From Promethearchaeota archaeon (GTDB taxonomy: Archaea > Asgardarchaeota > Lokiarchaeia > Sigyniarchaeales > SOKP01), in the NCBI GenBank assembly GCA_016839555.1, contig JAEOUA010000005.1, positions 96,595-160,594 on the forward strand: a DNA stretch of 64,000 nucleotides, read 5' to 3'. A program made the position numbers and the translations under genes. The notes beneath the pieces were generated by a model. The model had not been told where the DNA came from. It saw nothing but the letters and a program-made list of their open reading frames with translations, and made no database searches. Shown here piece after piece: positions 1 to 64,000 of the stretch (its first letter is position 1; each line of letters starts with the position of its first letter).

Positions 1-61
1 TAACCAAAAACCATAATTCTAAAAAGAGGATGATAAAAATCCGACTCTCGATCCCAATATC

Positions 62-347
62 TGCTGATAGTGACCGCATTATAACCCTCCACACCCAGTT
101 CTAGAAGCGTGAGCAACTCAACTTACGACTGCTCCATCCCTGGCCTGATCGGGTTTGTTATTATGAGCTAATATTTTCTCTACAGAAAATACCGCCCAGC
201 CACCCACCATCTAGGTGAATGCTTCGACAGGTTATAACATTGTATATCAGCAACTCATGGGACCTGAAGTCGGACATTTCCGCTTTTGAGCATTTTGCGG
301 TCCACCGAGTATAACGGCTTCAGGCAAGCCCAAGTTGCCCATTAGCA
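62..347 (-). ncRNA. ffs: Archaeal SRP (7S) RNA
   Basis: Minus strand has helix 8 signature TCAGGCCA-GGGA-TGGAGCAG (148-129), helix 6 GGTATTTTCT-GTAG-AGAAAATATT (193-170), two small Alu-like hairpins at the 5' end, and complementary termini (TGCTAATGG/CTATCAGCA). GC-rich and ORF-free. Ends approximate. Confidence 0.9.
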
Positions 348-453
348 TTAATGAATACAAATTTAAAAACTTATTGGAAAAAGAGAAGGCGCAAAATAGC
401 AGTAACTTATTTTAAGCACCTAATTTATATAATTCTTATTTAAAACTAAAATC

Positions 454-1095
454 ATGCTTCGACGTAATATGAAATCAGCACATACATCAAAACAAAAAAA
501 AATAATACGTATTCTTTTCATAAGTTTATTATTAGCAATATTGCTGCCGGTTTTCCCTAATTTGATTGAAAGCATTTTTGGGCGATTAAGAGTGAGAAGT
601 ATTTACCAAGATATCATCTTTAGTTCAATCATACAAGGTAGTGGTATTTTAATAATAGGAATTGTATTTTATCGAATAAGTAATAATCCATGGCTATTAC
701 AACAGCAAGAGGTATATCTTCTTATCGTTTATTCCCATGATGGATTGGAGTTATATTCTAAATCATTTAGTAAAACTATATCTTCTGAGAGTCTAATATT
801 ACTTGCTGGGGGTTTCTATGCTATAAGTAGTATGTTTCAAGAAATTACTGACGCCGAAGGGATTATTAAAGCTATATTATTAGAAGATAAAGAATTACGG
901 ATTATAAAAAAAGAGCATTTCATCTCTGCATTATTGGTAGATTATTCCACAGAAGCAACAGAGGAAGCTCATAAAAGCTTTGCTGATGAATGTGAAAAGA
1001 AATTTCAAGAAGAATTAAAGCAATTTGCAGGGGAAGTTTCCGTATTTAAAAAAGCAGATGAGATTGTAAAACAATATTTTTATGCAATTTCTTAA
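454..1095 (+). CDS. Membrane-anchored protein with C-terminal longin/roadblock-like domain
   Basis: Two hydrophobic helices, then a YLLIVYSHDGLELYSKSF...LLAGGFYAISSMFQEI pattern of Asgard longin-like domains. Possibly 5'-truncated. Confidence 0.55.
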   Translation: MLRRNMKSAHTSKQKKIIRILFISLLLAILLPVFPNLIESIFGRLRVRSIYQDIIFSSIIQGSGILIIGIVFYRISNNPWLLQQQEVYLLIVYSHDGLELYSKSFSKTISSESLILLAGGFYAISSMFQEITDAEGIIKAILLEDKELRIIKKEHFISALLVDYSTEATEEAHKSFADECEKKFQEELKQFAGEVSVFKKADEIVKQYFYAIS

Positions 1096-1176
1096 TTTTT
1101 TTATATATTCTAAATTATCTTTTCAATTTTTAACAGGGTTAGTATTTATCATCTAAAAATTGAATTGAAATTTATA

Positions 1177-2262
1177 TTATGGTAATTTTGAAATTGATTC
1201 ATATAGTTCTTCTGAGTTGTTAGGAATTGAGGGGATTTTTTCTTTCTTTATGAGAGTTATAGCTTTGTTTGGACATGAAATTACGCAATTTCCACATCCA
1301 ATACATCTTTTTAAATTAATGTGAGCAATTTCTTGTTTAAAAGTAATTGCATCTACTTGACAACGTTCCAGACAGGTTCTGCATCCCTCACAGATTTCTG
1401 GATCCACTTGTGCTTGATAACTACTCGTCCAATACTCTGCAGGATTGGGAATCATTTTCTGAAGAGATAAAATACCGCAGCAACACCCACAACAGGAGCA
1501 TAAAAACTCAGGATTTTTTGAGTTGGATGGTTGTAAAACTAATCCATCCCTCTGGTTTTTTTTCAAAACTTCTAAGGCTTCCTGCTTATTAATTTTCTTG
1601 CCAAAACCCCTTTTTAACCATCTTAATGCGACTTCATTAAAAACTAAGCACGTATCTAATCTCGAAGTTTGTTTACACTCTCTTCCATCGATTCTAGCGG
1701 TTTTTTTGCAAATACAATCTAGTAATACAATAGGGCCTTCAATATTTTCAATTATCTTTCTCATATCATTATAAGTACTAACATGATGTTGTGGTTCGAT
1801 ACTTTTTTCTATGGGTATAGTTCTCAATTGCGGTATTTTTGAAGTTATTAACCGAAGTGCAAATTGAGATTCAATCATATATTTTCTTAGTAGATTTAAG
1901 TATTCTGGAGTTCGATTATAATTTTGAGACTCATCTAAACCCACCACCAAGGGGAGGATCTTGTAATATCTCCCATCCTTCATATTCTTCCACCCAATCA
2001 ATCCTTTACTAATGAGCTTCTCTAATATTTCTTTTACTTGATTAGAAGAAAAATTTTTGCGTTCTAGAGAATCCTTTATTTTTTTTAGAGATTTATATTG
2101 ATGGGTCAATTCCAACAATACTGGAATCTCATCATAATCAAAAAAGTATTTTAACAATTGGATGTCGGATCCAGAATCAGTAGCTGGAAAACCTACGGGC
2201 ATCTTATCAAGATGTTGCTGTAATTCTCTGTATAAGTGTTCTTTTGAATTAATTTCGCTCAT
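1177..2262 (-). CDS. 4Fe-4S ferredoxin-domain protein with N-terminal wHTH-like region
   Basis: CIC...C, LCSCCGCCCG and two C-terminal CxxCxxCxxxC motifs. Confidence 0.85.
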   Translation of the reverse strand: MSEINSKEHLYRELQQHLDKMPVGFPATDSGSDIQLLKYFFDYDEIPVLLELTHQYKSLKKIKDSLERKNFSSNQVKEILEKLISKGLIGWKNMKDGRYYKILPLVVGLDESQNYNRTPEYLNLLRKYMIESQFALRLITSKIPQLRTIPIEKSIEPQHHVSTYNDMRKIIENIEGPIVLLDCICKKTARIDGRECKQTSRLDTCLVFNEVALRWLKRGFGKKINKQEALEVLKKNQRDGLVLQPSNSKNPEFLCSCCGCCCGILSLQKMIPNPAEYWTSSYQAQVDPEICEGCRTCLERCQVDAITFKQEIAHINLKRCIGCGNCVISCPNKAITLIKKEKIPSIPNNSEELYESISKLP

Positions 2263-2361
2263 CTTAAAATAAATAGTTCTGTATGTTTTATATTTTATTC
2301 ATGCGAAAATATAACTTTTTAATAATTAAAAATGTAAAATCTAATTCTATTAAAAATTAAC

Positions 2362-3786
2362 TTATTCTACTAAAGAACTGATCTTTTCATTTAACAATTC
2401 GATATGATAGTTATCATTTAATTGTTCATAGATTTCCTTAGCTTTTCTAAAATTTGATATTGCGAGATCATGAATATTTTTGCTTAAATATATATCCCCT
2501 AGTTGAGCATGAATCTTAGCAATTTCCTTAAAATAATGAGATGATTCATAAATATGCAGAGCTTTTTCATAAAATTCAATCGCTTTTAAAGTATCATGTT
2601 GGTAATTTAAATAAATTTCAGCAATAATAGTATTTAATTCTGCTACTTTAAATTGTTCCCCAAATTTATCATAAATTTTAATTGCTAGAATATAATATTC
2701 AATCGCTGTTTTTGATTCCTTATTTAACTCATATAACCTTGCTATCTCTTCTAAAACAGTAGCTTCTTTTAAACTCTCATCTTCTACTTCAAGGATACGT
2801 ACACATTCCATGCTTTTTAATAAATAATTTTCAGCATTTTGAAAATTATTCCATAAAAGTTCGATTTTTCCCAGGAATAAATAAATTTCCCATTCTAATC
2901 TTGATTTGAGATATATAGAGATTTTATCTTCAATCCTTTTAATCAATTCTAATGCTTTTGATAAATAATCAAAAGCTTTATCATAATAATTACCTTCCAA
3001 ATAGAAATATAATTTTCCATATTTTAGATTGGTTATTATTCTTCCATAGAAATTGTCATTTTTTTTGAAAAACACGATGTTTCTTTGTAAGATTTTTTTT
3101 ATACGTTCGTAATTTTTTAATATGAATAATACCTCGACTAAATTGCTCGAAGACTTAACTTCCTCATAGATTAAATTCTCTTTTTCCGCTAAATTTATGG
3201 CTTTTTGATAATAATTATAGGCATTTTCGATATCTTTGATTTGCAGATACACATTTCCAATATTATTATACATTAATACAATTTTTTTTGTTTCGTTTAA
3301 CTCATTCAAGATTTCAATGGTTGAATCAAAATGATAAAGGGCATCTTCAAAATATCCTAATAATTCTTTTATTAATCCAATCTCATTATGAGTTATTGCG
3401 AGTTTTAAATCATTTCTATCATCCGTGTAAACTTTCAACGCATTTTCAAGTTCGCTTAAAGCCTTTGAAAATTCTCTTTTTTTATAATAAAGTCCTGCTT
3501 TCTCTAAGAATAAGTCTCCAATAGGTCTCCCTTTTGTATATTGAATATCAATTTTTTTTTCTATTTCTCTAATTTTTTCATCTAAAGGGCCATCAACTAC
3601 TTTATTGATATCAAAAGGTTTTTCTGTCTCTATCTCATAAGGCGAAGTCGAATCTAGATTTTCATAAAAATATGCTTCTTGGTTTTCTTGGGCATCGTCA
3701 AGATCTACAAGGAGTGGTTTCTTGCAGTGAGGACAAATATATGAAGGATTTTTAATTACCATTCCGCAGTAAGGGCAAATGATCAT
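2362..3786 (-). CDS. Zinc-ribbon plus TPR protein
   Basis: N-terminal CPYC...CPHC followed by many TPR helical repeats (YNNIGNVY, AYNYYQKA). Confidence 0.85.
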   Translation of the reverse strand: MIICPYCGMVIKNPSYICPHCKKPLLVDLDDAQENQEAYFYENLDSTSPYEIETEKPFDINKVVDGPLDEKIREIEKKIDIQYTKGRPIGDLFLEKAGLYYKKREFSKALSELENALKVYTDDRNDLKLAITHNEIGLIKELLGYFEDALYHFDSTIEILNELNETKKIVLMYNNIGNVYLQIKDIENAYNYYQKAINLAEKENLIYEEVKSSSNLVEVLFILKNYERIKKILQRNIVFFKKNDNFYGRIITNLKYGKLYFYLEGNYYDKAFDYLSKALELIKRIEDKISIYLKSRLEWEIYLFLGKIELLWNNFQNAENYLLKSMECVRILEVEDESLKEATVLEEIARLYELNKESKTAIEYYILAIKIYDKFGEQFKVAELNTIIAEIYLNYQHDTLKAIEFYEKALHIYESSHYFKEIAKIHAQLGDIYLSKNIHDLAISNFRKAKEIYEQLNDNYHIELLNEKISSLVE

Positions 3787-3880
3787 TTCTAATAGTTTCT
3801 TTTTCTAAATTATTATTTATAAACTTTTAAAAAATTCTATTCTATTAAAAACATATAATACGTGTTTAAGTATTTTTATA

Positions 3881-4798
3881 TTAATTTTCTTCTTGATATT
3901 TTCTTAATTCTTCTTTAATTTTTTGATCGCTTAGACCAAAAGATTTGAGAAGTATCGATATTTGTCTTATTGCATTGTTTGCCCCGATTTTTTGTGCTAA
4001 ATCCAATGCTTTGATAAATTCATCTTTTGCTTGCTTTATTTTTCCTAAATAAAATAAAGATTCTCCAACGTAGGATAATCCTTTTAAGATAAATTCGCTA
4101 TAATTGGAATCTATTGCTACATTAGTGCCTTTTTTAAAAAAGGTTAAGGCATTTTGATATTTTTGATTCCTTTTATTAAGAATTCCTAAATTAAAATATG
4201 AAGTAATCATACCTTTCTTATCATTAATTTTCTCAAATGCTAATAAAGCTTTCTGATAGAGCTCTCTTAGAATCTCCCAATCTTCTTTTATTTCATAAAT
4301 CTGGATTAATTGACCAATACAATCCAAAAAGCTATAAATGTCCTTATTTTCAGAGCAAATTTCACAGCATTTGAATAAAACTTCGGATGCCTTATCCAGC
4401 TTATTTAATTTTAGATAGGAATTCCCAATTCCCTTTAGACACATGATTTTTTCATTCTGCTCTCTTAATTCATCATAAATCGTGAATGCTTCTTCATAAT
4501 AATCTATTGCTTTTTTATATTCTCCCTTTTTAACATACAAAACTCCAAATATTCCCAGAGCGGATGCTTTCCCGAGCCTATCTTTCTGCTTTTCAAAATA
4601 TTTTAAACAAGTCAAAAAATTTTGTTCTGCAAGGGTATATTCTTCAATCTGAAGTTGAAGCAACCCAATATCACTTAATTCTTTAAAATAATCAGCACCT
4701 TTTTCAAGGTCTGCAATATTTTCTTTTTTTTTATTTATTATTTCTTGAATTTCTTCTTTTAAAAGTTCATTTTCTTCAGAATTTATGGTATAATACAC
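3881..4798 (-). CDS. TPR protein
   Basis: Repeated TPR motifs (GVLYVKKGEYKKAIDYYEEA, SYFNLGIL). Confidence 0.85.
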   Translation of the reverse strand: MYYTINSEENELLKEEIQEIINKKKENIADLEKGADYFKELSDIGLLQLQIEEYTLAEQNFLTCLKYFEKQKDRLGKASALGIFGVLYVKKGEYKKAIDYYEEAFTIYDELREQNEKIMCLKGIGNSYLKLNKLDKASEVLFKCCEICSENKDIYSFLDCIGQLIQIYEIKEDWEILRELYQKALLAFEKINDKKGMITSYFNLGILNKRNQKYQNALTFFKKGTNVAIDSNYSEFILKGLSYVGESLFYLGKIKQAKDEFIKALDLAQKIGANNAIRQISILLKSFGLSDQKIKEELRKYQEEN

Positions 4799-4936
4799 TT
4801 CCAGGGTTGAATTAATTGATATAAATTATTTCAAACTAATATTATATATCCATAATAATTAAAATAAAACGCAAGTTTTTTATTATATAAATAAGGAAAT
4901 GCAATTAATTTAAAATATATTAAGAGGTTGTTTTAT

Positions 4937-6049
4937 ATGAAAAAAGAAGCAAGACTCTGGGATATATTGGGTGATAATAAAGTAAAATGTCATGTCTGCG
5001 CTAATGAATGTATAATACTTCCAGATAAGGTTGGTATATGTAGAACAAGAAAAAATATTAATGGAGTATTATATACTCTAATCTATGGATCTATGATCTC
5101 TCGTGGGAGTTTAGATCCAATTGAAAAAAAACCGCTATATAATTATTGGCCAGGACATACGGCATATTCAATAGCCTCAGTGGGGTGTTCTTTTAGATGT
5201 CTTAATTGTCAGAATTGGTCTATTTCTCAAGCAACACCAAGTGACAATGGTGATGAAGGATATATTGATTTTGAAGATTATAGAGACAGAAAAATGTCCT
5301 TAGTAGAAATGACACCAGAAGAGCTTGTAAAGAGAGTAGTCAAGAGTGGGGCAAAAACTTTAGCATACACCTATAATGAGCCTCTAATCTGGCATGAATG
5401 GATATTAGATACCGCCCGCCTTCTTCATAAAGAAGATATTAAAACTATATTGGTCACAAATGGATTTTCTACTCCAGAAGCTTCGAAAGAATTAATAGAT
5501 ATTGGTATTGGAGCGGCTAATATTGACATAAAAGGGATGACAGATGAGTTCTATAAAAAAATATGTGGCGCTCCCTCTGTCCAACCAGTTTTAGACACAG
5601 CTAAACGTTTCAAAAGTAATGGTATTCATGTGGAAATTACTAATTTGATCATCCCTGATATAAATGACGATGAAAAAGATATTAAAAAATTATGCGATTG
5701 GGTTTATGATAATTTAGGCGAGAACACACCCCTACACTTTAGTGCTTACCATCCCGATTATAAACGACCCTCAGAAAAAAGGACTTCGTTCGGAATTTTG
5801 GATAAAGCGTATAATATAGCTAAGGAAACAGGTCTATTTTTTCCCTATGTCGGGAATATAAAACATGAGAAAGGGAGTAATACCTATTGCCCTAATTGTG
5901 GAGAAATCCTCATTTCAAGAATGGGATTTAGTCTTTCAAAAATCAATATTACTGATGATAATAAATGTAAGAATTGCTCCTATGACTTAAATAAGGATAT
6001 AATTGGGGAGATTAACAAAAGTGCTTCTTCTCGATTTTCTTTTTTCTAA
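4937..6049 (+). CDS. amrS: AmmeMemoRadiSam system radical SAM enzyme
   Basis: N-terminal CxxCxxxC...C, DPIEKKPLY, GCSFRCLNCQNWSISQ, YTYNEP, C-terminal CPNC. ATG follows GAGG. Confidence 0.9.
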   Translation: MKKEARLWDILGDNKVKCHVCANECIILPDKVGICRTRKNINGVLYTLIYGSMISRGSLDPIEKKPLYNYWPGHTAYSIASVGCSFRCLNCQNWSISQATPSDNGDEGYIDFEDYRDRKMSLVEMTPEELVKRVVKSGAKTLAYTYNEPLIWHEWILDTARLLHKEDIKTILVTNGFSTPEASKELIDIGIGAANIDIKGMTDEFYKKICGAPSVQPVLDTAKRFKSNGIHVEITNLIIPDINDDEKDIKKLCDWVYDNLGENTPLHFSAYHPDYKRPSEKRTSFGILDKAYNIAKETGLFFPYVGNIKHEKGSNTYCPNCGEILISRMGFSLSKINITDDNKCKNCSYDLNKDIIGEINKSASSRFSFF

Positions 6050-6081
6050 AAATAAAAAATGAGGAAAAAATAAAATTATAT

Positions 6082-6810
6082 TTAGATTGGCAGACCTAAG
6101 GATTTAAAAAAGGATTCTAAAGATTTAAATAAGGATTCTAAAAGAGTCTCTTGAGGGCCTATTGGAATAAGGGTTGCCTTTAATACCAATAAGAAAAATG
6201 CTTGAACAAAGCAGAAAATAGCAAAAATAATAGCGATAGGAGGCCAAGAAAGTGCTTTACTAATGATTATAAATACATCAATCGCCATTTTCGCAATCAC
6301 AGCCACTATAATGAATACAATAATGAATATTATAATCAATAACCATTTGGGATCTATATAATTTCCAAGAAATTCTACTACATCCGGAGGTATCAATAAC
6401 GCAATAAGTATCACAACCGATGAAGCTGCGATAAGTGCTATGATTGAACCGATTGGAATATCATTAATTGGTTTAAAGAAGGTTGCGACACCAAATACAA
6501 TTAATAAAATTGCGGTAAAAATATCAGAATCTCCATATACCGAAAGTGGTTCTTTAAGGATCAGTTCAGCTACCCCAGAGATAATACAGATGGCACCCAC
6601 AACAAAGGATAAATATGTTAAGACTTTTAAAAATGTGGTTATCTTACGGTCCCACTCCTCCATTTCACGTTTGCGAAAACTTCCTCGGGCTTTCCATTCA
6701 TATGCCGCGTTTATTATCCAAATAACGCCAAGGAGGAGCAAGAAAAACGCTCCCCAAGCGGCGAATGGCCTGAATAAATTTTCTGTATAATCAAATTGTT
6801 GTACTAACAT
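6082..6810 (-). CDS. Multi-pass membrane protein of unknown function
   Basis: About 6 hydrophobic segments. Confidence 0.7.
   Translation of the reverse strand: MLVQQFDYTENLFRPFAAWGAFFLLLLGVIWIINAAYEWKARGSFRKREMEEWDRKITTFLKVLTYLSFVVGAICIISGVAELILKEPLSVYGDSDIFTAILLIVFGVATFFKPINDIPIGSIIALIAASSVVILIALLIPPDVVEFLGNYIDPKWLLIIIFIIVFIIVAVIAKMAIDVFIIISKALSWPPIAIIFAIFCFVQAFFLLVLKATLIPIGPQETLLESLFKSLESFFKSLGLPI
6101..6142. repeat. 2 x 21-bp tandem repeat within CDS C-terminus
   Basis: GATTTAAAAAAGGATTCTAAA / GATTTAAATAAGGATTCTAAA, encoding LESLFKS-LESFFKS. Confidence 0.7.
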
Positions 6811-7017
6811 TCTTTGAATTCTTTATTTTTATAATTTTTATATATACTTATAATTAAAATATAAATGTTATTTTTAAACCTTTTTGGAGTCCGATTTTAA
6901 TAAAAATAAGAAAAAATGAAATCCGCAATTCTTTTATTTAGAGACTTATAAAAGATCAATTTAAAATTAGCATAAAAAAATAGAATTTTTACTGAGAACA
7001 ATTAATGGAATTAAAAT

Positions 7018-8694
7018 TTATACAAAGGCAATAGTATTTTTTATGTAATCGATATATTTTGAAATTTCTTTTTCTTTTATTTCTGGGCTCCAGTTATATT
7101 CCTCTGCCATTATTTCAGCCACGACTTTTACCGCATCTAATTGCCTTTTATGGTCGATGAATAGACTCATTTCAGTCCTTCGGCAAAATACATCAATTAA
7201 ATGAGGGGTAAGTTCATATCTAAGTAAGTATACAATTTCCGCCTTAATAAAGTCATTCTCATCAAGTATCCGCTCTTTTAAAGATTCATTTTCTTTTATA
7301 AGCTCTAATATCTTAATTGCTCCACGTTCATATTGCTGATAAAGATGAAGAGCAATATCTTCCTCAATCTTAATATTTGAATTTTTTAATTCCCTCTCCC
7401 ACTCTTCTTCCTCCATCTTGATTTTAAACTTTTGCTTTGAGAAGCTTTCTTCTCGAGAAATATCAGGGAAAATATTCTTTTCTGCAACCTTTTCAAATAA
7501 ATCTTCTGCCATTTTTCTCCATGTCGTCAATTTTCCTCCAGATATCGTTAATAATCCATTTTTATTAAAGAATATGATATGTTTACGGGAAACATCGCTT
7601 TCGGATTTTCCTTTTTCCCTCACGAGAGGTCTAATGCCAGCATAAGTAGCTAAAAGATTTTCATAATTTAACTCTGCTGTGGGGAAATAATATTTGACCG
7701 ATTCAATTAAATAATCGGCATCTTCCCTATTACAGTAAGGATTGGCTAAATCACCCTTATAATCTGTATCTGTTGTGCCAATTATTGTGAAATCTCCTCG
7801 AGGTAATACAAAAAATGCGCGATTATCTGTGATTGAGGTTATTATTGTTGCCATTTTATTCTTTACATCTTTCCGCCTATAGACAAGGTGAACTCCCTTA
7901 GTGGGTCTAATTAAAGGCTTTGGTACATCTTCTGGATAATCATTTAATAAATCATCTGTCCAAATCCCTGTAGCATTTACAATTAATGTTCCTTTTACTA
8001 TAAATTCTTTATAATTTTCAAGATCTTTACATTTTACCCCTATTATTTTACCATCTTCCATTACATACTCTAAGACTTCACAATAATTAACTACATCTGC
8101 CCCTCTAATAACCGCTTCCTTTAAGGTTTCTATTGTTAAACGTGCATCATCCACATTATTGTCATAATAAATAACTCCTCCATTATTTCCTTCTTTTCTT
8201 ATCTCTGGTTCCGCTTCAATTACTTCTTCAGTAGAAATTAATTGACGCTGTTTATAATTCTTATATTTTTCATTTTTATCACTTAAAAAGTCATAAATTT
8301 TAGTAGCACCTTTAATATCTCGCATTTTATATTTTCCTCCTTCCCATGCGACAAATAAAAAGGGAATCGGTCGGAGGGTGGTACAATGCTGACGCATCCA
8401 ATTCCTTTCAGTTGTTGCTTCCTTAACTAAATCCATTTCTCCATGCCCCAAATATCTGATACCTCCGTGAGCTAGTTTTGAGCTTCTTGATGAAGTCCCA
8501 GCAGCAAAATCTTGCATTTCAATTAAGCTAACCTTTAGCCCGCGCATCACTCCCTCTCTTGCAACTCCCGCACCAGTAATCCCTCCTCCAATAACTATTA
8601 CATCATACTCGTTTTTTTTTAACCTATCGATAATTTTATCTCTATGCTCAAGATTCCAAGTTTTTTCAAATAATTTCTCAACTAAATCGTTCAT
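7018..8694 (-). CDS. glpD: FAD-dependent glycerol-3-phosphate dehydrogenase/oxidase (GlpA/GlpD family)
   Basis: IGGGITGAG, DFAAGTSSRSSKLAHGGIRYL, DDARL, IGTTDT, AGIRPL, GGKLTTWR. Confidence 0.9.
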   Translation of the reverse strand: MNDLVEKLFEKTWNLEHRDKIIDRLKKNEYDVIVIGGGITGAGVAREGVMRGLKVSLIEMQDFAAGTSSRSSKLAHGGIRYLGHGEMDLVKEATTERNWMRQHCTTLRPIPFLFVAWEGGKYKMRDIKGATKIYDFLSDKNEKYKNYKQRQLISTEEVIEAEPEIRKEGNNGGVIYYDNNVDDARLTIETLKEAVIRGADVVNYCEVLEYVMEDGKIIGVKCKDLENYKEFIVKGTLIVNATGIWTDDLLNDYPEDVPKPLIRPTKGVHLVYRRKDVKNKMATIITSITDNRAFFVLPRGDFTIIGTTDTDYKGDLANPYCNREDADYLIESVKYYFPTAELNYENLLATYAGIRPLVREKGKSESDVSRKHIIFFNKNGLLTISGGKLTTWRKMAEDLFEKVAEKNIFPDISREESFSKQKFKIKMEEEEWERELKNSNIKIEEDIALHLYQQYERGAIKILELIKENESLKERILDENDFIKAEIVYLLRYELTPHLIDVFCRRTEMSLFIDHKRQLDAVKVVAEIMAEEYNWSPEIKEKEISKYIDYIKNTIAFV

Positions 8695-8820
8695 AACTAA
8701 TCAACCTTTTAAAATGATCTTTCTTTTTTAATTTTATTTCTAATTTTAATAAAATTAAAATTTTTCATTTAGCTTTTCTTTCTAAGAAAAAAATATCCTT
8801 TTTACCAATAAAGTACTATT

Positions 8821-8850
8821 TAAATCCAAGTTCCCATCATCTTGGATTTA
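8821..8850. promoter_or_regulatory. Perfect 10-bp inverted repeat upstream of glpD
   Basis: TAAATCCAAG-N10-CTTGGATTTA. Confidence 0.35.
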
Positions 8851-8948
8851 TATCTCTATTTTTTACATATGAAAAAATACTAAAATAAGGAAAAAAAATA
8901 AAAAAATTTAAGAAATAAATTCTAAATTAAATCCCATCCAATCTAATA

Positions 8949-9251
8949 CTATATGAAGCCGAGCATTTTCATAGCTTTTTTCGAATCCAAGATTGGTTCT
9001 ATCTTATATTCATACCCTTCAATAAGCGAATATCGATAAAAACGTTTAGTTAAAGCATTAATACCTTCTACTAATTTCTCGTCATCGCATTCATAAATCC
9101 CATAATTTTTATAATATCCATCTTGTACAACGAAATGATGGACCGTATGGAGGAATGGTGGATAATCGGGAGCATTTCCCGAAGTATATACATCAATAAG
9201 TTCTGGTAATTTCCAGGGAGGATACGTTGCTATTACCATGAGGAAAGCCAT
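8949..9251 (-). CDS. Small hypothetical protein
   Basis: 100-aa ORF preceded by AGGTGA Shine-Dalgarno. Confidence 0.7.
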   Translation of the reverse strand: MAFLMVIATYPPWKLPELIDVYTSGNAPDYPPFLHTVHHFVVQDGYYKNYGIYECDDEKLVEGINALTKRFYRYSLIEGYEYKIEPILDSKKAMKMLGFI

Positions 9252-9393
9252 TTAAAAATTTCACCTTCTTTTTTAATTTATTAATATATTATTGGAGTTT
9301 AAACAAATAATAAGTTATTGGGAATCTTTATAAGTGTTTGCGTTAAAATTTGTTAAATATTCTCCTTAAAAACTTTGTCTAATATAAAATGCA

Positions 9394-10596
9394 CTAAGGG
9401 AACTGTGGATTATCGTGATCTATATATTCCAAATATCGCTTTATAAATTGTCTTAATTGTCCAAAATTAGGAGATCTTCCCGTTCTCACAAAGATGGCAG
9501 ATAATGCATTTCCCATTAGAATTGCTTTAGGAGGATTTAGATCCCCTAATAATGCCGCGATTACTCCAGAATTGAAATGATCACCTGCAGATACTGTATA
9601 AGAAGGGTTTGAAGTATAGGCTTCTGTTATCCAATAATGTTGCATATTATTTTTTACAGTTATTGTAGCAAAATGCGGGGAATGAATTATAAGATAGGAT
9701 AATCCCAAGTCTTTGTTTATATTTTTACCCCCAGTAATAAAATCTTTAAAATTTGCTTTATTAGGGGTGATCTCAACGACAGTGTCTAAAGCTTTTGAGA
9801 TATCTATAGCTTCTTGATCATTTAGACTCAGCAATACGGGAATCTGATCCTCCATTTTTTGTAAGACATTTAGCATTTCAATAATTTCTGGTTTCGATCT
9901 CTTTTTAATATCCGCTAAATCCACAAAAAAAAGTTTCTTATTTATATCTTTAATAGAGGGGAATATTTCTTCCATTAATTTTTGCCAGATATTAGTTAAT
10001 TGTGGAAAAATCGACCAATATCCAAATCCTATAACGTTAGATTCTTCCATCCTTTTAATAAGGTGTTCTCTTGGAATTCTCTGTAGTAATGTTTCCCACT
10101 TAATTTCAAGAAGTCCTTTAATATCAGAAAGCATAACTTTTCCATCATTAAATTCCAATCCAATCGTTTTTCCTGGATTGGTGATTGAAATTGCATTGAT
10201 ATTTTCGTTTTGAATTAATTCATCATAAAGTGAGTTAATTTTAGGATAGCCTAAGGAAGCTAATAAAAATACATTTATGCCTAATGCGCTCAGAGCTTTG
10301 CTATTATTTGGGGCGAATCCTCCAGAAGTTTTTTTCTTTAAAAATATTTCAATATTTCCCGAACTCCCCGAAATTTGTTTTAATCTTTGTGAGAATTCGA
10401 TGATAGTAGCAAATTGCTTCCATTTTTCCAAATTATATCGTTTTTGAACTAGAGAATAAAGAAAATCGATAAATCCATCAATACCTAAAAATACCTTTTT
10501 TTTTGTTAAATTTACCTCAAATTCTTTATCTAATTCTTCTTGAATTGATTTAAAAGTTGGTAGTGTATTATCATAGGGATTTAATTTTTCATACAT
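9394..10596 (-). CDS. PfkB/ribokinase-fold carbohydrate kinase-like protein
   Basis: GIDGFID, GGFAPN, C-terminal TVSAGDHFNSG. Confidence 0.75.
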   Translation of the reverse strand: MYEKLNPYDNTLPTFKSIQEELDKEFEVNLTKKKVFLGIDGFIDFLYSLVQKRYNLEKWKQFATIIEFSQRLKQISGSSGNIEIFLKKKTSGGFAPNNSKALSALGINVFLLASLGYPKINSLYDELIQNENINAISITNPGKTIGLEFNDGKVMLSDIKGLLEIKWETLLQRIPREHLIKRMEESNVIGFGYWSIFPQLTNIWQKLMEEIFPSIKDINKKLFFVDLADIKKRSKPEIIEMLNVLQKMEDQIPVLLSLNDQEAIDISKALDTVVEITPNKANFKDFITGGKNINKDLGLSYLIIHSPHFATITVKNNMQHYWITEAYTSNPSYTVSAGDHFNSGVIAALLGDLNPPKAILMGNALSAIFVRTGRSPNFGQLRQFIKRYLEYIDHDNPQFP

Positions 10597-10643
10597 AAAT
10601 ATTCCATAATCTTTTATTGGTTCCTATAAATAAAAGCAAATTG

Positions 10644-11627
10644 TTATTCTAATAATTTGCTAAAAATTAAAGGCAAAGATATAAGATCATAATAATTATG
10701 GTCAATACATTCTTTAATTAATCCAATATATCTGTGTGGGTCTTTTAAATATTTTTTATAACATAAGCCCACTAAATTACTTGGTAATTCATTATTTCTT
10801 TTCCAATTTAAAAGATTCTGCTCAATGGTGGTTAATTGATAGTTCTTAAATTGTCCCTTATATTGTCTAACAACATTATGATATAAATCTATATGTCCAT
10901 ATTTAGTATTAATGTCTTTATATGGAGTATTTTCTTCAGAAATCATTGGATTCTCATCAAAATAATATAAAAATCGATTTGCTAAATAAGGAATATCAAA
11001 ACTTTTTCCATTATAGCTTATAAAACATTTAAATTTGGGAAATATATTTTTCCGTAATTGTTCGCAGATAGCTATTTCTTCTTCTAATCCTCTGGCAAAA
11101 TATTGGATAATCCTATATTTTTTATTATGATAAAATCCAATACCTACAATTATAATAGGACTATCATATATCCCTAATGTTTCTATATCAATAAAAAGAA
11201 AATCATTAATCAAAAAACAAAATGAAGTGTCTATATCATACAAATATTTATTTTGAGAAAGTGCTCGAAAATCCTTTTTCTTTACCTGATTAATTATTTT
11301 TTTGGCAAATTTGCTATATTTTAAATGCGTTAATAAATCATAAAGAGAAGAAATTCCTCTATTATATAAATAATTTTCTTTATAATGCCCGATATAATAT
11401 ACCGTTTTTAGATTAGTTAATACATTCCTTTTAGTCTTTTTTAAATTAAAGTTACAAGAAGTAGTATCACATTTCCATGAAATTTCTAATAATTCTCCTA
11501 ACCCATTAGAAATGATTCTTTGATTTTCAAAAAGTTCTTCTAATTTTTTACCTTTATAATCCTCTATTATATCAGTTATATTAAAGCTATTAAAGTTTTG
11601 AAAGAATTCCAATTTATCAAAGGGCAT
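10644..11627 (-). CDS. RNase H-like (YprB/RNase_H_2) exonuclease-domain protein
   Basis: FIDIETLG, SYNGKSFDIPYL, HIDLY, HNYYDL. Confidence 0.8.
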   Translation of the reverse strand: MPFDKLEFFQNFNSFNITDIIEDYKGKKLEELFENQRIISNGLGELLEISWKCDTTSCNFNLKKTKRNVLTNLKTVYYIGHYKENYLYNRGISSLYDLLTHLKYSKFAKKIINQVKKKDFRALSQNKYLYDIDTSFCFLINDFLFIDIETLGIYDSPIIIVGIGFYHNKKYRIIQYFARGLEEEIAICEQLRKNIFPKFKCFISYNGKSFDIPYLANRFLYYFDENPMISEENTPYKDINTKYGHIDLYHNVVRQYKGQFKNYQLTTIEQNLLNWKRNNELPSNLVGLCYKKYLKDPHRYIGLIKECIDHNYYDLISLPLIFSKLLE

Positions 11628-11703
11628 TATTATAATTATATAAATCGTATTCTTTAATAAGTGCTTCTGTGTGGAGATTTATTATGAAATTAAAAAAAGA
11701 AGA

Positions 11704-13048
11704 TTATTCAAAAAAGAGATCAATTCTCGGGATCGCATCTTGTTTTTTATTAGAAGGTTTTGTTTTAAAAAGTCTCCGAGATTCACTATCTTCTAACACA
11801 TAGTTAGAACCTCCACCATGAATCATACAATATGGATCTAATAAGCCTATTTGGTTAGAATATTGGCGTATAAATCCCCGCCCACCTAAGGTTCTAAAAC
11901 AATGAATAGAACTTTCAAATGCTAATTCTGTTGTTTGGATTTTTAAACCCATTGTATTTGCAGCCATTACTTTAGAAGCTCCAAGTTCAGGACGATCATC
12001 TAATTCCCGCGCATATTGAATTAATGCAGCAATTAGTAAATTAAGTTGTCGAATATTTTCCGAAATAGGAAATCTAATTACTTGATATTTATGTAATCTC
12101 CTGTCAAATTGCTCTCTATTTATGGCCCATGTATGAGAAAATAAGAGTTTTTTCATGGTATCTCCAAGAGCTTCCGCACTTATTATAAGTCTCTCTTCCG
12201 TTAATTGATGAAACATTATATCTAGACCATTTCCTTGAAGTAAATTTGCTTTTGGAACTTTCACCCGATCGAAAATTAATCGACTTACAAATGCATCTCT
12301 CATACCATAAGTATAAACTCTAGCAGCCCGAAAATTATTTAAGTGTTGATTTTTTGTATCTATAATTACCGCACCTAGTTGTCCATTATTTAATCTGCCA
12401 TACACTATTATATAATTCGCAATCATTCCATTAGTAATAAAAACTTTTTTGCCCTTTATTACCACTTCATCATCTTCTTCGATAAGCCGGTTTTCCATAC
12501 TAAAAATATCACTTCCTGCATTGAATTCAGTCATAGCGGATGCAGCTATTTTTCCATCAACAGCGACAGGTTTTAAAAACTGTTCTCTCTGATATTGATT
12601 GGCTTTATAATCTACGGGATTGCAATATAAGGTACCCCCGGCAAGACGACCCATTTCTATGCTCCAATTTCCCGCGATGTATCGTTCTGAATACTCTGAC
12701 CATCGACCACCACATAACGCATAAGCTATTAGTGCATTTCTCATTATTCGACCGATTTCATAATCATCATCTTCTTGCATAATCGTAGAATAATAGCCAT
12801 GATCAGAAAGTTTTTTCATGATCTTTATAACCAGCTGTTTTTTTTTTCTCTTCTATTGGCTCTTCCAGTAAGTAATTTAATTCTTCTAATGCTCTTAAAT
12901 CCTCATCTAATTCTTCTTCCAAGAATTCATAAAAAGCAGCTAGAAATTCTTTTTCATTTGATTTAAGTAAGGGATTATTCAATAAATCCAATTCGGGAAC
13001 ATAGCGCTGTATTCGGATTGGTCTAAACTCGGTGAGTCTGCTGTCCAT
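11704..13048 (-). CDS. Acyl-CoA dehydrogenase interrupted by a +1 frameshift in an A10 run (two ORFs, 12803-13048 and 11704-12819)
   Basis: AMTEFNAGSD, KGKKVFITNG, REQFD, LGGRGF. Removing one base from T10 at 12838-12847 joins EEKKK to QLVIKIMKKLSD. Confidence 0.8.
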
Positions 13049-13210
13049 TTTTATTAATATACCTTTTCCTTTTTAATAGTATTTCTAATCTACACTATAA
13101 TAAAAATAGATAAAAGCAATTATTTATTTCTATTTTTTTTTTAAAACCATTAGAATTTTCTCTTTGAGAATAATTCTCTTATTGAAATTTTGTTAAATTA
13201 AAAAAAAAAA

Positions 13211-13810
13211 TTAGAAAGTAAAACCCGCAGGTAATTCTGACTCTTTTGTACCCTCAGTTACAAATCTAAGATCTGTTATAGTATAAGTAGGATTTTTTGT
13301 ATTAAATATTGGGATTATATGCTTACCAATTTCAGGATCCCCAACTGCTAATACACTCATAAGAATTGTTACCACACCTTCGAATTCTACATTGATAAAT
13401 TTTATGGGGAGTGGTAACGTATTAAAAGCACCTGAGCGATGAGTAATAATAAATGAGTGAATCTTAGCAGTTTTTTTAGCAATATCTGTTAAATCTATCA
13501 CTGTCGTTTTTCTCAAACAATCGGGGCAATAAATTCTAAATGGTTCAAAAATAGATCCTTTTGCACCACACTTTTCATTATCACATCGGGTTGCCATTAA
13601 TTTCCCTTTTGAAAGTGATTCAAAAAAGATTGCTTCACCACCATAAGAATGTATATAAGTCATATCTCTTGGATTAGTTACACCAGCTAGTTTTCCCGTA
13701 TCCTTATTAAAAATGGGTTGATTCTTTTCAATAATATGAAACTTTCCTCTAGGTTTATAATTACCATTGATAATCTCAACAAATCCTTTTTCATTTTCAG
13801 TTTTTGGCAT
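13211..13810 (-). CDS. DUF35-type Zn-ribbon/OB-fold thiolase partner
   Basis: CDNEKC...CPDC plus OB fold; 2 bp downstream of a thiolase-fold gene. Confidence 0.8.
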   Translation of the reverse strand: MPKTENEKGFVEIINGNYKPRGKFHIIEKNQPIFNKDTGKLAGVTNPRDMTYIHSYGGEAIFFESLSKGKLMATRCDNEKCGAKGSIFEPFRIYCPDCLRKTTVIDLTDIAKKTAKIHSFIITHRSGAFNTLPLPIKFINVEFEGVVTILMSVLAVGDPEIGKHIIPIFNTKNPTYTITDLRFVTEGTKESELPAGFTF

Positions 13811-13812
13811 CT

Positions 13813-15234
13813 TTAATCCTCCTTTATTAAATTATTTGGGTTCATTAATATTGTGCATGTAACATGAGAGCCGACACCAGCATGACTTATCGCAAGACCA
13901 CGTTTGGCTCCTTTCACTTGTAAGCTTGTCCAATCTTTTGGCTTTTCTCTTCCAAAATCATCCCATTTCTCTTTTGGTTCATGTATTTCATCCCACCTAT
14001 TCCAAATATGGTAACCTATTTCAGCAATCTGCATTAAGCCTGTTGCTCCAACTGCATGCATACATCCGATTAATCCACCAGAAGGATTGCTTGGTAATGC
14101 ACCTGGTTTATTTGTATTTGGATTAATGACATAAGCATCTCCAGATTCTATATAGTCTCGCCCTTCACCATAGGGTCTAATTCCAATGTCTTCATAAGTC
14201 TGAATATCGCTAATAGTAAAGGCATCATGTAACTCAACCACATCAAGATCTTCTGTTGGATCGACAACACCAGCCATATGGTAAGCATAATAAGCGGCAA
14301 TTCTTGCAGCGAGAAAGCTGGTGAATCCCGGGTATCTATCTCCACCAGGGAATCTTTTGCCTAAGTCATCATATTGACCTGGTTTTTCATTTGGAAGTAG
14401 TGGAATACTCATATCTCTTCTGTCTGCTACTCTTAATGTATGGCTGCCAGCACCAATAAAAATTCTTAATGGTTTATCGGTAATCTCATAAGCTGTTTTT
14501 TCATCACATACAATACCACAAGCGGCACCCACACTCATTAAACAACAATCTAAAACACGAAGAGGATGAGCAACAATTGGAGAGTTTAATACATCTTCTA
14601 CCGTAATTTTCATTGGACCATGGGCATGAGGATTCATTCTCGCATATCCTCTGTTTTTTACTGCAACTTCCGCCATGGTGTTTCGGAATGAAGGTTCCTC
14701 TTTTCCGAATATTTTCCAATATCTTTGAGCCATTACTGCATAATAACCCGTATAAATATGACCTAATGGGGTTTCCCAATCTTTGTCTGCTGCTGACGCT
14801 ATGAGATGATTACCCTCATCAGTCGGCACTTCATCCATTCTTTCCCATCCTAACGCCAGAGCACAGTCACTATATCCTGAAGCTATAGCTTTTACAGCTT
14901 CCCACATAGCAGACCCTCCTGTTGCACCACCCGTTTTTACGCCTATATTTCCTAAAGGATCTAGACCAAGTCTATCATGAATTAATGCTTCTCCAAGCAA
15001 TTGATCACCGAAATGATCGGCAAAGTGCCCATAGTAACATGTATGTATATATTGTTTCAACTCCGCCGGAGTCATGTTAACAAAATCAGCTGCAGCAGTG
15101 AAAGCTTGAATACATAACTCCTCTGTTCTTGTCTCTGGAAATGCTCTATCAAATTTGGACATACCAGCGGTTACTAAATAGACCGGTCGCATTAATTTTG
15201 GAATTTTTAATTGTTTATCTGAAAATTTAATCAT
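13813..15234 (-). CDS. SCP2-type thiolase-fold protein lacking the canonical N-terminal Cys
   Basis: VKTGGATGG, LDCC, ELHDAF, NPSGGL...HAVGATG. Confidence 0.85.
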   Translation of the reverse strand: MIKFSDKQLKIPKLMRPVYLVTAGMSKFDRAFPETRTEELCIQAFTAAADFVNMTPAELKQYIHTCYYGHFADHFGDQLLGEALIHDRLGLDPLGNIGVKTGGATGGSAMWEAVKAIASGYSDCALALGWERMDEVPTDEGNHLIASAADKDWETPLGHIYTGYYAVMAQRYWKIFGKEEPSFRNTMAEVAVKNRGYARMNPHAHGPMKITVEDVLNSPIVAHPLRVLDCCLMSVGAACGIVCDEKTAYEITDKPLRIFIGAGSHTLRVADRRDMSIPLLPNEKPGQYDDLGKRFPGGDRYPGFTSFLAARIAAYYAYHMAGVVDPTEDLDVVELHDAFTISDIQTYEDIGIRPYGEGRDYIESGDAYVINPNTNKPGALPSNPSGGLIGCMHAVGATGLMQIAEIGYHIWNRWDEIHEPKEKWDDFGREKPKDWTSLQVKGAKRGLAISHAGVGSHVTCTILMNPNNLIKED

Positions 15235-15475
15235 TTTTTATCACAGTATATTTTTAATTATATTTTTATTAAATATTTAAAATTTAAAAATTTATAAATT
15301 AGATATTTAAGATTAAAATAATCAAAGATTCTAATGCTTTAAAGAATTATTTATCTGGAGAAATAAGGAAGGGAATAAAGTTTAAGAATTTATAACATAT
15401 GATTAAAATTTATTATAAATCGGAATAGGTTTCAGAAGTTTCCGAACAGAATTGGGTTTAAGTCCCTGCGTCCGG

Positions 15476-15619
15476 AATAATTTGGCTCTATTGGGTTTTA
15501 TCAATTCCAAGAATATAGAAAAAGATTATACGAGTTTAAGAGTGAGAGCAGTATTTAGACCCATGGATCAACGTGAAGGTACCTTAAAGGATATTATACA
15601 CTGGGAAATAATATCCTAA
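15476..15619 (+). pseudogene. 3' remnant of a DUF35 OB-fold gene
   Basis: Translates ...NLALLGFINSKNIEKDYTSLRVRAVFRPMDQREGTLKDIIHWEIIS*, matching the RV(R/K)AVF..REG..D C-termini of the DUF35 paralogs in this window. No start or Zn ribbon. Confidence 0.7.
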
Positions 15620-15867
15620 ATAATAATTTAAACTAATTTTTTATTTTTTTCTATAATTTTTGTATGGATTTCTATTAGTAAAACCATTCGATTAATCTAA
15701 AAAAGAATATATTTGTCTATTTTATGGTGGATTAATGATTTTGCATGAAAAACCTTTCTCTTTTTATTTAATTTCAACTTTTTTTGAAAAATACTGCAAC
15801 CTTTAAAAATAAGTATAACATAGTTATTAATTAAAACAATAAATTGAATTTATAAAAGTGATAATTT

Positions 15868-17571
15868 ATGAGTCAAGAGAGATTTTGGACGAAGTCTTAT
15901 GATTCTCATGTTCCTAAGACCCTCGATTATCCAAAGGATGATTTAGGTACCATTTTAAGTAGATCTATGAAAAAATTTGGTGATAGAGTTGGTTTTTACT
16001 TCATGGATTATGAAATTCTTTTTAAAGATGTACTTAAAAACTCTCAAATATTTGCCACCTTTTTGCAAAAACATGGCTTGAAGAAGGGGGATGTCGTTGC
16101 TATCAATATTCCTAATACTCCGCAATATCTATTTGCTCTGTATGGCACGCTCATTGCAGGGGGAACATCCACGGGATTATCTCCTCTTTTAAGTCCTGTA
16201 GAAATGGCCTATCAATTAAATGATTGTAAGGCAAAATTTGTGGTGACGATGGATATTCTCTATGAAAAGGTTTTTTCAAAGTTTTTAGATAAAGTGCCTA
16301 GTCTAAAAGTCATAGTTCCCACAAACATATCGGAATACATGGGATTCTCAGGCTTTAAAGTTTTTATGGGAAAGTTAATCGGGAAAATTCCTAAGGGAAA
16401 AATGGGACCGTGGCCCGGCAAAACGGTGGTGCCCTTTTTAGAGGCAATGGAAACTCCTATCGATGTAAAGAAGGTAAAAATCGATGCTGAAAAAGATTTA
16501 GCTCTTATCCAATATACGGGCGGAACTACTGGAAGACCTAAAGGCACAGAAATTACCCATTTTAATTTAGCCGCAAATATGCACCAGTTTTATGCATGGC
16601 TTGATAGGGTAGATGGAACCGATATTACACTCAGTGCCTTTCCGTATTTTCATATAGCAGGGCTATTTATTGCGTTATATTTAACCTTTATTGGCTCAAC
16701 TCATGTAATAATTGCCAATCCCAGAGATACAGATCACATCATTAAGGAGATAGTCGACAAAAAAATCACGGTGTTTGGAAATGTGCCCACGCTATTTTTA
16801 ATGGTTCAGAGAAATCCTAAATCAAAAGATATTCCCGATGAAACCCTAAATAACATCACATTATGGGTTAGTGGGGCGGCGCCATTCCCGGCAGAAGCAG
16901 TAAGAGACTTTGAAAAGGAGTTCCATACGGAGAATAAGTTCGTAGAGGTTTATGGAATGACTGAATCGGCTGTCCTCGCGACAGTTAATCCTGCTAAGGG
17001 TGAGAAAAAGATTGGCAAAGTCGGTTTACCTCTGCCTGATACAGATGTGAAGATTGTAGATGTAGAAACCGGAGAAGAACTCCCAATTGGGCAACCAGGA
17101 GAAATATTATTAAAAGGACCTCAAGTGACCAAACGCTATTATAACAAACCAGAAGCAACTGCTAAGACTTATATAGAAGGCTGGCTTCATACGGGAGATG
17201 TGGGTGTTTTTGATGAGGACGGCTATTTAACCATTGTAGATAGAACTAAGGATATGCTCAGCGTGAGTGGATTCAAAGTTTACTCTGTCCATGTTGAGGA
17301 TGTATTAACTAAACATCCCGATATTCAACTTTGTGCCATAATTGGAGTTCCAAATCCTGATCGACCTGGAGCAGAAATCGTGAAAGCTATTATACAATTA
17401 AAAGAAGCAATTGAGCCTGATGATAAGACAAAAGCCTCTATTGAAAAATATGCTGAAGAAAATTTAGCAAAATATGAGATTCCAAAAATCTGGCAATTCT
17501 CAGAAGAGTTGCCAACTACCATGATCGGCAAAGTTTTAAAAAGAGCACTGCGAGAAGAAGAGAAGAAATAG
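15868..17571 (+). CDS. Long-chain acyl-CoA synthetase (AMP-forming)
   Basis: YTGGTTGRPKG, YGMTE, HTGD, GKVLKR. Confidence 0.92.
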   Translation: MSQERFWTKSYDSHVPKTLDYPKDDLGTILSRSMKKFGDRVGFYFMDYEILFKDVLKNSQIFATFLQKHGLKKGDVVAINIPNTPQYLFALYGTLIAGGTSTGLSPLLSPVEMAYQLNDCKAKFVVTMDILYEKVFSKFLDKVPSLKVIVPTNISEYMGFSGFKVFMGKLIGKIPKGKMGPWPGKTVVPFLEAMETPIDVKKVKIDAEKDLALIQYTGGTTGRPKGTEITHFNLAANMHQFYAWLDRVDGTDITLSAFPYFHIAGLFIALYLTFIGSTHVIIANPRDTDHIIKEIVDKKITVFGNVPTLFLMVQRNPKSKDIPDETLNNITLWVSGAAPFPAEAVRDFEKEFHTENKFVEVYGMTESAVLATVNPAKGEKKIGKVGLPLPDTDVKIVDVETGEELPIGQPGEILLKGPQVTKRYYNKPEATAKTYIEGWLHTGDVGVFDEDGYLTIVDRTKDMLSVSGFKVYSVHVEDVLTKHPDIQLCAIIGVPNPDRPGAEIVKAIIQLKEAIEPDDKTKASIEKYAEENLAKYEIPKIWQFSEELPTTMIGKVLKRALREEEKK

Positions 17572-17711
17572 TTTAAAAATCAATTTTTTTTAGTTTTCTT
17601 TTTATAAATTTCATTAAGATTTCAAATATTAATACTTAAAAAAAAACCTTATTTAGTTACTTTAAATATAAGCCTTATTAAGATTAACTTATAACCAAAA
17701 ATTCTTTTAAT

Positions 17712-17866
17712 TTATTTATATATTTTTGTAGAAATCTGAACTCCTCGATTTTCTAATATTTTAATTGGTTGGAGATACTCCATAATTTTATTATAACTTA
17801 AATTAATTTCTTCAAAAGAAATTATCTTGTTATAATTTTGGGAAACACTTCTAGAAGATTCATCAT
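17712..17866 (-). pseudogene. Frameshifted C-terminal remnant of a leucine-rich-repeat gene
   Basis: NLLEVFPKIITR / SFEEINLSYNKI...IKILENRGVQI in two frames; fits the LRR consensus. Confidence 0.5.
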
Positions 17867-18049
17867 TGCTTCTTTATAAATAAGTAATTAATTCTAATTG
17901 AATGATTTAACTTAATATTAATACTAATTAAATGATAAAATAATATTTATATTCTAAAAGGGATAAATGGATAGAAATTGACTGGTGTTTGATGATAAAA
18001 CTCCATGATATAATTAAAGTCGAATGATATATCTATTAGAAAAAACAAT

Positions 18050-20002
18050 TTAACAATTCCTAATAAGTGTAATTATTTTTTCTAATTTAGTAAGCCATTC
18101 CATATGGTTTTTTTCACTTATCTTTAGTTCTTGGGCAGTGGATTGTTTAAGAGTATTGAGTTTTGGCATGAATCTATCTAATAATTCATCAACCGTTTCA
18201 GTCTCATTCTTACTAAAAAGTATTCTACCAAGATCTTCTAATAATTCGATTGAAGCTGTATAAATCGGATTATGCTTTTTATTTTCGGACATGAGTGAAT
18301 TATCAATAAAGTCACCTAAGAAACATATGCATAGTTTAAGATTTGTAATCTTTATATTTGGATCGCTAAGTTTATAAAACTCTCTTCCTTTTAAATTCAC
18401 CTTTCCGATAATATTATATGGTTCTAAAAAATTAATTAATCCTTTTTGAACCTTTGTCATGTAATCATACACCAAAGGATTATCAGAATATTCATACATA
18501 TCTGCAACCGGTAAATTTAGAATCTCATAATAATAAAGAGCAAGATCCAGCACTTCATTATCTCCATAAATATAATATCCAATCGCATTAAAAAGGTGCC
18601 AATAAAGTTCCATAAATCTTTTGAATTTCTCATTTTCATCCTTTTTATTATTAAGAATAGTTACAAGAGTGCATAAATTCAATATAAATTCTTCTCCCAC
18701 TTTAAACAATAATAATTCTTTTTTTTGTTTAGCTTTAGAAGATCTAAATTCTGGTTTAAGTAATTTTTCATCTATCATGACATATGGCGAATATAATTTC
18801 ATTTTTAAAAAGATATGATCGAGGAATTCTTTTATGCCAGTAAGATCAGATTCATTTATATTTAATTCATCAGCGCTCTTCTCTTTTAAATCAGAATACT
18901 TATATGCTAATGGCTGAATTTCTGGAGTAGTAATATTGGATAGAGTTTTAGTCTTATGCTTTGTATATAACCCTTTTCCAAGGAGATCAACAATTTCCAT
19001 CATGACTTGATATAAAGGATTTGTTTTTGAGACTTCCATGTTTTTAATCATTGCTCCTAATGAGTGCATTATTTCTTTTAACTCTTGTTTTGGAGTAGAT
19101 AGTTCTTTAAAATCTATTGTTTTCTCCAAGGATTCCTTAACATCTCCTAAAGAATTAAATTCTTTTAGAAGATCATATAATTCCAGACATTTATTATTAA
19201 TATAATTCATTGAGGGGAGATATAAAACAGCTTCATCATTCTGTAATGTTATTTTAAATTTAATGTAATAGGGAAAAATATTCTTAATATTCTTATCACC
19301 TTCATCCCCATATATATAGAATCCAAGAGAATCTTTAAGATTATTAGCTAATTGCTCCAAATTATCAAGATTTTTCTGAATTTTTGCTCCTGGAAATCTT
19401 TCGTACTCAAAATGAATTTGATAGATGAAATCGCAAACATTAAGGAATTGTTCTTTAAATCTTTCTATTTTACTCTCATCGTTAAAATCCTTGAGATCTT
19501 CAAATTTTTCTAACTGTGTTAATACACTTTTTTTATTTATTTGGGCAACTTGATTGGTTGGATCTTCTTTTAGAGCTTTATTGAAGCTATTAAGAGCTTC
19601 ATTGAACTTTTTTTCATTCATTAAAAGAACTCCTTCTAAAGTTAGGGCACCCACATGTTTTGGATCAATATTCAAACATTTCTTTACTATTTGTTTTGCC
19701 TCATCAAATTTAAATAGCTTTTTGAACATGAGAGCTTTATTATATAAGCTATTAATCTCTTCTGGTTTTAATTTCAATGCTTTTTCGATCCATTCGAGGG
19801 CCTCTTCATATTTTCCTTGCATGCCTTTTATTGAACCTATTATTGAATAAGGATTAAAATAATTAGGATCCAAATCTATTGATTTTTTCATTTCTATGAG
19901 GGCAGAGTCATGATTACCTGAAACTAAAAATTGCATTCCCTTTTTATAATGAATATCTGGAGGTTCATCTCCCTTATAATTATTAGATATTGAATTATTC
20001 AT
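18050..20002 (-). CDS. TPR protein with a tandemly duplicated unknown C-terminal domain
   Basis: About 4 N-terminal TPRs, then two similar ~200-aa units (GFYIYGDE / GYYIYGDN). Confidence 0.8.
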   Translation of the reverse strand: MNNSISNNYKGDEPPDIHYKKGMQFLVSGNHDSALIEMKKSIDLDPNYFNPYSIIGSIKGMQGKYEEALEWIEKALKLKPEEINSLYNKALMFKKLFKFDEAKQIVKKCLNIDPKHVGALTLEGVLLMNEKKFNEALNSFNKALKEDPTNQVAQINKKSVLTQLEKFEDLKDFNDESKIERFKEQFLNVCDFIYQIHFEYERFPGAKIQKNLDNLEQLANNLKDSLGFYIYGDEGDKNIKNIFPYYIKFKITLQNDEAVLYLPSMNYINNKCLELYDLLKEFNSLGDVKESLEKTIDFKELSTPKQELKEIMHSLGAMIKNMEVSKTNPLYQVMMEIVDLLGKGLYTKHKTKTLSNITTPEIQPLAYKYSDLKEKSADELNINESDLTGIKEFLDHIFLKMKLYSPYVMIDEKLLKPEFRSSKAKQKKELLLFKVGEEFILNLCTLVTILNNKKDENEKFKRFMELYWHLFNAIGYYIYGDNEVLDLALYYYEILNLPVADMYEYSDNPLVYDYMTKVQKGLINFLEPYNIIGKVNLKGREFYKLSDPNIKITNLKLCICFLGDFIDNSLMSENKKHNPIYTASIELLEDLGRILFSKNETETVDELLDRFMPKLNTLKQSTAQELKISEKNHMEWLTKLEKIITLIRNC

Positions 20003-20605
20003 TTTCTATGAATTATTTACTTTTTTATATTTATGATGATGACTTTTTATAGTCTGATTTCACATTAATACTTTTGGGATATCAAATTCATGCTCCGGTA
20101 ATAAGACAAGGTATAATAAACTGGGTTACACAATATATATATATAAATAAATAAGTTTTTTATAACGTTTTGTGCTTAATATAGAGAGATTTAAAGCATA
20201 TTTGAGACTAATGTCTTGTTTTGGTTTGCCAGGTTTAGAATATTGTGCATTTTATTAATCTTATACTGTCAGATTAACCTTCTAGGTAACCCATCGTATG
20301 TCTGTGGCTTATTTTCATTGAATATTATATATATCTCCACAATATATACTAGTAAATTAAAAAATATCATTTTTCTAGTATTTTAGCGTAAATTAAAGGT
20401 AGAGATACAAGATTCTCATAATTATGATCGATAAACTTTTTTATTAACCGATATATCTATAAGGGTTAAATATTTCCTATAACGAGTTCTTCATGAAGAA
20501 GAGCAAAAATAATAGAAAACCTATACTTTTTTATTTTTCTTATATTATTTATTTTAATTTGTAATCAAATCATTCTTATTCTTAAAAATTAGTGAAAATA
20601 ATAAA

Positions 20606-21421
20606 ATGAGTATTGAAGACTTTGAAGATATCATTTATGAAAAGGAAGAGAATGGCATTTGCACAGCGATTATCTCTAAACCAGAAGCAAGAAACGCCGT
20701 GACCTATATCAGTTTTATAGAAATCTATAAAGTATTAGAAGATATGGAAGCAGATAAGAACGCGAAAGTTCTCATCATTACTGGTGATCCTAAAGGAAAT
20801 GCGTTTACTTCTGGGGGTTATTTCAAGCCAGAAATGTTTAAAAAAATGAGGAAATATCCTGAAATTGATCTTATGGATATAGCTCAAAAAAAGTTAACGC
20901 TTAAGTTTTGGGATTTCGAAAAACCGGTCATCATGGCAATTAATGGGATGGCAATTGGTGGTGGACTTACTATGCCTTTATCATGTGGCGATTTAATCTA
21001 TATGTCTGAGGATGCGTGGTTTGGTCCATATTTTGTTAAAAGGGGGATCATTCCAGAATTTTCAAGTTGTTTTCTATTACCATTCTATCTCGGGTTTCAA
21101 AAAGCGAAAGAAATCGTGTATTTTGGAAATAAAATAACAGCGCAAGAAGCATATGAGCTTGGATTAGTTAATAAAGTGCTTCCATCAGATGAATTGATTC
21201 CATTTGCAAGAGAACAAGCCTTAAACCTTATTCCCCCTAAAGCACCTTCTTTATCCATAAAACTAATGAAGAAAACCATGCATAGTTATTTTAGAGAAAT
21301 CTTATCAAAAACACTCGATTTAGAAAATAGAGCACTAAGGAAAACCTTCGCGTCAAAAGACTTCAAGGAATCAATGCAGGCCCTCAAGGAAAAGAGAGAT
21401 CCGTTCTTTATGGGGAAATAA
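20606..21421 (+). CDS. Enoyl-CoA hydratase/isomerase family protein
   Basis: PEARNA, KPVIMAINGMAIGGG, RGIIPE, AYELGLVNKV. Confidence 0.9.
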   Translation: MSIEDFEDIIYEKEENGICTAIISKPEARNAVTYISFIEIYKVLEDMEADKNAKVLIITGDPKGNAFTSGGYFKPEMFKKMRKYPEIDLMDIAQKKLTLKFWDFEKPVIMAINGMAIGGGLTMPLSCGDLIYMSEDAWFGPYFVKRGIIPEFSSCFLLPFYLGFQKAKEIVYFGNKITAQEAYELGLVNKVLPSDELIPFAREQALNLIPPKAPSLSIKLMKKTMHSYFREILSKTLDLENRALRKTFASKDFKESMQALKEKRDPFFMGK

Positions 21422-21650
21422 ATATATATTATGTATGTTCTAAATTGTTTATGTTTTTCTGCCAATTAGAAATAAAAAACTTGTTATTAATTAATAAATT
21501 TTCTGATACTTACACTCAACAGGGTATAAATATTAAGGATCTCAGTATTCCTCAAAAAAATAAAACAAAAAATATTCTAAGAAAAGAAATTTTTAAATAA
21601 AAGATGATAATTTTATTAATTAATCCAATTATGATTTTGAGGTTCTATCA

Positions 21651-22547
21651 GTGATTAGTAAAGGTATGAAAAGGGTTATAAAAATGTTAAGTAAGATGCA
21701 AAAAGAAGATATAAACAAAAGAATTGGAGAATCACGCGAAAGGTTAGAAAAATTAAGAGAATTAGTGAAATTACCTGATGACGTTAATATTGAAAATATC
21801 AATATAGAGGATATCCCCGCAGTGTGGCTAAGCCTCCCAAATTCTAATCGTGAAAATGTTATTCTGTATTTTCATGGAGGCGGTTATATTTCAGGCTCAC
21901 TTAGAACACATGATGACTTAGTTATGCGAATTTGTCGTGCATCTAAAGCCCGAGCATTAATTATTAATTATCGGCTAGCTCCTGAACATCCATATCCTGC
22001 AGCGCTAGAAGACTCTGTTAAAGCTTATAAATGGTTAATAGAAACGGAAAAAATTGCTCCTCAGAAAATAATAATCGCAGGAGATTCAAATGGAGGAGGG
22101 CTTACCATATCAACTTTAATGAAAATAAGAGATTTAGGTATTAAACTTCCCGCAGCGGGCGTTTGTCTCTGTCCTCTGACGGACTCGGCTCTTACTGGAG
22201 AATCGATGAAAACTAAAGCTCAAGTTGATGTGTTTTTTACCTTTTATGATTATGCATTAAGTGTGGAGTCATATGTAGGTGAAGATGATCCCAAAAATCC
22301 TTATATATCTCCATTATACGGGGATCTAAGCGGTTTACCCCCTCTATTAATACAAGTGGCAACTGCCGATCGGATAATGGATGATGGTATTAGAATCGCA
22401 AAAAAGGCGGAAAAAGCAGGCGTAGAAGTTTCACTTCAGGTTTGGGATGATATGATACATGTTTTTCAAGCATTTGCAGTGTGGGCACCAGAATCACAAG
22501 AAGCAATAGAAGCTATCGGAGAATATATGTCTAAAAAATTTCTTTAA
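21651..22547 (+). CDS. HSL-family alpha/beta hydrolase (esterase/lipase)
   Basis: FHGGG, YRLAPEHPYPAA, GDSNGG nucleophile elbow, HVF. Confidence 0.9.
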   Translation: MISKGMKRVIKMLSKMQKEDINKRIGESRERLEKLRELVKLPDDVNIENINIEDIPAVWLSLPNSNRENVILYFHGGGYISGSLRTHDDLVMRICRASKARALIINYRLAPEHPYPAALEDSVKAYKWLIETEKIAPQKIIIAGDSNGGGLTISTLMKIRDLGIKLPAAGVCLCPLTDSALTGESMKTKAQVDVFFTFYDYALSVESYVGEDDPKNPYISPLYGDLSGLPPLLIQVATADRIMDDGIRIAKKAEKAGVEVSLQVWDDMIHVFQAFAVWAPESQEAIEAIGEYMSKKFL

Positions 22548-22868
22548 AGAATAGAATCATTGCTTCTAATTTTTCTTTAATACATCCATCTTTTTAGATG
22601 GTGGGAGTAGGAATTTGATCTTATGTTTTATACAAGGTATTAAAACAACACTAAAGTAATATACACAAATAAAAAACTAAGAAAATTTTAACAAGAATAA
22701 ACAAAAATATCATTTTTAGGCTAAAATCGAAACTTTTTTTTTGGATAAGGTAAGCCCGCCCCCCCCGTTAATTAATTAATATTAACAAAATCGTAATTTT
22801 AGACGAATATATCTATTTTTATAGTCTGCTGATTATATATGATTAAAAAATAACAAGATAAGTATAAA

Positions 22869-23057
22869 TTGAAAGAATTTAAAATAAACAAATTTCTCTC
22901 TTTAAGACGAAAAGATGATGAGACGCATATTTACGTCGCTGGGAAATGGTTTATGCAGTGCTCATTCGTGCCTCTTAATATCGAGAAACCAAATTTGGAA
23001 CGATATGCGGATGCGGAAAGCATCGATGAGATTATAGATAGATACAGCAGAACATGA
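22869..23057 (+). pseudogene. N-terminal fragment of a Lokiarchaeia-type LRR-associated protein
   Basis: KEFKINKFLSL...THIYVAGKWFMQC resembles the N-terminal module of lokiarchaeal LRR proteins (from recall); ends prematurely. Confidence 0.55.
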
Positions 23058-23884
23058 AAAAAGCAAAGATATTCCCTTATTGTCTTTCGGGGAAATATAC
23101 TTCTCTACTTCTTTTGTGAACTCTTGCAATTCTTTAGGACCATTCAATTTTTTTTAATCTCTTTTTATGTTATTTACTATAAATTAGGATATATAAAGGA
23201 AAAATTAAATTGTAATATAAATGATATGATAAGTTACTTTTTCTTTAAATATATTGGTATAGATATATGTTTAATAGACTAGGTGATGTATAATAGGTTC
23301 CCAATAAAAGGGAAAGTTTTATATAGCATCATGTCTATTTGTTTAAAAGACAAATCAATTTTTATCGAAATAAGAAAAATAAATTTTTATCTAAACTAAA
23401 AAAATTATTATAAAAACTATGAACTCATCTCATGAATCGAAGTTTGTTAAAAAATAGAATCCTTACTTAAATCCTTGGATTTTTGTCTTTTGGTGTTCTA
23501 CGATACGTATGTAGCGTAGAAATCTTCTTTAGTTCTCTTTGTAGTGTTTGGTTTTAAGTGGGGACCCCTATTTTTTTGCTTCTTCTTCCCATTTTTAATT
23601 ATAAGATTTCAAATTAAACCTATATATCTTTTTCTTTAAATAGAAAGATTAGTAATGCCCTATTTAAGATTTTCTTTCTAATTGAAAGAGGAATTCATTT
23701 TATTTGAATACATGTAAATTTGTCTTGAATAATGAAATGTATATAAAGTAATAAAGAATACTCTCTTAAAGATGGATTATGTTGAAACATCTATAAAATA
23801 ACTATTTTAAATATTAAAAATATATCTCAGAATCTTAGATATTCTTTATATTATTATTTAGACGATATATGGGGTGATGATGAT

Positions 23885-24107
23885 TTGAACTATAAAGATC
23901 ATTCAGTCTATCAATACGCAGATATAAATACTGCACTAGATGGATGTGGATATCGTAATGTGATATATGTGAAAGGTGAACATAATGGAAGTGTCTGGCA
24001 GGATTATAGCGTATCTGCGTCATCAAGCAGCCCTGGTCGAAGCTCCTATAAAAATCCCGTAACTAATGACGAATATATTGTCTTTGTTTCTTTTCCCATT
24101 GGATCAT
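23885..24107 (+). pseudogene. Probable gene fragment running into the convergent gene
   Basis: Ser/Tyr/Asn-rich open frame with no clear RBS; the ORF overlaps the opposite-strand CDS. Confidence 0.3.
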
Positions 24108-24662
24108 CTACATTTCAACAAAATCTAGCTCTCCCCTTCCTCGAAACCAATCTTCGCGATTTATCCAATTTCCTTGACCACCGGGTCTTACATAGATCTG
24201 CTTTCCTCTAAATTTAATATACTTAAAAGGACTATTTGGGTTTTCTCTTGCCACTATTTTTATTATTTTGGTGACAATTCCTATTAAAATTACGGAAAAT
24301 ACTATAGAGGCAATCACAATAGGAATCGGTGATTCAGTATATCTTGTAATTAATAAAGCCCCAATACCCAAGACCAAACCACAAATAACATTAAACACGA
24401 TAGAGCCATCAGAAAATGTTAATGTAGAATGTTTTTTAGTCCAATTCTTAAATTCTCTCTCGCACTCTGCACATACAGGAACATTTACTGATTTTTTTGT
24501 AATTTTGTAACCAGAAGCCCAAAACCACCAAAATAGAATAATCAAAATAAAATAAAAACTCCATTCTGATTCGATATGTTGGAAATAGGTTGAGGAAAGT
24601 CGACCACATTTTAGACATATAGGCGGTACAAAATCTTCTTGTTTAAAATTATAAAAACTCAT
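24108..24662 (-). CDS. Membrane protein with two CxxC (Zn-binding) motifs
   Basis: CLKC...VPVCAEC and 3 hydrophobic segments. Confidence 0.7.
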   Translation of the reverse strand: MSFYNFKQEDFVPPICLKCGRLSSTYFQHIESEWSFYFILIILFWWFWASGYKITKKSVNVPVCAECEREFKNWTKKHSTLTFSDGSIVFNVICGLVLGIGALLITRYTESPIPIVIASIVFSVILIGIVTKIIKIVARENPNSPFKYIKFRGKQIYVRPGGQGNWINREDWFRGRGELDFVEM

Positions 24663-24713
24663 CTTTTTTATTCCTGTCTTATTTATAATGATATTATAAA
24701 ATATAATGTTATT

Positions 24714-25040
24714 TTATTTAAATATACCTTTTTTTCTGTGCCCTCCAGAGCCAGTAAAAATTACAATTCTTAAATGATCCACGTCTGCATTTGGATCGGG
24801 AAAGGTTTTTAATGGCCACGATGAGCATAAGGGAATGGGTCCAGCATGAAGTAATAATTGATAAGTAGTATTTGCTGTTAAATTCTGTGCATCAAAGCGC
24901 CAAAAATATCCCCTAGTATCCATCTTTTCTCCATCGATTTCTTTCCCATCTATTCTTAATTGTGGATTAACTACGGGAATATCAAAGGAAGTCTTTATTA
25001 TGAAGCGATTATGACTCGCAGAAGGGAGAATATGGGTCAG
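24714..25040 (-). pseudogene. Internal fragment of an FN3/phosphatase-like protein
   Basis: Open frame LTHILPSASHNRFIIKTSF...FDAQNLTANTTYQL...KTFPDP...FTGSGGH; appears truncated at both ends. Confidence 0.5.
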
Positions 25041-25167
25041 GAATTATGAGATGCTGGTAAAATACGGCGAGGCGCTTACGGATGATAAAGTCATCCAATT
25101 GATACAGCAGTTAGAAAAGATTAATCCCCCTCCCGAAAAAAACCAGGTGAAAACCTTACGAATGTAA
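25039..25167 (+). pseudogene. 3' gene remnant
   Basis: Relatively GC-rich open frame RNYEMLVKYGEALTDDKVIQLIQQLEKINPPPEKNQVKTLRM* followed by a T-rich tract. Confidence 0.35.
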
Positions 25168-25313
25168 GCGTGTTTTGCCAGAATAAATCTTCTCTCCTTT
25201 TTTCTTTTTTATACCTTTTTATTTAAATAACACCCTCTAATATATTAGTATAGAATAGAAAAATAAAGGTAAAAATAAAATTAATTAATCCTACAAACAA
25301 ATTATTTTTTATA

Positions 25314-25757
25314 ATGTCGATAAAAGATCTTTTTGATGATATCAAAAGAGAGATGGATAGTTTAAAAATTTTACACGAGCTTTCTAAAGGAGATCCCATA
25401 CCTTGGTTAGAATTATTAAACTACTCTAACTTGACTCCTCAAGAATTAAATGAATATTTGATGAAATGGAAAAAAGGAGGATTTATTTCAGAGCCAACAG
25501 AACATTCCATCCAAAAAACTTCTACATTTCACATTTTACACGAAAAAAAGCTAAGATCATTCCGCAGATTGCTTTGGGAAGCGCCAGAATTTTTTGGGCT
25601 GAACGATACCAAGCGAAAATTTCTTAAACAAATATCGGAAAAATTACATTCAACCTCTTCAAATCTCCCACCGGATGTTATCCATAAAATTATGAGCAAA
25701 ATTGAAGATATACTAGAGGATTCTTTTATATTCGAAAAAAAGGATGAGCCTGAATAA
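25314..25757 (+). CDS. Hypothetical protein, possible winged helix-turn-helix
   Basis: LKILHEL...ELLNYSNLTPQELNEYLMKWKKGGFI pattern. Confidence 0.55.
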   Translation: MSIKDLFDDIKREMDSLKILHELSKGDPIPWLELLNYSNLTPQELNEYLMKWKKGGFISEPTEHSIQKTSTFHILHEKKLRSFRRLLWEAPEFFGLNDTKRKFLKQISEKLHSTSSNLPPDVIHKIMSKIEDILEDSFIFEKKDEPE

Positions 25758-26026
25758 TTTCCTATAAAAACGAAATTTTTGGAGTATTCGTTCTCCTAAC
25801 AAATCGCAAATCTTGTTCTGTTAATAGAATTGGTTTATCTTTATCTTTCAGACACCGACAATTATCAAGAATTACTAAAGTTTTGTAAGACTTCTAAAAA
25901 ATTCTATTATTAGTTCAATTTATTTTTTTTCTTTTACTTCTTAATTAATTTGAGAATATCTAAGAACATATCTTATAGCGATAAAATAAGATTAACTTTA
26001 TATATTATTTGATAGATTTATTTTCT

Positions 26027-27568
26027 ATGGAAAAGAATAATAATGTAATTGCTTCTTATCCCGTTATAGTAGTTGGATCTGGTCTTGGAGGAATTGGCGC
26101 AGCATGTCAATTAGTATTGCGAGGAGAGGAAGTATTATTACTTGAAAAACATAATGTTCCAGGAGGATTTGCTACTTCTTTTGTCAGAGGTCGATTTGAA
26201 TTTGAAGGTGCTCTTCATGAACTTAGTGATGTTGGAACGGAAGATAATAAAGGCAGCCTTTATCGTTTTCTAGAAAGATTAGGTATATTACCAGATAAAT
26301 TGAAGTTTAAGCATGTACCCGAATTTTATCGAAGTGTGTTTCTTGATGGATATGATGTTACTATGCCTTTAGGTGTAGAAGAATATACTGAAAAATTAAT
26401 AGAACTCTTTCCTGCAGAAAAGAAAGGAATAGAAGACTTTATGGAAATGTGTAAGGCTGTGCTTGAAGGGATAGAATATATTGCCTCAAAAGGAGGAAGA
26501 TTTAAGCCTCAAGAAGTTCTAAAAGAGCATCCGTGGCTGCCACGTGTTTCTGGTATAACCTTATCAGAGCTCTATGAAAAATTTTTTACTGATAAAAAAC
26601 TGATTGCATTAATTTCCCAACTCTGGGGATATATTGGGCTGCCTCCAGACAGAATAAATGCCTATGCATTTGTTGCTATGTTAATCTTTTATTTAAAGTG
26701 GGGTGCAGCATTTCCTATAGGGAGATCTCATGCATTAGTAAATGCCATGGTGGAGGCTTTTAAAAAATTCGGAGGAGAAATTCGTTATAATGCTTTAGTA
26801 AATAGAATACTCGTGGAAAATGGTAGAGTATATGGAGTAGAATTGCTTAATGGAGATATTTATAAATGTAAGGCGGTGATTTCTAATGTCAATCCAATAT
26901 GTACTGCTATGAAGATGTTACCACCAGAAGTTGTTCCAGATGAATATAAGAAAAAAATCTATGCTCCTGAGATTGGACCTTCAGGATTTTCGGTGTATAT
27001 TGGCTTAAACGCATCGTATCAAGATTTAGGGTTAAATGCTCATGAAACCTTTATAAATAATAATTATGATATGAATGCCGCTTTTGAAAACTTTCATAAG
27101 TTAGAGGCACCAAAATATATAGTTGCTGCATGTTATAATCACATTTATGAAGACATCAGTCCACTTGGAACCACTGAACTGGTCTTAACCACTCTTCAAA
27201 TGGGAAAACTCTGGCAAGATGTAGCTCCTGATCAATATTTTTATATTAAAGATAAAATTTCGGACAGTATGGTGTCTTTAGTGGAAAATACAATCTGTCC
27301 GGATGTCAGAGATTATATAGAAGTTGCTTTTGCTGCAACTCCATTAACCTATTATCGATATTCTAAAAATATTGAAGGTGCTATTTATGGAACCACCCAA
27401 GATGTAACTAATGGACCAATGCTTCGATTAAAAAGTCGAGGACCCTTACCCGGACTATATCAAGTAGGAGCCTGGACAAACTTCGGTGGGGGTTTCTCTA
27501 CCACAATATTAGGGGGAAGAATCGCCTCAGGTATGTATTTGAAAGACAAAATAGAGGGGAGATGGTAG
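26027..27568 (+). CDS. CrtI/phytoene dehydrogenase-like FAD oxidoreductase (COG1233 type)
   Basis: VVGSGLGG, EKHNVPGG, RFEFEGALH, ATPLTYYRY, GAIYG, GLYQVG. Confidence 0.85.
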   Translation: MEKNNNVIASYPVIVVGSGLGGIGAACQLVLRGEEVLLLEKHNVPGGFATSFVRGRFEFEGALHELSDVGTEDNKGSLYRFLERLGILPDKLKFKHVPEFYRSVFLDGYDVTMPLGVEEYTEKLIELFPAEKKGIEDFMEMCKAVLEGIEYIASKGGRFKPQEVLKEHPWLPRVSGITLSELYEKFFTDKKLIALISQLWGYIGLPPDRINAYAFVAMLIFYLKWGAAFPIGRSHALVNAMVEAFKKFGGEIRYNALVNRILVENGRVYGVELLNGDIYKCKAVISNVNPICTAMKMLPPEVVPDEYKKKIYAPEIGPSGFSVYIGLNASYQDLGLNAHETFINNNYDMNAAFENFHKLEAPKYIVAACYNHIYEDISPLGTTELVLTTLQMGKLWQDVAPDQYFYIKDKISDSMVSLVENTICPDVRDYIEVAFAATPLTYYRYSKNIEGAIYGTTQDVTNGPMLRLKSRGPLPGLYQVGAWTNFGGGFSTTILGGRIASGMYLKDKIEGRW

Positions 27569-28758
27569 CTATGATGGAAGATTTAAAAAAGTATCAAAAA
27601 GCTGAAAAATTAAAAAAACAACGTGAAGAAGCACAACAAATACCATGGTATTATGATGGGTTAGAGAGATTATGTGATCGAATTCACCCGGGAAAACAAC
27701 TGGTTAAAATAACCGATATTAAAGATCTCTCCTATGACACCAAATTATTTCGGTTTGTTTCCGTTAACCCAAATAAACCCCTCGCACCATTTCGTGCAGG
27801 GCAATATATAGGATTGACTGTAGAAATTAATGGAGTACGAACTTCACGCCCTTATTCCTTAGTATCCTCACCTAATCAGCTCGCTTATTATGAATTAGGT
27901 ATTAGAAAAAAGCAAGATGGATTTGTGACTCCATATTTCCTAGAAAATGCTAAAGTTGGAGACATTTTTGAAGTCACAGAACCTTTAGGAGATTTATATT
28001 ATAGTCCCCTATTTCATGGAAAAAATTTAGTATTTATTGCTGGGGGATGTGGGATAACACCATTTATATCAATGTTGCGAGATATTTCCGAAAAAGCCTT
28101 ATTTTTGAATGTATCCTTAATTTTTGGTTGCGTGAAAGAAAAAGATATCATCTTTAGAGATGAATTAGAAAATATAGCAGACAGAAGGTCAAATATTTCT
28201 GTAAAATATATTCTATCTGAACCAGATCCTGACTGGAAAGGGGAATGTGGGTTTATTACAGGGGATAAGATTCTAAATGAAATTGGATTAATCAAAGATA
28301 AATACTTCTATGTAGTTGGAAATCGTCCTATGTATCAATTCATGAAAGAAGAAATGCATAAATTAGGCGTACCTCAACATAAAGTGTATTATGAGGCGTT
28401 TGGTGTCCCAGACGATATCACTCAAGTAATGGGTTGGCCAGAAGAAATTGATAAATCCAAAAAAATCAAGATTTCAGTCAAATATAGGAAATTTGGGAAG
28501 CCAGAAACAATCGAATTTGACGCATTATGCATTGAACCACTTCTAAATAGCATAGAACGTACCAAAGAATTAGCTTTATCGATAGATAATGGATGCCGCT
28601 CGGGACAATGTGCATTATGTAGGACAAAAATAATATCTGGAAAAGTTTTTGTCCCGCCCGAAGTCACCATCCGAGAAACAGATAGAGATTATGGATTTAT
28701 CCATCCGTGCGTCTCTTACCCTTTAACTGATATCGAATTGGATTTAACTTTAACATAA
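27562..28758 (+). CDS. FNR-type FAD/NAD(P) reductase with C-terminal 2Fe-2S ferredoxin
   Basis: FRAGQY, RPYSL, IAGGCGITPF, GCRSGQCALC...PC; overlaps the upstream stop. Confidence 0.88.
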   Translation: MVAMMEDLKKYQKAEKLKKQREEAQQIPWYYDGLERLCDRIHPGKQLVKITDIKDLSYDTKLFRFVSVNPNKPLAPFRAGQYIGLTVEINGVRTSRPYSLVSSPNQLAYYELGIRKKQDGFVTPYFLENAKVGDIFEVTEPLGDLYYSPLFHGKNLVFIAGGCGITPFISMLRDISEKALFLNVSLIFGCVKEKDIIFRDELENIADRRSNISVKYILSEPDPDWKGECGFITGDKILNEIGLIKDKYFYVVGNRPMYQFMKEEMHKLGVPQHKVYYEAFGVPDDITQVMGWPEEIDKSKKIKISVKYRKFGKPETIEFDALCIEPLLNSIERTKELALSIDNGCRSGQCALCRTKIISGKVFVPPEVTIRETDRDYGFIHPCVSYPLTDIELDLTLT

Positions 28759-28836
28759 TTTTTTTAATAAAGACTTAAAAATATCAAACACTTATAAATT
28801 AAAGGAAATAATTAAATTATTTTGAAAGTGATTTAA

Positions 28837-29238
28837 ATGAAAATATTAACAAAAGAGTGGTTGGAAGCGTTTGGAAAGGCGATAAATGATAATCCTGCAT
28901 ATCGCGAATCCGCTGCTATGTGGGAAGGTGATATGCTATGTGTGATTGAACCTAGTGGGCCATTAGATCATGAAGTTCGATTCTTTATAGGATTATATCA
29001 TGGAGAATGTACCGGTGTTAAATTACTGAAAGAAGGTGAAGAAGTAGATACCGAATTTACACTTGCTGGGCCGTATGATAATTGGATAAAAGTTGTTAAT
29101 AAAGAATTGGACACGATCCAAGCTGTAATGTCAGGAAAGTTAAGGCTCACAGGGAATATGGCTAAATTGATGAGAGCTACAAGAGCCGCTCAAGAGATTG
29201 TAAATAGTCTCCAAAATGTTGAAACAGAATTTCTGTAA
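28837..29238 (+). CDS. SCP2 sterol-binding domain protein
   Basis: EWLEAFGKAIN...WEGD...AVMSGKLRLTGNMAKLMR. Confidence 0.88.
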   Translation: MKILTKEWLEAFGKAINDNPAYRESAAMWEGDMLCVIEPSGPLDHEVRFFIGLYHGECTGVKLLKEGEEVDTEFTLAGPYDNWIKVVNKELDTIQAVMSGKLRLTGNMAKLMRATRAAQEIVNSLQNVETEFL

Positions 29239-29314
29239 TTTTATTTTTTATATAATATATTTTCTTTTTAATTTATTCAACTTAGAAAAATAATTATTTT
29301 AAAGTGATATACAA

Positions 29315-30514
29315 ATGATGTATTTTAATAGTCCGAATATTGTATATGGAGAGGAAGCTTTAGATTTCCTCGACCAAATCGCAGGAAATAAATGTTTTAT
29401 CGTCACTGATAAAAATATTCAAGATTTAGGATATTTAAAGATTTTGACTGATAAATTAGAGAAATCGGGAAAATCATACAAAATATTCAATGAAGTCAAG
29501 CCTGATCCAAAAGAAGAGATCGTCTTAAAATCTAAAGAGTCATGTCTATCTTATGAGCCAGATTTAATTATAGCGTTAGGAGGAGGCTCTGTAATAGATA
29601 CTGCAAAAGGGACTTGGGCTATGTATGAATTTCCAGAATTTGGAATAGATGATTTACATATTTTTAACAATAAACTCTATGAATTAGGCAGAAAAGCTAA
29701 ACTAATTGTAATTCCCACTACCTCTGGAACGGGAGCGGATGCTACTTATGCCGCCATCATTTCAAGAGATAATAATGGAGTATGGCAAAAATTAATTCAA
29801 GCTCATAGAGGATTAGTACCTGTATTCTCTATATTAGATCCTATTTTTCCTTCAGGGATGCCTGCAAATTTAACCGTGAATACTGGCTTGGATGCTTTAT
29901 GCCATGCCATGGAATGCTTGATTGCTAATGGAAGAAATGAATTCAGTAATACTTTAGCTACCAAAGCAATCCAATTAGTGTTTAAATATTTACCAATTGC
30001 ATATAAAGATGGAAAGAATATGGAAGCGAGAAATTATCTCCATCAAGCAGCCACTATGGCAGGATTAGCATTCGGCAATGCCAATGTGCACATTGGACAT
30101 ACTACTGGACACTGCTTGGGTGCCGTTTTTGAAAAGACCCACGGGAGGACAGTGGCCGTGATGCTGAAGTATGTCACACAATTTTGCTTGAATAATCCTG
30201 ATAAAGATGATCCAACAACTAGAATTTATGCCAACCTCGCAAAACAACTCGGCTGGGCGAAATGGGAGGATAATGATAAAAAAGCTGCCGATATTGTTAT
30301 CAATAAATTAGAGGAATTGTATAAAATAGTAGGTTTTTCAGATACAATTCAAGATTTGGGCATTTCAAAAGAAGACTTAGAAAAAAACCTCAATACTTTA
30401 GTTACGTTATGTTTTCAAGATGCCAGTGGTTCAATGAGTCCCAGATTACCTTCCAAAGCAGATTTTGAAAATATCTATAGATATGCCTATGAAGGTAAAG
30501 ATATCGACTTTTAA
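29315..30514 (+). CDS. Iron-containing alcohol dehydrogenase
   Basis: GGGSVID, PTTSGTG, DALCHAME, HIGH, THG. Confidence 0.9.
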   Translation: MMYFNSPNIVYGEEALDFLDQIAGNKCFIVTDKNIQDLGYLKILTDKLEKSGKSYKIFNEVKPDPKEEIVLKSKESCLSYEPDLIIALGGGSVIDTAKGTWAMYEFPEFGIDDLHIFNNKLYELGRKAKLIVIPTTSGTGADATYAAIISRDNNGVWQKLIQAHRGLVPVFSILDPIFPSGMPANLTVNTGLDALCHAMECLIANGRNEFSNTLATKAIQLVFKYLPIAYKDGKNMEARNYLHQAATMAGLAFGNANVHIGHTTGHCLGAVFEKTHGRTVAVMLKYVTQFCLNNPDKDDPTTRIYANLAKQLGWAKWEDNDKKAADIVINKLEELYKIVGFSDTIQDLGISKEDLEKNLNTLVTLCFQDASGSMSPRLPSKADFENIYRYAYEGKDIDF

Positions 30515-30588
30515 TCATATATATTGTCTTTATTTAGAGAATTAGAAAAAGAAAATTAAAGAAATAATTATTTTTAAGCTTTAAGCTT

Positions 30589-31413
30589 TTATTTCCATTT
30601 CCATTTTGGTTTACTTTTTGTTAATCGCGCGAGAGCACCATTAATCGCATCTTTAGTTTGAAGCAATTGAGAACTGACAAGGGTCTCAAGTTCTAATCCA
30701 AGAGGAATATCTTTTCCGTAACAATCATCAATTAATTTTTTAGCAAGTCCTATTGCAAGAGGTCCTGACTCAATTAGTTCATCTGTATACATTTTAATAA
30801 TTGAATCTAATTCTACATGAGTTTTCGCAACTCTATTAACAACCCCCAATCTATATGCTTCATTTCCATTAAACTTACGTCCAGTTAATATTATATCTTT
30901 GGCGTTTTGAATCCCACAGATTCTCACAGTGCGAATGGTACCACCCACATCAGGATTAAGTCCTAATTTAGTTTCTAACATATAGAATTGAGCTGATTCT
31001 GTACAAAATCGAAAATCACAAGCTAAAGCCAGTTCAAAACCCATCCCGAAACAATATCCATTAATTTTAGCGATTACAGGCTTTTCCATCTTTTCAATTT
31101 GTGAAAATAATGGTTGTACTGTGGTATTCATATAGTATCGGAAGTTTCGAGGGATTCGTAAATCGGGAATTTTCCCTTCAGGATCTTTTTCTTGTCCTGT
31201 TAAAAAATTTAAATCTATTCCAGAACTAAAAAGCTCATCTCCTCCCGTAATAATCACAACTCTCGTATTTGTGCGTTCGACTTTATTTATCGCATTTTGA
31301 AGTGCTATCATTAAATCGTAATTTATTGCGTTTTTCTTTTCAGGCCGATTTAATTTAATAGTTGTAATGGTTTTATCTTCATTTTCTTCGATTAAAATAA
31401 GATCTTCAGCCAT
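30589..31413 (-). CDS. Enoyl-CoA hydratase/isomerase family protein
   Basis: LNRPEKKNA, FSSGIDL, GFELALACDFR, ETKLGLNPDVGG. Confidence 0.9.
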   Translation of the reverse strand: MAEDLILIEENEDKTITTIKLNRPEKKNAINYDLMIALQNAINKVERTNTRVVIITGGDELFSSGIDLNFLTGQEKDPEGKIPDLRIPRNFRYYMNTTVQPLFSQIEKMEKPVIAKINGYCFGMGFELALACDFRFCTESAQFYMLETKLGLNPDVGGTIRTVRICGIQNAKDIILTGRKFNGNEAYRLGVVNRVAKTHVELDSIIKMYTDELIESGPLAIGLAKKLIDDCYGKDIPLGLELETLVSSQLLQTKDAINGALARLTKSKPKWKWK

Positions 31414-31566
31414 TTTTACCTCAAATAAAAATTTAATTTTAATTATTTTTCAATTAAATAAGTTAAAAAAACTAAGAATAAAACTTTATATATTTTCAAA
31501 ATCCATATTAAATTACTTACTATACATTCTAATTAAAAATTAAAATACAAATAAAATTACTAATTG

Positions 31567-32721
31567 ATGATAATGATTGATAAAGTAGCAATATGCGGTG
31601 TAGCGCAGACTAAATATGAACGGCAAAAAATTGACTTAACAATATCAGAACTAGTCTTTGAAGTAGTAAAGAAACTACATAAAGAATTAAATATAACGAA
31701 TGATGATGTTGGATGCGTGATTTCTAGTTCTAATGACTTTAATGATGGCCGTACCATAGCAAATATGGCGATTCAAGACGCTGTCGGTTCTGTAAGAAAG
31801 GCTGAATCGAGAGTATCTGGAGATGGTGCATTTGCTTATGTTTATGGAGCAATGAGAATCCTTTCAGAGGAATATGAAACAGTTTTAGTTGTTTCTCATA
31901 CCAAATGCTCTGAGGGAGATCAATATCTTATAAATAATAGCATCTTTGATCCTTTTTTCCAGAGACATTTAGGACTTGACCAAATATCTGCGGCTGGTCT
32001 AATGGCTAATATGTACATGAACAAATACGGAGTGACGGAAGAACAAGCAGCAAAAGTGGTAGTTAAAAATCGAAAAAATGCCTTGTTAAATCCATATGCT
32101 CATCTTCAAAAAGAAGTGAGTATTGATGATGTTCTAACGTCACCAATGTTAGCATATCCACTGAAAGAATTGGATTTTCCTCCCTTTTCAGACGGCGCAG
32201 TAGCCATGCTTCTCGCAAATGAAGAAAAAGCAAAAGAATTGACTGATACTCCTGTGTGGTTAAAAGGCTATGCAAGCTGTACTGATGCTTATTACTTAGG
32301 TCATAGAACTATGACAGATTTGATTGGTTTAGAATTAGCAGCAAAGGAAGCCTATAAAATAGCAAATATTAATAATCCCGTGAAAGAATTAGATGTAGCC
32401 GAAGTATATGATGCATTTTCAGTCCATGAGTTAATGAGTTATGAAGCCTTAGATTTTTGCGAAAAAGGAGAAGGGGGCAAATTTATTGAAAGCGGGGAGA
32501 CTCAATTAAATGGTTCGATTCCCGTAAATCCTTCGGGTGGCGTTCTCTCAAGTAACCCAACTATGGCAAATGGTTTGATTCGGGTGGCTGAAGTAGCATT
32601 GCAGTTAATGGGCAAGGCTGAAAAACGTCAAATTCCAGATGCTAAGATCGGACTTGCGAATGGAATGAATGGAATATGTTCTCAAGGTAATTGTGTATTA
32701 ATATTTTCTGGAGGTAAATAG
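31567..32721 (+). CDS. Ltp4-like thiolase-fold protein (no catalytic Cys or His)
   Basis: DFNDGR, ESRVSGDGAFA, EVYDAF, NPSGGVLSSNP. Exact start uncertain. Confidence 0.75.
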   Translation: MIMIDKVAICGVAQTKYERQKIDLTISELVFEVVKKLHKELNITNDDVGCVISSSNDFNDGRTIANMAIQDAVGSVRKAESRVSGDGAFAYVYGAMRILSEEYETVLVVSHTKCSEGDQYLINNSIFDPFFQRHLGLDQISAAGLMANMYMNKYGVTEEQAAKVVVKNRKNALLNPYAHLQKEVSIDDVLTSPMLAYPLKELDFPPFSDGAVAMLLANEEKAKELTDTPVWLKGYASCTDAYYLGHRTMTDLIGLELAAKEAYKIANINNPVKELDVAEVYDAFSVHELMSYEALDFCEKGEGGKFIESGETQLNGSIPVNPSGGVLSSNPTMANGLIRVAEVALQLMGKAEKRQIPDAKIGLANGMNGICSQGNCVLIFSGGK

Positions 32722-32726
32722 AAAAA

Positions 32727-33893
32727 ATGGCGAAAAATAATGTAGGTGTTGTTGGAATAGGGCAAACAAAATTCACAAGTAAGCGACGTGATGTGAATAT
32801 ACCTGAAATGATTTATGAAGCAGTTGAAATGGCGTTAGATGATGCGCAGCTTGCACCTGATGATATTGATGCTATTCTTATTGGTAATATGGATCATTTT
32901 GAAGGAATTAATTTCTCAGAAATGTGGTGTGGCATTGATTCTGCTCCAGGGTATCTTAAACCTGTGGTTAAAATAGCGACAGGTGGAACAACAGGCAGCT
33001 CCTTAGGGATCGCGGGATATTATAACGTGGCCTCGGGCATTTATGATAAAGTGTTAGTGGTTGGATGGGAAAAATTGAATGAGGGAGGTGCTACTACGGG
33101 AATTATAACTGCATTTGATCCTGTATGGGAACGACCCTCTCTAGCGGGAGCTTTAGGTCCTTTAGCTCTTATGGCAAATATGTATATGAATAAATATAAT
33201 GTGAGTCCTGAAACGGCCGCAATGGTGACTGTTAAAAATCGTAGTAATGCTGCAAATAATCCTTTTGCCCATTTACAGATGCCAAATATAACTTTAGAAT
33301 CAGTGATGAATTCACAGATGATTTCTTATCCCTTAAGATTGAATGATTGTTGTCCTCAAAGTGAGGGAGCCTGTGCGGTTATATATGCTAATGAACAAGA
33401 AGCAAAGAAAATTCGAGATAATCCTGCGTGGGTTCATTCTGTGGCAACTGTTCATTATTATACCTATGGATGTGATGATGTGATGTTTGATCTGCCTACT
33501 GCGACAATAGCTTCCAAAAAGGCATATAAGAAGGCTGGGATCAAGGATCCAATAAAAGATTTGGATGTTGCAGAGGTATACGAGCCAACTTCATGGGCAG
33601 AACTTTCGTGGACTGAAGCATTAGGTTTTGCAGAACCGGGAAAAGGAGGAGAGATATTACGAGAAGGGATTACCCAAATGGGCGGAGAATTACCAGTTAA
33701 TCCATCTGGAGGAGTATTAAGTACTAATCCAATTGGCGCCACCGCTTTAGTACGTATAGCTGAAGCAGCGATTCAGGTAATGGGAATAGGCGGAAAGCGA
33801 CAAGTTCCAGATGCAGAAAGGGCGCTTGCCATGGGATTTGGAGGAAGTTTATGGACTGAATTAGTAATATTAGGAAATGAACCTCCGAGGTGA
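32727..33893 (+). CDS. Ltp3-like thiolase-fold protein (putative retro-aldolase subunit)
   Basis: GQTKFTSKRRDV, DHFEG, IATGGTTG (no Cys), DCCPQSEGAC, EVYEP, NPSGGVLSTNPIGA. Confidence 0.8.
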   Translation: MAKNNVGVVGIGQTKFTSKRRDVNIPEMIYEAVEMALDDAQLAPDDIDAILIGNMDHFEGINFSEMWCGIDSAPGYLKPVVKIATGGTTGSSLGIAGYYNVASGIYDKVLVVGWEKLNEGGATTGIITAFDPVWERPSLAGALGPLALMANMYMNKYNVSPETAAMVTVKNRSNAANNPFAHLQMPNITLESVMNSQMISYPLRLNDCCPQSEGACAVIYANEQEAKKIRDNPAWVHSVATVHYYTYGCDDVMFDLPTATIASKKAYKKAGIKDPIKDLDVAEVYEPTSWAELSWTEALGFAEPGKGGEILREGITQMGGELPVNPSGGVLSTNPIGATALVRIAEAAIQVMGIGGKRQVPDAERALAMGFGGSLWTELVILGNEPPR

Positions 33894-33900
33894 TTCAATA

Positions 33901-34377
33901 ATGGCAAAAAAAAAGAAAGAATTTGAAATAAGATGGAAAACAGATTTACCTTATAAATATTCAATGGGTAAATTATCTGTCAAATTTTTTAAAGTTTTAA
34001 AGGAAGAAAGAAAATTTTTTGGAAGCAAATGCCCACAATGTGGAAAAGTTAATTTTCCTCCAAGAGCAGTATGCGCGGAATGCATAATTGAGATGACTGT
34101 CGATGATATGGTCGAAGTTCCTTCAGTAGGAACATTAGTTGGATTTACCGTGGTTAACTATCCTTTTGTAGACCCTCAAACTGGTGGCATGAGACCCTTT
34201 CCTTATGGATATGGGTTGTTTCAATTGGATGGAGTTGATACATATACCATGCATTTCATCAACGAAAAGGATGTTAACAAAATGAAGATTGGGCAAAGAG
34301 TTAGGGCAGTTTTCAAAGATGAAATGGAGGGCAATCTCGGGGATATCCCATATTTTGATATTATAAAGGAGGAATAA
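33901..34377 (+). CDS. DUF35 Zn-ribbon/OB-fold protein
   Basis: KCPQCG..FPPRAVCAEC; GAGGTGA RBS before ATG 33901. Confidence 0.88.
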   Translation: MAKKKKEFEIRWKTDLPYKYSMGKLSVKFFKVLKEERKFFGSKCPQCGKVNFPPRAVCAECIIEMTVDDMVEVPSVGTLVGFTVVNYPFVDPQTGGMRPFPYGYGLFQLDGVDTYTMHFINEKDVNKMKIGQRVRAVFKDEMEGNLGDIPYFDIIKEE

Positions 34378-34392
34378 AAGGAGGAAAATAAG

Positions 34393-34839
34393 ATGAGTGA
34401 AGAGGATGAAAAAGTATATAAAGGAAGAATAAAAGTACCTTATTCACATACCGCAGGCAAATATGTAAAAAAATTTCTGGAAGAGATCGGAAAAAATCAG
34501 AGAATTATGGGAGTCAAATGTCCTAACTGTGGTAAGGTATATGTGCCTCCAAAAATGGTCTGTTTCAAATGCTTCAAAAAAATGGATGAATGGGTAGAAG
34601 TAGGTAATCAAGGAGTTGTGAACGGATTTTCGGTAGTGATGCATTCTACTCCTGTTATGCCCTTAAAACCTCCCTTTGGCTATGGAATAATTCGTCTTGA
34701 TGGAGCAGATACTGATTTTGTGCATTTAATCAAAGAAGGGGATCCCAGTAAATTAAAAATTGGTATGAGAGTAGAAGCAGTGTTTAAAGATCACCGTCAG
34801 AAAAAAATCACAGACATAGAATACTTTAAGCCGGTATAA
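34393..34839 (+). CDS. DUF35 Zn-ribbon/OB-fold protein
   Basis: KCPNCG..VPPKMVCFKC, LDGADT, GMRVEAVF. Confidence 0.88.
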   Translation: MSEEDEKVYKGRIKVPYSHTAGKYVKKFLEEIGKNQRIMGVKCPNCGKVYVPPKMVCFKCFKKMDEWVEVGNQGVVNGFSVVMHSTPVMPLKPPFGYGIIRLDGADTDFVHLIKEGDPSKLKIGMRVEAVFKDHRQKKITDIEYFKPV

Positions 34840-34939
34840 TAAAAATTTAATTAGAAATTATTTTTTTTCTGATTATTCTCTTTTTTTAAAGAAAAAAATA
34901 GGAAAAAAAAATAAAAAAGATATAGATATAAATTATTAT

Positions 34940-35830
34940 TTAAAGTGTTACAGATTCATTTATTAGATTGAATTCTTTCGCTGCTTCCTTTCCTTGTACA
35001 ACTTTCCTTCCAGATTTTTCTGCCGTCTCTTTTGCCCAAGCTACTTGTTCCCAACTTCCTTTTGCTAATTCTCCATTAGGCATCTTTATATTATCTTCTA
35101 ATCCGACTCTCACATGACCGCCCCATGCAATTGCACATAAACCGGCTTGAAATTGCTGATCTGAAACACCACAAACACTCCAAGTTGCATCTTCTGGCAT
35201 TACATTTAGCATATGCGCAAAATTCATGGGAGTAAAGGGGATACCACCGCAGACACCGAAAACCATTTGAAAATGAAGCGGCTGCTCAAACATTCCTTCT
35301 TGCTTATTTAGGAGAAGCATATTATAAAGACCACCCATGTCATATATTTCCATTTCTGGTTTGGTGCCTGCTTTTTGCATATGCCGTGCAAAATTCTGAA
35401 TTGTCTTAAAATTATTTGTGAATACATTACCAGCAGCTAGAACAATTTCTCCTGTTTTCCAATTAGCGACCGAGAAATTCATAGAATTTGTATTTAAAGA
35501 CGCTAAGGGTGGCTTGAATGTTCTTACAGGCATTATCCGTTCTCTATCTGTAGCATTAATACTGATTGCACTACTTAAATTAATTAAAATATCTGGCGCT
35601 TTTTGTTTGATATTAGTTACTGTTTCCCGTATAATGTCTAAATCAGAAGTTGGAAGCCCTTTATCATCTCTGGCATGAATATGAACTACAGCCGCTCCAG
35701 CATCATAACATTTTTTGGCTTCATCTCCAAATTCTTCTGGAGTATATGGAACTGCTTCATTCTGTACCTTTCGAGTTACTGCTCCCGCAAGAGCAGCTGA
35801 AATAACCAGATTTTCACTTTGATGAACCAT
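34940..35830 (-). CDS. Beta-keto acid cleavage enzyme (BKACE/Kce, DUF849)
   Basis: PYTPEE, HIHAR, KPEMEIYD, GGHVRVGLEDN. Confidence 0.9.
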   Translation of the reverse strand: MVHQSENLVISAALAGAVTRKVQNEAVPYTPEEFGDEAKKCYDAGAAVVHIHARDDKGLPTSDLDIIRETVTNIKQKAPDILINLSSAISINATDRERIMPVRTFKPPLASLNTNSMNFSVANWKTGEIVLAAGNVFTNNFKTIQNFARHMQKAGTKPEMEIYDMGGLYNMLLLNKQEGMFEQPLHFQMVFGVCGGIPFTPMNFAHMLNVMPEDATWSVCGVSDQQFQAGLCAIAWGGHVRVGLEDNIKMPNGELAKGSWEQVAWAKETAEKSGRKVVQGKEAAKEFNLINESVTL

Positions 35831-36281
35831 ATTTTTTTCACTCTTTTCTTTTTAGTTCTTATTCAAATAATTAAACTTTGAATTATTTGACATCTATTAT
35901 ATAAATTATTCTTTTCTTTTATATTTAAATTTTAAATTAATAAAATAGAATGAAAAATAATTATCCTTTCTAAAAATTATCCTATTTCTTAAGAAGATAG
36001 ACTATAAATAGGCTAAAATTTTAGACTTATAATCTAAAGGGAAATGTAAATAAGAAGCTAATATTTTCTTTCTTATAAATAGATTATTTTCTTGTAAATA
36101 TATAATTGCCGAGAAGAATCCTTTCAAATTAATATTATTATTCTAAATAGCTAAATCCTATAAACACTTAAATATTTTATAATATGCGATATAAAAATAA
36201 AAAATATCATTTTCAGTTTGATGTAAATTTAATCAAAAAATTACGAAAAAACCCAATAAATAAATAAAATAAGGTTTGAAA

Positions 36282-38114
36282 ATGAAAGGATTTATTGGAA
36301 AATTATTAGAGATCGATCTATCTACCCATCAAATAAATCACTTGGATTTAGATGAAGAAATTACGGAAAAATTTTTAGGTGCTGCAGGATATTCTGTGCG
36401 GTATTTATATGATAAAATAAACAGAAATATAAATCCATTAGGGCCAGATAACATTCTTATGTTCATGACAGGGCCTTTATGTGGTTCCAATGTTCCTACA
36501 AGCGGTCGATTTACGGTTTGTGCTAAATCTCCTTATACTGGTATTTGGGGTGAGGCGAATTGTGGAGGATATTTCGGCCCAGAGTTAAAAAAAGCCGGAT
36601 TTGATGGAATTATTATAAAAGGAATATCTGATACTCCTGTTTATCTAGATATAACTGAGGACAATATTGAGATTAAAGATGCCTCCCATTTATGGGGTAA
36701 AGGTGCTTTAGAAACACATGAAATATTAAAGGAAGAGGATAAATTAACCAGAGTGGCGTGTATCGGTCAAGCGGGAGAAAATCTGGTGAAATTCGCAAAT
36801 ATAGTTTCCGAAGATAAATTAGCGGGAAGGACAGGCATGGGTGCTATTATGGGGTCTAAAAAATTGAAAGCTATTGCTTGCAGAGGCTCCAAACGAGTAT
36901 ATGAGCCTGCAGATCCCGAAGCATTTAAAATAGCAGTAAAAAATATGTTAGATGAAGTTAATAAGGCCTTTGCAACTCAGATGTTTGGGGCCTTAGGAAC
37001 GGCTGCTGGAGTAGATAAATATAATGTAGAGGGAGAATTACCAATAAAATATTGGACTAAAGGAGAATGGGACAAAGCTTTTAATCTTTCAGGTGCAAGT
37101 GCTTCAGAAAAAATATTTACCAAAAAATATCCATGTTTTTCATGCCCTATTGGATGCGCCCATAAAGCTTCTGTGTCTAAAGGAAAATATGCGTTTGAAG
37201 GGGAGCGAGAAGCCCCTGAATATGAAACAATAGTAAGCTTTGGTTCTCTTATTTTAAATGATGATTTGGAATCCATCGTTGAAGCTAATTATTTATGTAA
37301 TCAATATGGAATGGATACCATAAGTGGAGGAAGTACAATTGCATTTATTTATTATTTATACAATGATGGTAAAATAACCACTGAGGATATTGACGGATTA
37401 AAACCCGAATGGGGTGATATAGAACCAGCACTGCAGATGATTAAAAAAATAGCTTTTCGAGAAGGTATTGGAGATGTCTTAGCAGAAGGATCCAATGCAG
37501 TGGGAAAAAAATTCGGAATCTCTCAGCAGGAGATTGCCACTGCCTTAGGGCAAGAAGTTCCTTATCATGATCTAAGGCATTCGTGGGGGATGGCATTATC
37601 TTATTCAGTAGGTACTCCCCGTGGACCTTGTCACATGGCATCTGATACTTATACCGTTCTTTTAGGCTACCCATTTGAAGATTTGGGATTTGAAAGTGTA
37701 GACAGATGTAGTGATGGAGAAATAATGGCCAAAGATGCGGCAATTGTATATGATTATCGGGCATTATATAATTCATTAGTAATATGCGCGTTGTGCAATC
37801 CTGAACCGTCCATCTTAGCTGAAGTTATAAAAACGGCTCTAGGATTGGATTTTGATGTCGAAAAGATGAAAAAAATGGGTGAACGAATCTATACAATGAA
37901 ACGATTATTTAATTTAAAAATGGGATTGACTCCTGCTGATGAAATTCTTCCCGAGATTCTCTTAAATCCTTTAGAAGAAGGAGGTTCTGCGGGAAAGAGC
38001 CCTGATTTTGAAAAGTTAAAAAAAGCTTTTTATGAGTATCGAGATTGGGGCTTAGAGACGGGATACCCATCAGAAGAAAAGCTCAAAGAAGTGGGGCTGG
38101 AAAATCTGATATAA
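36282..38114 (+). CDS. aor: Tungsten-containing aldehyde:ferredoxin oxidoreductase
   Basis: KSPYTG, AGRTGMGAIMGSKKLKAI, CFSCPIGC, PEYET, GMDTIS. Confidence 0.92.
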   Translation: MKGFIGKLLEIDLSTHQINHLDLDEEITEKFLGAAGYSVRYLYDKINRNINPLGPDNILMFMTGPLCGSNVPTSGRFTVCAKSPYTGIWGEANCGGYFGPELKKAGFDGIIIKGISDTPVYLDITEDNIEIKDASHLWGKGALETHEILKEEDKLTRVACIGQAGENLVKFANIVSEDKLAGRTGMGAIMGSKKLKAIACRGSKRVYEPADPEAFKIAVKNMLDEVNKAFATQMFGALGTAAGVDKYNVEGELPIKYWTKGEWDKAFNLSGASASEKIFTKKYPCFSCPIGCAHKASVSKGKYAFEGEREAPEYETIVSFGSLILNDDLESIVEANYLCNQYGMDTISGGSTIAFIYYLYNDGKITTEDIDGLKPEWGDIEPALQMIKKIAFREGIGDVLAEGSNAVGKKFGISQQEIATALGQEVPYHDLRHSWGMALSYSVGTPRGPCHMASDTYTVLLGYPFEDLGFESVDRCSDGEIMAKDAAIVYDYRALYNSLVICALCNPEPSILAEVIKTALGLDFDVEKMKKMGERIYTMKRLFNLKMGLTPADEILPEILLNPLEEGGSAGKSPDFEKLKKAFYEYRDWGLETGYPSEEKLKEVGLENLI

Positions 38115-38260
38115 CTTTTTAATACTTTTTATTCATTTCTTTTCTATACCATTCTCCTTCTATTTCTTAAATTATTTTAAATCTTATATATGATTGTGCT
38201 TTCTAAATATTAATAAACATCTTTATACTAATTATATTAAAAAAAATGAGATGATTCAAA

Positions 38261-38716
38261 ATGCCTAAATTTGGAACTCAAGAATGGTGTAATGCCTATT
38301 GTGAAGCAATAAATGGTAATGAAGCTTATGCGGAAGCAGCATCCTGGTGGGAAGGTGATTTTATATTCATTGTTCATCCTAGTGGTCCATTAGATCATGA
38401 AATCCGTATGTGGATTGGTCTCAATCATGGTAAATGCACTGGCGCAAAAATTCTCAAAGAAGATGAAGAATATATTATTTTAGAAAAAGGTCAAAAGGCA
38501 AGTGGAAATCCTCCTCCCCCTTATGAAGCGGAATATGTATATTCAGCTAATTATGATAATTGGGTGAAAATTTTAAAAAGCGAATTAGATTCAGTTCGGG
38601 CCCTTTTATCAGGACAAGCAAAAGTAGTGGGAGATATGGCGAAAATAATGAGGGCTACGAAAGCGGCCCAAGAGCTCGTAAGATCCACCACATTAATCGA
38701 AACAGAACTGTATTAA
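38261..38716 (+). CDS. SCP2 sterol-binding domain protein
   Basis: Close paralog of 28837-29238 (WEGD..PSGPLDHE) with a Pro-rich insertion. Confidence 0.88.
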   Translation: MPKFGTQEWCNAYCEAINGNEAYAEAASWWEGDFIFIVHPSGPLDHEIRMWIGLNHGKCTGAKILKEDEEYIILEKGQKASGNPPPPYEAEYVYSANYDNWVKILKSELDSVRALLSGQAKVVGDMAKIMRATKAAQELVRSTTLIETELY

Positions 38717-39113
38717 AAATAGGAAATAAAAACTTAAATCCCCTCTTTTTTTCTTATTTTATTTCTAGTTTTTTATATTTGAAATATCTTTATCGATTTC
38801 TATTATTATCATTGAATAAATAAGGATTATTACGAGAAAATGAACGAAATTAGGAATAAGAGACAATTACAAGGATTTTAATAAAGTAATCCGCTTGTTT
38901 ATCTAATTTTTTTCGATTGATTTTTTATCCCTTCCTTATTTCTGAGCATACATAACGCTTATCAGTTTTACATAAAAAGTTTTATTACAACTTTAACTTA
39001 TTTTAAAAATATAAACATTTATTATTATTAGTAAAAACATATAATATAATCGAATATATTTATTATAAAATCATAAAATCAAAAAAAAATTCGAAAATAG
39101 GGAGTAATACAAC

Positions 39114-40982
39114 ATGTATGGATATATGGGTAAAATTTTAAGGGTAAATTTGACTAGCGGAGAAATAACCGAAGAATTTCCAGATGAAAAGGTTTTGAAA
39201 GACTTTTTAGGTGGTGCGGGTTTATCTACATGGTATTTAATAAATGAAACAGAGAAAGGAATTGATCCTTTAGGGCCAGATAATAAACTAATTTTTATGA
39301 CAGGACCGCTCACAGGCACCAGTTCTCCCAGTACGGGCAGATATAGTGTTGTTTGTAAGTCCCCTCTTACTGGAGGCTGGGCACAAGCAAATTCTGCTGG
39401 ATACTGGGGAAGAGATTTTAAAAGATCAGGTTTTGATGGAGTTATTTTTGAAGGAAAATCCCCAAAACCAGTCTATTTACTTACGAATGATGGTAAAGCA
39501 GAATTAGTGGATGCCACTGAAATTTGGGGGAAAAATACCTCTGAAGTTACAAAAATTCTTAAAGAAAAACATGGTAAAGAATATAATGTTTCTGGTATTG
39601 GGCCCGCGGGTGAGAATTTAGTTAAATATGCTGCGATAATGAATGATTGTGATGAGCCTTATTATGGAAGAGCAGCTGGAAGATGCGGTGTTGGCGCTGT
39701 GATGGGTTCCAAAAATTTAAAAGCCATTGTCTCATATGGTCGTCAAAAAATAGATGTGGCGCAACCAGATGCATATAGAGAAGAAGCTAAGCAGAGGTAT
39801 GATTGGGTGAATCAGAGTTTATTAAAAATGACTCTTGAAGTATATGGAACGGCCACAATGGTCGATTTAGTGAATGTTAAGGGAGGTCTTCCTACTAGAA
39901 ATTGGCAAACAGGAGTATTTGAAAAAGTGGACGATATAAATGGAACCGCGATTAATGAAACTATTTTGATTGATCGAAAACCCTGTTTTGCGTGTCCTAT
40001 AGCTTGTGGGAGAATTTCTGAAATTAAAGAAGGAAAATATGCAAGCAAAGGTGAAGGACCAGAATACGAGTCTATTGGAGCACTCGGTACTATGTGCGGA
40101 CTCGAGGATTTAAATGCCATTACCTATGCTCATTTTCTATGTAATGAGTATGGGTTGGATACAATTTCAACAGGCAATACGATTGGATTTGCTATTGAGT
40201 GCTTTAAAAAAGGGATATTAACTAAAGGGGATACTGATGGTTTAGAACTTGATTGGAATGACCCCACTTTAATAATAGAGCTTTTAGGAAAGATAGCTCA
40301 TCGAGAAGGAATTGGTGACTTATTAGCAGAAGGAACAAGGGCTATGGCAAAAAAACTTGGAAAGGATTCAGAAAAATTTGCGATGAATGTTAAAGGTTTA
40401 GAACTTCCATGTTATGACAGCCGAGCCGCAAAAATAACAGGCTTAGCATATGCTACCGCTAATAGAGGAGGAGATCATATAACGGCTTATATTGAAGGAC
40501 CTGCCTTTTTAGCTATGCCGTTTATGATCGTGGATGATGCGGATGTAGGAGATCCCTTGCAAGAAATACCTGAAAAAACAAAAGTTGTGAAAGACTTCGA
40601 AGATGCTTTTGGAGTGTTTGATGCTATTGGAGGTTGTAAATTTATGGGTATGGTACTTACCGCAGAAGATTGGGCTTCTTTAATCTCTAAATTATTGGGA
40701 CGGGAATTTACTGTTGATGATTTCAGAAAAACTGGTGAAAGAATCTATAATTTAGAACGTGCTTACCTTATAAGGGAAGGCTTCTCTCGAAAAGATGATA
40801 CTCTTCCAGCACGATTATTAGAAGAACCATTACCTGAAGGACCAGCTGAAGGTCATGTTGTTGATTTGGATCCAATGTTGGATGCATATTATGAATTCCG
40901 TGGTTGGGACAAAGATGGCAAACCAAAGAAAGATAAGCTAGCTGAGCTCGGACTTGATTGGGTCATTGATATAATTTATTAA
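39114..40982 (+). CDS. aor: Tungsten-containing aldehyde:ferredoxin oxidoreductase
   Basis: KSPLTG, GRAAGRCGVGAVMGSKNLKAI, CFACPIAC, GPEYES, GLDTIS. Confidence 0.92.
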   Translation: MYGYMGKILRVNLTSGEITEEFPDEKVLKDFLGGAGLSTWYLINETEKGIDPLGPDNKLIFMTGPLTGTSSPSTGRYSVVCKSPLTGGWAQANSAGYWGRDFKRSGFDGVIFEGKSPKPVYLLTNDGKAELVDATEIWGKNTSEVTKILKEKHGKEYNVSGIGPAGENLVKYAAIMNDCDEPYYGRAAGRCGVGAVMGSKNLKAIVSYGRQKIDVAQPDAYREEAKQRYDWVNQSLLKMTLEVYGTATMVDLVNVKGGLPTRNWQTGVFEKVDDINGTAINETILIDRKPCFACPIACGRISEIKEGKYASKGEGPEYESIGALGTMCGLEDLNAITYAHFLCNEYGLDTISTGNTIGFAIECFKKGILTKGDTDGLELDWNDPTLIIELLGKIAHREGIGDLLAEGTRAMAKKLGKDSEKFAMNVKGLELPCYDSRAAKITGLAYATANRGGDHITAYIEGPAFLAMPFMIVDDADVGDPLQEIPEKTKVVKDFEDAFGVFDAIGGCKFMGMVLTAEDWASLISKLLGREFTVDDFRKTGERIYNLERAYLIREGFSRKDDTLPARLLEEPLPEGPAEGHVVDLDPMLDAYYEFRGWDKDGKPKKDKLAELGLDWVIDIIY

Positions 40983-41044
40983 GCTTTTTTTTTTATATTT
41001 CTTTATATAAAGATTGATTTTAAATTAATTTTTTAAAGGAGTGA

Positions 41045-42742
41045 ATGATGAGTTATCAAGATAAGCCATGGCTCAATTCTTATCAAATTGGACCTTTTAA
41101 ATTAAAACATTCGATGAAACCATATCCTATTATTAACGTTTATCAATTTCTCAAAGATACGGTGGAAAAATTTCCAGATAATATTGCTATTGTATATGCG
41201 GATGAGGAAATGACCTATAAAGATCTTAAGGAAAAAGTCGATAAATTAGCTTCGGCATTAGTAGATCTTGGGGTAAAAAAGGGAGACACCGTTGCAACAG
41301 TGTTTCCCTCATGTCCAGAATTCATAATAGCAGATTATGCTATTATGAAAATAGGAGGTATTCATGTTCCCCTTAGTGTAATGCACAAGGCAAAAGATTT
41401 GCTTTATGAATTAAATGAAAGCAAGGCTGAAATAGTCTTATGCTCTTACAGACGTCTTGAACGGGTGAACCAAATAAAGACAAGGACTAAAATTAAAATT
41501 ATTATTTATGCCCCAACTAAATTATTTCCGGACTATAAATATCCTAAAATGGAAGCTATTTCTGAAGAAAATTATTATCTTTTAGATGAATTAATTCAGA
41601 AATATGAGCCTCACACAGAAGAAGTTGAGATCGATCCAAAAGAGGATGTGGCTTTATTACCATTTACGGGAGGTACGACAGGTGTTCCCAAGGGGACGAT
41701 GCTTACTCATTATAATTTAACTAGCGATACGATTCAAGCATTCCATTGGATGATGGATCCTTTAAAATCTGGGATAATTGGCAAAAGTGCTACCGCGATT
41801 TGTGTACCTTTATTTCATCAATATGGACATTATGCACTCCATATGTGTGTTTCATGGGCATTAAAAATGTATTTAATGGATCCTAGGGATATTCCTAAAA
41901 TTGTAGAGATTATTAACCAAAAACGTCCTTTTATTGTTTTTGCAGTCCCTACACACTATATATACTTCACAAATATGGATTTGAAAAAGGGACAGATTTT
42001 CTATTATTCTGCAGCCGCAGCGTTACCTCCAGAGTTAGCTGGAAAATTTGAAAAGAAATCAGGAGTTCCCATGGGAGAAGGCTATGGTGCAACTGAGACT
42101 TCAGGAGCTGTAACTGTAAATATATCGGCACTATCAAAAGTTACTGGCTTTATGAGTGAAGTAAAGAGGGGTGTAGGGATTCCATTACCAGATACCGAAG
42201 TGAAAATCGTCGATCCTGCATCTGGAGAGGTTCTCCCTATAGGATCTCGTGGAGAATTATGGGTAAAAGGACCACAAATAATGAAAGGATATTGGCCGAC
42301 ACCTGGAAAAGGCTTAAAAGAAGGTGGTTGGCTTCCCATGGGCGATATTGTAGAGATGGATGAGGATGGTTATTTTAAGGTGGTTGATCGAATTAAGGAT
42401 ATGATTAATGTTTCTGGCAATAAAGTATATTCTCGCCAAATAGACGATATTCTACATCAACATGAAGCAGTAGATACAGCTGGCGTCATTGGGGTGCCAG
42501 ATCCTGAAAGACCTGGCAGCGAGCGAGTTAAGGCTTTTATTAAACTTAAACAAGAATATAAAGGAAAGGTAAAAGAAGAAGATTTTATCGAATATCTTAA
42601 AGACAAAGTAATGCCCTATGCAGTCCCCAAATACGTTGAATTTAGAGATGATCTTCCTCTTACAATAGTCATGAAACTCCATAAGAAGAAGCTAAGAGAG
42701 GAAGAAATAGCAAAGATGAAAGAGGAAGGTTTAATTAGCTAA
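41045..42742 (+). CDS. Long-chain acyl-CoA synthetase (AMP-forming)
   Basis: FTGGTTGVPKG, GYGATE, MGD, DRIKDMI. Confidence 0.92.
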   Translation: MMSYQDKPWLNSYQIGPFKLKHSMKPYPIINVYQFLKDTVEKFPDNIAIVYADEEMTYKDLKEKVDKLASALVDLGVKKGDTVATVFPSCPEFIIADYAIMKIGGIHVPLSVMHKAKDLLYELNESKAEIVLCSYRRLERVNQIKTRTKIKIIIYAPTKLFPDYKYPKMEAISEENYYLLDELIQKYEPHTEEVEIDPKEDVALLPFTGGTTGVPKGTMLTHYNLTSDTIQAFHWMMDPLKSGIIGKSATAICVPLFHQYGHYALHMCVSWALKMYLMDPRDIPKIVEIINQKRPFIVFAVPTHYIYFTNMDLKKGQIFYYSAAAALPPELAGKFEKKSGVPMGEGYGATETSGAVTVNISALSKVTGFMSEVKRGVGIPLPDTEVKIVDPASGEVLPIGSRGELWVKGPQIMKGYWPTPGKGLKEGGWLPMGDIVEMDEDGYFKVVDRIKDMINVSGNKVYSRQIDDILHQHEAVDTAGVIGVPDPERPGSERVKAFIKLKQEYKGKVKEEDFIEYLKDKVMPYAVPKYVEFRDDLPLTIVMKLHKKKLREEEIAKMKEEGLIS

Positions 42743-43005
42743 ATTCAAAATTTTTTTATTTTATTAATATCTATTTTATTATCAAATGTGAATACCACTC
42801 TAGAATATTCAAGTTTAAAAATCAAAGCAGATTTAATCTCAAGATTTTATTTACCCTAATCAAATTTTATGAAAAAATTTACACGATTTCCAACTTAAAA
42901 AAAACTAAAGTTAACTTAATAAAAGTGTAAAACTAAATATAAATAATTTTTAATTCAAAATAAAAAATATAAAATAAACAAAAAATTAATGAGAAGTGAT
43001 AAATA

Positions 43006-44205
43006 ATGTGGTTTTTCTTTAGTTCCAATCTTGCATATGGTGAAGAGGCATTAAATTTTTTAGAGAATATTCCGGGGAAAAAGTGTTTTATTGTAACAGA
43101 TAAAGTACTTGAAGAATTGGGTATTGTTAAAATATTAACGGACAGGCTTGACAAATTGGGAAAGGAATATAAAATATTTACTGATGTAAAATCAGATCCT
43201 CATGAAGATGATATCATGAAGGGCAAAGAAGCATGTATAGCTTATAAACCAGATATTGTAATAGGCTTAGGTGGGGGATCTGCGATGGATTCAGCTAAAG
43301 CAATATACGCGATGTATGAATATCCCGAATATAAAATTGATGATTTCCATCCATTGAACCCAGATTTCTATGATTTGGGGAAGAAAGCTAAATTGATCTG
43401 TATTCCAACCACTGCGGGAACTGGTGCTGAAACAACATGGGCAATAGTGGTTTCTAGACTCCAAGATGGCGTTTGGATTAAATTGGAACAAGCTCATAAG
43501 GGAATTGTTCCACAATATGCGATTTTAGATCCTATTTTTACCTTAGAAATGCCTAAGAAATTAACCGCAGCAACCGGTTTTGATGCTTTAGCGCATTCTC
43601 TTGAAGGCATTACTTCTGGATGGAAAAATGAATTTAGTGATGCTCTCGCATTAAAAGCAGTAGAATTGATATTTAAATACTTACCAATAGCTTATGAAGA
43701 TGGAAGCAATTTTGAAGCAAGGGATATGATGCTTCAAGCGGCGGCAATCGCAGGTCAATCTTTTGGAAATTCACAAGCTCATATTGGTCATGCACTTGGT
43801 CATAGTCTTGCTGCTATATATCATACTCATCATGGTGAAGCTGTAGGTTTATTCCTCCCTTATGTGCTTCAATATAATATAAATGATCCAAATGAAGCCA
43901 ATAAAAGTGTTGATATCTTAGGAAAATTTGCTAAGCAATTAGGTTGGGCGAAATGGGATGATGATAATAAAAAAGTAGCTACAATCGTCATAGAAAAAGT
44001 GAAAGAATTGCAGAAAAAAGTTAACTTATCGACAACTATTAAAGATCTTGGTATTTCAATGGAGGATTTGGGTAACAACACTGAAAAAATAGTCGAACTA
44101 TGCTTACAAAGTGGTTGCACTACAATGAGCTCTCGCGTTCCTGGAGTGGATCATTTTACAAAATTATTACAATATGCATATGAAGGAATAAATGTAGATT
44201 TTTAA
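43006..44205 (+). CDS. Iron-containing alcohol dehydrogenase
   Basis: GGGSAMD, PTTAGTG, DALAHSLE, HIGHALGH, HHG; paralog of 29315-30514. Confidence 0.9.
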   Translation: MWFFFSSNLAYGEEALNFLENIPGKKCFIVTDKVLEELGIVKILTDRLDKLGKEYKIFTDVKSDPHEDDIMKGKEACIAYKPDIVIGLGGGSAMDSAKAIYAMYEYPEYKIDDFHPLNPDFYDLGKKAKLICIPTTAGTGAETTWAIVVSRLQDGVWIKLEQAHKGIVPQYAILDPIFTLEMPKKLTAATGFDALAHSLEGITSGWKNEFSDALALKAVELIFKYLPIAYEDGSNFEARDMMLQAAAIAGQSFGNSQAHIGHALGHSLAAIYHTHHGEAVGLFLPYVLQYNINDPNEANKSVDILGKFAKQLGWAKWDDDNKKVATIVIEKVKELQKKVNLSTTIKDLGISMEDLGNNTEKIVELCLQSGCTTMSSRVPGVDHFTKLLQYAYEGINVDF

Positions 44206-44295
44206 AAAATTACAATAAGGGATAAAAACAGCCAAAAATAAAGAAATCGATTTGATTAAATAATATCAAAATTTATTTTATTTTTTCTTTTTATT

Positions 44296-44577
44296 ATGAA
44301 AGTCTCTGTAAGATTTTATGCTTATCTTGTTGATTTAATTCAGAATAAGAATGATATTGAGATTCAACTCGAGGAGGGTTCGAATATAATGGATCTTTTA
44401 GAAGAAATATTTAAATTTTATGATATTAGGAATAAAATTATGGAAGATACTCATACTCTCAAAAATTGGGTTACAATTCTCATTAACGGTAGGGAATTAA
44501 AGTTTTTGTCTGGATTGAAAACAATACTAAAACAAAACGATAAAATATCAATATTTCCTCCCGTAGTTGGTGGTTAA
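44296..44577 (+). CDS. MoaD/ThiS/SAMP ubiquitin-like sulfur carrier
   Basis: Beta-grasp pattern ending FPPVVGG; lies in an AOR operon. Confidence 0.88.
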   Translation: MKVSVRFYAYLVDLIQNKNDIEIQLEEGSNIMDLLEEIFKFYDIRNKIMEDTHTLKNWVTILINGRELKFLSGLKTILKQNDKISIFPPVVGG

Positions 44578-44701
44578 AAGAAATAGAAGATTAAAGCTCT
44601 ACTCTTAAAATACTGTTTATTAATATTATTTTGTTAAAAAATTAGAAATTATTTAAAAAGAAAGAGAAAAATTTAATTTTTTGCTGCTTGTCTTATCTTT
44701 A

Positions 44702-45106
44702 TTAATCAAGCACTAAAATTTTGGGGAGCTTTAATAATAATCCTAAGTTTCGACCTGTTGTTCCCTTATTTGCTTGGAGCTTGCGTTTACCAAACCTATT
44801 TTTTTTAAATAGCATATGAAGCGTCGAATAAGTACCATTGGCAAAATACATTAGATCTTCGGGATCTGCAATAACCTCTAAATCGTATTCTTCAAGTCTT
44901 CCTCTATCGACCTTGATATTACCATTTTGGGCTACTAGATTTATCCATAATATAAAATCTTCTTCTACTTGTAGTCCTAAAATTACCCGAGCATTAAAAT
45001 CTTCAAATAATTTTTTATTTTTAGGATTTGACTTCTTATCTTCAAGTACTCCCTTTATTACTCCTTGAATTGTGACGAATAGGTTTTCTTGAGCTTCTTT
45101 ATCCAT
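44702..45106 (-). CDS. Divergent SCP2-like protein
   Basis: NGNIKVDRGRLEEYDLEVIADPEDL pattern of the SCP2 fold. Confidence 0.6.
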   Translation of the reverse strand: MDKEAQENLFVTIQGVIKGVLEDKKSNPKNKKLFEDFNARVILGLQVEEDFILWINLVAQNGNIKVDRGRLEEYDLEVIADPEDLMYFANGTYSTLHMLFKKNRFGKRKLQANKGTTGRNLGLLLKLPKILVLD

Positions 45107-45289
45107 TTTATGTTATCCTCCTTATTATTTTCTATCTTTGATATACAAAGTATAACTATTGTATAAGTTTATTGCTTATTTATTAAGTTTTATTAAAAAT
45201 TAAAAAAATTTTCAATCTGCAGGATTTACTCTAAATCATTAATTAAAATCAAATAAAAAAAGATAAAAATTAATATTTTTAAAAAATTA

Positions 45290-45661
45290 TTATTGTTTCC
45301 TCATGGAAGTTGTAATTGCTCTGGTTAATCTTATTACATCCATAACTTTTCCTTTTTCAACAGTAATTTCTTCTCTGCTAATTGCATGGGTAAAGTCTCC
45401 TTGACCTTCACAAATTTTAACAATCGATTGGGGATCTCCTGACATAACGATGTCTGGGTCATCAAGACGTCCTGTGTGTAGTGTTGCTGTTTGATTTGCA
45501 ACCTGTACATAAAAAGGTTCTGTATCCTCCAAATTAAACTGAAAGGACATTTTCCAGTCAATATCTTTACCAGCCACATTAGTCACAAATACTGCTCTTG
45601 CCTTAGGAGAACTATTAATTTTTTGAATTATCTCACTTAGCCTTTCTTGAGCAACTCCCAT
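45290..45661 (-). CDS. SCP2 sterol-binding domain protein
   Basis: SFQFNL..PFYVQV..GRLDDPDIVMSGD. Confidence 0.8.
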   Translation of the reverse strand: MGVAQERLSEIIQKINSSPKARAVFVTNVAGKDIDWKMSFQFNLEDTEPFYVQVANQTATLHTGRLDDPDIVMSGDPQSIVKICEGQGDFTHAISREEITVEKGKVMDVIRLTRAITTSMRKQ

Positions 45662-45663
45662 AA

Positions 45664-46167
45664 TTATTTCCCTCCCTCGTATTGTGGTTTATTTATCCAA
45701 CTCTCATATTCCTCTTCTGGTACAAAGAAAAAGTCAGTCATTTTTCCCTCTCGATCTTCTTTTCTTTTAAAAACTGCTTTTACTCTTTGTCCTTTTTTAA
45801 TTTTAGAAGGTACCAGATTTTCTGAGAAAATACCCTGCATTAGTGCGGTATCTGCATTATCTAACAAAATAAATGCAATCCCATAGGGAACTTGTTGAAT
45901 GAAATCTGAAGTAGTATACCAGACAATGGTTGAAACTCTAATAGTACCAGTATGGGGTAGTTCGACCCATTCCGTATCTGCATAACAATCAGAACAGGCG
46001 ATTCTCGGAGGCATCCATATTTTTCCACATTTTGTGCATTTTGTACCTTGAAGCTTTTTTTCATTCTTCAAATCTCTAAAGAATTTGCTTTGCCCACCCA
46101 TGGTATATTTATAATTAATATGAATCCTATCTCGAATTTCGTGAGCTAGAAAATCCTCTCCACTCAT
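45664..46167 (-). CDS. DUF35 Zn-ribbon/OB-fold protein
   Basis: KCTKCG..MPPRIACSDC; 4-bp overlap with the thiolase-fold gene. Confidence 0.88.
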   Translation of the reverse strand: MSGEDFLAHEIRDRIHINYKYTMGGQSKFFRDLKNEKKLQGTKCTKCGKIWMPPRIACSDCYADTEWVELPHTGTIRVSTIVWYTTSDFIQQVPYGIAFILLDNADTALMQGIFSENLVPSKIKKGQRVKAVFKRKEDREGKMTDFFFVPEEEYESWINKPQYEGGK

Positions 46168-47402
46168 GGTTCTTTTAATCCCTCCTCATTTGCCATTACA
46201 ATAATAGCAGCATAAGCTGCTCCAGGACCTCCAATAGAATGAGCTATTCCTCTGCCTTTTTCAATAGTGACTTGATGTTTTCCAGCATCCCCACGTAATT
46301 GAAGTGCCGCTTCTCCTGTTGACATTATACCAGTTGCGCCTACCGCATGTCCACATCCAATTAATCCACCACAAGGACAGCAAGGTAATTCTCCATCTAT
46401 CATTGGCCCTCCTTCTTCTATCCATCTTCCTCCTTCTCCAAAAGGTACAAATCCCAATTCTTCATATGAGATGACTTCTTGACCAGAAAATGCATCGTGC
46501 AATTCCGCTACATCTATCTGTTCCTTTATTTTATCATAGTTTAATCCTGCCATTTTATATGCAACCTTAGCGGCATTAATATTTGAATATAATCGCCCTA
46601 TACTCTCCCTATTTCCAATAAAACAATCTGTATTTGCTGCCCCAACACCTGTAATCCATATAGGATTTTCAACCCCAAGCTCTTTTACTTTTTCTTCATT
46701 TGCTAAAATTAAAGCTGCTGAAGCTTCAGAATATAAGCAACAATCTAACATTTTAAAAGGATAGCATATAATCCTCGAATTTAATACATCTTGTACAGTT
46801 ATTTTCATTGGTGATTGAGCTTTTGGATTAAGCATTGCATTTCCATGATTTTTAACACCGACTAATGCCATTTGCTCTTCTGTTGGATTACCAAATTCAT
46901 CATAATGGGCATTTACCATTGAGACATATGAACTTGCGGCCAGCATTCCCATGGGATACTCATATGTCATATCAGCGCTATATGCGATAGCATTCAAGAC
47001 CTCGGGTGTAGTGGTTCCTGTTTGTTCATCATAACAATCGTTACATTTTTCTACTCCTAAGCAAAGGCATAGATCTGACAATCCTGAAGCTACTTCTGCA
47101 AACGCCATTCGTACAGTATACCCACCAGTGGCTCCTCCACTGGCGATACGGGTTCCAGGCTTATCATTCATCCCAATGTAACTATTTGTAAAAATATCAG
47201 GCATGAATTGACGTTCAAAAAGTTCATTATAAATACCATAGACCGTAGATTGTAAATCCTCATGAGTGATATTAGCATCGTTCTTATTCGCATCTTCCAG
47301 AGCCAATTTTGTCGCATCATATGCAAGTTCAAAGTATGTTCTATCCATATACCTTGCTTTAAAAGGAGTTATTCCTACTCCAATTATTGCTACTTTAGGC
47401 AT
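46164..47402 (-). CDS. SCP2-type thiolase-fold protein lacking the canonical N-terminal Cys
   Basis: IASGGATGG, LDCC, ELHDAF, GGLIGCGHAVGATG. Confidence 0.85.
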   Translation of the reverse strand: MPKVAIIGVGITPFKARYMDRTYFELAYDATKLALEDANKNDANITHEDLQSTVYGIYNELFERQFMPDIFTNSYIGMNDKPGTRIASGGATGGYTVRMAFAEVASGLSDLCLCLGVEKCNDCYDEQTGTTTPEVLNAIAYSADMTYEYPMGMLAASSYVSMVNAHYDEFGNPTEEQMALVGVKNHGNAMLNPKAQSPMKITVQDVLNSRIICYPFKMLDCCLYSEASAALILANEEKVKELGVENPIWITGVGAANTDCFIGNRESIGRLYSNINAAKVAYKMAGLNYDKIKEQIDVAELHDAFSGQEVISYEELGFVPFGEGGRWIEEGGPMIDGELPCCPCGGLIGCGHAVGATGIMSTGEAALQLRGDAGKHQVTIEKGRGIAHSIGGPGAAYAAIIVMANEEGLKEP

Positions 47403-47639
47403 TTTGATTTTTCACATTTTTTCATTAAATATTTATGTATATTTTTTATTTATTCTTAAAAATATTTGATTTAGATTATATTTAATATTTATTTGGAAAC
47501 ATAAAAATTCTGGGAAGAAGAAATAGTCCAAAAATATTTGGTAAAAAAAAGCTTTTTTAATTTTAAAATAGTATTATATTTATAAAATAAGAATATTCCT
47601 AATATGAAAAGTGATGAATTAAAAAAAGTGATAAAGTAA

Positions 47640-48662
47640 ATGATTAAAACGAGAATTACAGAAAAATTTGGGATTAAATATCCTATCATTAGTGCTCCTA
47701 TGGGTCCGTTTTACACCACGAGATTAGCGGTTGCTACTTCTGAAGCAGGAGGGCTTGGGGTATTAAGCCATGTAACTTTAAGAGGCGTAAATTCTATTAA
47801 AGATTTTAAAGCCCAATTAGAATATGTAGTGGAACATACTGATAAACCGTTTGGATTTAACGTGCGGACGGCTCGTGTACAAGGAGATCATAAAATATTA
47901 CTGCGAAAAATTCCCGAATGGCGCAATAAAGATCCAAGATTAAAAGAGCAATTAATCTATGGATTAACCAGCGCTGGAAGTCCAAGAAAAGCTGGAGCAA
48001 TGTGGAAGCAAAAAGCACCCGATATGTATCATTTTCACGTTGGTCCTGCCTTATGGTTAGTTGATAAAATAGTAGAATCTAAGTGTGATGGGATTGTAGC
48101 TACGGGAATAGAAGGAGGAGGACACCAGAGTTATGAAAATATTTCAACCTTAGTATTAACACAACAAGTAGCGAGAAAATATCCTGAAAAATTATTGGTC
48201 TCATGTGGAGGTTACGCCAGTCCCGAAGGGATGGCAGCGGGTTTAGCTATGGGGGCTGATGCGGTGGCAATGGGAACCCGATTTATAGCATCGAAGCAAA
48301 GTGAATTTCATGAAAATTATAAAGCATTAATTCCACCTGCGACTGCTAGAGATACTATTTTAACCACAGGCGGATTTGGACCTATAAGATTATTGAAAAA
48401 TAAGTATGCTTTAGAACATGGAGAAGTAGTATCTAAAAGTGAGAAAATTCAGCAAGAACTAGGTTATAGCATGGATGGATTCCTTGAAGATCTTCATCAT
48501 TACGAAATTGTTTATACAGAGGGTGATGTAGAAGATGGAGCTATCCCTATAGGTCAAACTGCGGGTCTTATTGATGATATACTGGATGTTGATGATATTA
48601 TAACTAGTTTTACTAAGGAAGCAGAAAAAATTTTCAAGGACATCTGTTCTCATATTTCCTAA
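47640..48662 (+). CDS. FabK/nitronate monooxygenase-family FMN enzyme (possible enoyl-thioester reductase)
   Basis: YPIISAPM, SEAGGLG, GIEGGGH, GADAVAMGTRF. Confidence 0.85.
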   Translation: MIKTRITEKFGIKYPIISAPMGPFYTTRLAVATSEAGGLGVLSHVTLRGVNSIKDFKAQLEYVVEHTDKPFGFNVRTARVQGDHKILLRKIPEWRNKDPRLKEQLIYGLTSAGSPRKAGAMWKQKAPDMYHFHVGPALWLVDKIVESKCDGIVATGIEGGGHQSYENISTLVLTQQVARKYPEKLLVSCGGYASPEGMAAGLAMGADAVAMGTRFIASKQSEFHENYKALIPPATARDTILTTGGFGPIRLLKNKYALEHGEVVSKSEKIQQELGYSMDGFLEDLHHYEIVYTEGDVEDGAIPIGQTAGLIDDILDVDDIITSFTKEAEKIFKDICSHIS

Positions 48663-48765
48663 AAATACCATTCTAATAAACTATTACTTATTTTTTATTT
48701 ATTTTTCGAAATTCTTTTCTTTTATTTAAAATTGTTTAATATAATAATTTATCAAGAGCTTACAC

Positions 48766-49029
48766 ATGCCAGAAGCTTCTAAGAATTTGCAAAATAAGAT
48801 AAACGAATTATCTCAAATAATTTATAAGGCTGTGACTGATTTATCAAAATGTAAAGCCTGCGGGACTTGTATAACTTTTTGTCCATTAAATTTAAGAAAA
48901 TTCAATAAAGATGGAAAAGCAGTAACAATCAATACAACGCAGTCATGTGGGGGATGTACCGTGTGTGTTCACAGATGTCCAGAACACGCAATTAAATTAA
49001 TAAAATTTCCAAAAAAAGAAATAATTTGA
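48766..49029 (+). CDS. 2x[4Fe-4S] ferredoxin
   Basis: CKACGTCITFCP and CGGCTVCVHRCP. Confidence 0.9.
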   Translation: MPEASKNLQNKINELSQIIYKAVTDLSKCKACGTCITFCPLNLRKFNKDGKAVTINTTQSCGGCTVCVHRCPEHAIKLIKFPKKEII

Positions 49030-49187
49030 TTCTTTGGATTCTTATATTTTATCTGTGTATTAAATTACTCATAATAAGAGGAATAATTTTTTATAACTGT
49101 TAATCAAAATTAATTTGATTAAAACTTCATTTAGTTCAAGAGATATCAAAGAAAAAAAAGAAAAATTATATGAAAAAAACGACCCTT

Positions 49188-49304
49188 TTAGGGCCCAGAT
49201 TCCGTGCAGCCTGGTGTGCTTACTCCTGCTGTTGCCATCGAAAGTCCGTATGCTACCACCAATAATAAAGTTAAGGCCACAATTGCTTTTTTATTTATAT
49301 CCAT
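49188..49304 (-). CDS. 38-aa small protein resembling a signal peptide with a short tail
   Basis: GGAGTGA RBS, ATG at 49304, MDINKK + hydrophobic core + ATA + GVSTPGCTESGP, followed by a T-rich terminator-like tract. Confidence 0.6.
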   Translation of the reverse strand: MDINKKAIVALTLLLVVAYGLSMATAGVSTPGCTESGP

Positions 49305-49445
49305 ATAATAATCACTCCTTTTGGAAATATTATAAAGGAATGATCTGATATCTATAATGGGATATAAAAAGCACACAATTTTTCAAATATATAAATAGAA
49401 ATATACATTAATTATTACTTCTTTTGAAGGAGAATTTCTGATCTG

Positions 49446-50252
49446 CTATAATCTTGGGATCAAGTACCTGAACCTTTCATTATTAGGATCGTTAATTATC
49501 CAAGAATAGAAATAACTATGAAATTTTTTGGTATGCCATAAATTATCAATATTATAAACACCATCATAAAGCTCCTTAAGGAGGGTTATACCACAAGGTG
49601 TTTGTTGATGCGAGGGATAAAGGGTATTATTCTTTTTCTTTCTGCATAAGCTTTTTAATTTTAACAGTGTTTTTAAAATTCGTGGAATAAATTCTCTAGA
49701 TGGTAAGAATTGGTCGCCATAATACGCTACATCTCCTGTAAAAAGCTCATTTTTGCTCGATAATAAGCAGATTGAACCGGGAGAATGTCCAGGCGCATGG
49801 ATAACTTCGATTTTCTTGCCTCCTAAATCGAAAATATCCCCATCTTTTATTGGTTTTATATCTTTACACGGGGGAATCACCAAGTTTCTATTCCCATAAC
49901 GTTTTCCAAAAATATCTTTATGATAAGCTAAATTGTAAGGATATGAAACTATTTCCACCTCATTTTCGTGGATATAGACCTCCTCAAACTCCTCATTCCC
50001 TAATATATGATCCCAATGCGCGTGACTATTTATAACAAATAATTTTCTTCCCTCAATTAGTTCATCCACAATAGGTTTTAAAGGGGCGAGTCCACATCCC
50101 GTATCAATTAATAATGCGCTGTGATCTCCCAAAAGCAGATATAGATTTAAAGGATCATTTGTGTAAATAGGATGTACATAGGAAATATCCTCTTGAATAA
50201 CATATAACTCATCCGAAAGTTGGCCTATAGTAAAATGATTAGTATCTCCCAT
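49446..50252 (-). CDS. Metallo-beta-lactamase fold hydrolase
   Basis: LIDTG, SHAHWDHILG, PGHSPGS, FTGD, PSH. Confidence 0.9.
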   Translation of the reverse strand: MGDTNHFTIGQLSDELYVIQEDISYVHPIYTNDPLNLYLLLGDHSALLIDTGCGLAPLKPIVDELIEGRKLFVINSHAHWDHILGNEEFEEVYIHENEVEIVSYPYNLAYHKDIFGKRYGNRNLVIPPCKDIKPIKDGDIFDLGGKKIEVIHAPGHSPGSICLLSSKNELFTGDVAYYGDQFLPSREFIPRILKTLLKLKSLCRKKKNNTLYPSHQQTPCGITLLKELYDGVYNIDNLWHTKKFHSYFYSWIINDPNNERFRYLIPRL

Positions 50253-50407
50253 CTCTTCTTAGTTATTTTATGAAGCTTCTTACCTGTTTTTATTTATTAA
50301 TTTATAACTGTTTTAACAAAATAAAGTTATAGAATTTCACTTATGCTATATTAAAATTTATGAAAATAATAAAAAAAGAAGATGGAAAAAATAATTGAAA
50401 GGATTAT

Positions 50408-52201
50408 TTATTCTTCCTTTAATTCCCTTCGTTTTATTTTTCCAATCAGAGTTTTGGGTAATTCTTCAATGAATTGTATTTCACGTGGATATTTGTAAGG
50501 TGAGATGTTTTCCTTGCACCATTCCATCATTTCTTCTTCCATGATCTTTCCTTGATATTCCGGCTTGATGGAAATAAAGGCTTTTATGGTTTCTCCTACT
50601 CCATCAGGATGCGGGGCTCCTACGACGCCCACTTCATTCACGGCTGGATTTTGATAAATTAGGTTTTCTACCTCTGCGGGAAATACGCCGTGACCTTTAT
50701 ATTTTATCATATCACGCTTTCTATCCTTTATATGTAAGTAACCTTCAGAATCGATGCAGGAAATATCAGATGTATAGTACCAGATTCGACCTTTTTCATC
50801 CTTTCTTAATGCGCTTTCAGTAGCTTTTGGTTTATTATAATACCCCAGCATTATTTGAGGACCACAACAGCATAGCTCTCCTATATATTTTTCGCATTCT
50901 TCTGGGTCAGCTTCATCGCAATTAGCATGTGGGCAAATTGGTAGCATTTTTGTTCCTTCATCTAAATCCATAATTTTAATTAATGTATCAGGCATAGGTA
51001 AACCTGGAGAACCGATTTTATATCTATGAAATGGGCCCCCAGTTACAATAGGGGAAGTCTCACTTGCGCCATATCCCTCAATGATTAATGCATCCGTTAA
51101 GTCCTCAAATTTTCGCTTCACCTCAGGCGGGAGTGCTGATCCACCGCTTAAACACGCTGCTAAAGATTTAAACTTGCCTTTATATTTGCTTGAATCGGGA
51201 TCTTGGTTAATTTGATTATAAAGTGTAGGCACTGCAGGAATATATACAGCATCCTCATCCACCAATTTTTTCAAAATATCTGCTCGTTTTTCCGGAGGTG
51301 CTGGGAAACAAATAAGTTTATAACCACAATAAACCCCAAGATTCATGGCAGTGGATAATCCAAATACATGTCCAAATGGAATTAAACATCCAGACCCTCC
51401 AATCCCTCTTAATTCCTTGGTTTTTGGGACTTGAATATATATCCATGCTGTTCCTTGTTGAGCATTTGCATTCAAATTAAAATGCGATAATTTGACTCCT
51501 TTAGGAACTCCTGTTGTTCCACCAGTGTAAATAAGGGTTCCTACATCTTCCTTTGGATTTATTTTAACTTTTGGAACCTTAGGAGGTGTTCCATTTTCTA
51601 TGATCCCTTGAAACTTATGAAAATCTACATTTCCAACCTTTTCAGGCCATAATTTCTCCTTCACATGAGGGACTTTTCCTAATGCCTTGCCTAAAACCGC
51701 TTTAATTTTTGGAAGGTATTCACCCAACCCCGTTAATATCACATGCTCTAACTTTTCCATCTTACTTAAATCTTTTCCCTCCAGATATTCTTTATATAAT
51801 GCATCCATGATGATTAATACTTTGCTTTCTGAATCATTCACTTGGTACGCTATCTCCACGAATTTGTGAAGTGGAATAATAGGATTAACAATCGCGCCCA
51901 ATTTTACTGTTGCATAATATGCTATAATAAATTGTGGACAATTCGGAACATCAATTGCGATTTTATCACCTTTTTTTACCCCTATTTTTGATAATCCCGT
52001 CGCAAATTTATCCACTAAATCTTTAAGCTGTTCGTAGGTACAAGACCATCCTTCAAATGTGACGGCAGTCGATTGAGGAAATTCTGCTACAGTATTTTCA
52101 AACATTTCTCCTAGAGAAATCACATCATAATCTATCTTTTTTGGTACACCCTTTGGCCAGATCTTATCATCTAACCAAGGTGTTGGTATATCATTTGCCA
52201 T
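50408..52201 (-). CDS. Long-chain acyl-CoA synthetase (AMP-forming)
   Basis: YTGGTTGVPKG, GYGASE, DRKRDMI, GKIKRR. Confidence 0.92.
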   Translation of the reverse strand: MANDIPTPWLDDKIWPKGVPKKIDYDVISLGEMFENTVAEFPQSTAVTFEGWSCTYEQLKDLVDKFATGLSKIGVKKGDKIAIDVPNCPQFIIAYYATVKLGAIVNPIIPLHKFVEIAYQVNDSESKVLIIMDALYKEYLEGKDLSKMEKLEHVILTGLGEYLPKIKAVLGKALGKVPHVKEKLWPEKVGNVDFHKFQGIIENGTPPKVPKVKINPKEDVGTLIYTGGTTGVPKGVKLSHFNLNANAQQGTAWIYIQVPKTKELRGIGGSGCLIPFGHVFGLSTAMNLGVYCGYKLICFPAPPEKRADILKKLVDEDAVYIPAVPTLYNQINQDPDSSKYKGKFKSLAACLSGGSALPPEVKRKFEDLTDALIIEGYGASETSPIVTGGPFHRYKIGSPGLPMPDTLIKIMDLDEGTKMLPICPHANCDEADPEECEKYIGELCCCGPQIMLGYYNKPKATESALRKDEKGRIWYYTSDISCIDSEGYLHIKDRKRDMIKYKGHGVFPAEVENLIYQNPAVNEVGVVGAPHPDGVGETIKAFISIKPEYQGKIMEEEMMEWCKENISPYKYPREIQFIEELPKTLIGKIKRRELKEE

Positions 52202-52537
52202 TCTTTTTTCACTTTTTTAAAAATGTTTAAATTATATTTTGATACACTCTTAAATTTATTCAATATTTGATATTAACTTTATGAAATTCATACAAATTAA
52301 TAAGTCTTAAAATTATTATTAAAAAAATCTTAATGATTATGAGCTTACATATAATTAAAATTACTCAAATTATCTAAAATTTAAACATAATGTATGAAAT
52401 AATTCAATATAATTGAAATAGAAAAAAAAATTAAGATAAAATGAATTCAAGCATTTTTCAGTGGCAAGATAATAAATTATTTAAACTTTTGATATTTAGG
52501 ATCGATTAAGTAAAAAAGCAAAAACATATAAGGAAAT

Positions 52538-55069
52538 ATGAGCTTGCAGAGATCTCTTAATGGGCGTATAATTAGCCCTAAAGAGGGTTATATTTTCGAT
52601 TTTGTGACTAATAAAGAAATAAAAGCCACACCAGAGGAATTAGATGCTATACAACCCTTTCAAAAAAAATTGGTAAAAGAATTAAATTATTCAAAAAAAC
52701 TAATTCAGACAAGACCACAATATTATATTAAAAAAGGAACTCAGAAAATTGGACCAGTAGATATAGCGGTTTTTGAAACTCCTAAAAAAACTCCAGATAA
52801 TTTGTATATTATAGTTGAATGCAAATCTAAAACTAGAAAAGATGGAAAAGAACAATTAAAATCATATATGAATCCCTCTCCTGCCGTAATAGGTGTATGG
52901 TTTAATGGTTTAGAACATTTATATCTAAGAAAAGTTATTAAGAAGGATTATAAAATATCATATGAAGAAATTCCAAATTTACCAAGAAAAGGGGAAAGAA
53001 TTGAAGATATTGGTAAATATAAAAGAAAAGATCTTATTAAACCAAGAAACCTTACTTTAATATTTAAAGATATAAGAAATCATTTAGCTGGAACTTTAAT
53101 CGGAATAACTAGAGATGAGACAATTGCTACTCAAATCATTAATTTATTGGTTTGTAAAATTTACGACGAAATGAATAAGAATCCTAATGAACAAATATCC
53201 TTCAGAGTTGGGATAGGTGAAGATTCTAATGATGTAAGAAAAAGAATTGAATCTTTATTTTATAATGTTAGAAGTGAATATAGTAATATTTTTGATCCAA
53301 ACGATAAAATTGAGATAGATAATAAAGCTCTAAAATATATTGTGGGAGCATTACAGAACTATAGTTTAACAGAAGCAAATCGGGATGCTATAAGAAAAGC
53401 CTTCGAAGTTTTTATTGGACCTGCTTTAAGAGGCAGTGAGGGCCAATTTTTTACACCTAGAAATGTAGTGACAACATGTGTTAAGATATTAAATCCAAAT
53501 CCAGGAGATAAAATTATTGACCCGGCTTGTGGTTCTGGGGGGTTTTTAGTTATTGCTTTAACATATATTTGGGAAGAACTTCAAAATGAACGACTTGAAA
53601 AAAAATGGTCACAGAGGTTATTTTATGAAAAATGGAATAATATTCTTTTAAAATGTTTTAAAGGAATCGATAAAGATAGATTTTTAACTAAAGTTACAAG
53701 AGCCTATATGGCAATATTAGGAAATGGTAAGGAAAATATCTTCTGCGAAAATTCATTAGAATTACCAACAAACTGGAAAGATGCAACAAAAGTTAGTATT
53801 AAATTAAATTCTTTTGATTTCCTTCTAACCAATCCTCCTTTTGGTTCAAAAATAAAAATCAAAAATAAAACTATTTTATCTCAATATGATTTATCTCATA
53901 AATGGAAAACAACCGATGGAATAATAGAAAAAACTAATAAAATAAAAAAGAATCGACCACCTCAAATTTTGTTTATCGAGAGATGTCTTCAATTTCTTAA
54001 AAAGGGAGGGAAAATGGCGATAGTTTTACCTGAAGGAATTTTGGGAAATCCTACTCAAGAATATATAAGAAAATATATTATGAATAATGCTAAAATATTA
54101 GCTGTCATTGATGCTCCAATCGAAACATTTCTACCTAATACATCTACAAAAACTTGTATTTTATTTTTACAAAAGGAACCTACTAATAAAGATTATAATA
54201 TTTTCATGGCTATTGCTGATAAATGTGGTCATGATTCGAGAGACAATATAATTTATAAAATGAATAATAAAGGGGAGATTCTTTATGATGAGAATGGAAA
54301 TAAAATTATTGATGATGATTTCCCTATAATAACCAATAAGTATAAAGAGATTAAAGATAAATATATCTCAAAATATGATAAAAATGGTTTTCTCATACCT
54401 GTTTCAAAACTTAGGTCTCGTAGTCTAATACCTCGATTTTATGATCCCACTATAAAAAAGGATTTAAAAAAGTTAGAATCAAATTATAATTTAGTAACAA
54501 TACAGGAATTAATTGATCAAGGATTAATTTCTATTTTTAGCGGACAAGGAGTAAAAAAAAAGTATTATGGAACTGGAGATATTCCATATATACGAACATC
54601 AGATATAACAAATTGGGAATTAAAAATTGACCCAACTCATAGCGTATCAGAAGAAATATATGAAAAATTTAAACAAGATTTAAAAATAAATGATATATTA
54701 TTTGTTCAAGATGGGGGTAGACTAATTGGAAAGACTTGTATGTTGTCAGAAAAAAGAGATATAAAATCATTAATACAGAGTCATTTCCAAATTATTAGAA
54801 TCGAGGATTATAAAAAATTAAATCCTTTCTTGTTTTTTTATCTATTAAATACCTCAATTGTTCAAAAACAAATCAATGCAAACATAGTTATTCAATCTAC
54901 AATTGCCACGATTGGAGATCGTATTAAGGATATAATTCTACCTATTCCAAAAAGTAATGAATTAGAAGAAATAATTGTTAATAAAGTAAAAGGCATTATA
55001 AAACAACGAGCTATCCTTAGGAAAAAAATTGAGGCAATTTCATCTGAATATTTAGAAGATATAATATAA
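52538..55069 (+). CDS. Single-chain restriction-modification protein (HsdR_N-like nuclease + N6-adenine MTase + one TRD; type IIG-like)
   Basis: VDIAVF..IIVECK nuclease motif, GQFFTPR, DPACGSGGF, TNPPFG, C-terminal HsdS-like TRD (IPYIRTSDI..ILPIP). Confidence 0.85.
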   Translation: MSLQRSLNGRIISPKEGYIFDFVTNKEIKATPEELDAIQPFQKKLVKELNYSKKLIQTRPQYYIKKGTQKIGPVDIAVFETPKKTPDNLYIIVECKSKTRKDGKEQLKSYMNPSPAVIGVWFNGLEHLYLRKVIKKDYKISYEEIPNLPRKGERIEDIGKYKRKDLIKPRNLTLIFKDIRNHLAGTLIGITRDETIATQIINLLVCKIYDEMNKNPNEQISFRVGIGEDSNDVRKRIESLFYNVRSEYSNIFDPNDKIEIDNKALKYIVGALQNYSLTEANRDAIRKAFEVFIGPALRGSEGQFFTPRNVVTTCVKILNPNPGDKIIDPACGSGGFLVIALTYIWEELQNERLEKKWSQRLFYEKWNNILLKCFKGIDKDRFLTKVTRAYMAILGNGKENIFCENSLELPTNWKDATKVSIKLNSFDFLLTNPPFGSKIKIKNKTILSQYDLSHKWKTTDGIIEKTNKIKKNRPPQILFIERCLQFLKKGGKMAIVLPEGILGNPTQEYIRKYIMNNAKILAVIDAPIETFLPNTSTKTCILFLQKEPTNKDYNIFMAIADKCGHDSRDNIIYKMNNKGEILYDENGNKIIDDDFPIITNKYKEIKDKYISKYDKNGFLIPVSKLRSRSLIPRFYDPTIKKDLKKLESNYNLVTIQELIDQGLISIFSGQGVKKKYYGTGDIPYIRTSDITNWELKIDPTHSVSEEIYEKFKQDLKINDILFVQDGGRLIGKTCMLSEKRDIKSLIQSHFQIIRIEDYKKLNPFLFFYLLNTSIVQKQINANIVIQSTIATIGDRIKDIILPIPKSNELEEIIVNKVKGIIKQRAILRKKIEAISSEYLEDII

Positions 55070-55182
55070 TATTTTTTTAATTTATCAATTATTGAATTTT
55101 TGAATTTAATCAGATTTAATTAAATTATTATAATTATTTATCAATCAATAATTAGGTTAAATTAAAGTTAATAAGATCAAAA

Positions 55183-55950
55183 ATGTTGCACTTTGGAGAG
55201 TATATTGAATTTTCAAAAGAAAAGCGTTTTGGAGTTATCAAATTAAATCGCACCCATAGATCGAATGCTTTTACCATTGATTTTTTAAGAGATTTAAGAG
55301 ATGCTATTACCTATTGCCAAGATGCTGAAAATATTAGAGGCATCCTCCTCACAAATAATGGGGATTCTTTTAGTACAGGTATGGATTTAGATTATATTGA
55401 TGGAAGTGACCATGCTGCCGTAAAACAGTTAGAAGGAACTGCTGCAGATATATGCAAATTAATATTTAACGGAAAGCCAGCAATTTGTGCAGTTAATGGT
55501 CGAACTATGGGGGAGGGTGTTGTGTTTATGATCTGTTGTGATTATCGAATCGCAACTAGCAATAGTTTTTTCCAAATGCCTGAGATTTATTCAGGTATCT
55601 TTCCTGGAACGGGATGTACCATTCTATTCACTAAAATTATAGGATCTCCGTGGACAAAACGAATGCTTATGTTTTCTGAGAGAATAACTCCTGAAACGGC
55701 TGTTAAAATAAATTTAATAGATGAAATTGCTGAATCAGAAGGAAAATTAATGAAAATGGCACTTGAAAAAGCGCGCTTCTTATCCACGAAAAACCAAACC
55801 GTTCTTAATGCTATAAAACTCTGTTCAAACCATTTTATAGATAAGTCTTATGATGATGCATATGAACTTGAAAAACAAGCATCTGCTTGGTATGAATTTG
55901 AAGATAAACAAAAATTCCTTAAAAAATTTAGGAAAAATTTCTCGAAATAA
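55183..55950 (+). CDS. Enoyl-CoA hydratase/isomerase family protein
   Basis: LNR..RSNAF, FSTGMDL, CDYRIA, MPEIYSGIFPG. Confidence 0.88.
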   Translation: MLHFGEYIEFSKEKRFGVIKLNRTHRSNAFTIDFLRDLRDAITYCQDAENIRGILLTNNGDSFSTGMDLDYIDGSDHAAVKQLEGTAADICKLIFNGKPAICAVNGRTMGEGVVFMICCDYRIATSNSFFQMPEIYSGIFPGTGCTILFTKIIGSPWTKRMLMFSERITPETAVKINLIDEIAESEGKLMKMALEKARFLSTKNQTVLNAIKLCSNHFIDKSYDDAYELEKQASAWYEFEDKQKFLKKFRKNFSK

Positions 55951-56004
55951 AACAAAATAAAAAATAAAAAAAATAATTGATTTTTTAATATTTTCCTTAT
56001 CGGT

Positions 56005-56670
56005 TTATTCTGATTTGTGGAATACTGCAAGTGAGAATGGAATTAGCCATAGAAGGATTGAAAAAAGTAAAAGCCATTCAAATAAAGGATTCGAGATGAT
56101 AACAAACAAAATTAAGAAAGTTAAAGGACCAATGACCCCATAAGCTCCTAAAAGTTTAGGAACTTTAGTTTTATAGAAGATTATAAACCATCCAGTAAAG
56201 AAGGCATTAAGTGTAAATCCACCGAAAGCCAGCTCAGAAGTGAGACCATGCAGGCCAAAAAAGTTTCTATCTTCGCTGAATATTCCCACTCCAATATAGG
56301 ATATAGCTCCCATTAAACCGAAAACAAAGGCAGCTTCTGCAAATCTTATTCTCATTCTAGTAGTATTTTTTAAATCTGGTGTAAGAAACTCTTCTATGTA
56401 AAATATAAAGGGAATAGATAAAGTACCCGCAGCTATACAAGCAATATCATATAAATAAGGGGCGGGAGTATATTTTCCCCCTCCTAAATCGCTAATCCAA
56501 TTATCCCATATGGTATATCCTGTCGCAAGAGTCGCAATAATATGTCCTACTATTAATAAACCAATATAAATTCCCATTAAGCTGTACATGATAAGCTTAA
56601 CAATTTTTTCATTGATAATTTTTTTAGAGATGTTAGATCGAACCCGATTTATAGATTCTCTTAATGTCAT
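56005..56670 (-). CDS. DUF998-like membrane protein
   Basis: GYTIWDNWISDLG, GVGIFSED, H, and EW in the last helix. Confidence 0.7.
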   Translation of the reverse strand: MTLRESINRVRSNISKKIINEKIVKLIMYSLMGIYIGLLIVGHIIATLATGYTIWDNWISDLGGGKYTPAPYLYDIACIAAGTLSIPFIFYIEEFLTPDLKNTTRMRIRFAEAAFVFGLMGAISYIGVGIFSEDRNFFGLHGLTSELAFGGFTLNAFFTGWFIIFYKTKVPKLLGAYGVIGPLTFLILFVIISNPLFEWLLLFSILLWLIPFSLAVFHKSE

Positions 56671-56888
56671 AACTCATCATTTAAAATTTTTTAAATATGT
56701 ATCTTTTAATTATTATTTGTTCACATTGATATTTAAAAATTCAATATTAAAGAGAAGATATTCATTAATTAAACTGATTCCTATTGTAATTATATGAAGC
56801 TAAATGAATTTTAGGATATTTTTTTATGAAAAGAAAATAAAAGGCAAATCATCATATTAAATAAAATTGAAAGAAAGAACTTTCTTGA

Positions 56889-57437
56889 TTATTGCCATTT
56901 TGTTTTTAAATCTTTTCGAGTCAATTTGCTCACCAGATCAATAGAGAAGTAAATAAAATCACAGCATTTCTTTTCCCAGATATGTTGTTCCTTATATTTC
57001 TGATAATCTTTAGATAAATCTAAGCCAACTAAGTCATGACAGCTTACAGAACCAAATTTTTCTTCAAATTTATAAGCAAACTGTATTGCCTTTGTAAAAA
57101 CTAAGGGAACTTGTTGAGATTTAGTGTTCTCATGATCTCCCATTATGATCCCAATAGCTGCTATTGCGCCAGACACAACTCCACATGGACCCTTCCATCC
57201 TTTATCACTTATATAGGAGCCAAAACCACTAAAAGGAATTGCAAGATTATTATAATAACAACTGTCGAATTCTTCTAAATCCAGCACATCCAAAATATTA
57301 ATAAAAGTGTGTCTTGCGCAGCTATTTCCAAATTCTCTACCAGTAGGAGGTAAAGTCTCTTTTAATTCCTCAATTTTATCCTTGAACCTTTGAAATATAT
57401 CTTTTTTAGGGGATTTAGTTTGTTGCATATCTTTCAT
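56889..57437 (-). CDS. C_GCAxxG_C_C family putative redox-active protein
   Basis: SCA, GPCGVVSGA, FGSVSC, KCC. Start uncertain. Confidence 0.8.
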   Translation of the reverse strand: MKDMQQTKSPKKDIFQRFKDKIEELKETLPPTGREFGNSCARHTFINILDVLDLEEFDSCYYNNLAIPFSGFGSYISDKGWKGPCGVVSGAIAAIGIIMGDHENTKSQQVPLVFTKAIQFAYKFEEKFGSVSCHDLVGLDLSKDYQKYKEQHIWEKKCCDFIYFSIDLVSKLTRKDLKTKWQ

Positions 57438-57657
57438 AATAAATTTGAATTTATAAAAATTTCGGCTTAAAAACTTCATAATATTACACAACAACTAGTT
57501 TCGAAGAGAAACTTAGAAAATTTTGCTGATTTTCTATTTAAAAATAGCATAGGAATAGAATTTAATATTATTTTAATTGAAGTAAAGATTTGTTTTAATC
57601 CAAATAATATTCAAAATTTTTTCAGTTATCATTTCTTATTTTGAAAATACTAGAAAT

Positions 57658-58167
57658 TCATGAGAAAAAAAACATCAGTATTATAAGAGTTGGTAATAAA
57701 CTAATAGAATTGAACACAATACCTATAATTCCTAACACACTCCCAGCTTTCCGAAGACCAGATACAGGTTCTATTTCTTCAGATCGTTTTTTGTAAGTCC
57801 TTGATAAAATACCAAAAGTTAAACCAATAATAGTCAAAATAGTTAACAATATCAAAAAAGGCCATAAATATATTGCGGGAAAGGTTAAAAACCCAGTTAT
57901 ATCTCCAATAATAAACGATATAAGAGCACAGGCAAAACAACTTTTTGCGTATTTATTTGGAATACCTTGTTTATTGATTTGTTGTAGCTGAGGTGTTTGT
58001 TGATTGTAAATCTCCGTTTGAGGATTTAATGCATTTTTTGAATAGCTATTAGATTCAACCTCCTCTATTGCATACCCTGGAATTAATTCTTTAAGGTTTG
58101 CTCCACAAACTTGACAGAATTTTTGGTTCGGATTAATTAATTTTTCTCCGCAATTTGGACAAAACAT
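57658..58167 (-). CDS. Zinc-ribbon membrane protein
   Basis: MFCPNCG...KFCQVCG plus 3 C-terminal TM helices. Confidence 0.8.
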   Translation of the reverse strand: MFCPNCGEKLINPNQKFCQVCGANLKELIPGYAIEEVESNSYSKNALNPQTEIYNQQTPQLQQINKQGIPNKYAKSCFACALISFIIGDITGFLTFPAIYLWPFLILLTILTIIGLTFGILSRTYKKRSEEIEPVSGLRKAGSVLGIIGIVFNSISLLPTLIILMFFFS

Positions 58168-58349
58168 TCAATTTCAGCTCATTATTCAAATTAGTATTGA
58201 AATAATTATATTTAAAAGGTATATGTTTTATTTAAATATTTTGGAGTAAAAAATATAGAAGATTTTGATTTTTATTAATAATTATCTCCCAAAATTAAAG
58301 TATAACGGTATCAATTTTTTTAATATATTAAGGGAATAAAGAATTTACT

Positions 58350-58735
58350 ATTAAAGCTATAATGCCAGATTTTGCAACAACTTATTTACTTCCCTTCATC
58401 ATAGGATTTCAAAAAGCAAAGGAATTATTTTACTTGGGGGATCGCATTCCAGCTAAAAAAGCTTTTGAAATGGAATTAGGAATTAATAAAGTACTCCCAC
58501 ATAATAAATTAATGGAATATTCTAAAGAACAAGCAATGCATTTAATACCTCCTAAAGGACAAGGTTTGGCAATTAAATTAATCAAAAAAAAATACATACC
58601 TATTTTCGAGAAATAATTGAAAAGCAGTTAGATTTAGAAAACAAAGCATGGCGGAGAACTTTAAAAAGTAAAGATTTTAAACTATCTCTTATCGCACTAA
58701 AAGAAAAAAAAGCTACCGAATTTATTGGTAAATAG
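58350..58735 (+). pseudogene. 5'-truncated, frameshifted enoyl-CoA hydratase paralog of 20606-21421
   Basis: LLPFIIGFQKAKEL...LIPPK, frameshift in A9 (58584-58592), then HTYFREII..LDLEN..SKDFK..FIGK*. Confidence 0.8.
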
Positions 58736-58872
58736 TTAATTTAAAAAATAAAGCAATTCTTTTGTTAGTTCTTTGAAAAGAAAAATTTTATTTTGGAAGT
58801 AAATAATACTAAAACAAGAACTAATTTAGAGAAAAATATTGAGTAAAACTTAGAAAATATAGGTGATATAAG

Positions 58873-59160
58873 TTGGCGCCAGAAAATGATAATTCTAACG
58901 TATATATTGGAAAGAAGAGATCAATGAATTATGTCATGTCAGCTATGGGCTCTTTAAATGAAGGAAAGCCCGCCAAATTGCTCGCGAGAGGAAGGTCCAT
59001 TTCTAGGGCTGTAGATGTAGGTGAATTATTAATTAGGAAATTTGCCAAGGGAACCAAATACGGCGAAATAAATATTACAACTGAAAAAGTAACGAATAAA
59101 GACGGCAGCGAGAGTAATGTCTCTGCAATCGAGATTGAAATATTACCTGCTGAAAAATAA
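58873..59160 (+). CDS. albA: Alba DNA/RNA-binding protein
   Basis: YIGKK..MNYV, LARGRSISRAVDV, VSAIEI; AGGTGA RBS with TTG start. Confidence 0.9.
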   Translation: MAPENDNSNVYIGKKRSMNYVMSAMGSLNEGKPAKLLARGRSISRAVDVGELLIRKFAKGTKYGEINITTEKVTNKDGSESNVSAIEIEILPAEK

Positions 59161-59250
59161 TCAAGAGATAATAGCCTTTATTTTTATCTTCTTAATAATA
59201 TGCTAATATCTTTTTTTTTATTTTTTATTTTTTCTTTATTTCTTTTTAAA

Positions 59251-59550
59251 TTATAAGTCTTTCTTAAGTTCTTCCAGTTTAGCCTGAAATTGGTCTATAT
59301 CGGTGGATGTAACTGTATCATCATTTATTTTTTCGAGAAGCGAAATAAAAGGATTAACAATGGGATGTTGTATTATCGTACAGGTTTGATCTAAAGTATT
59401 AACCTCATAGATTAATGCGGATTCAGCTTCATTAGCAATGCCTAAAATATCTTTTAATAAAAGCTTGTTGCCGTCTGAATAAGATAAAAGAACCACATCT
59501 TCTGCGAGTTGATTATCTACTTTTTTGTCGATTATCTTAAATTCGCACAA
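59251..59550 (-). CDS. CooT-family nickel-binding protein
   Basis: N-terminal MCE, EDVV, LKDILG; close to the CODH/ACS genes. Confidence 0.7.
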   Translation of the reverse strand: MCEFKIIDKKVDNQLAEDVVLLSYSDGNKLLLKDILGIANEAESALIYEVNTLDQTCTIIQHPIVNPFISLLEKINDDTVTSTDIDQFQAKLEELKKDL

Positions 59551-59712
59551 CTAAATTCACACAAATTAAGTTAAATTTAATTATATTATAACTTAATATA
59601 ATATTTTGCTTCAAATAAATCTCATTCTTTATTAATTTAATTTGTAAAAATCTCTTATATATTTCTTAAAGGAAGAATTAGATCTAAACTATATTATTAG
59701 TACAATTTTTAT

Positions 59713-60564
59713 TTATAAATCTCTTATTTCTTTAAGCAAATCAGAAGCCTCTTTTCTTTTCCTTTCCAATAGCTCCTTAAGTTCAGATGATTCATCTTGA
59801 TTAAGAATTCTTTCTTCAAGAATTTCAATAGCCATATAAATACTTTGAAGAGCATTTCCTAAATCGTGAGAATATTTATCTTTTAGGACATATTTTTGAG
59901 AATCTGATAACTTAAATTCTAAATAAATAGTAAAAATTGTTAAAAGAACGGTTAATAAAAAAAGATAACCGTAATTAAGGATTATGAATAGTGTGTCTTC
60001 TGCAAAATATAAACCAAAACTATAACCCTTCATTTGAATAAGAATTCCAATAGGTAAATATGCAATGATCATTCCTACTATACTATATAGAAACCCTTTT
60101 TTAGGTGTTTCAAGAATTATTTTATCTTTTTTCAATTTTATTAAAAGAAAGATTAAATTACTAATCCATATAATGTTTAATATTAAAGAGCAAAAGCGTA
60201 TTGTTAAAGGAAAACCAAAGACAAAAAGGAGCATATAGTTCATTACCACAATAACCGAAATGGTATAAATCAAAATTTTTTTAGACACTTCAATAAAAAA
60301 TAGATTAAATCCATAACAGAGAAATATTATTGCCGATAAAGATAAAATAGCATTATGAAATATAATCAAATACATATATATTTCATTTTCAACAAATACT
60401 AAAAATAAGGCAGTAAATCCAGAAATTTCCCACAAAAGCCAACCAATTCCTAATATTAGATATTTTAAATTTTTTGTTACTTTATAAAAATTGCCGCAAA
60501 CTACAGTGTTAACCGCTCTTAACACTATCAAAACAATAGTGCTAAAGATTATTATTTGGTTCAT
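59713..60564 (-). CDS. 7TM sensor fused to a HisKA (DHp) domain, no ATPase domain
   Basis: About 7 TM helices, then H-box KYSHDLGNALQSI, ending after the second helix. Confidence 0.7.
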   Translation of the reverse strand: MNQIIIFSTIVLIVLRAVNTVVCGNFYKVTKNLKYLILGIGWLLWEISGFTALFLVFVENEIYMYLIIFHNAILSLSAIIFLCYGFNLFFIEVSKKILIYTISVIVVMNYMLLFVFGFPLTIRFCSLILNIIWISNLIFLLIKLKKDKIILETPKKGFLYSIVGMIIAYLPIGILIQMKGYSFGLYFAEDTLFIILNYGYLFLLTVLLTIFTIYLEFKLSDSQKYVLKDKYSHDLGNALQSIYMAIEILEERILNQDESSELKELLERKRKEASDLLKEIRDL

Positions 60565-60567
60565 TTT

Positions 60568-61299
60568 TCATTCCTTGACTTTTGGAGTGCAAAATTTTCT
60601 TAAAAACTTGGGAAAAATAAATCCTAGATAAAACTCTATAGATGATGAAATTAAAATGATTCTGGATAAAGCTAAAGTGATGAAATTTAAAGGTATAGAG
60701 GAATCTAAAAACCCTCCAATTGAGAATGATATAAAGGCTGCAATTAAAAATTTTCCTTGAATTTTTACCTCGGGATTTTTAGATTTTAATGAAAATATTC
60801 CAAAAAGAACTCCAGAGCATAACAGTATTAAAATTATCGTTATTAAATAGATCATAACAAATCCTTTAAATCTAATATCAATTATACTCTCTAATACTCC
60901 TAAAAATTGGGGATCTACTAAAATAAAATAAATATAAAAGATTTCAAAAATTATCCCTTCAACAGAAAAAAAAATAAGAATAATCTTACGATACTTCTCC
61001 CACATCAATTCTATAAATGCTTTTAAAAAAAATACTAAAAATATTGGCACAAAAGTTATCGTTGATAATAAATAAAGTTCAAGACTTATTCCTGTACCAA
61101 AAATCAAATATGTGATAAATGAAAGCGTAGAACCCCACCATGGACTAGTTATCCCAAACCAAGATAATCCCAAGTAAAGAAAGGCGGATTCCTTCAAAAT
61201 AAAATATTTGTAGCTAATTTTTATGCTAACCCCCCATGAAATTAATATCATTAAAGCGCTAAGTATTCCATTCACCATCTCAATTGGTTCATACACCAT
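60568..61299 (-). CDS. Stand-alone 7TM membrane protein
   Basis: About 7 TM helices; SPWWG and YLGFIFPK motifs. Confidence 0.75.
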   Translation of the reverse strand: MVYEPIEMVNGILSALMILISWGVSIKISYKYFILKESAFLYLGLSWFGITSPWWGSTLSFITYLIFGTGISLELYLLSTITFVPIFLVFFLKAFIELMWEKYRKIILIFFSVEGIIFEIFYIYFILVDPQFLGVLESIIDIRFKGFVMIYLITIILILLCSGVLFGIFSLKSKNPEVKIQGKFLIAAFISFSIGGFLDSSIPLNFITLALSRIILISSSIEFYLGFIFPKFLRKFCTPKVKE

Positions 61300-61780
61300 G
61301 ATTCATTTCCTTTTAACAATAATTCTCAAAATATTCAAAATTGATATTATAATATAAAATCTCTTAAATAATAGGATTAATACATTACATTAATTCTGCT
61401 AAAATAAAAATTTTTGTTATTTTCTAAAAAATTTTTAAATGAGATATAATTTTGAATCCTAAAATCTTATGAAAACAATTCTTACAATTCATAATCAACT
61501 TTCAAAAGCAGAAATAATTATAATCTTATGAACGGAATTATTTCTTCAAAAAAAAATCAATAAGAATGAAAAAAAATACAAAAAAAATCAAATCTAATTT
61601 TCAATTAAACTCCCCACTTATTTTTTCTCTTAAATTTTGTCTGTTTTGTTTTTTAGATAAAAAAAAAATTTTTTTAAGAATTGATTATAAATCTAATTAT
61701 CAGTAATACTTTAAATAGAAAATGTAAAAAAATTAGAATATAATTTGATGATGTAAATGTCACTTAAAAAAGAAACAGAT

Positions 61781-61786
61781 GGAGGT
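61781..61786 (+). promoter_or_regulatory. Shine-Dalgarno sequence for cdhB (ATG 61794)
   Basis: GGAGGT 7 nt upstream of ATG; TATA-like TTTAAATA at ~61710. Confidence 0.75.
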
Positions 61787-61793
61787 AAAACCC

Positions 61794-62356
61794 ATGGCTA
61801 GGCCATATCAGAAAGCTAAAGCTTTCCAAGTTATCACTTGGTGGCGGCGATTATCCCTGGGCCTGAAATGGGCACAACTGTGAGTGACCCCGAAGTAATG
61901 GCTAATATCATTAATGCACCAAAGAAAAAAGTCATGGTAATAGGATCTGAGTCTTTAACCTGGGAACTTGATGGGAAAAAGGTGATCGATTATTACATTG
62001 AAATTGCGAAAAAATTGGGCTGTAATGTAGTAGCTACGGGGCATACTTATAAATATTTGATTGAGAATCTTGGTGAGGATAAAGTACACGATATGAACTT
62101 GATTAATATAACAGATAGACTCTCAGATAAAGATTGGAAGGGATTAGACGGTGGGGGACAATATGAAATGGCAATTTTTGGAGGACATCTCGTTTTTTAT
62201 GTTAGCCAAACACTCAGTCGACTCAAAAATTTTACTAATTGGGTTAGAACCATTGATTTGGACAGATATGCCCATCCTAATGCTCGATTTAGTCTTCCTA
62301 ACTTGGAAATGCACGAATGGAAAGAATTCTTAGAGGGAGTTATAAAGAATTTATAA
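61794..62356 (+). CDS. cdhB: CO dehydrogenase/acetyl-CoA synthase epsilon subunit; proposed join(61794..61819,61852..62356)
   Basis: IPGP, DKDWKGLDGGGQY, LSRLKNF, RYAHPNARFSLPNL; directly upstream of cdhC. The 5' end is interrupted by a 32-nt insert. Confidence 0.85.
61820..61851 (+). other. Candidate bulge-helix-bulge/loop pre-mRNA intron (32 nt)
   Basis: AGCTTTCCAAGTTATCACTTGGTGGCGGCGAT; internal hairpin, AAA bulge at the 5' junction; removal restores the frame and ANIPGP. Confidence 0.6.
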
Positions 62357-62406
62357 ATTAATTAAATAAAAATAACTAAATAATTATATAAAAAGAGGTA
62401 AAAGTT

Positions 62407-63843
62407 ATGAGTTTTAGCGACATGCCTGTGGATGTTGGCCCCGTCTATGAGGGGGAACGAATCCGCTCCAAACAAATGTTTGTAGAACTTGGAGGACCTA
62501 AAATACCTAAACATTTCGAACTTGTTAAAGTTCGAAAACCCTCGGAAATAAAAGATGGGGAAGTTATTCTTAGAGGTATTGATTTAGGAGAAATGGAAGA
62601 GGGATCCCGACATCCTATCGGAATTTTGGTAGAAGTTGCTGGTAAAGAATTAGAAGAGGATTTAGAGGCTGTCTTTGAGAGACGTATTCACGAATTCTGC
62701 AACTTTATAAATGGTGTGATGCACCTAAATCAGCGTTATACTAACTGGATGCGAGTTTCTAAAAAAGCGATTGAAAAGGGATTTAATTCTTTTAAGCAAA
62801 TGGGGACTATACTTATTAGATTATTCAAAGCAGAATTACCTATTATAGAGCAGGCACAAGTAACAATGATCACCAATGCTGATGTCATAGAAGAATATTA
62901 TGATATGGCAATAGAAACATATGAAAAAAGGGATGAAAGAGCACGCGGTTTGCATGATGATGATGTTGATATGTTTTATGGATGCGTTCTGTGTCAAAGC
63001 TTCGCTCCAACACATGTATGTACTATCACACCTGATAGGACAAGTTTGTGTGGCTCAATAAATTGGTTTGACGCGAGAGCGGCTGCTAAAGTAGACCCAA
63101 AGGGACCTATTTATGCGGTACCTCCCGGAGAATGTATAAATGGAGTTGCTGGCGAATATACTGGTGTTAATGAAATCACAAAAAAGCGCTCATTAGGAGA
63201 AGTGGAGAGAGTATATCTCTATTCTGGGATGGAGTGGCCACATACTTCCTGTGGATGCTTCGAGGCTATCGATTTCTATATTCCTGAAGTAAACGGACAC
63301 GGTATCATCGATAGAAATGCCGATATGAAAGCAATAAATGGATTGGCTTTTTCAACGATGGCAAACCAAACAGGAGGCGGGAAACAAATGCCTGGATTTA
63401 ACGGCATAAGCCTTCAATATATTGCAAGTCCAAAGTTTCAGATATATGATGCTATCCAAGAAGGGCTTGAACACGGAATTGAATTAACTGTATGGATGAA
63501 TAGTGAATTAAAGGAACGAGTAAAACAATTTATTCCTGAAGATCTTCAACCCAAAATTGCCACAGAAAAAGATGTTTCAAATATGAACGAGCTACGAGAG
63601 TGGTTAAAAGAAAAAGAACATCCTGTTGTAGCGACGTGGGTAGAAGAGGAAGAAGAGGAGGAATATGAAGAAGAATGGGCAGAAGAGGGTGCTATGGTTC
63701 CACTGGGCACCCAAACAATGACCATTCCTGGTGCTGGTGGAATAGGTGGATTTAAAATTATCCTTAAGAACTGTAAAGTCCACGCAGACGCCCTAATTAT
63801 AAAACGTATCGATAAAAGCGCGAAAAGAAAGAAAAAGAAATAA
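62407..63843 (+). CDS. cdhC: CO dehydrogenase/acetyl-CoA synthase beta subunit (acetyl-CoA synthase)
   Basis: YEGERIR, FYGCVLCQSFAPTHVC, PHTSCGCFE, acidic linker and C-terminal tail. Confidence 0.95.
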   Translation: MSFSDMPVDVGPVYEGERIRSKQMFVELGGPKIPKHFELVKVRKPSEIKDGEVILRGIDLGEMEEGSRHPIGILVEVAGKELEEDLEAVFERRIHEFCNFINGVMHLNQRYTNWMRVSKKAIEKGFNSFKQMGTILIRLFKAELPIIEQAQVTMITNADVIEEYYDMAIETYEKRDERARGLHDDDVDMFYGCVLCQSFAPTHVCTITPDRTSLCGSINWFDARAAAKVDPKGPIYAVPPGECINGVAGEYTGVNEITKKRSLGEVERVYLYSGMEWPHTSCGCFEAIDFYIPEVNGHGIIDRNADMKAINGLAFSTMANQTGGGKQMPGFNGISLQYIASPKFQIYDAIQEGLEHGIELTVWMNSELKERVKQFIPEDLQPKIATEKDVSNMNELREWLKEKEHPVVATWVEEEEEEEYEEEWAEEGAMVPLGTQTMTIPGAGGIGGFKIILKNCKVHADALIIKRIDKSAKRKKKK

Positions 63844-63875
63844 CTTATTCTATTTTTTATTTTTTAATTTTTTTG

Positions 63876-63966
63876 TTGTCACTAATCATATATTGTCAGT
63901 AAATCAGTAATTAATTTTTGTCACTTTTTGTCATAAAATCTCAATTTTTCAGTTGATATTTTGTCA
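63876..63966 (+). repeat. Five dispersed TTGTCA direct repeats
   Basis: TTGTCA at 63876, 63893, 63918, 63928 and 63961. Confidence 0.55.
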
Positions 63967-64000
63967 ATATTATTTTGATTAATAAAGAAAAAAAAGAAGA

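What the first reader, a model, noticed from the sequence alone, without database searches (positions are those of the whole stretch)
61794..61883. Candidate tRNA-type (BHB/BHL) pre-mRNA intron in cdhB, first gene of the CODH/ACS operon
Seen in sequence: GGAGGT sits 7 nt before ATG 61794. That frame reads MARPYQKAKAFQVITWWRRL... and stops at TGA 61881-61883. The cdhB body is in another frame, which is closed upstream by TAA 61817-61819. The intervening stretch folds on itself: CCAAGT/ACTTGG stem with a TATC loop, extended by GCT(61821-23)/GGC(61843-45). Then come a 3-nt AAA bulge (61818-20), a central helix AGCT(61814-17)/GGCG(61846-49) with three pairs (one G-U) plus an A.G mismatch, an unpaired ATT.. 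on the 3' side, and exon-exon pairing CAG/CTG and AGGCC/GGCCT. Established: archaeal splicing endonuclease cuts after the 2nd nucleotide of each bulge, and protein-gene introns of this type are known mainly from crenarchaeal cbf5. Applying that rule removes exactly 61820-61851 (32 nt) and gives MARPYQKA-N-IPGPEMG in frame. ANIPGP matches my recollection of the Archaeoglobus CdhB N-terminus. Inference: an Asgard archaeon splices an mRNA for a Wood-Ljungdahl enzyme, possibly as a regulatory switch, since unspliced RNA gives only a 29-aa peptide. Caveat: the motif is relaxed (bulge-helix-loop), not a perfect BHB.
Basis: partly seen in the sequence, partly recalled or inferred. Interest (0 to 1): 0.93.

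Follow-up and report, generated by a model that had tools for sequence, protein, structure and literature searches.

The report
tRNA-type mini-intron splitting cdhB mRNA
A Loki-type Asgard archaeon carries a real 32-base insert in the gene for a small subunit of its CO dehydrogenase/acetyl-CoA synthase; the insert is shaped like a tRNA intron, and removing it restores exactly the protein start seen in over 100 relatives, so this messenger RNA is very probably cut and rejoined by the tRNA-splicing enzymes, which is published for only one archaeal protein gene (cbf5).

Summary
No RNA data were available.

- **Insert:** cdhB has 32 extra bases (61820-61851) compared with 25 relatives' loci. Removing them gives MARPYQKAN|IPGPEMG and 176 aa, which is the N-terminus of 114 of 120 homologue clusters. 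A. fulgidus CdhB (1ytl) also reads ANIPGP without a break.
- **Real DNA:** contigs from two other studies span the insert without gaps.
- **Fold:** the homology-defined boundaries lie after the second base of two 3-nt bulges around a 4-position helix. This is a relaxed bulge-helix-loop; about 1% of shuffles match it.
- **Second form:** other metagenome contigs carry a 30-nt insert at the same site with the same geometry. All four stem differences between its two versions keep pairing.
- **Shared 5' module:** all intron-bearing alleles have a strong GGAGGT ribosome-binding site and AGG CC in exon 1; two of three have CCC before the ATG (the third TCTC). Near-identical intronless alleles lack the GGAGGT and CCC.
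- **Host enzymes:** two EndA paralogues and RtcB are present.
- **Same kind elsewhere:** this scan had already noted such mini-introns in other genes of this genome. I re-verified four: rnhB, dnaG, top6B and AMP phosphorylase.
- **Not supported:** the regulatory-switch idea.

The parts
61710..61717 (+). TTTAAATA, an archaeal TATA-box-like element about 80 nt upstream of the ATG. It implies a leadered transcript.
   Evidence: Read directly from the sequence. Inference only, not tested.
61781..61786 (+). Strong Shine-Dalgarno GGAGGT, 7 nt before the ATG. It is shared by all intron-bearing cdhB alleles and absent from near-identical intronless alleles.
61794..61819 (+). Exon 1: 26 nt encoding MARPYQKA plus the first two bases (AA) of the Asn codon.
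   Evidence: identical in residues to the start of 114 of 120 homologue clusters
61820..61851 (+). 32-nt intervening sequence (mini-intron). It is absent from 25 relatives' loci and unique in the genome.
   Evidence: present in independent contigs
61814..61817 (+). 5' strand of the central helix (AGCU). It pairs with GGCG 61846-61849 as G-C, C-G and U-G, plus an outer A.G mismatch.
61818..61820 (+). 5' three-nucleotide bulge AAA. The predicted cut is after 61819.
   Evidence: the cut position gives the homologue-matching product
61821..61845 (+). Inner helix and loop of the intron: GCU/GGC closing pairs, and the 6-bp stem 61826-31/61836-41 with loop UAUC 61832-35.
   Evidence: a natural variant, C61835A, lies in the loop
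61846..61849 (+). 3' strand of the central helix (GGCG).
61850..61852 (+). 3' bulge/loop AUU. The predicted cut is after 61851. No helix directly abuts it, so the motif is the relaxed HBh'/BHL form.
   Evidence: (outer run 0)
61852..62356 (+). Exon 2: the third base of the Asn codon, then IPGPEMG... to the stop codon (62354-62356). Joined to exon 1 it makes 528 nt and a 176-aa CdhB (PF02552).
61791..61795 (+). Exon-side clamp helix I: CCCAU (includes the AU of the start codon) pairs with AUGGG 61868-61872. It is found in all three intron-bearing allele types.
61800..61804 (+). Exon-exon clamp helix II: AGGCC pairs with GGCCU 61860-61864. All intron-bearing alleles use the AGG Arg codon, against 1 of 25 intronless relatives' loci; a further near-identical intronless allele, L049/L050, also uses AGG.
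62407..63843 (+). cdhC (PF03598 + PF19436), the downstream gene of the cdhB-cdhC pair. It is uninterrupted.

Best explanation
cdhB of this Lokiarchaeial (Asgard) genome is interrupted after its 26th base by a 32-nt archaeal bulge-helix-bulge-type intron (61820-61851).

**Proposed mechanism (inferred):**
1. The cdhB-cdhC transcript folds so that the last exon-1 bases (AGCU) pair with the intron's 3' end (GGCG).
2. That helix is flanked by a 3-nt AAA bulge and a 3-nt AUU bulge/loop, with the rest of the intron as a stem-loop.
3. The host's two-subunit splicing endonuclease (EndA alpha + beta) cuts after the second base of each bulge.
4. RtcB joins the exons and probably circularises the 32-mer.
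5. The mature mRNA encodes the canonical 176-aa epsilon subunit, starting MARPYQKANIPGPEMG.

Unspliced RNA read from the strong ribosome-binding site gives only a 29-aa peptide.

**Shown:** the insert is real DNA, it sits exactly at this site, its removal restores the conserved protein, the motif geometry fits the homology-defined boundaries, and the enzymes are encoded.

**Inferred:** that cutting and joining actually happen.
For: 1. **Exact insertion.** 25 relatives' loci have 27 nt from the ATG to the codon for the I of IPGP; the window has 59. Only G000 among 135 family genomes has an insert here.
2. **Product.** Removal gives MARPYQKAN-IPGPEMG and 176 aa, as in 114 of 120 homologue clusters. 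A. fulgidus CdhB 1ytl reads ANIPGP contiguously.
3. **Not an artefact.** Contigs of runs X4 (61586-61881, 0 differences) and X5 (61750-61967) from other studies span the insert with no gaps. The two listed of X5's three differences are a synonymous CAG>CAA in exon 1 and a change in the hairpin loop.
4. **Geometry.** At the homology-defined cuts there are 3 of 4 central pairs, 3-nt bulges and an inner helix. About 1% of shuffles do as well, and the MFE fold shows it.
5. **A second form.** A 30-nt insert sits at the same codon in contigs L031-L034, L053 and L054, with a 9-bp inner stem, an AAA bulge, a GGCC/GAUC helix and an AAC/AAU bulge. The same cut rule gives the same product there. About 0.3% of shuffles match it. 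All 4 differences between its two versions lie in the stem and keep pairing: one U-A to C-G double change and two wobble changes. A further variant changes only the loop.
6. **Enzymes.** Two EndA paralogues are present. One aligns end to end with the crenarchaeal heterotetramer chains 3p1z_B and 2zyz_B. An intact RtcB is present too. Asgard EndA is published as (alpha-beta)2 with the loop that gives broad specificity (PMC5829648).
7. **Same rule elsewhere in this genome.** It restores DEAGRGP in rnhB (28 nt), FGQTEG in dnaG (29 nt), HTQYCAEF in top6B (32 nt) and HSTGGVPGNK in AMP phosphorylase (31 nt).
8. **Intron-rich host.** 17 of the 28 tRNA genes ARAGORN finds have introns of 8-43 nt.
Against: - The motif is relaxed. 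The central helix has an A.G mismatch, and no outer helix abuts the 3' bulge.
- Because of the GGCGGCG repeat, an alternative 3' register (a 29-nt intron, 61820-61848) also fits the rule and also restores the frame. It would give KAKIIPGP, one residue longer than the homologues.
- The fold energy is only 2 sd better than shuffles.
- The 30-nt alleles are in frame, so they could simply be translated through.
- cdhA was not found in this 92%-complete assembly, so loss of the pathway in this population cannot be formally excluded.
Confidence: 0.8

Rival explanations
1. There is no splicing. The cell makes an N-terminally truncated CdhB from GTG 61841 or TTG 61838 (171-172 aa, as gene callers annotate it). 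ATG 61794 then only starts a 29-aa upstream peptide.
For: The open frame 61838-62356 exists, and the deposited protein P0001 starts at GTG 61841. It still matches PF02552 from profile position 13.
Against: No ribosome-binding site precedes 61838/61841, whereas a perfect GGAGGT precedes ATG 61794. The 29-aa frame runs across these starts to 61883. The truncated form would lack MARPYQKAN, which is the start of 114 of 120 homologue clusters, yet that coding sequence is kept intact just upstream in the window, in X5 (which has a synonymous change there) and in the 30-nt alleles. This model also does not explain the BHB geometry at two independent insert sequences.
Confidence: 0.08
2. The insert is a disabling insertion, and cdhB is a pseudogene or decaying gene in this population.
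For: The frame is broken at the DNA level. cdhA was not found in the assembly, although relatives have it.
Against: Both exons and the downstream cdhC are intact. The same insert occurs in contigs from three studies (P1, P2, P3), and the only differences seen are silent or in the loop. Inserts at the same site persist in other lineages with pair-preserving changes. Other genes in the same genome, some expected to be essential (dnaG, rnhB, top6B), carry the same kind of insert, so such inserts cannot generally be lethal. The assembly is only 92% complete, and contig C3 ends 157 nt after cdhC.
Confidence: 0.06
3. The ribosome restores the frame by recoding: a -1/+2 frameshift somewhere in 61820-61880, or a T4 gene-60-style bypass from GCU 61815-17 to GCG 61847-49.
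For: The two frames overlap between 61820 and 61880. A hairpin follows the putative take-off codon. A bypass would give MARPYQKA-IIPGP, close to the homologues.
Against: I found no X XXY YYZ slippery heptamer in the overlap by reading the sequence. The take-off and landing codons differ. A frameshift product would carry 10-20 unrelated residues that no homologue has. To my knowledge ribosomal bypass is not known in archaea. This model does not explain why the homology-defined boundaries sit at position 2 of two 3-nt bulges, or why the same rule works in four other genes.
Confidence: 0.02

Closest known systems
BHB intron in the cbf5 (pseudouridine synthase) pre-mRNA of Crenarchaeota (Watanabe 2002; Yoshinari 2006; Yokobori 2009, PMC2738675)
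   Same: Both are short intervening sequences in a protein-coding gene, with a frequently relaxed bulge-helix-bulge cleavage motif. Both occur in hosts with a hetero-oligomeric EndA of broad specificity. Both have a patchy distribution, with gain or loss among close relatives.
   Different: This case differs in phylum (Asgard/Lokiarchaeia), in gene (a Wood-Ljungdahl enzyme subunit, not an RNA-modification enzyme) and in position (9 codons from the start). It is linked to a distinctive 5' module: a strong ribosome-binding site and exon-exon clamp helices. It is one of several mini-introns in protein genes of the same genome. Splicing of cbf5 was shown experimentally; here it is inferred.
Archaeal pre-tRNA introns at canonical and non-canonical positions (hBHBh' and HBh' motifs; Marck & Grosjean 2003; Asgard tRNA census, bioRxiv 10.64898/2026.10.13.758758)
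   Same: The size range matches: 8-43 nt in this genome's tRNAs against 32 nt here. The 4-bp helix, the 3-nt bulges, the cut after bulge base 2 and the presumed enzymes (EndA, RtcB) are all the same.
   Different: The substrate is an mRNA with no tRNA body to help recognition. The outer helix is replaced by distant exon-exon pairings.
EndA-dependent processing of an mRNA 5' UTR in Haloferax volcanii (Schwarz 2020, PMC7714728; the mRNA detail is recalled from memory, and I read only its abstract in the search listing)
   Same: The splicing endonuclease acts on a BHB outside tRNA and rRNA.
   Different: There the BHB is in an untranslated region. Here the reading frame itself depends on excision.

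Membership tests
Archaeal EndA-spliced (BHB/BHL) intron in a pre-mRNA | An intervening sequence that is absent from orthologues and whose exact removal restores the conserved reading frame and sequence | tested here: met
   There are 32 extra nt relative to 25 relatives' loci. Removal gives MARPYQKANIPGPEMG and 176 aa, as in 114 of 120 homologue clusters.
Archaeal EndA-spliced (BHB/BHL) intron in a pre-mRNA | [quoted passage not shown] | tested here: met
   Met in relaxed form. The parts are AGCU/GGCG (3 pairs plus A.G), bulges AAA and AUU, and an inner helix of at least 3 bp. The cuts coincide with the homology-defined boundaries, and 199 of 20000 shuffles do as well.
Archaeal EndA-spliced (BHB/BHL) intron in a pre-mRNA | Strict hBHBh' form: outer helices directly abutting both bulges | tested here: not met
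   No pair abuts the 3' bulge (outer run 0). The nearest exon-exon helices are 61800-04/61860-64 and 61791-95/61868-72. The motif is therefore the HBh'/bulge-helix-loop class, which published work says needs a broad-specificity EndA (PMC5829648, PMC2738675).
Archaeal EndA-spliced (BHB/BHL) intron in a pre-mRNA | The host encodes a splicing endonuclease able to cut relaxed motifs, plus an RNA ligase | tested here: met
   There are two PF01974 paralogues (198 and 208 aa). One aligns over residues 27-198 to 3p1z_B 15-186. RtcB is full length. The presence of the specificity loop itself was not examined residue by residue.
Archaeal EndA-spliced (BHB/BHL) intron in a pre-mRNA | A spliced junction and/or a circular intron observed in RNA | not testable with these tools
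   No RNA run holds the stretch. A search of metagenome contigs for the joined form gave nothing.
Archaeal EndA-spliced (BHB/BHL) intron in a pre-mRNA | RNA-level constraint on the intron (pair-preserving substitutions) | tested here: inconclusive
   32-nt type: the only variant seen is in the loop. 30-nt type: all 4 differences lie in the stem and keep pairing, including one double compensatory change, and one further variant is in the loop. With only three variants the sample is too small for statistics. Silent-site conservation of the insert gives P = 0.07.
Self-splicing group I / group II intron, or other known RNA family | A ribozyme core of hundreds of nt, or a match to a curated RNA family | tested here: not met
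   The insert is 32 nt. No Rfam match with E up to 1 was found in 61600-62000.
Programmed ribosomal frameshift / translational bypass | A slippery heptamer, or matched take-off and landing codons, at the frame change | tested here: not met
   No X XXY YYZ heptamer lies in 61820-61880, and GCU versus GCG are not matched codons (read). The expected products do not match the homologues.

The most novel reading that the evidence does not exclude
This Asgard lineage may use the tRNA-splicing machinery routinely on messenger RNAs. cdhB would be one of many protein genes (central metabolism, replication, repair) that need EndA/RtcB splicing of 28-32-nt mini-introns. The cdhB intron appears to travel as part of a recombining 5' cassette, made of a strong ribosome-binding site, clamp helices, exon 1 and the intron, which is polymorphic between otherwise near-identical strains. 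That would be population-level gain and loss of mRNA introns in the closest prokaryotic relatives of eukaryotes.
Probability: 0.5. Interest if true: 0.9.

Novelty: new member of a known kind. Interest (0 to 1): 0.8.

Why it matters
Protein-gene introns removed by the tRNA-splicing endonuclease have been published for essentially one gene, crenarchaeal cbf5. My library searches found no report of them in Asgard archaea.

- **A clean new case.** This one is in a Wood-Ljungdahl enzyme gene of a Lokiarchaeial genome. The predicted splice product is identical in its first 16 residues and in length to over 100 orthologues.
- **A natural experiment.** Intron-bearing and intronless alleles occur in near-identical backgrounds.
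- **Annotation.** The deposited protein starts at an internal GTG and lacks the conserved N-terminus, so gene callers mis-annotate such genes.
- **Eukaryote origins.** Asgard genomes may hold a hidden layer of mRNA splicing, which bears on debates about the origin of interrupted genes in the eukaryotic lineage.
- **Testability.** RT-PCR or metatranscriptomes from the source sediments, or the recombinant enzymes, would settle it.

Tried and rejected
1. **RNA evidence.** The look-up of sequencing runs listed no RNA holder, so expression and splicing could not be examined.
2. **Collection scans.** I scanned genome contigs and metagenome contigs with a gapped degenerate pattern for any 19-49-nt insert at this site. 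Both gave 0 hits, although the pattern works on local loci. These collections evidently lack the relevant records, so this says nothing about rarity. A scan for the joined (spliced or intronless) form of the window's own allele also gave 0 hits.
3. **Genome-wide de novo scans.** I searched for BHB-shaped inserts whose removal puts two long open frames in phase, with an out-of-phase class as control. In-phase and control counts were equal (878 vs 867, 260 vs 241, 841 vs 823). In this 30% GC genome the open-frame filter is too weak and many real exon 1s are short. The method was abandoned and yields no estimate of intron number.
4. **Regulatory switch.** Predicted unpaired probability is the same before and after splicing: 0.54 for the ribosome-binding site, and 0.33 versus 0.32 for the AUG. 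This gives no support.
5. **Mobile repeat.** The 32-mer has no other copy in the genome and shows no obvious sequence similarity to the other four mini-introns.
6. **Known RNA family.** There is no Rfam match.
7. **Spliced transcripts mistaken for alleles.** The intronless near-identical alleles L046-L050 are not spliced transcripts, because their 5' UTR and exon-1 silent sites differ from the intron-bearing alleles.
8. **cdhA.** It was not found in G000 either by Pfam or by tblastn with a relative's CdhA. The assembly is incomplete, so I did not take this as absence.
Full report
**What is in the sequence**

The window is G000:C3:96595-160594, from a 3.74-Mb, 29.6% GC assembly that is 92% complete. 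At 61781-61786 there is a GGAGGT, 7 nt before ATG 61794. That frame reads MARPYQKAKAFQVITWWRRL... and ends at TGA 61881-61883. The body of a PF02552 protein (the CODH/ACS epsilon subunit, CdhB; E = 8e-24) lies in another frame, which opens after TAA 61817-61819 and runs to 62356. cdhC (PF03598 + PF19436) follows at 62407-63843, and the contig ends 157 nt later.

**The insert is defined by homology, not by structure**

- A search of 60 related genomes found cdhB in 42 of them.
- In the 25 fetched loci that contain both motifs, the ATG of MARPYQK lies 27 nt before the codon for the I of IPGPEM. In the window the distance is 59 nt, which is exactly 32 extra bases.
- Relatives read ...AAR GCN AAY ATH CCN.... 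The window reads ...AAA GCT AA[32 nt]T ATC CCT....
- Of the 120 best homologue clusters, 114 begin MARPYQKAN-IPGP, and nearly all are 176 aa.
- Removing 61820-61851 gives a 528-nt frame and a 176-aa protein with that N-terminus.
- The deposited protein for this locus (P0001, 171 aa) starts at GTG 61841 and lacks the conserved start.
- A pattern scan of 135 genomes of the family found an insert at this site only in G000.

**The insert is real DNA**

No RNA run holds the stretch, but DNA contigs from other samples do.
- A 296-nt contig of run X4 (a marsh metagenome from another study) covers 61586-61881 with no difference.
- A 218-nt contig of X5 (a third study) covers 61750-61967 with no gap and three base differences. 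Two were listed: G61811A, which is CAG to CAA and therefore synonymous in exon 1, and C61835A, which lies in the hairpin loop.

A sequencing or assembly error is therefore excluded. The variation seen is what one expects if both the exon-1 coding sequence and the stem matter.

**Structure**

The MFE fold of 61790-61875 contains:
- the 6-bp hairpin 61826-31/61836-41;
- GCU/GGC closing pairs 61821-23/61843-45;
- a 3-nt AAA bulge at 61818-20;
- GCU/GGC at 61815-17/61846-48;
- two exon-side helices, AGGCC/GGCCU (61800-04/61860-64) and CCCAU/AUGGG (61791-95/61868-72).

In BHB terms the central helix is AGCU/GGCG: three pairs, one of them G-U, plus an outer A.G mismatch. The bulges are AAA and AUU, and the inner helix is present. 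No helix abuts the 3' bulge, so this is the relaxed HBh'/bulge-helix-loop form.

The established rule is a cut after the second base of each bulge. In pre-tRNA this corresponds to 37/38 (textbook knowledge; the motif is described in bioRxiv 10.64898/2026.10.13.758758). Applied here it gives 61819|61820 and 61851|61852, which are exactly the homology-defined boundaries. With the boundaries fixed, 199 of 20000 shuffles of the segment reach the same pairing.

The fold energy on its own is only modestly unusual (z = -2.0). Because of the GGCGGCG repeat, a second 3' register also fits and also restores the frame. It would remove 29 nt (61820-61848) and give KAKIIPGP, one residue longer than the homologues, so I consider it less likely.

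**A second intron form at the same site**

Two homologue clusters are 186 aa and read MARPYQKA-KKFVTSTGLI-NIPGP or -KKSVTSAGLI-. Their contigs (L031-L034, L053, L054) carry a 30-nt insert between the same two bases of the Asn codon. It folds as a 9-bp stem with an ACCUC loop, preceded by an AAA bulge and GGCC, and followed by GAUC and an AAC/AAU bulge. The same cut rule again yields ...GCC AAY AUH..., and about 0.3% of shuffles match the geometry.

The two versions of this intron differ at four positions. All four are in the stem and all keep pairing: U-A to C-G (both sides changed), U.G to C-G, and U-A to U.G. At the peptide level these would be F to S and T to A. A third version (L032) differs only in the loop. 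The two host genes differ at 48% of third codon positions in exon 2, but at only 2 of 10 in the insert and 1 of 8 in exon 1 (P = 0.07 for the insert alone). This is suggestive but the sample is small. The sequence of the 30-nt intron is not recognisably similar to the 32-nt one.

**A shared 5' module and presence/absence polymorphism**

All three intron-bearing allele types share:
- GGAGGT 7-8 nt before the ATG;
- (C/U)C(C/U)C directly before the ATG, pairing with the AUGGG of the PEMG codons;
- GCT AGG CC in exon 1, pairing with the GGN CC of the GP codons.

Only 1 of the 25 intronless relatives' loci uses AGG, and most lack the clamp pairing.

The 90%-identity clusters of the 186-aa proteins also contain 176-aa members. 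Their DNA (L046-L050) is identical or nearly identical to the intron-bearing contigs downstream and far upstream. It differs in a block that spans the proximal 5' UTR (37 or about 21 nt missing, including the GGAGGT), the silent sites of exon 1, the intron and, in one pair, the first 60 nt or so of exon 2. So the intron is exchanged, gained or lost together with its flanks, as a recombination tract. It is not lost by precise deletion, and these intronless contigs are not spliced RNA.

In a protein tree all three intron-bearing forms fall in one 9-member subclade together with intronless sequences (SH-aLRT 83). A single origin is neither shown nor excluded. One contig (L051) starts inside the intron, which would fit an assembly break at the polymorphism.

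**Host machinery and context**

- G000 encodes two EndA paralogues. One (198 aa) aligns over residues 27-198 with chain B of the crenarchaeal heterotetramers 3p1z/3ajv, and it also matches 2zyz_B. The other (208 aa) is more divergent.
- G000 also encodes a full-length RtcB.
- This matches the published (alpha-beta)2 EndA of Asgard archaea, which carries the loop linked to broad substrate specificity (PMC5829648). It also matches the link drawn between hetero-oligomeric EndA and relaxed pre-mRNA motifs in cbf5 (PMC2738675).
- ARAGORN finds only 28 tRNA genes, and 17 of them have introns of 8-43 nt. That is in line with the heavily interrupted Asgard tRNA genes described in bioRxiv 10.64898/2026.10.13.758758.

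Earlier notes of this scan list BHB-like inserts in other protein genes of the same genome.

| Gene | Position | Length | Central helix | Bulges | Motif restored |
|---|---|---|---|---|---|
| rnhB | C12:69954-69981 | 28 nt | AGGG/CCCU | AGA, AAA | DEAGRGP |
| dnaG | C7:129737-129765 | 29 nt | GGAC/GUCU | AAA, AAA | FGQTEG |
| top6B | C5:511956-511987, minus | 32 nt | ACAU/AUGG (the same outer A.G mismatch as cdhB) | ACA, AAU | HTQYCAEF |
| AMP phosphorylase | C12:205678-205708 | 31 nt | UAGU/GCUA | ACA, AAA | HSTGGVPGNK |

The cdhB insert is therefore one instance of a recurring class in this genome. That makes a dead-gene reading unlikely, because some of the interrupted genes are ones expected to be essential.

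**Mechanism and rivals**

The most likely reading (about 0.8) has these steps:
1. The cdhB-cdhC pre-mRNA folds into the BHL.
2. EndA cuts at the two bulges.
3. RtcB ligates the exons and circularises the 32-mer.
4. The mature mRNA gives the canonical 176-aa CdhB.

The rivals are:
- A truncated protein from GTG/TTG (0.08). There is no ribosome-binding site, the conserved N-terminus would be lost even though it is kept intact upstream, and the geometry is left unexplained.
- A pseudogene (0.06). The exons and cdhC are intact, the insert persists across studies, and other genes expected to be essential carry the same class of insert. However, cdhA is not in this incomplete assembly, whereas relatives have it.
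- Ribosomal frameshift or bypass (0.02). There is no slippery site or matched codon pair, and the expected products do not fit the homologues.

The predicted accessibility of the ribosome-binding site and the AUG is unchanged by splicing. The clamp helices are exon-exon and persist after splicing. Their role, whether presenting the BHL or something else, is unknown.

**Novelty**

The mechanism class is known from cbf5 in Crenarchaeota. Four full-text searches found no report of EndA-type introns in Asgard protein genes. I file this as a new member of a known kind, of high interest for four reasons: the lineage, the metabolic gene, the natural intron-plus and intron-minus alleles, and the evidence that it belongs to a genome-wide set. 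Splicing itself remains to be shown in RNA.

Noticed in passing
G000 C12:69954-69981 (+), C12:205678-205708 (+), C7:129737-129765 (+), C5:511956-511987 (-): Four other protein genes of the same genome carry 28-32-nt inserts: rnhB, AMP phosphorylase, dnaG and top6B. Each has a 4-position helix and two 3-nt A-rich bulges. Removing each one by the same cut rule restores an invariant motif. Three of the four, like cdhB, lie within about the first 40 codons.
   Followed up: partly
L034:301-377 vs L049:536-582; L031:667-743 vs L046:1501-1547: Intron-bearing and intronless cdhB alleles occur in backgrounds that are otherwise 98-100% identical. They differ by a block that includes the proximal 5' UTR with the strong GGAGGT, the silent sites of exon 1, the intron and sometimes the start of exon 2. 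This looks like a recombination or co-conversion tract.
   Followed up: partly
L051:1-25: A JGI contig begins inside the 30-nt intron (CACCTCGACAGG...). This would fit assemblies breaking at the intron-plus/intron-minus polymorphism. Truncated cdhB calls of 152-162 aa sit at such contig ends.
   Followed up: no
G000, whole assembly: cdhA (the CODH alpha subunit) was not found by PF03063 or by tblastn with a same-genus CdhA, although five relatives have it. cdhD-like genes are present (C7:97196-98389; two on C12). Contig C3 ends 157 nt after cdhC.
   Followed up: partly
G000, whole assembly: ARAGORN finds only 28 tRNA genes in 3.7 Mb, and 17 of them are intron-containing (8-43 nt). Many tRNA genes are probably too interrupted to be called.
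   Followed up: no
window 61779-61796: An in-frame ATG at 61779 overlaps the Shine-Dalgarno sequence (ATGGAGGTAAAACCCATG). Mechanical ORF lists therefore start the short frame there (MEVKPMARPYQK), whereas homologues show that the true start is 61794.
   Followed up: yes
window 61815-61823 and 61843-61849: The intron's 5' edge duplicates the preceding exon bases (AAAGCT AAAGCT), and its 3' part has GGCGGCG. These repeats create two alternative BHB registers and may be a trace of how the insert arose.
   Followed up: no
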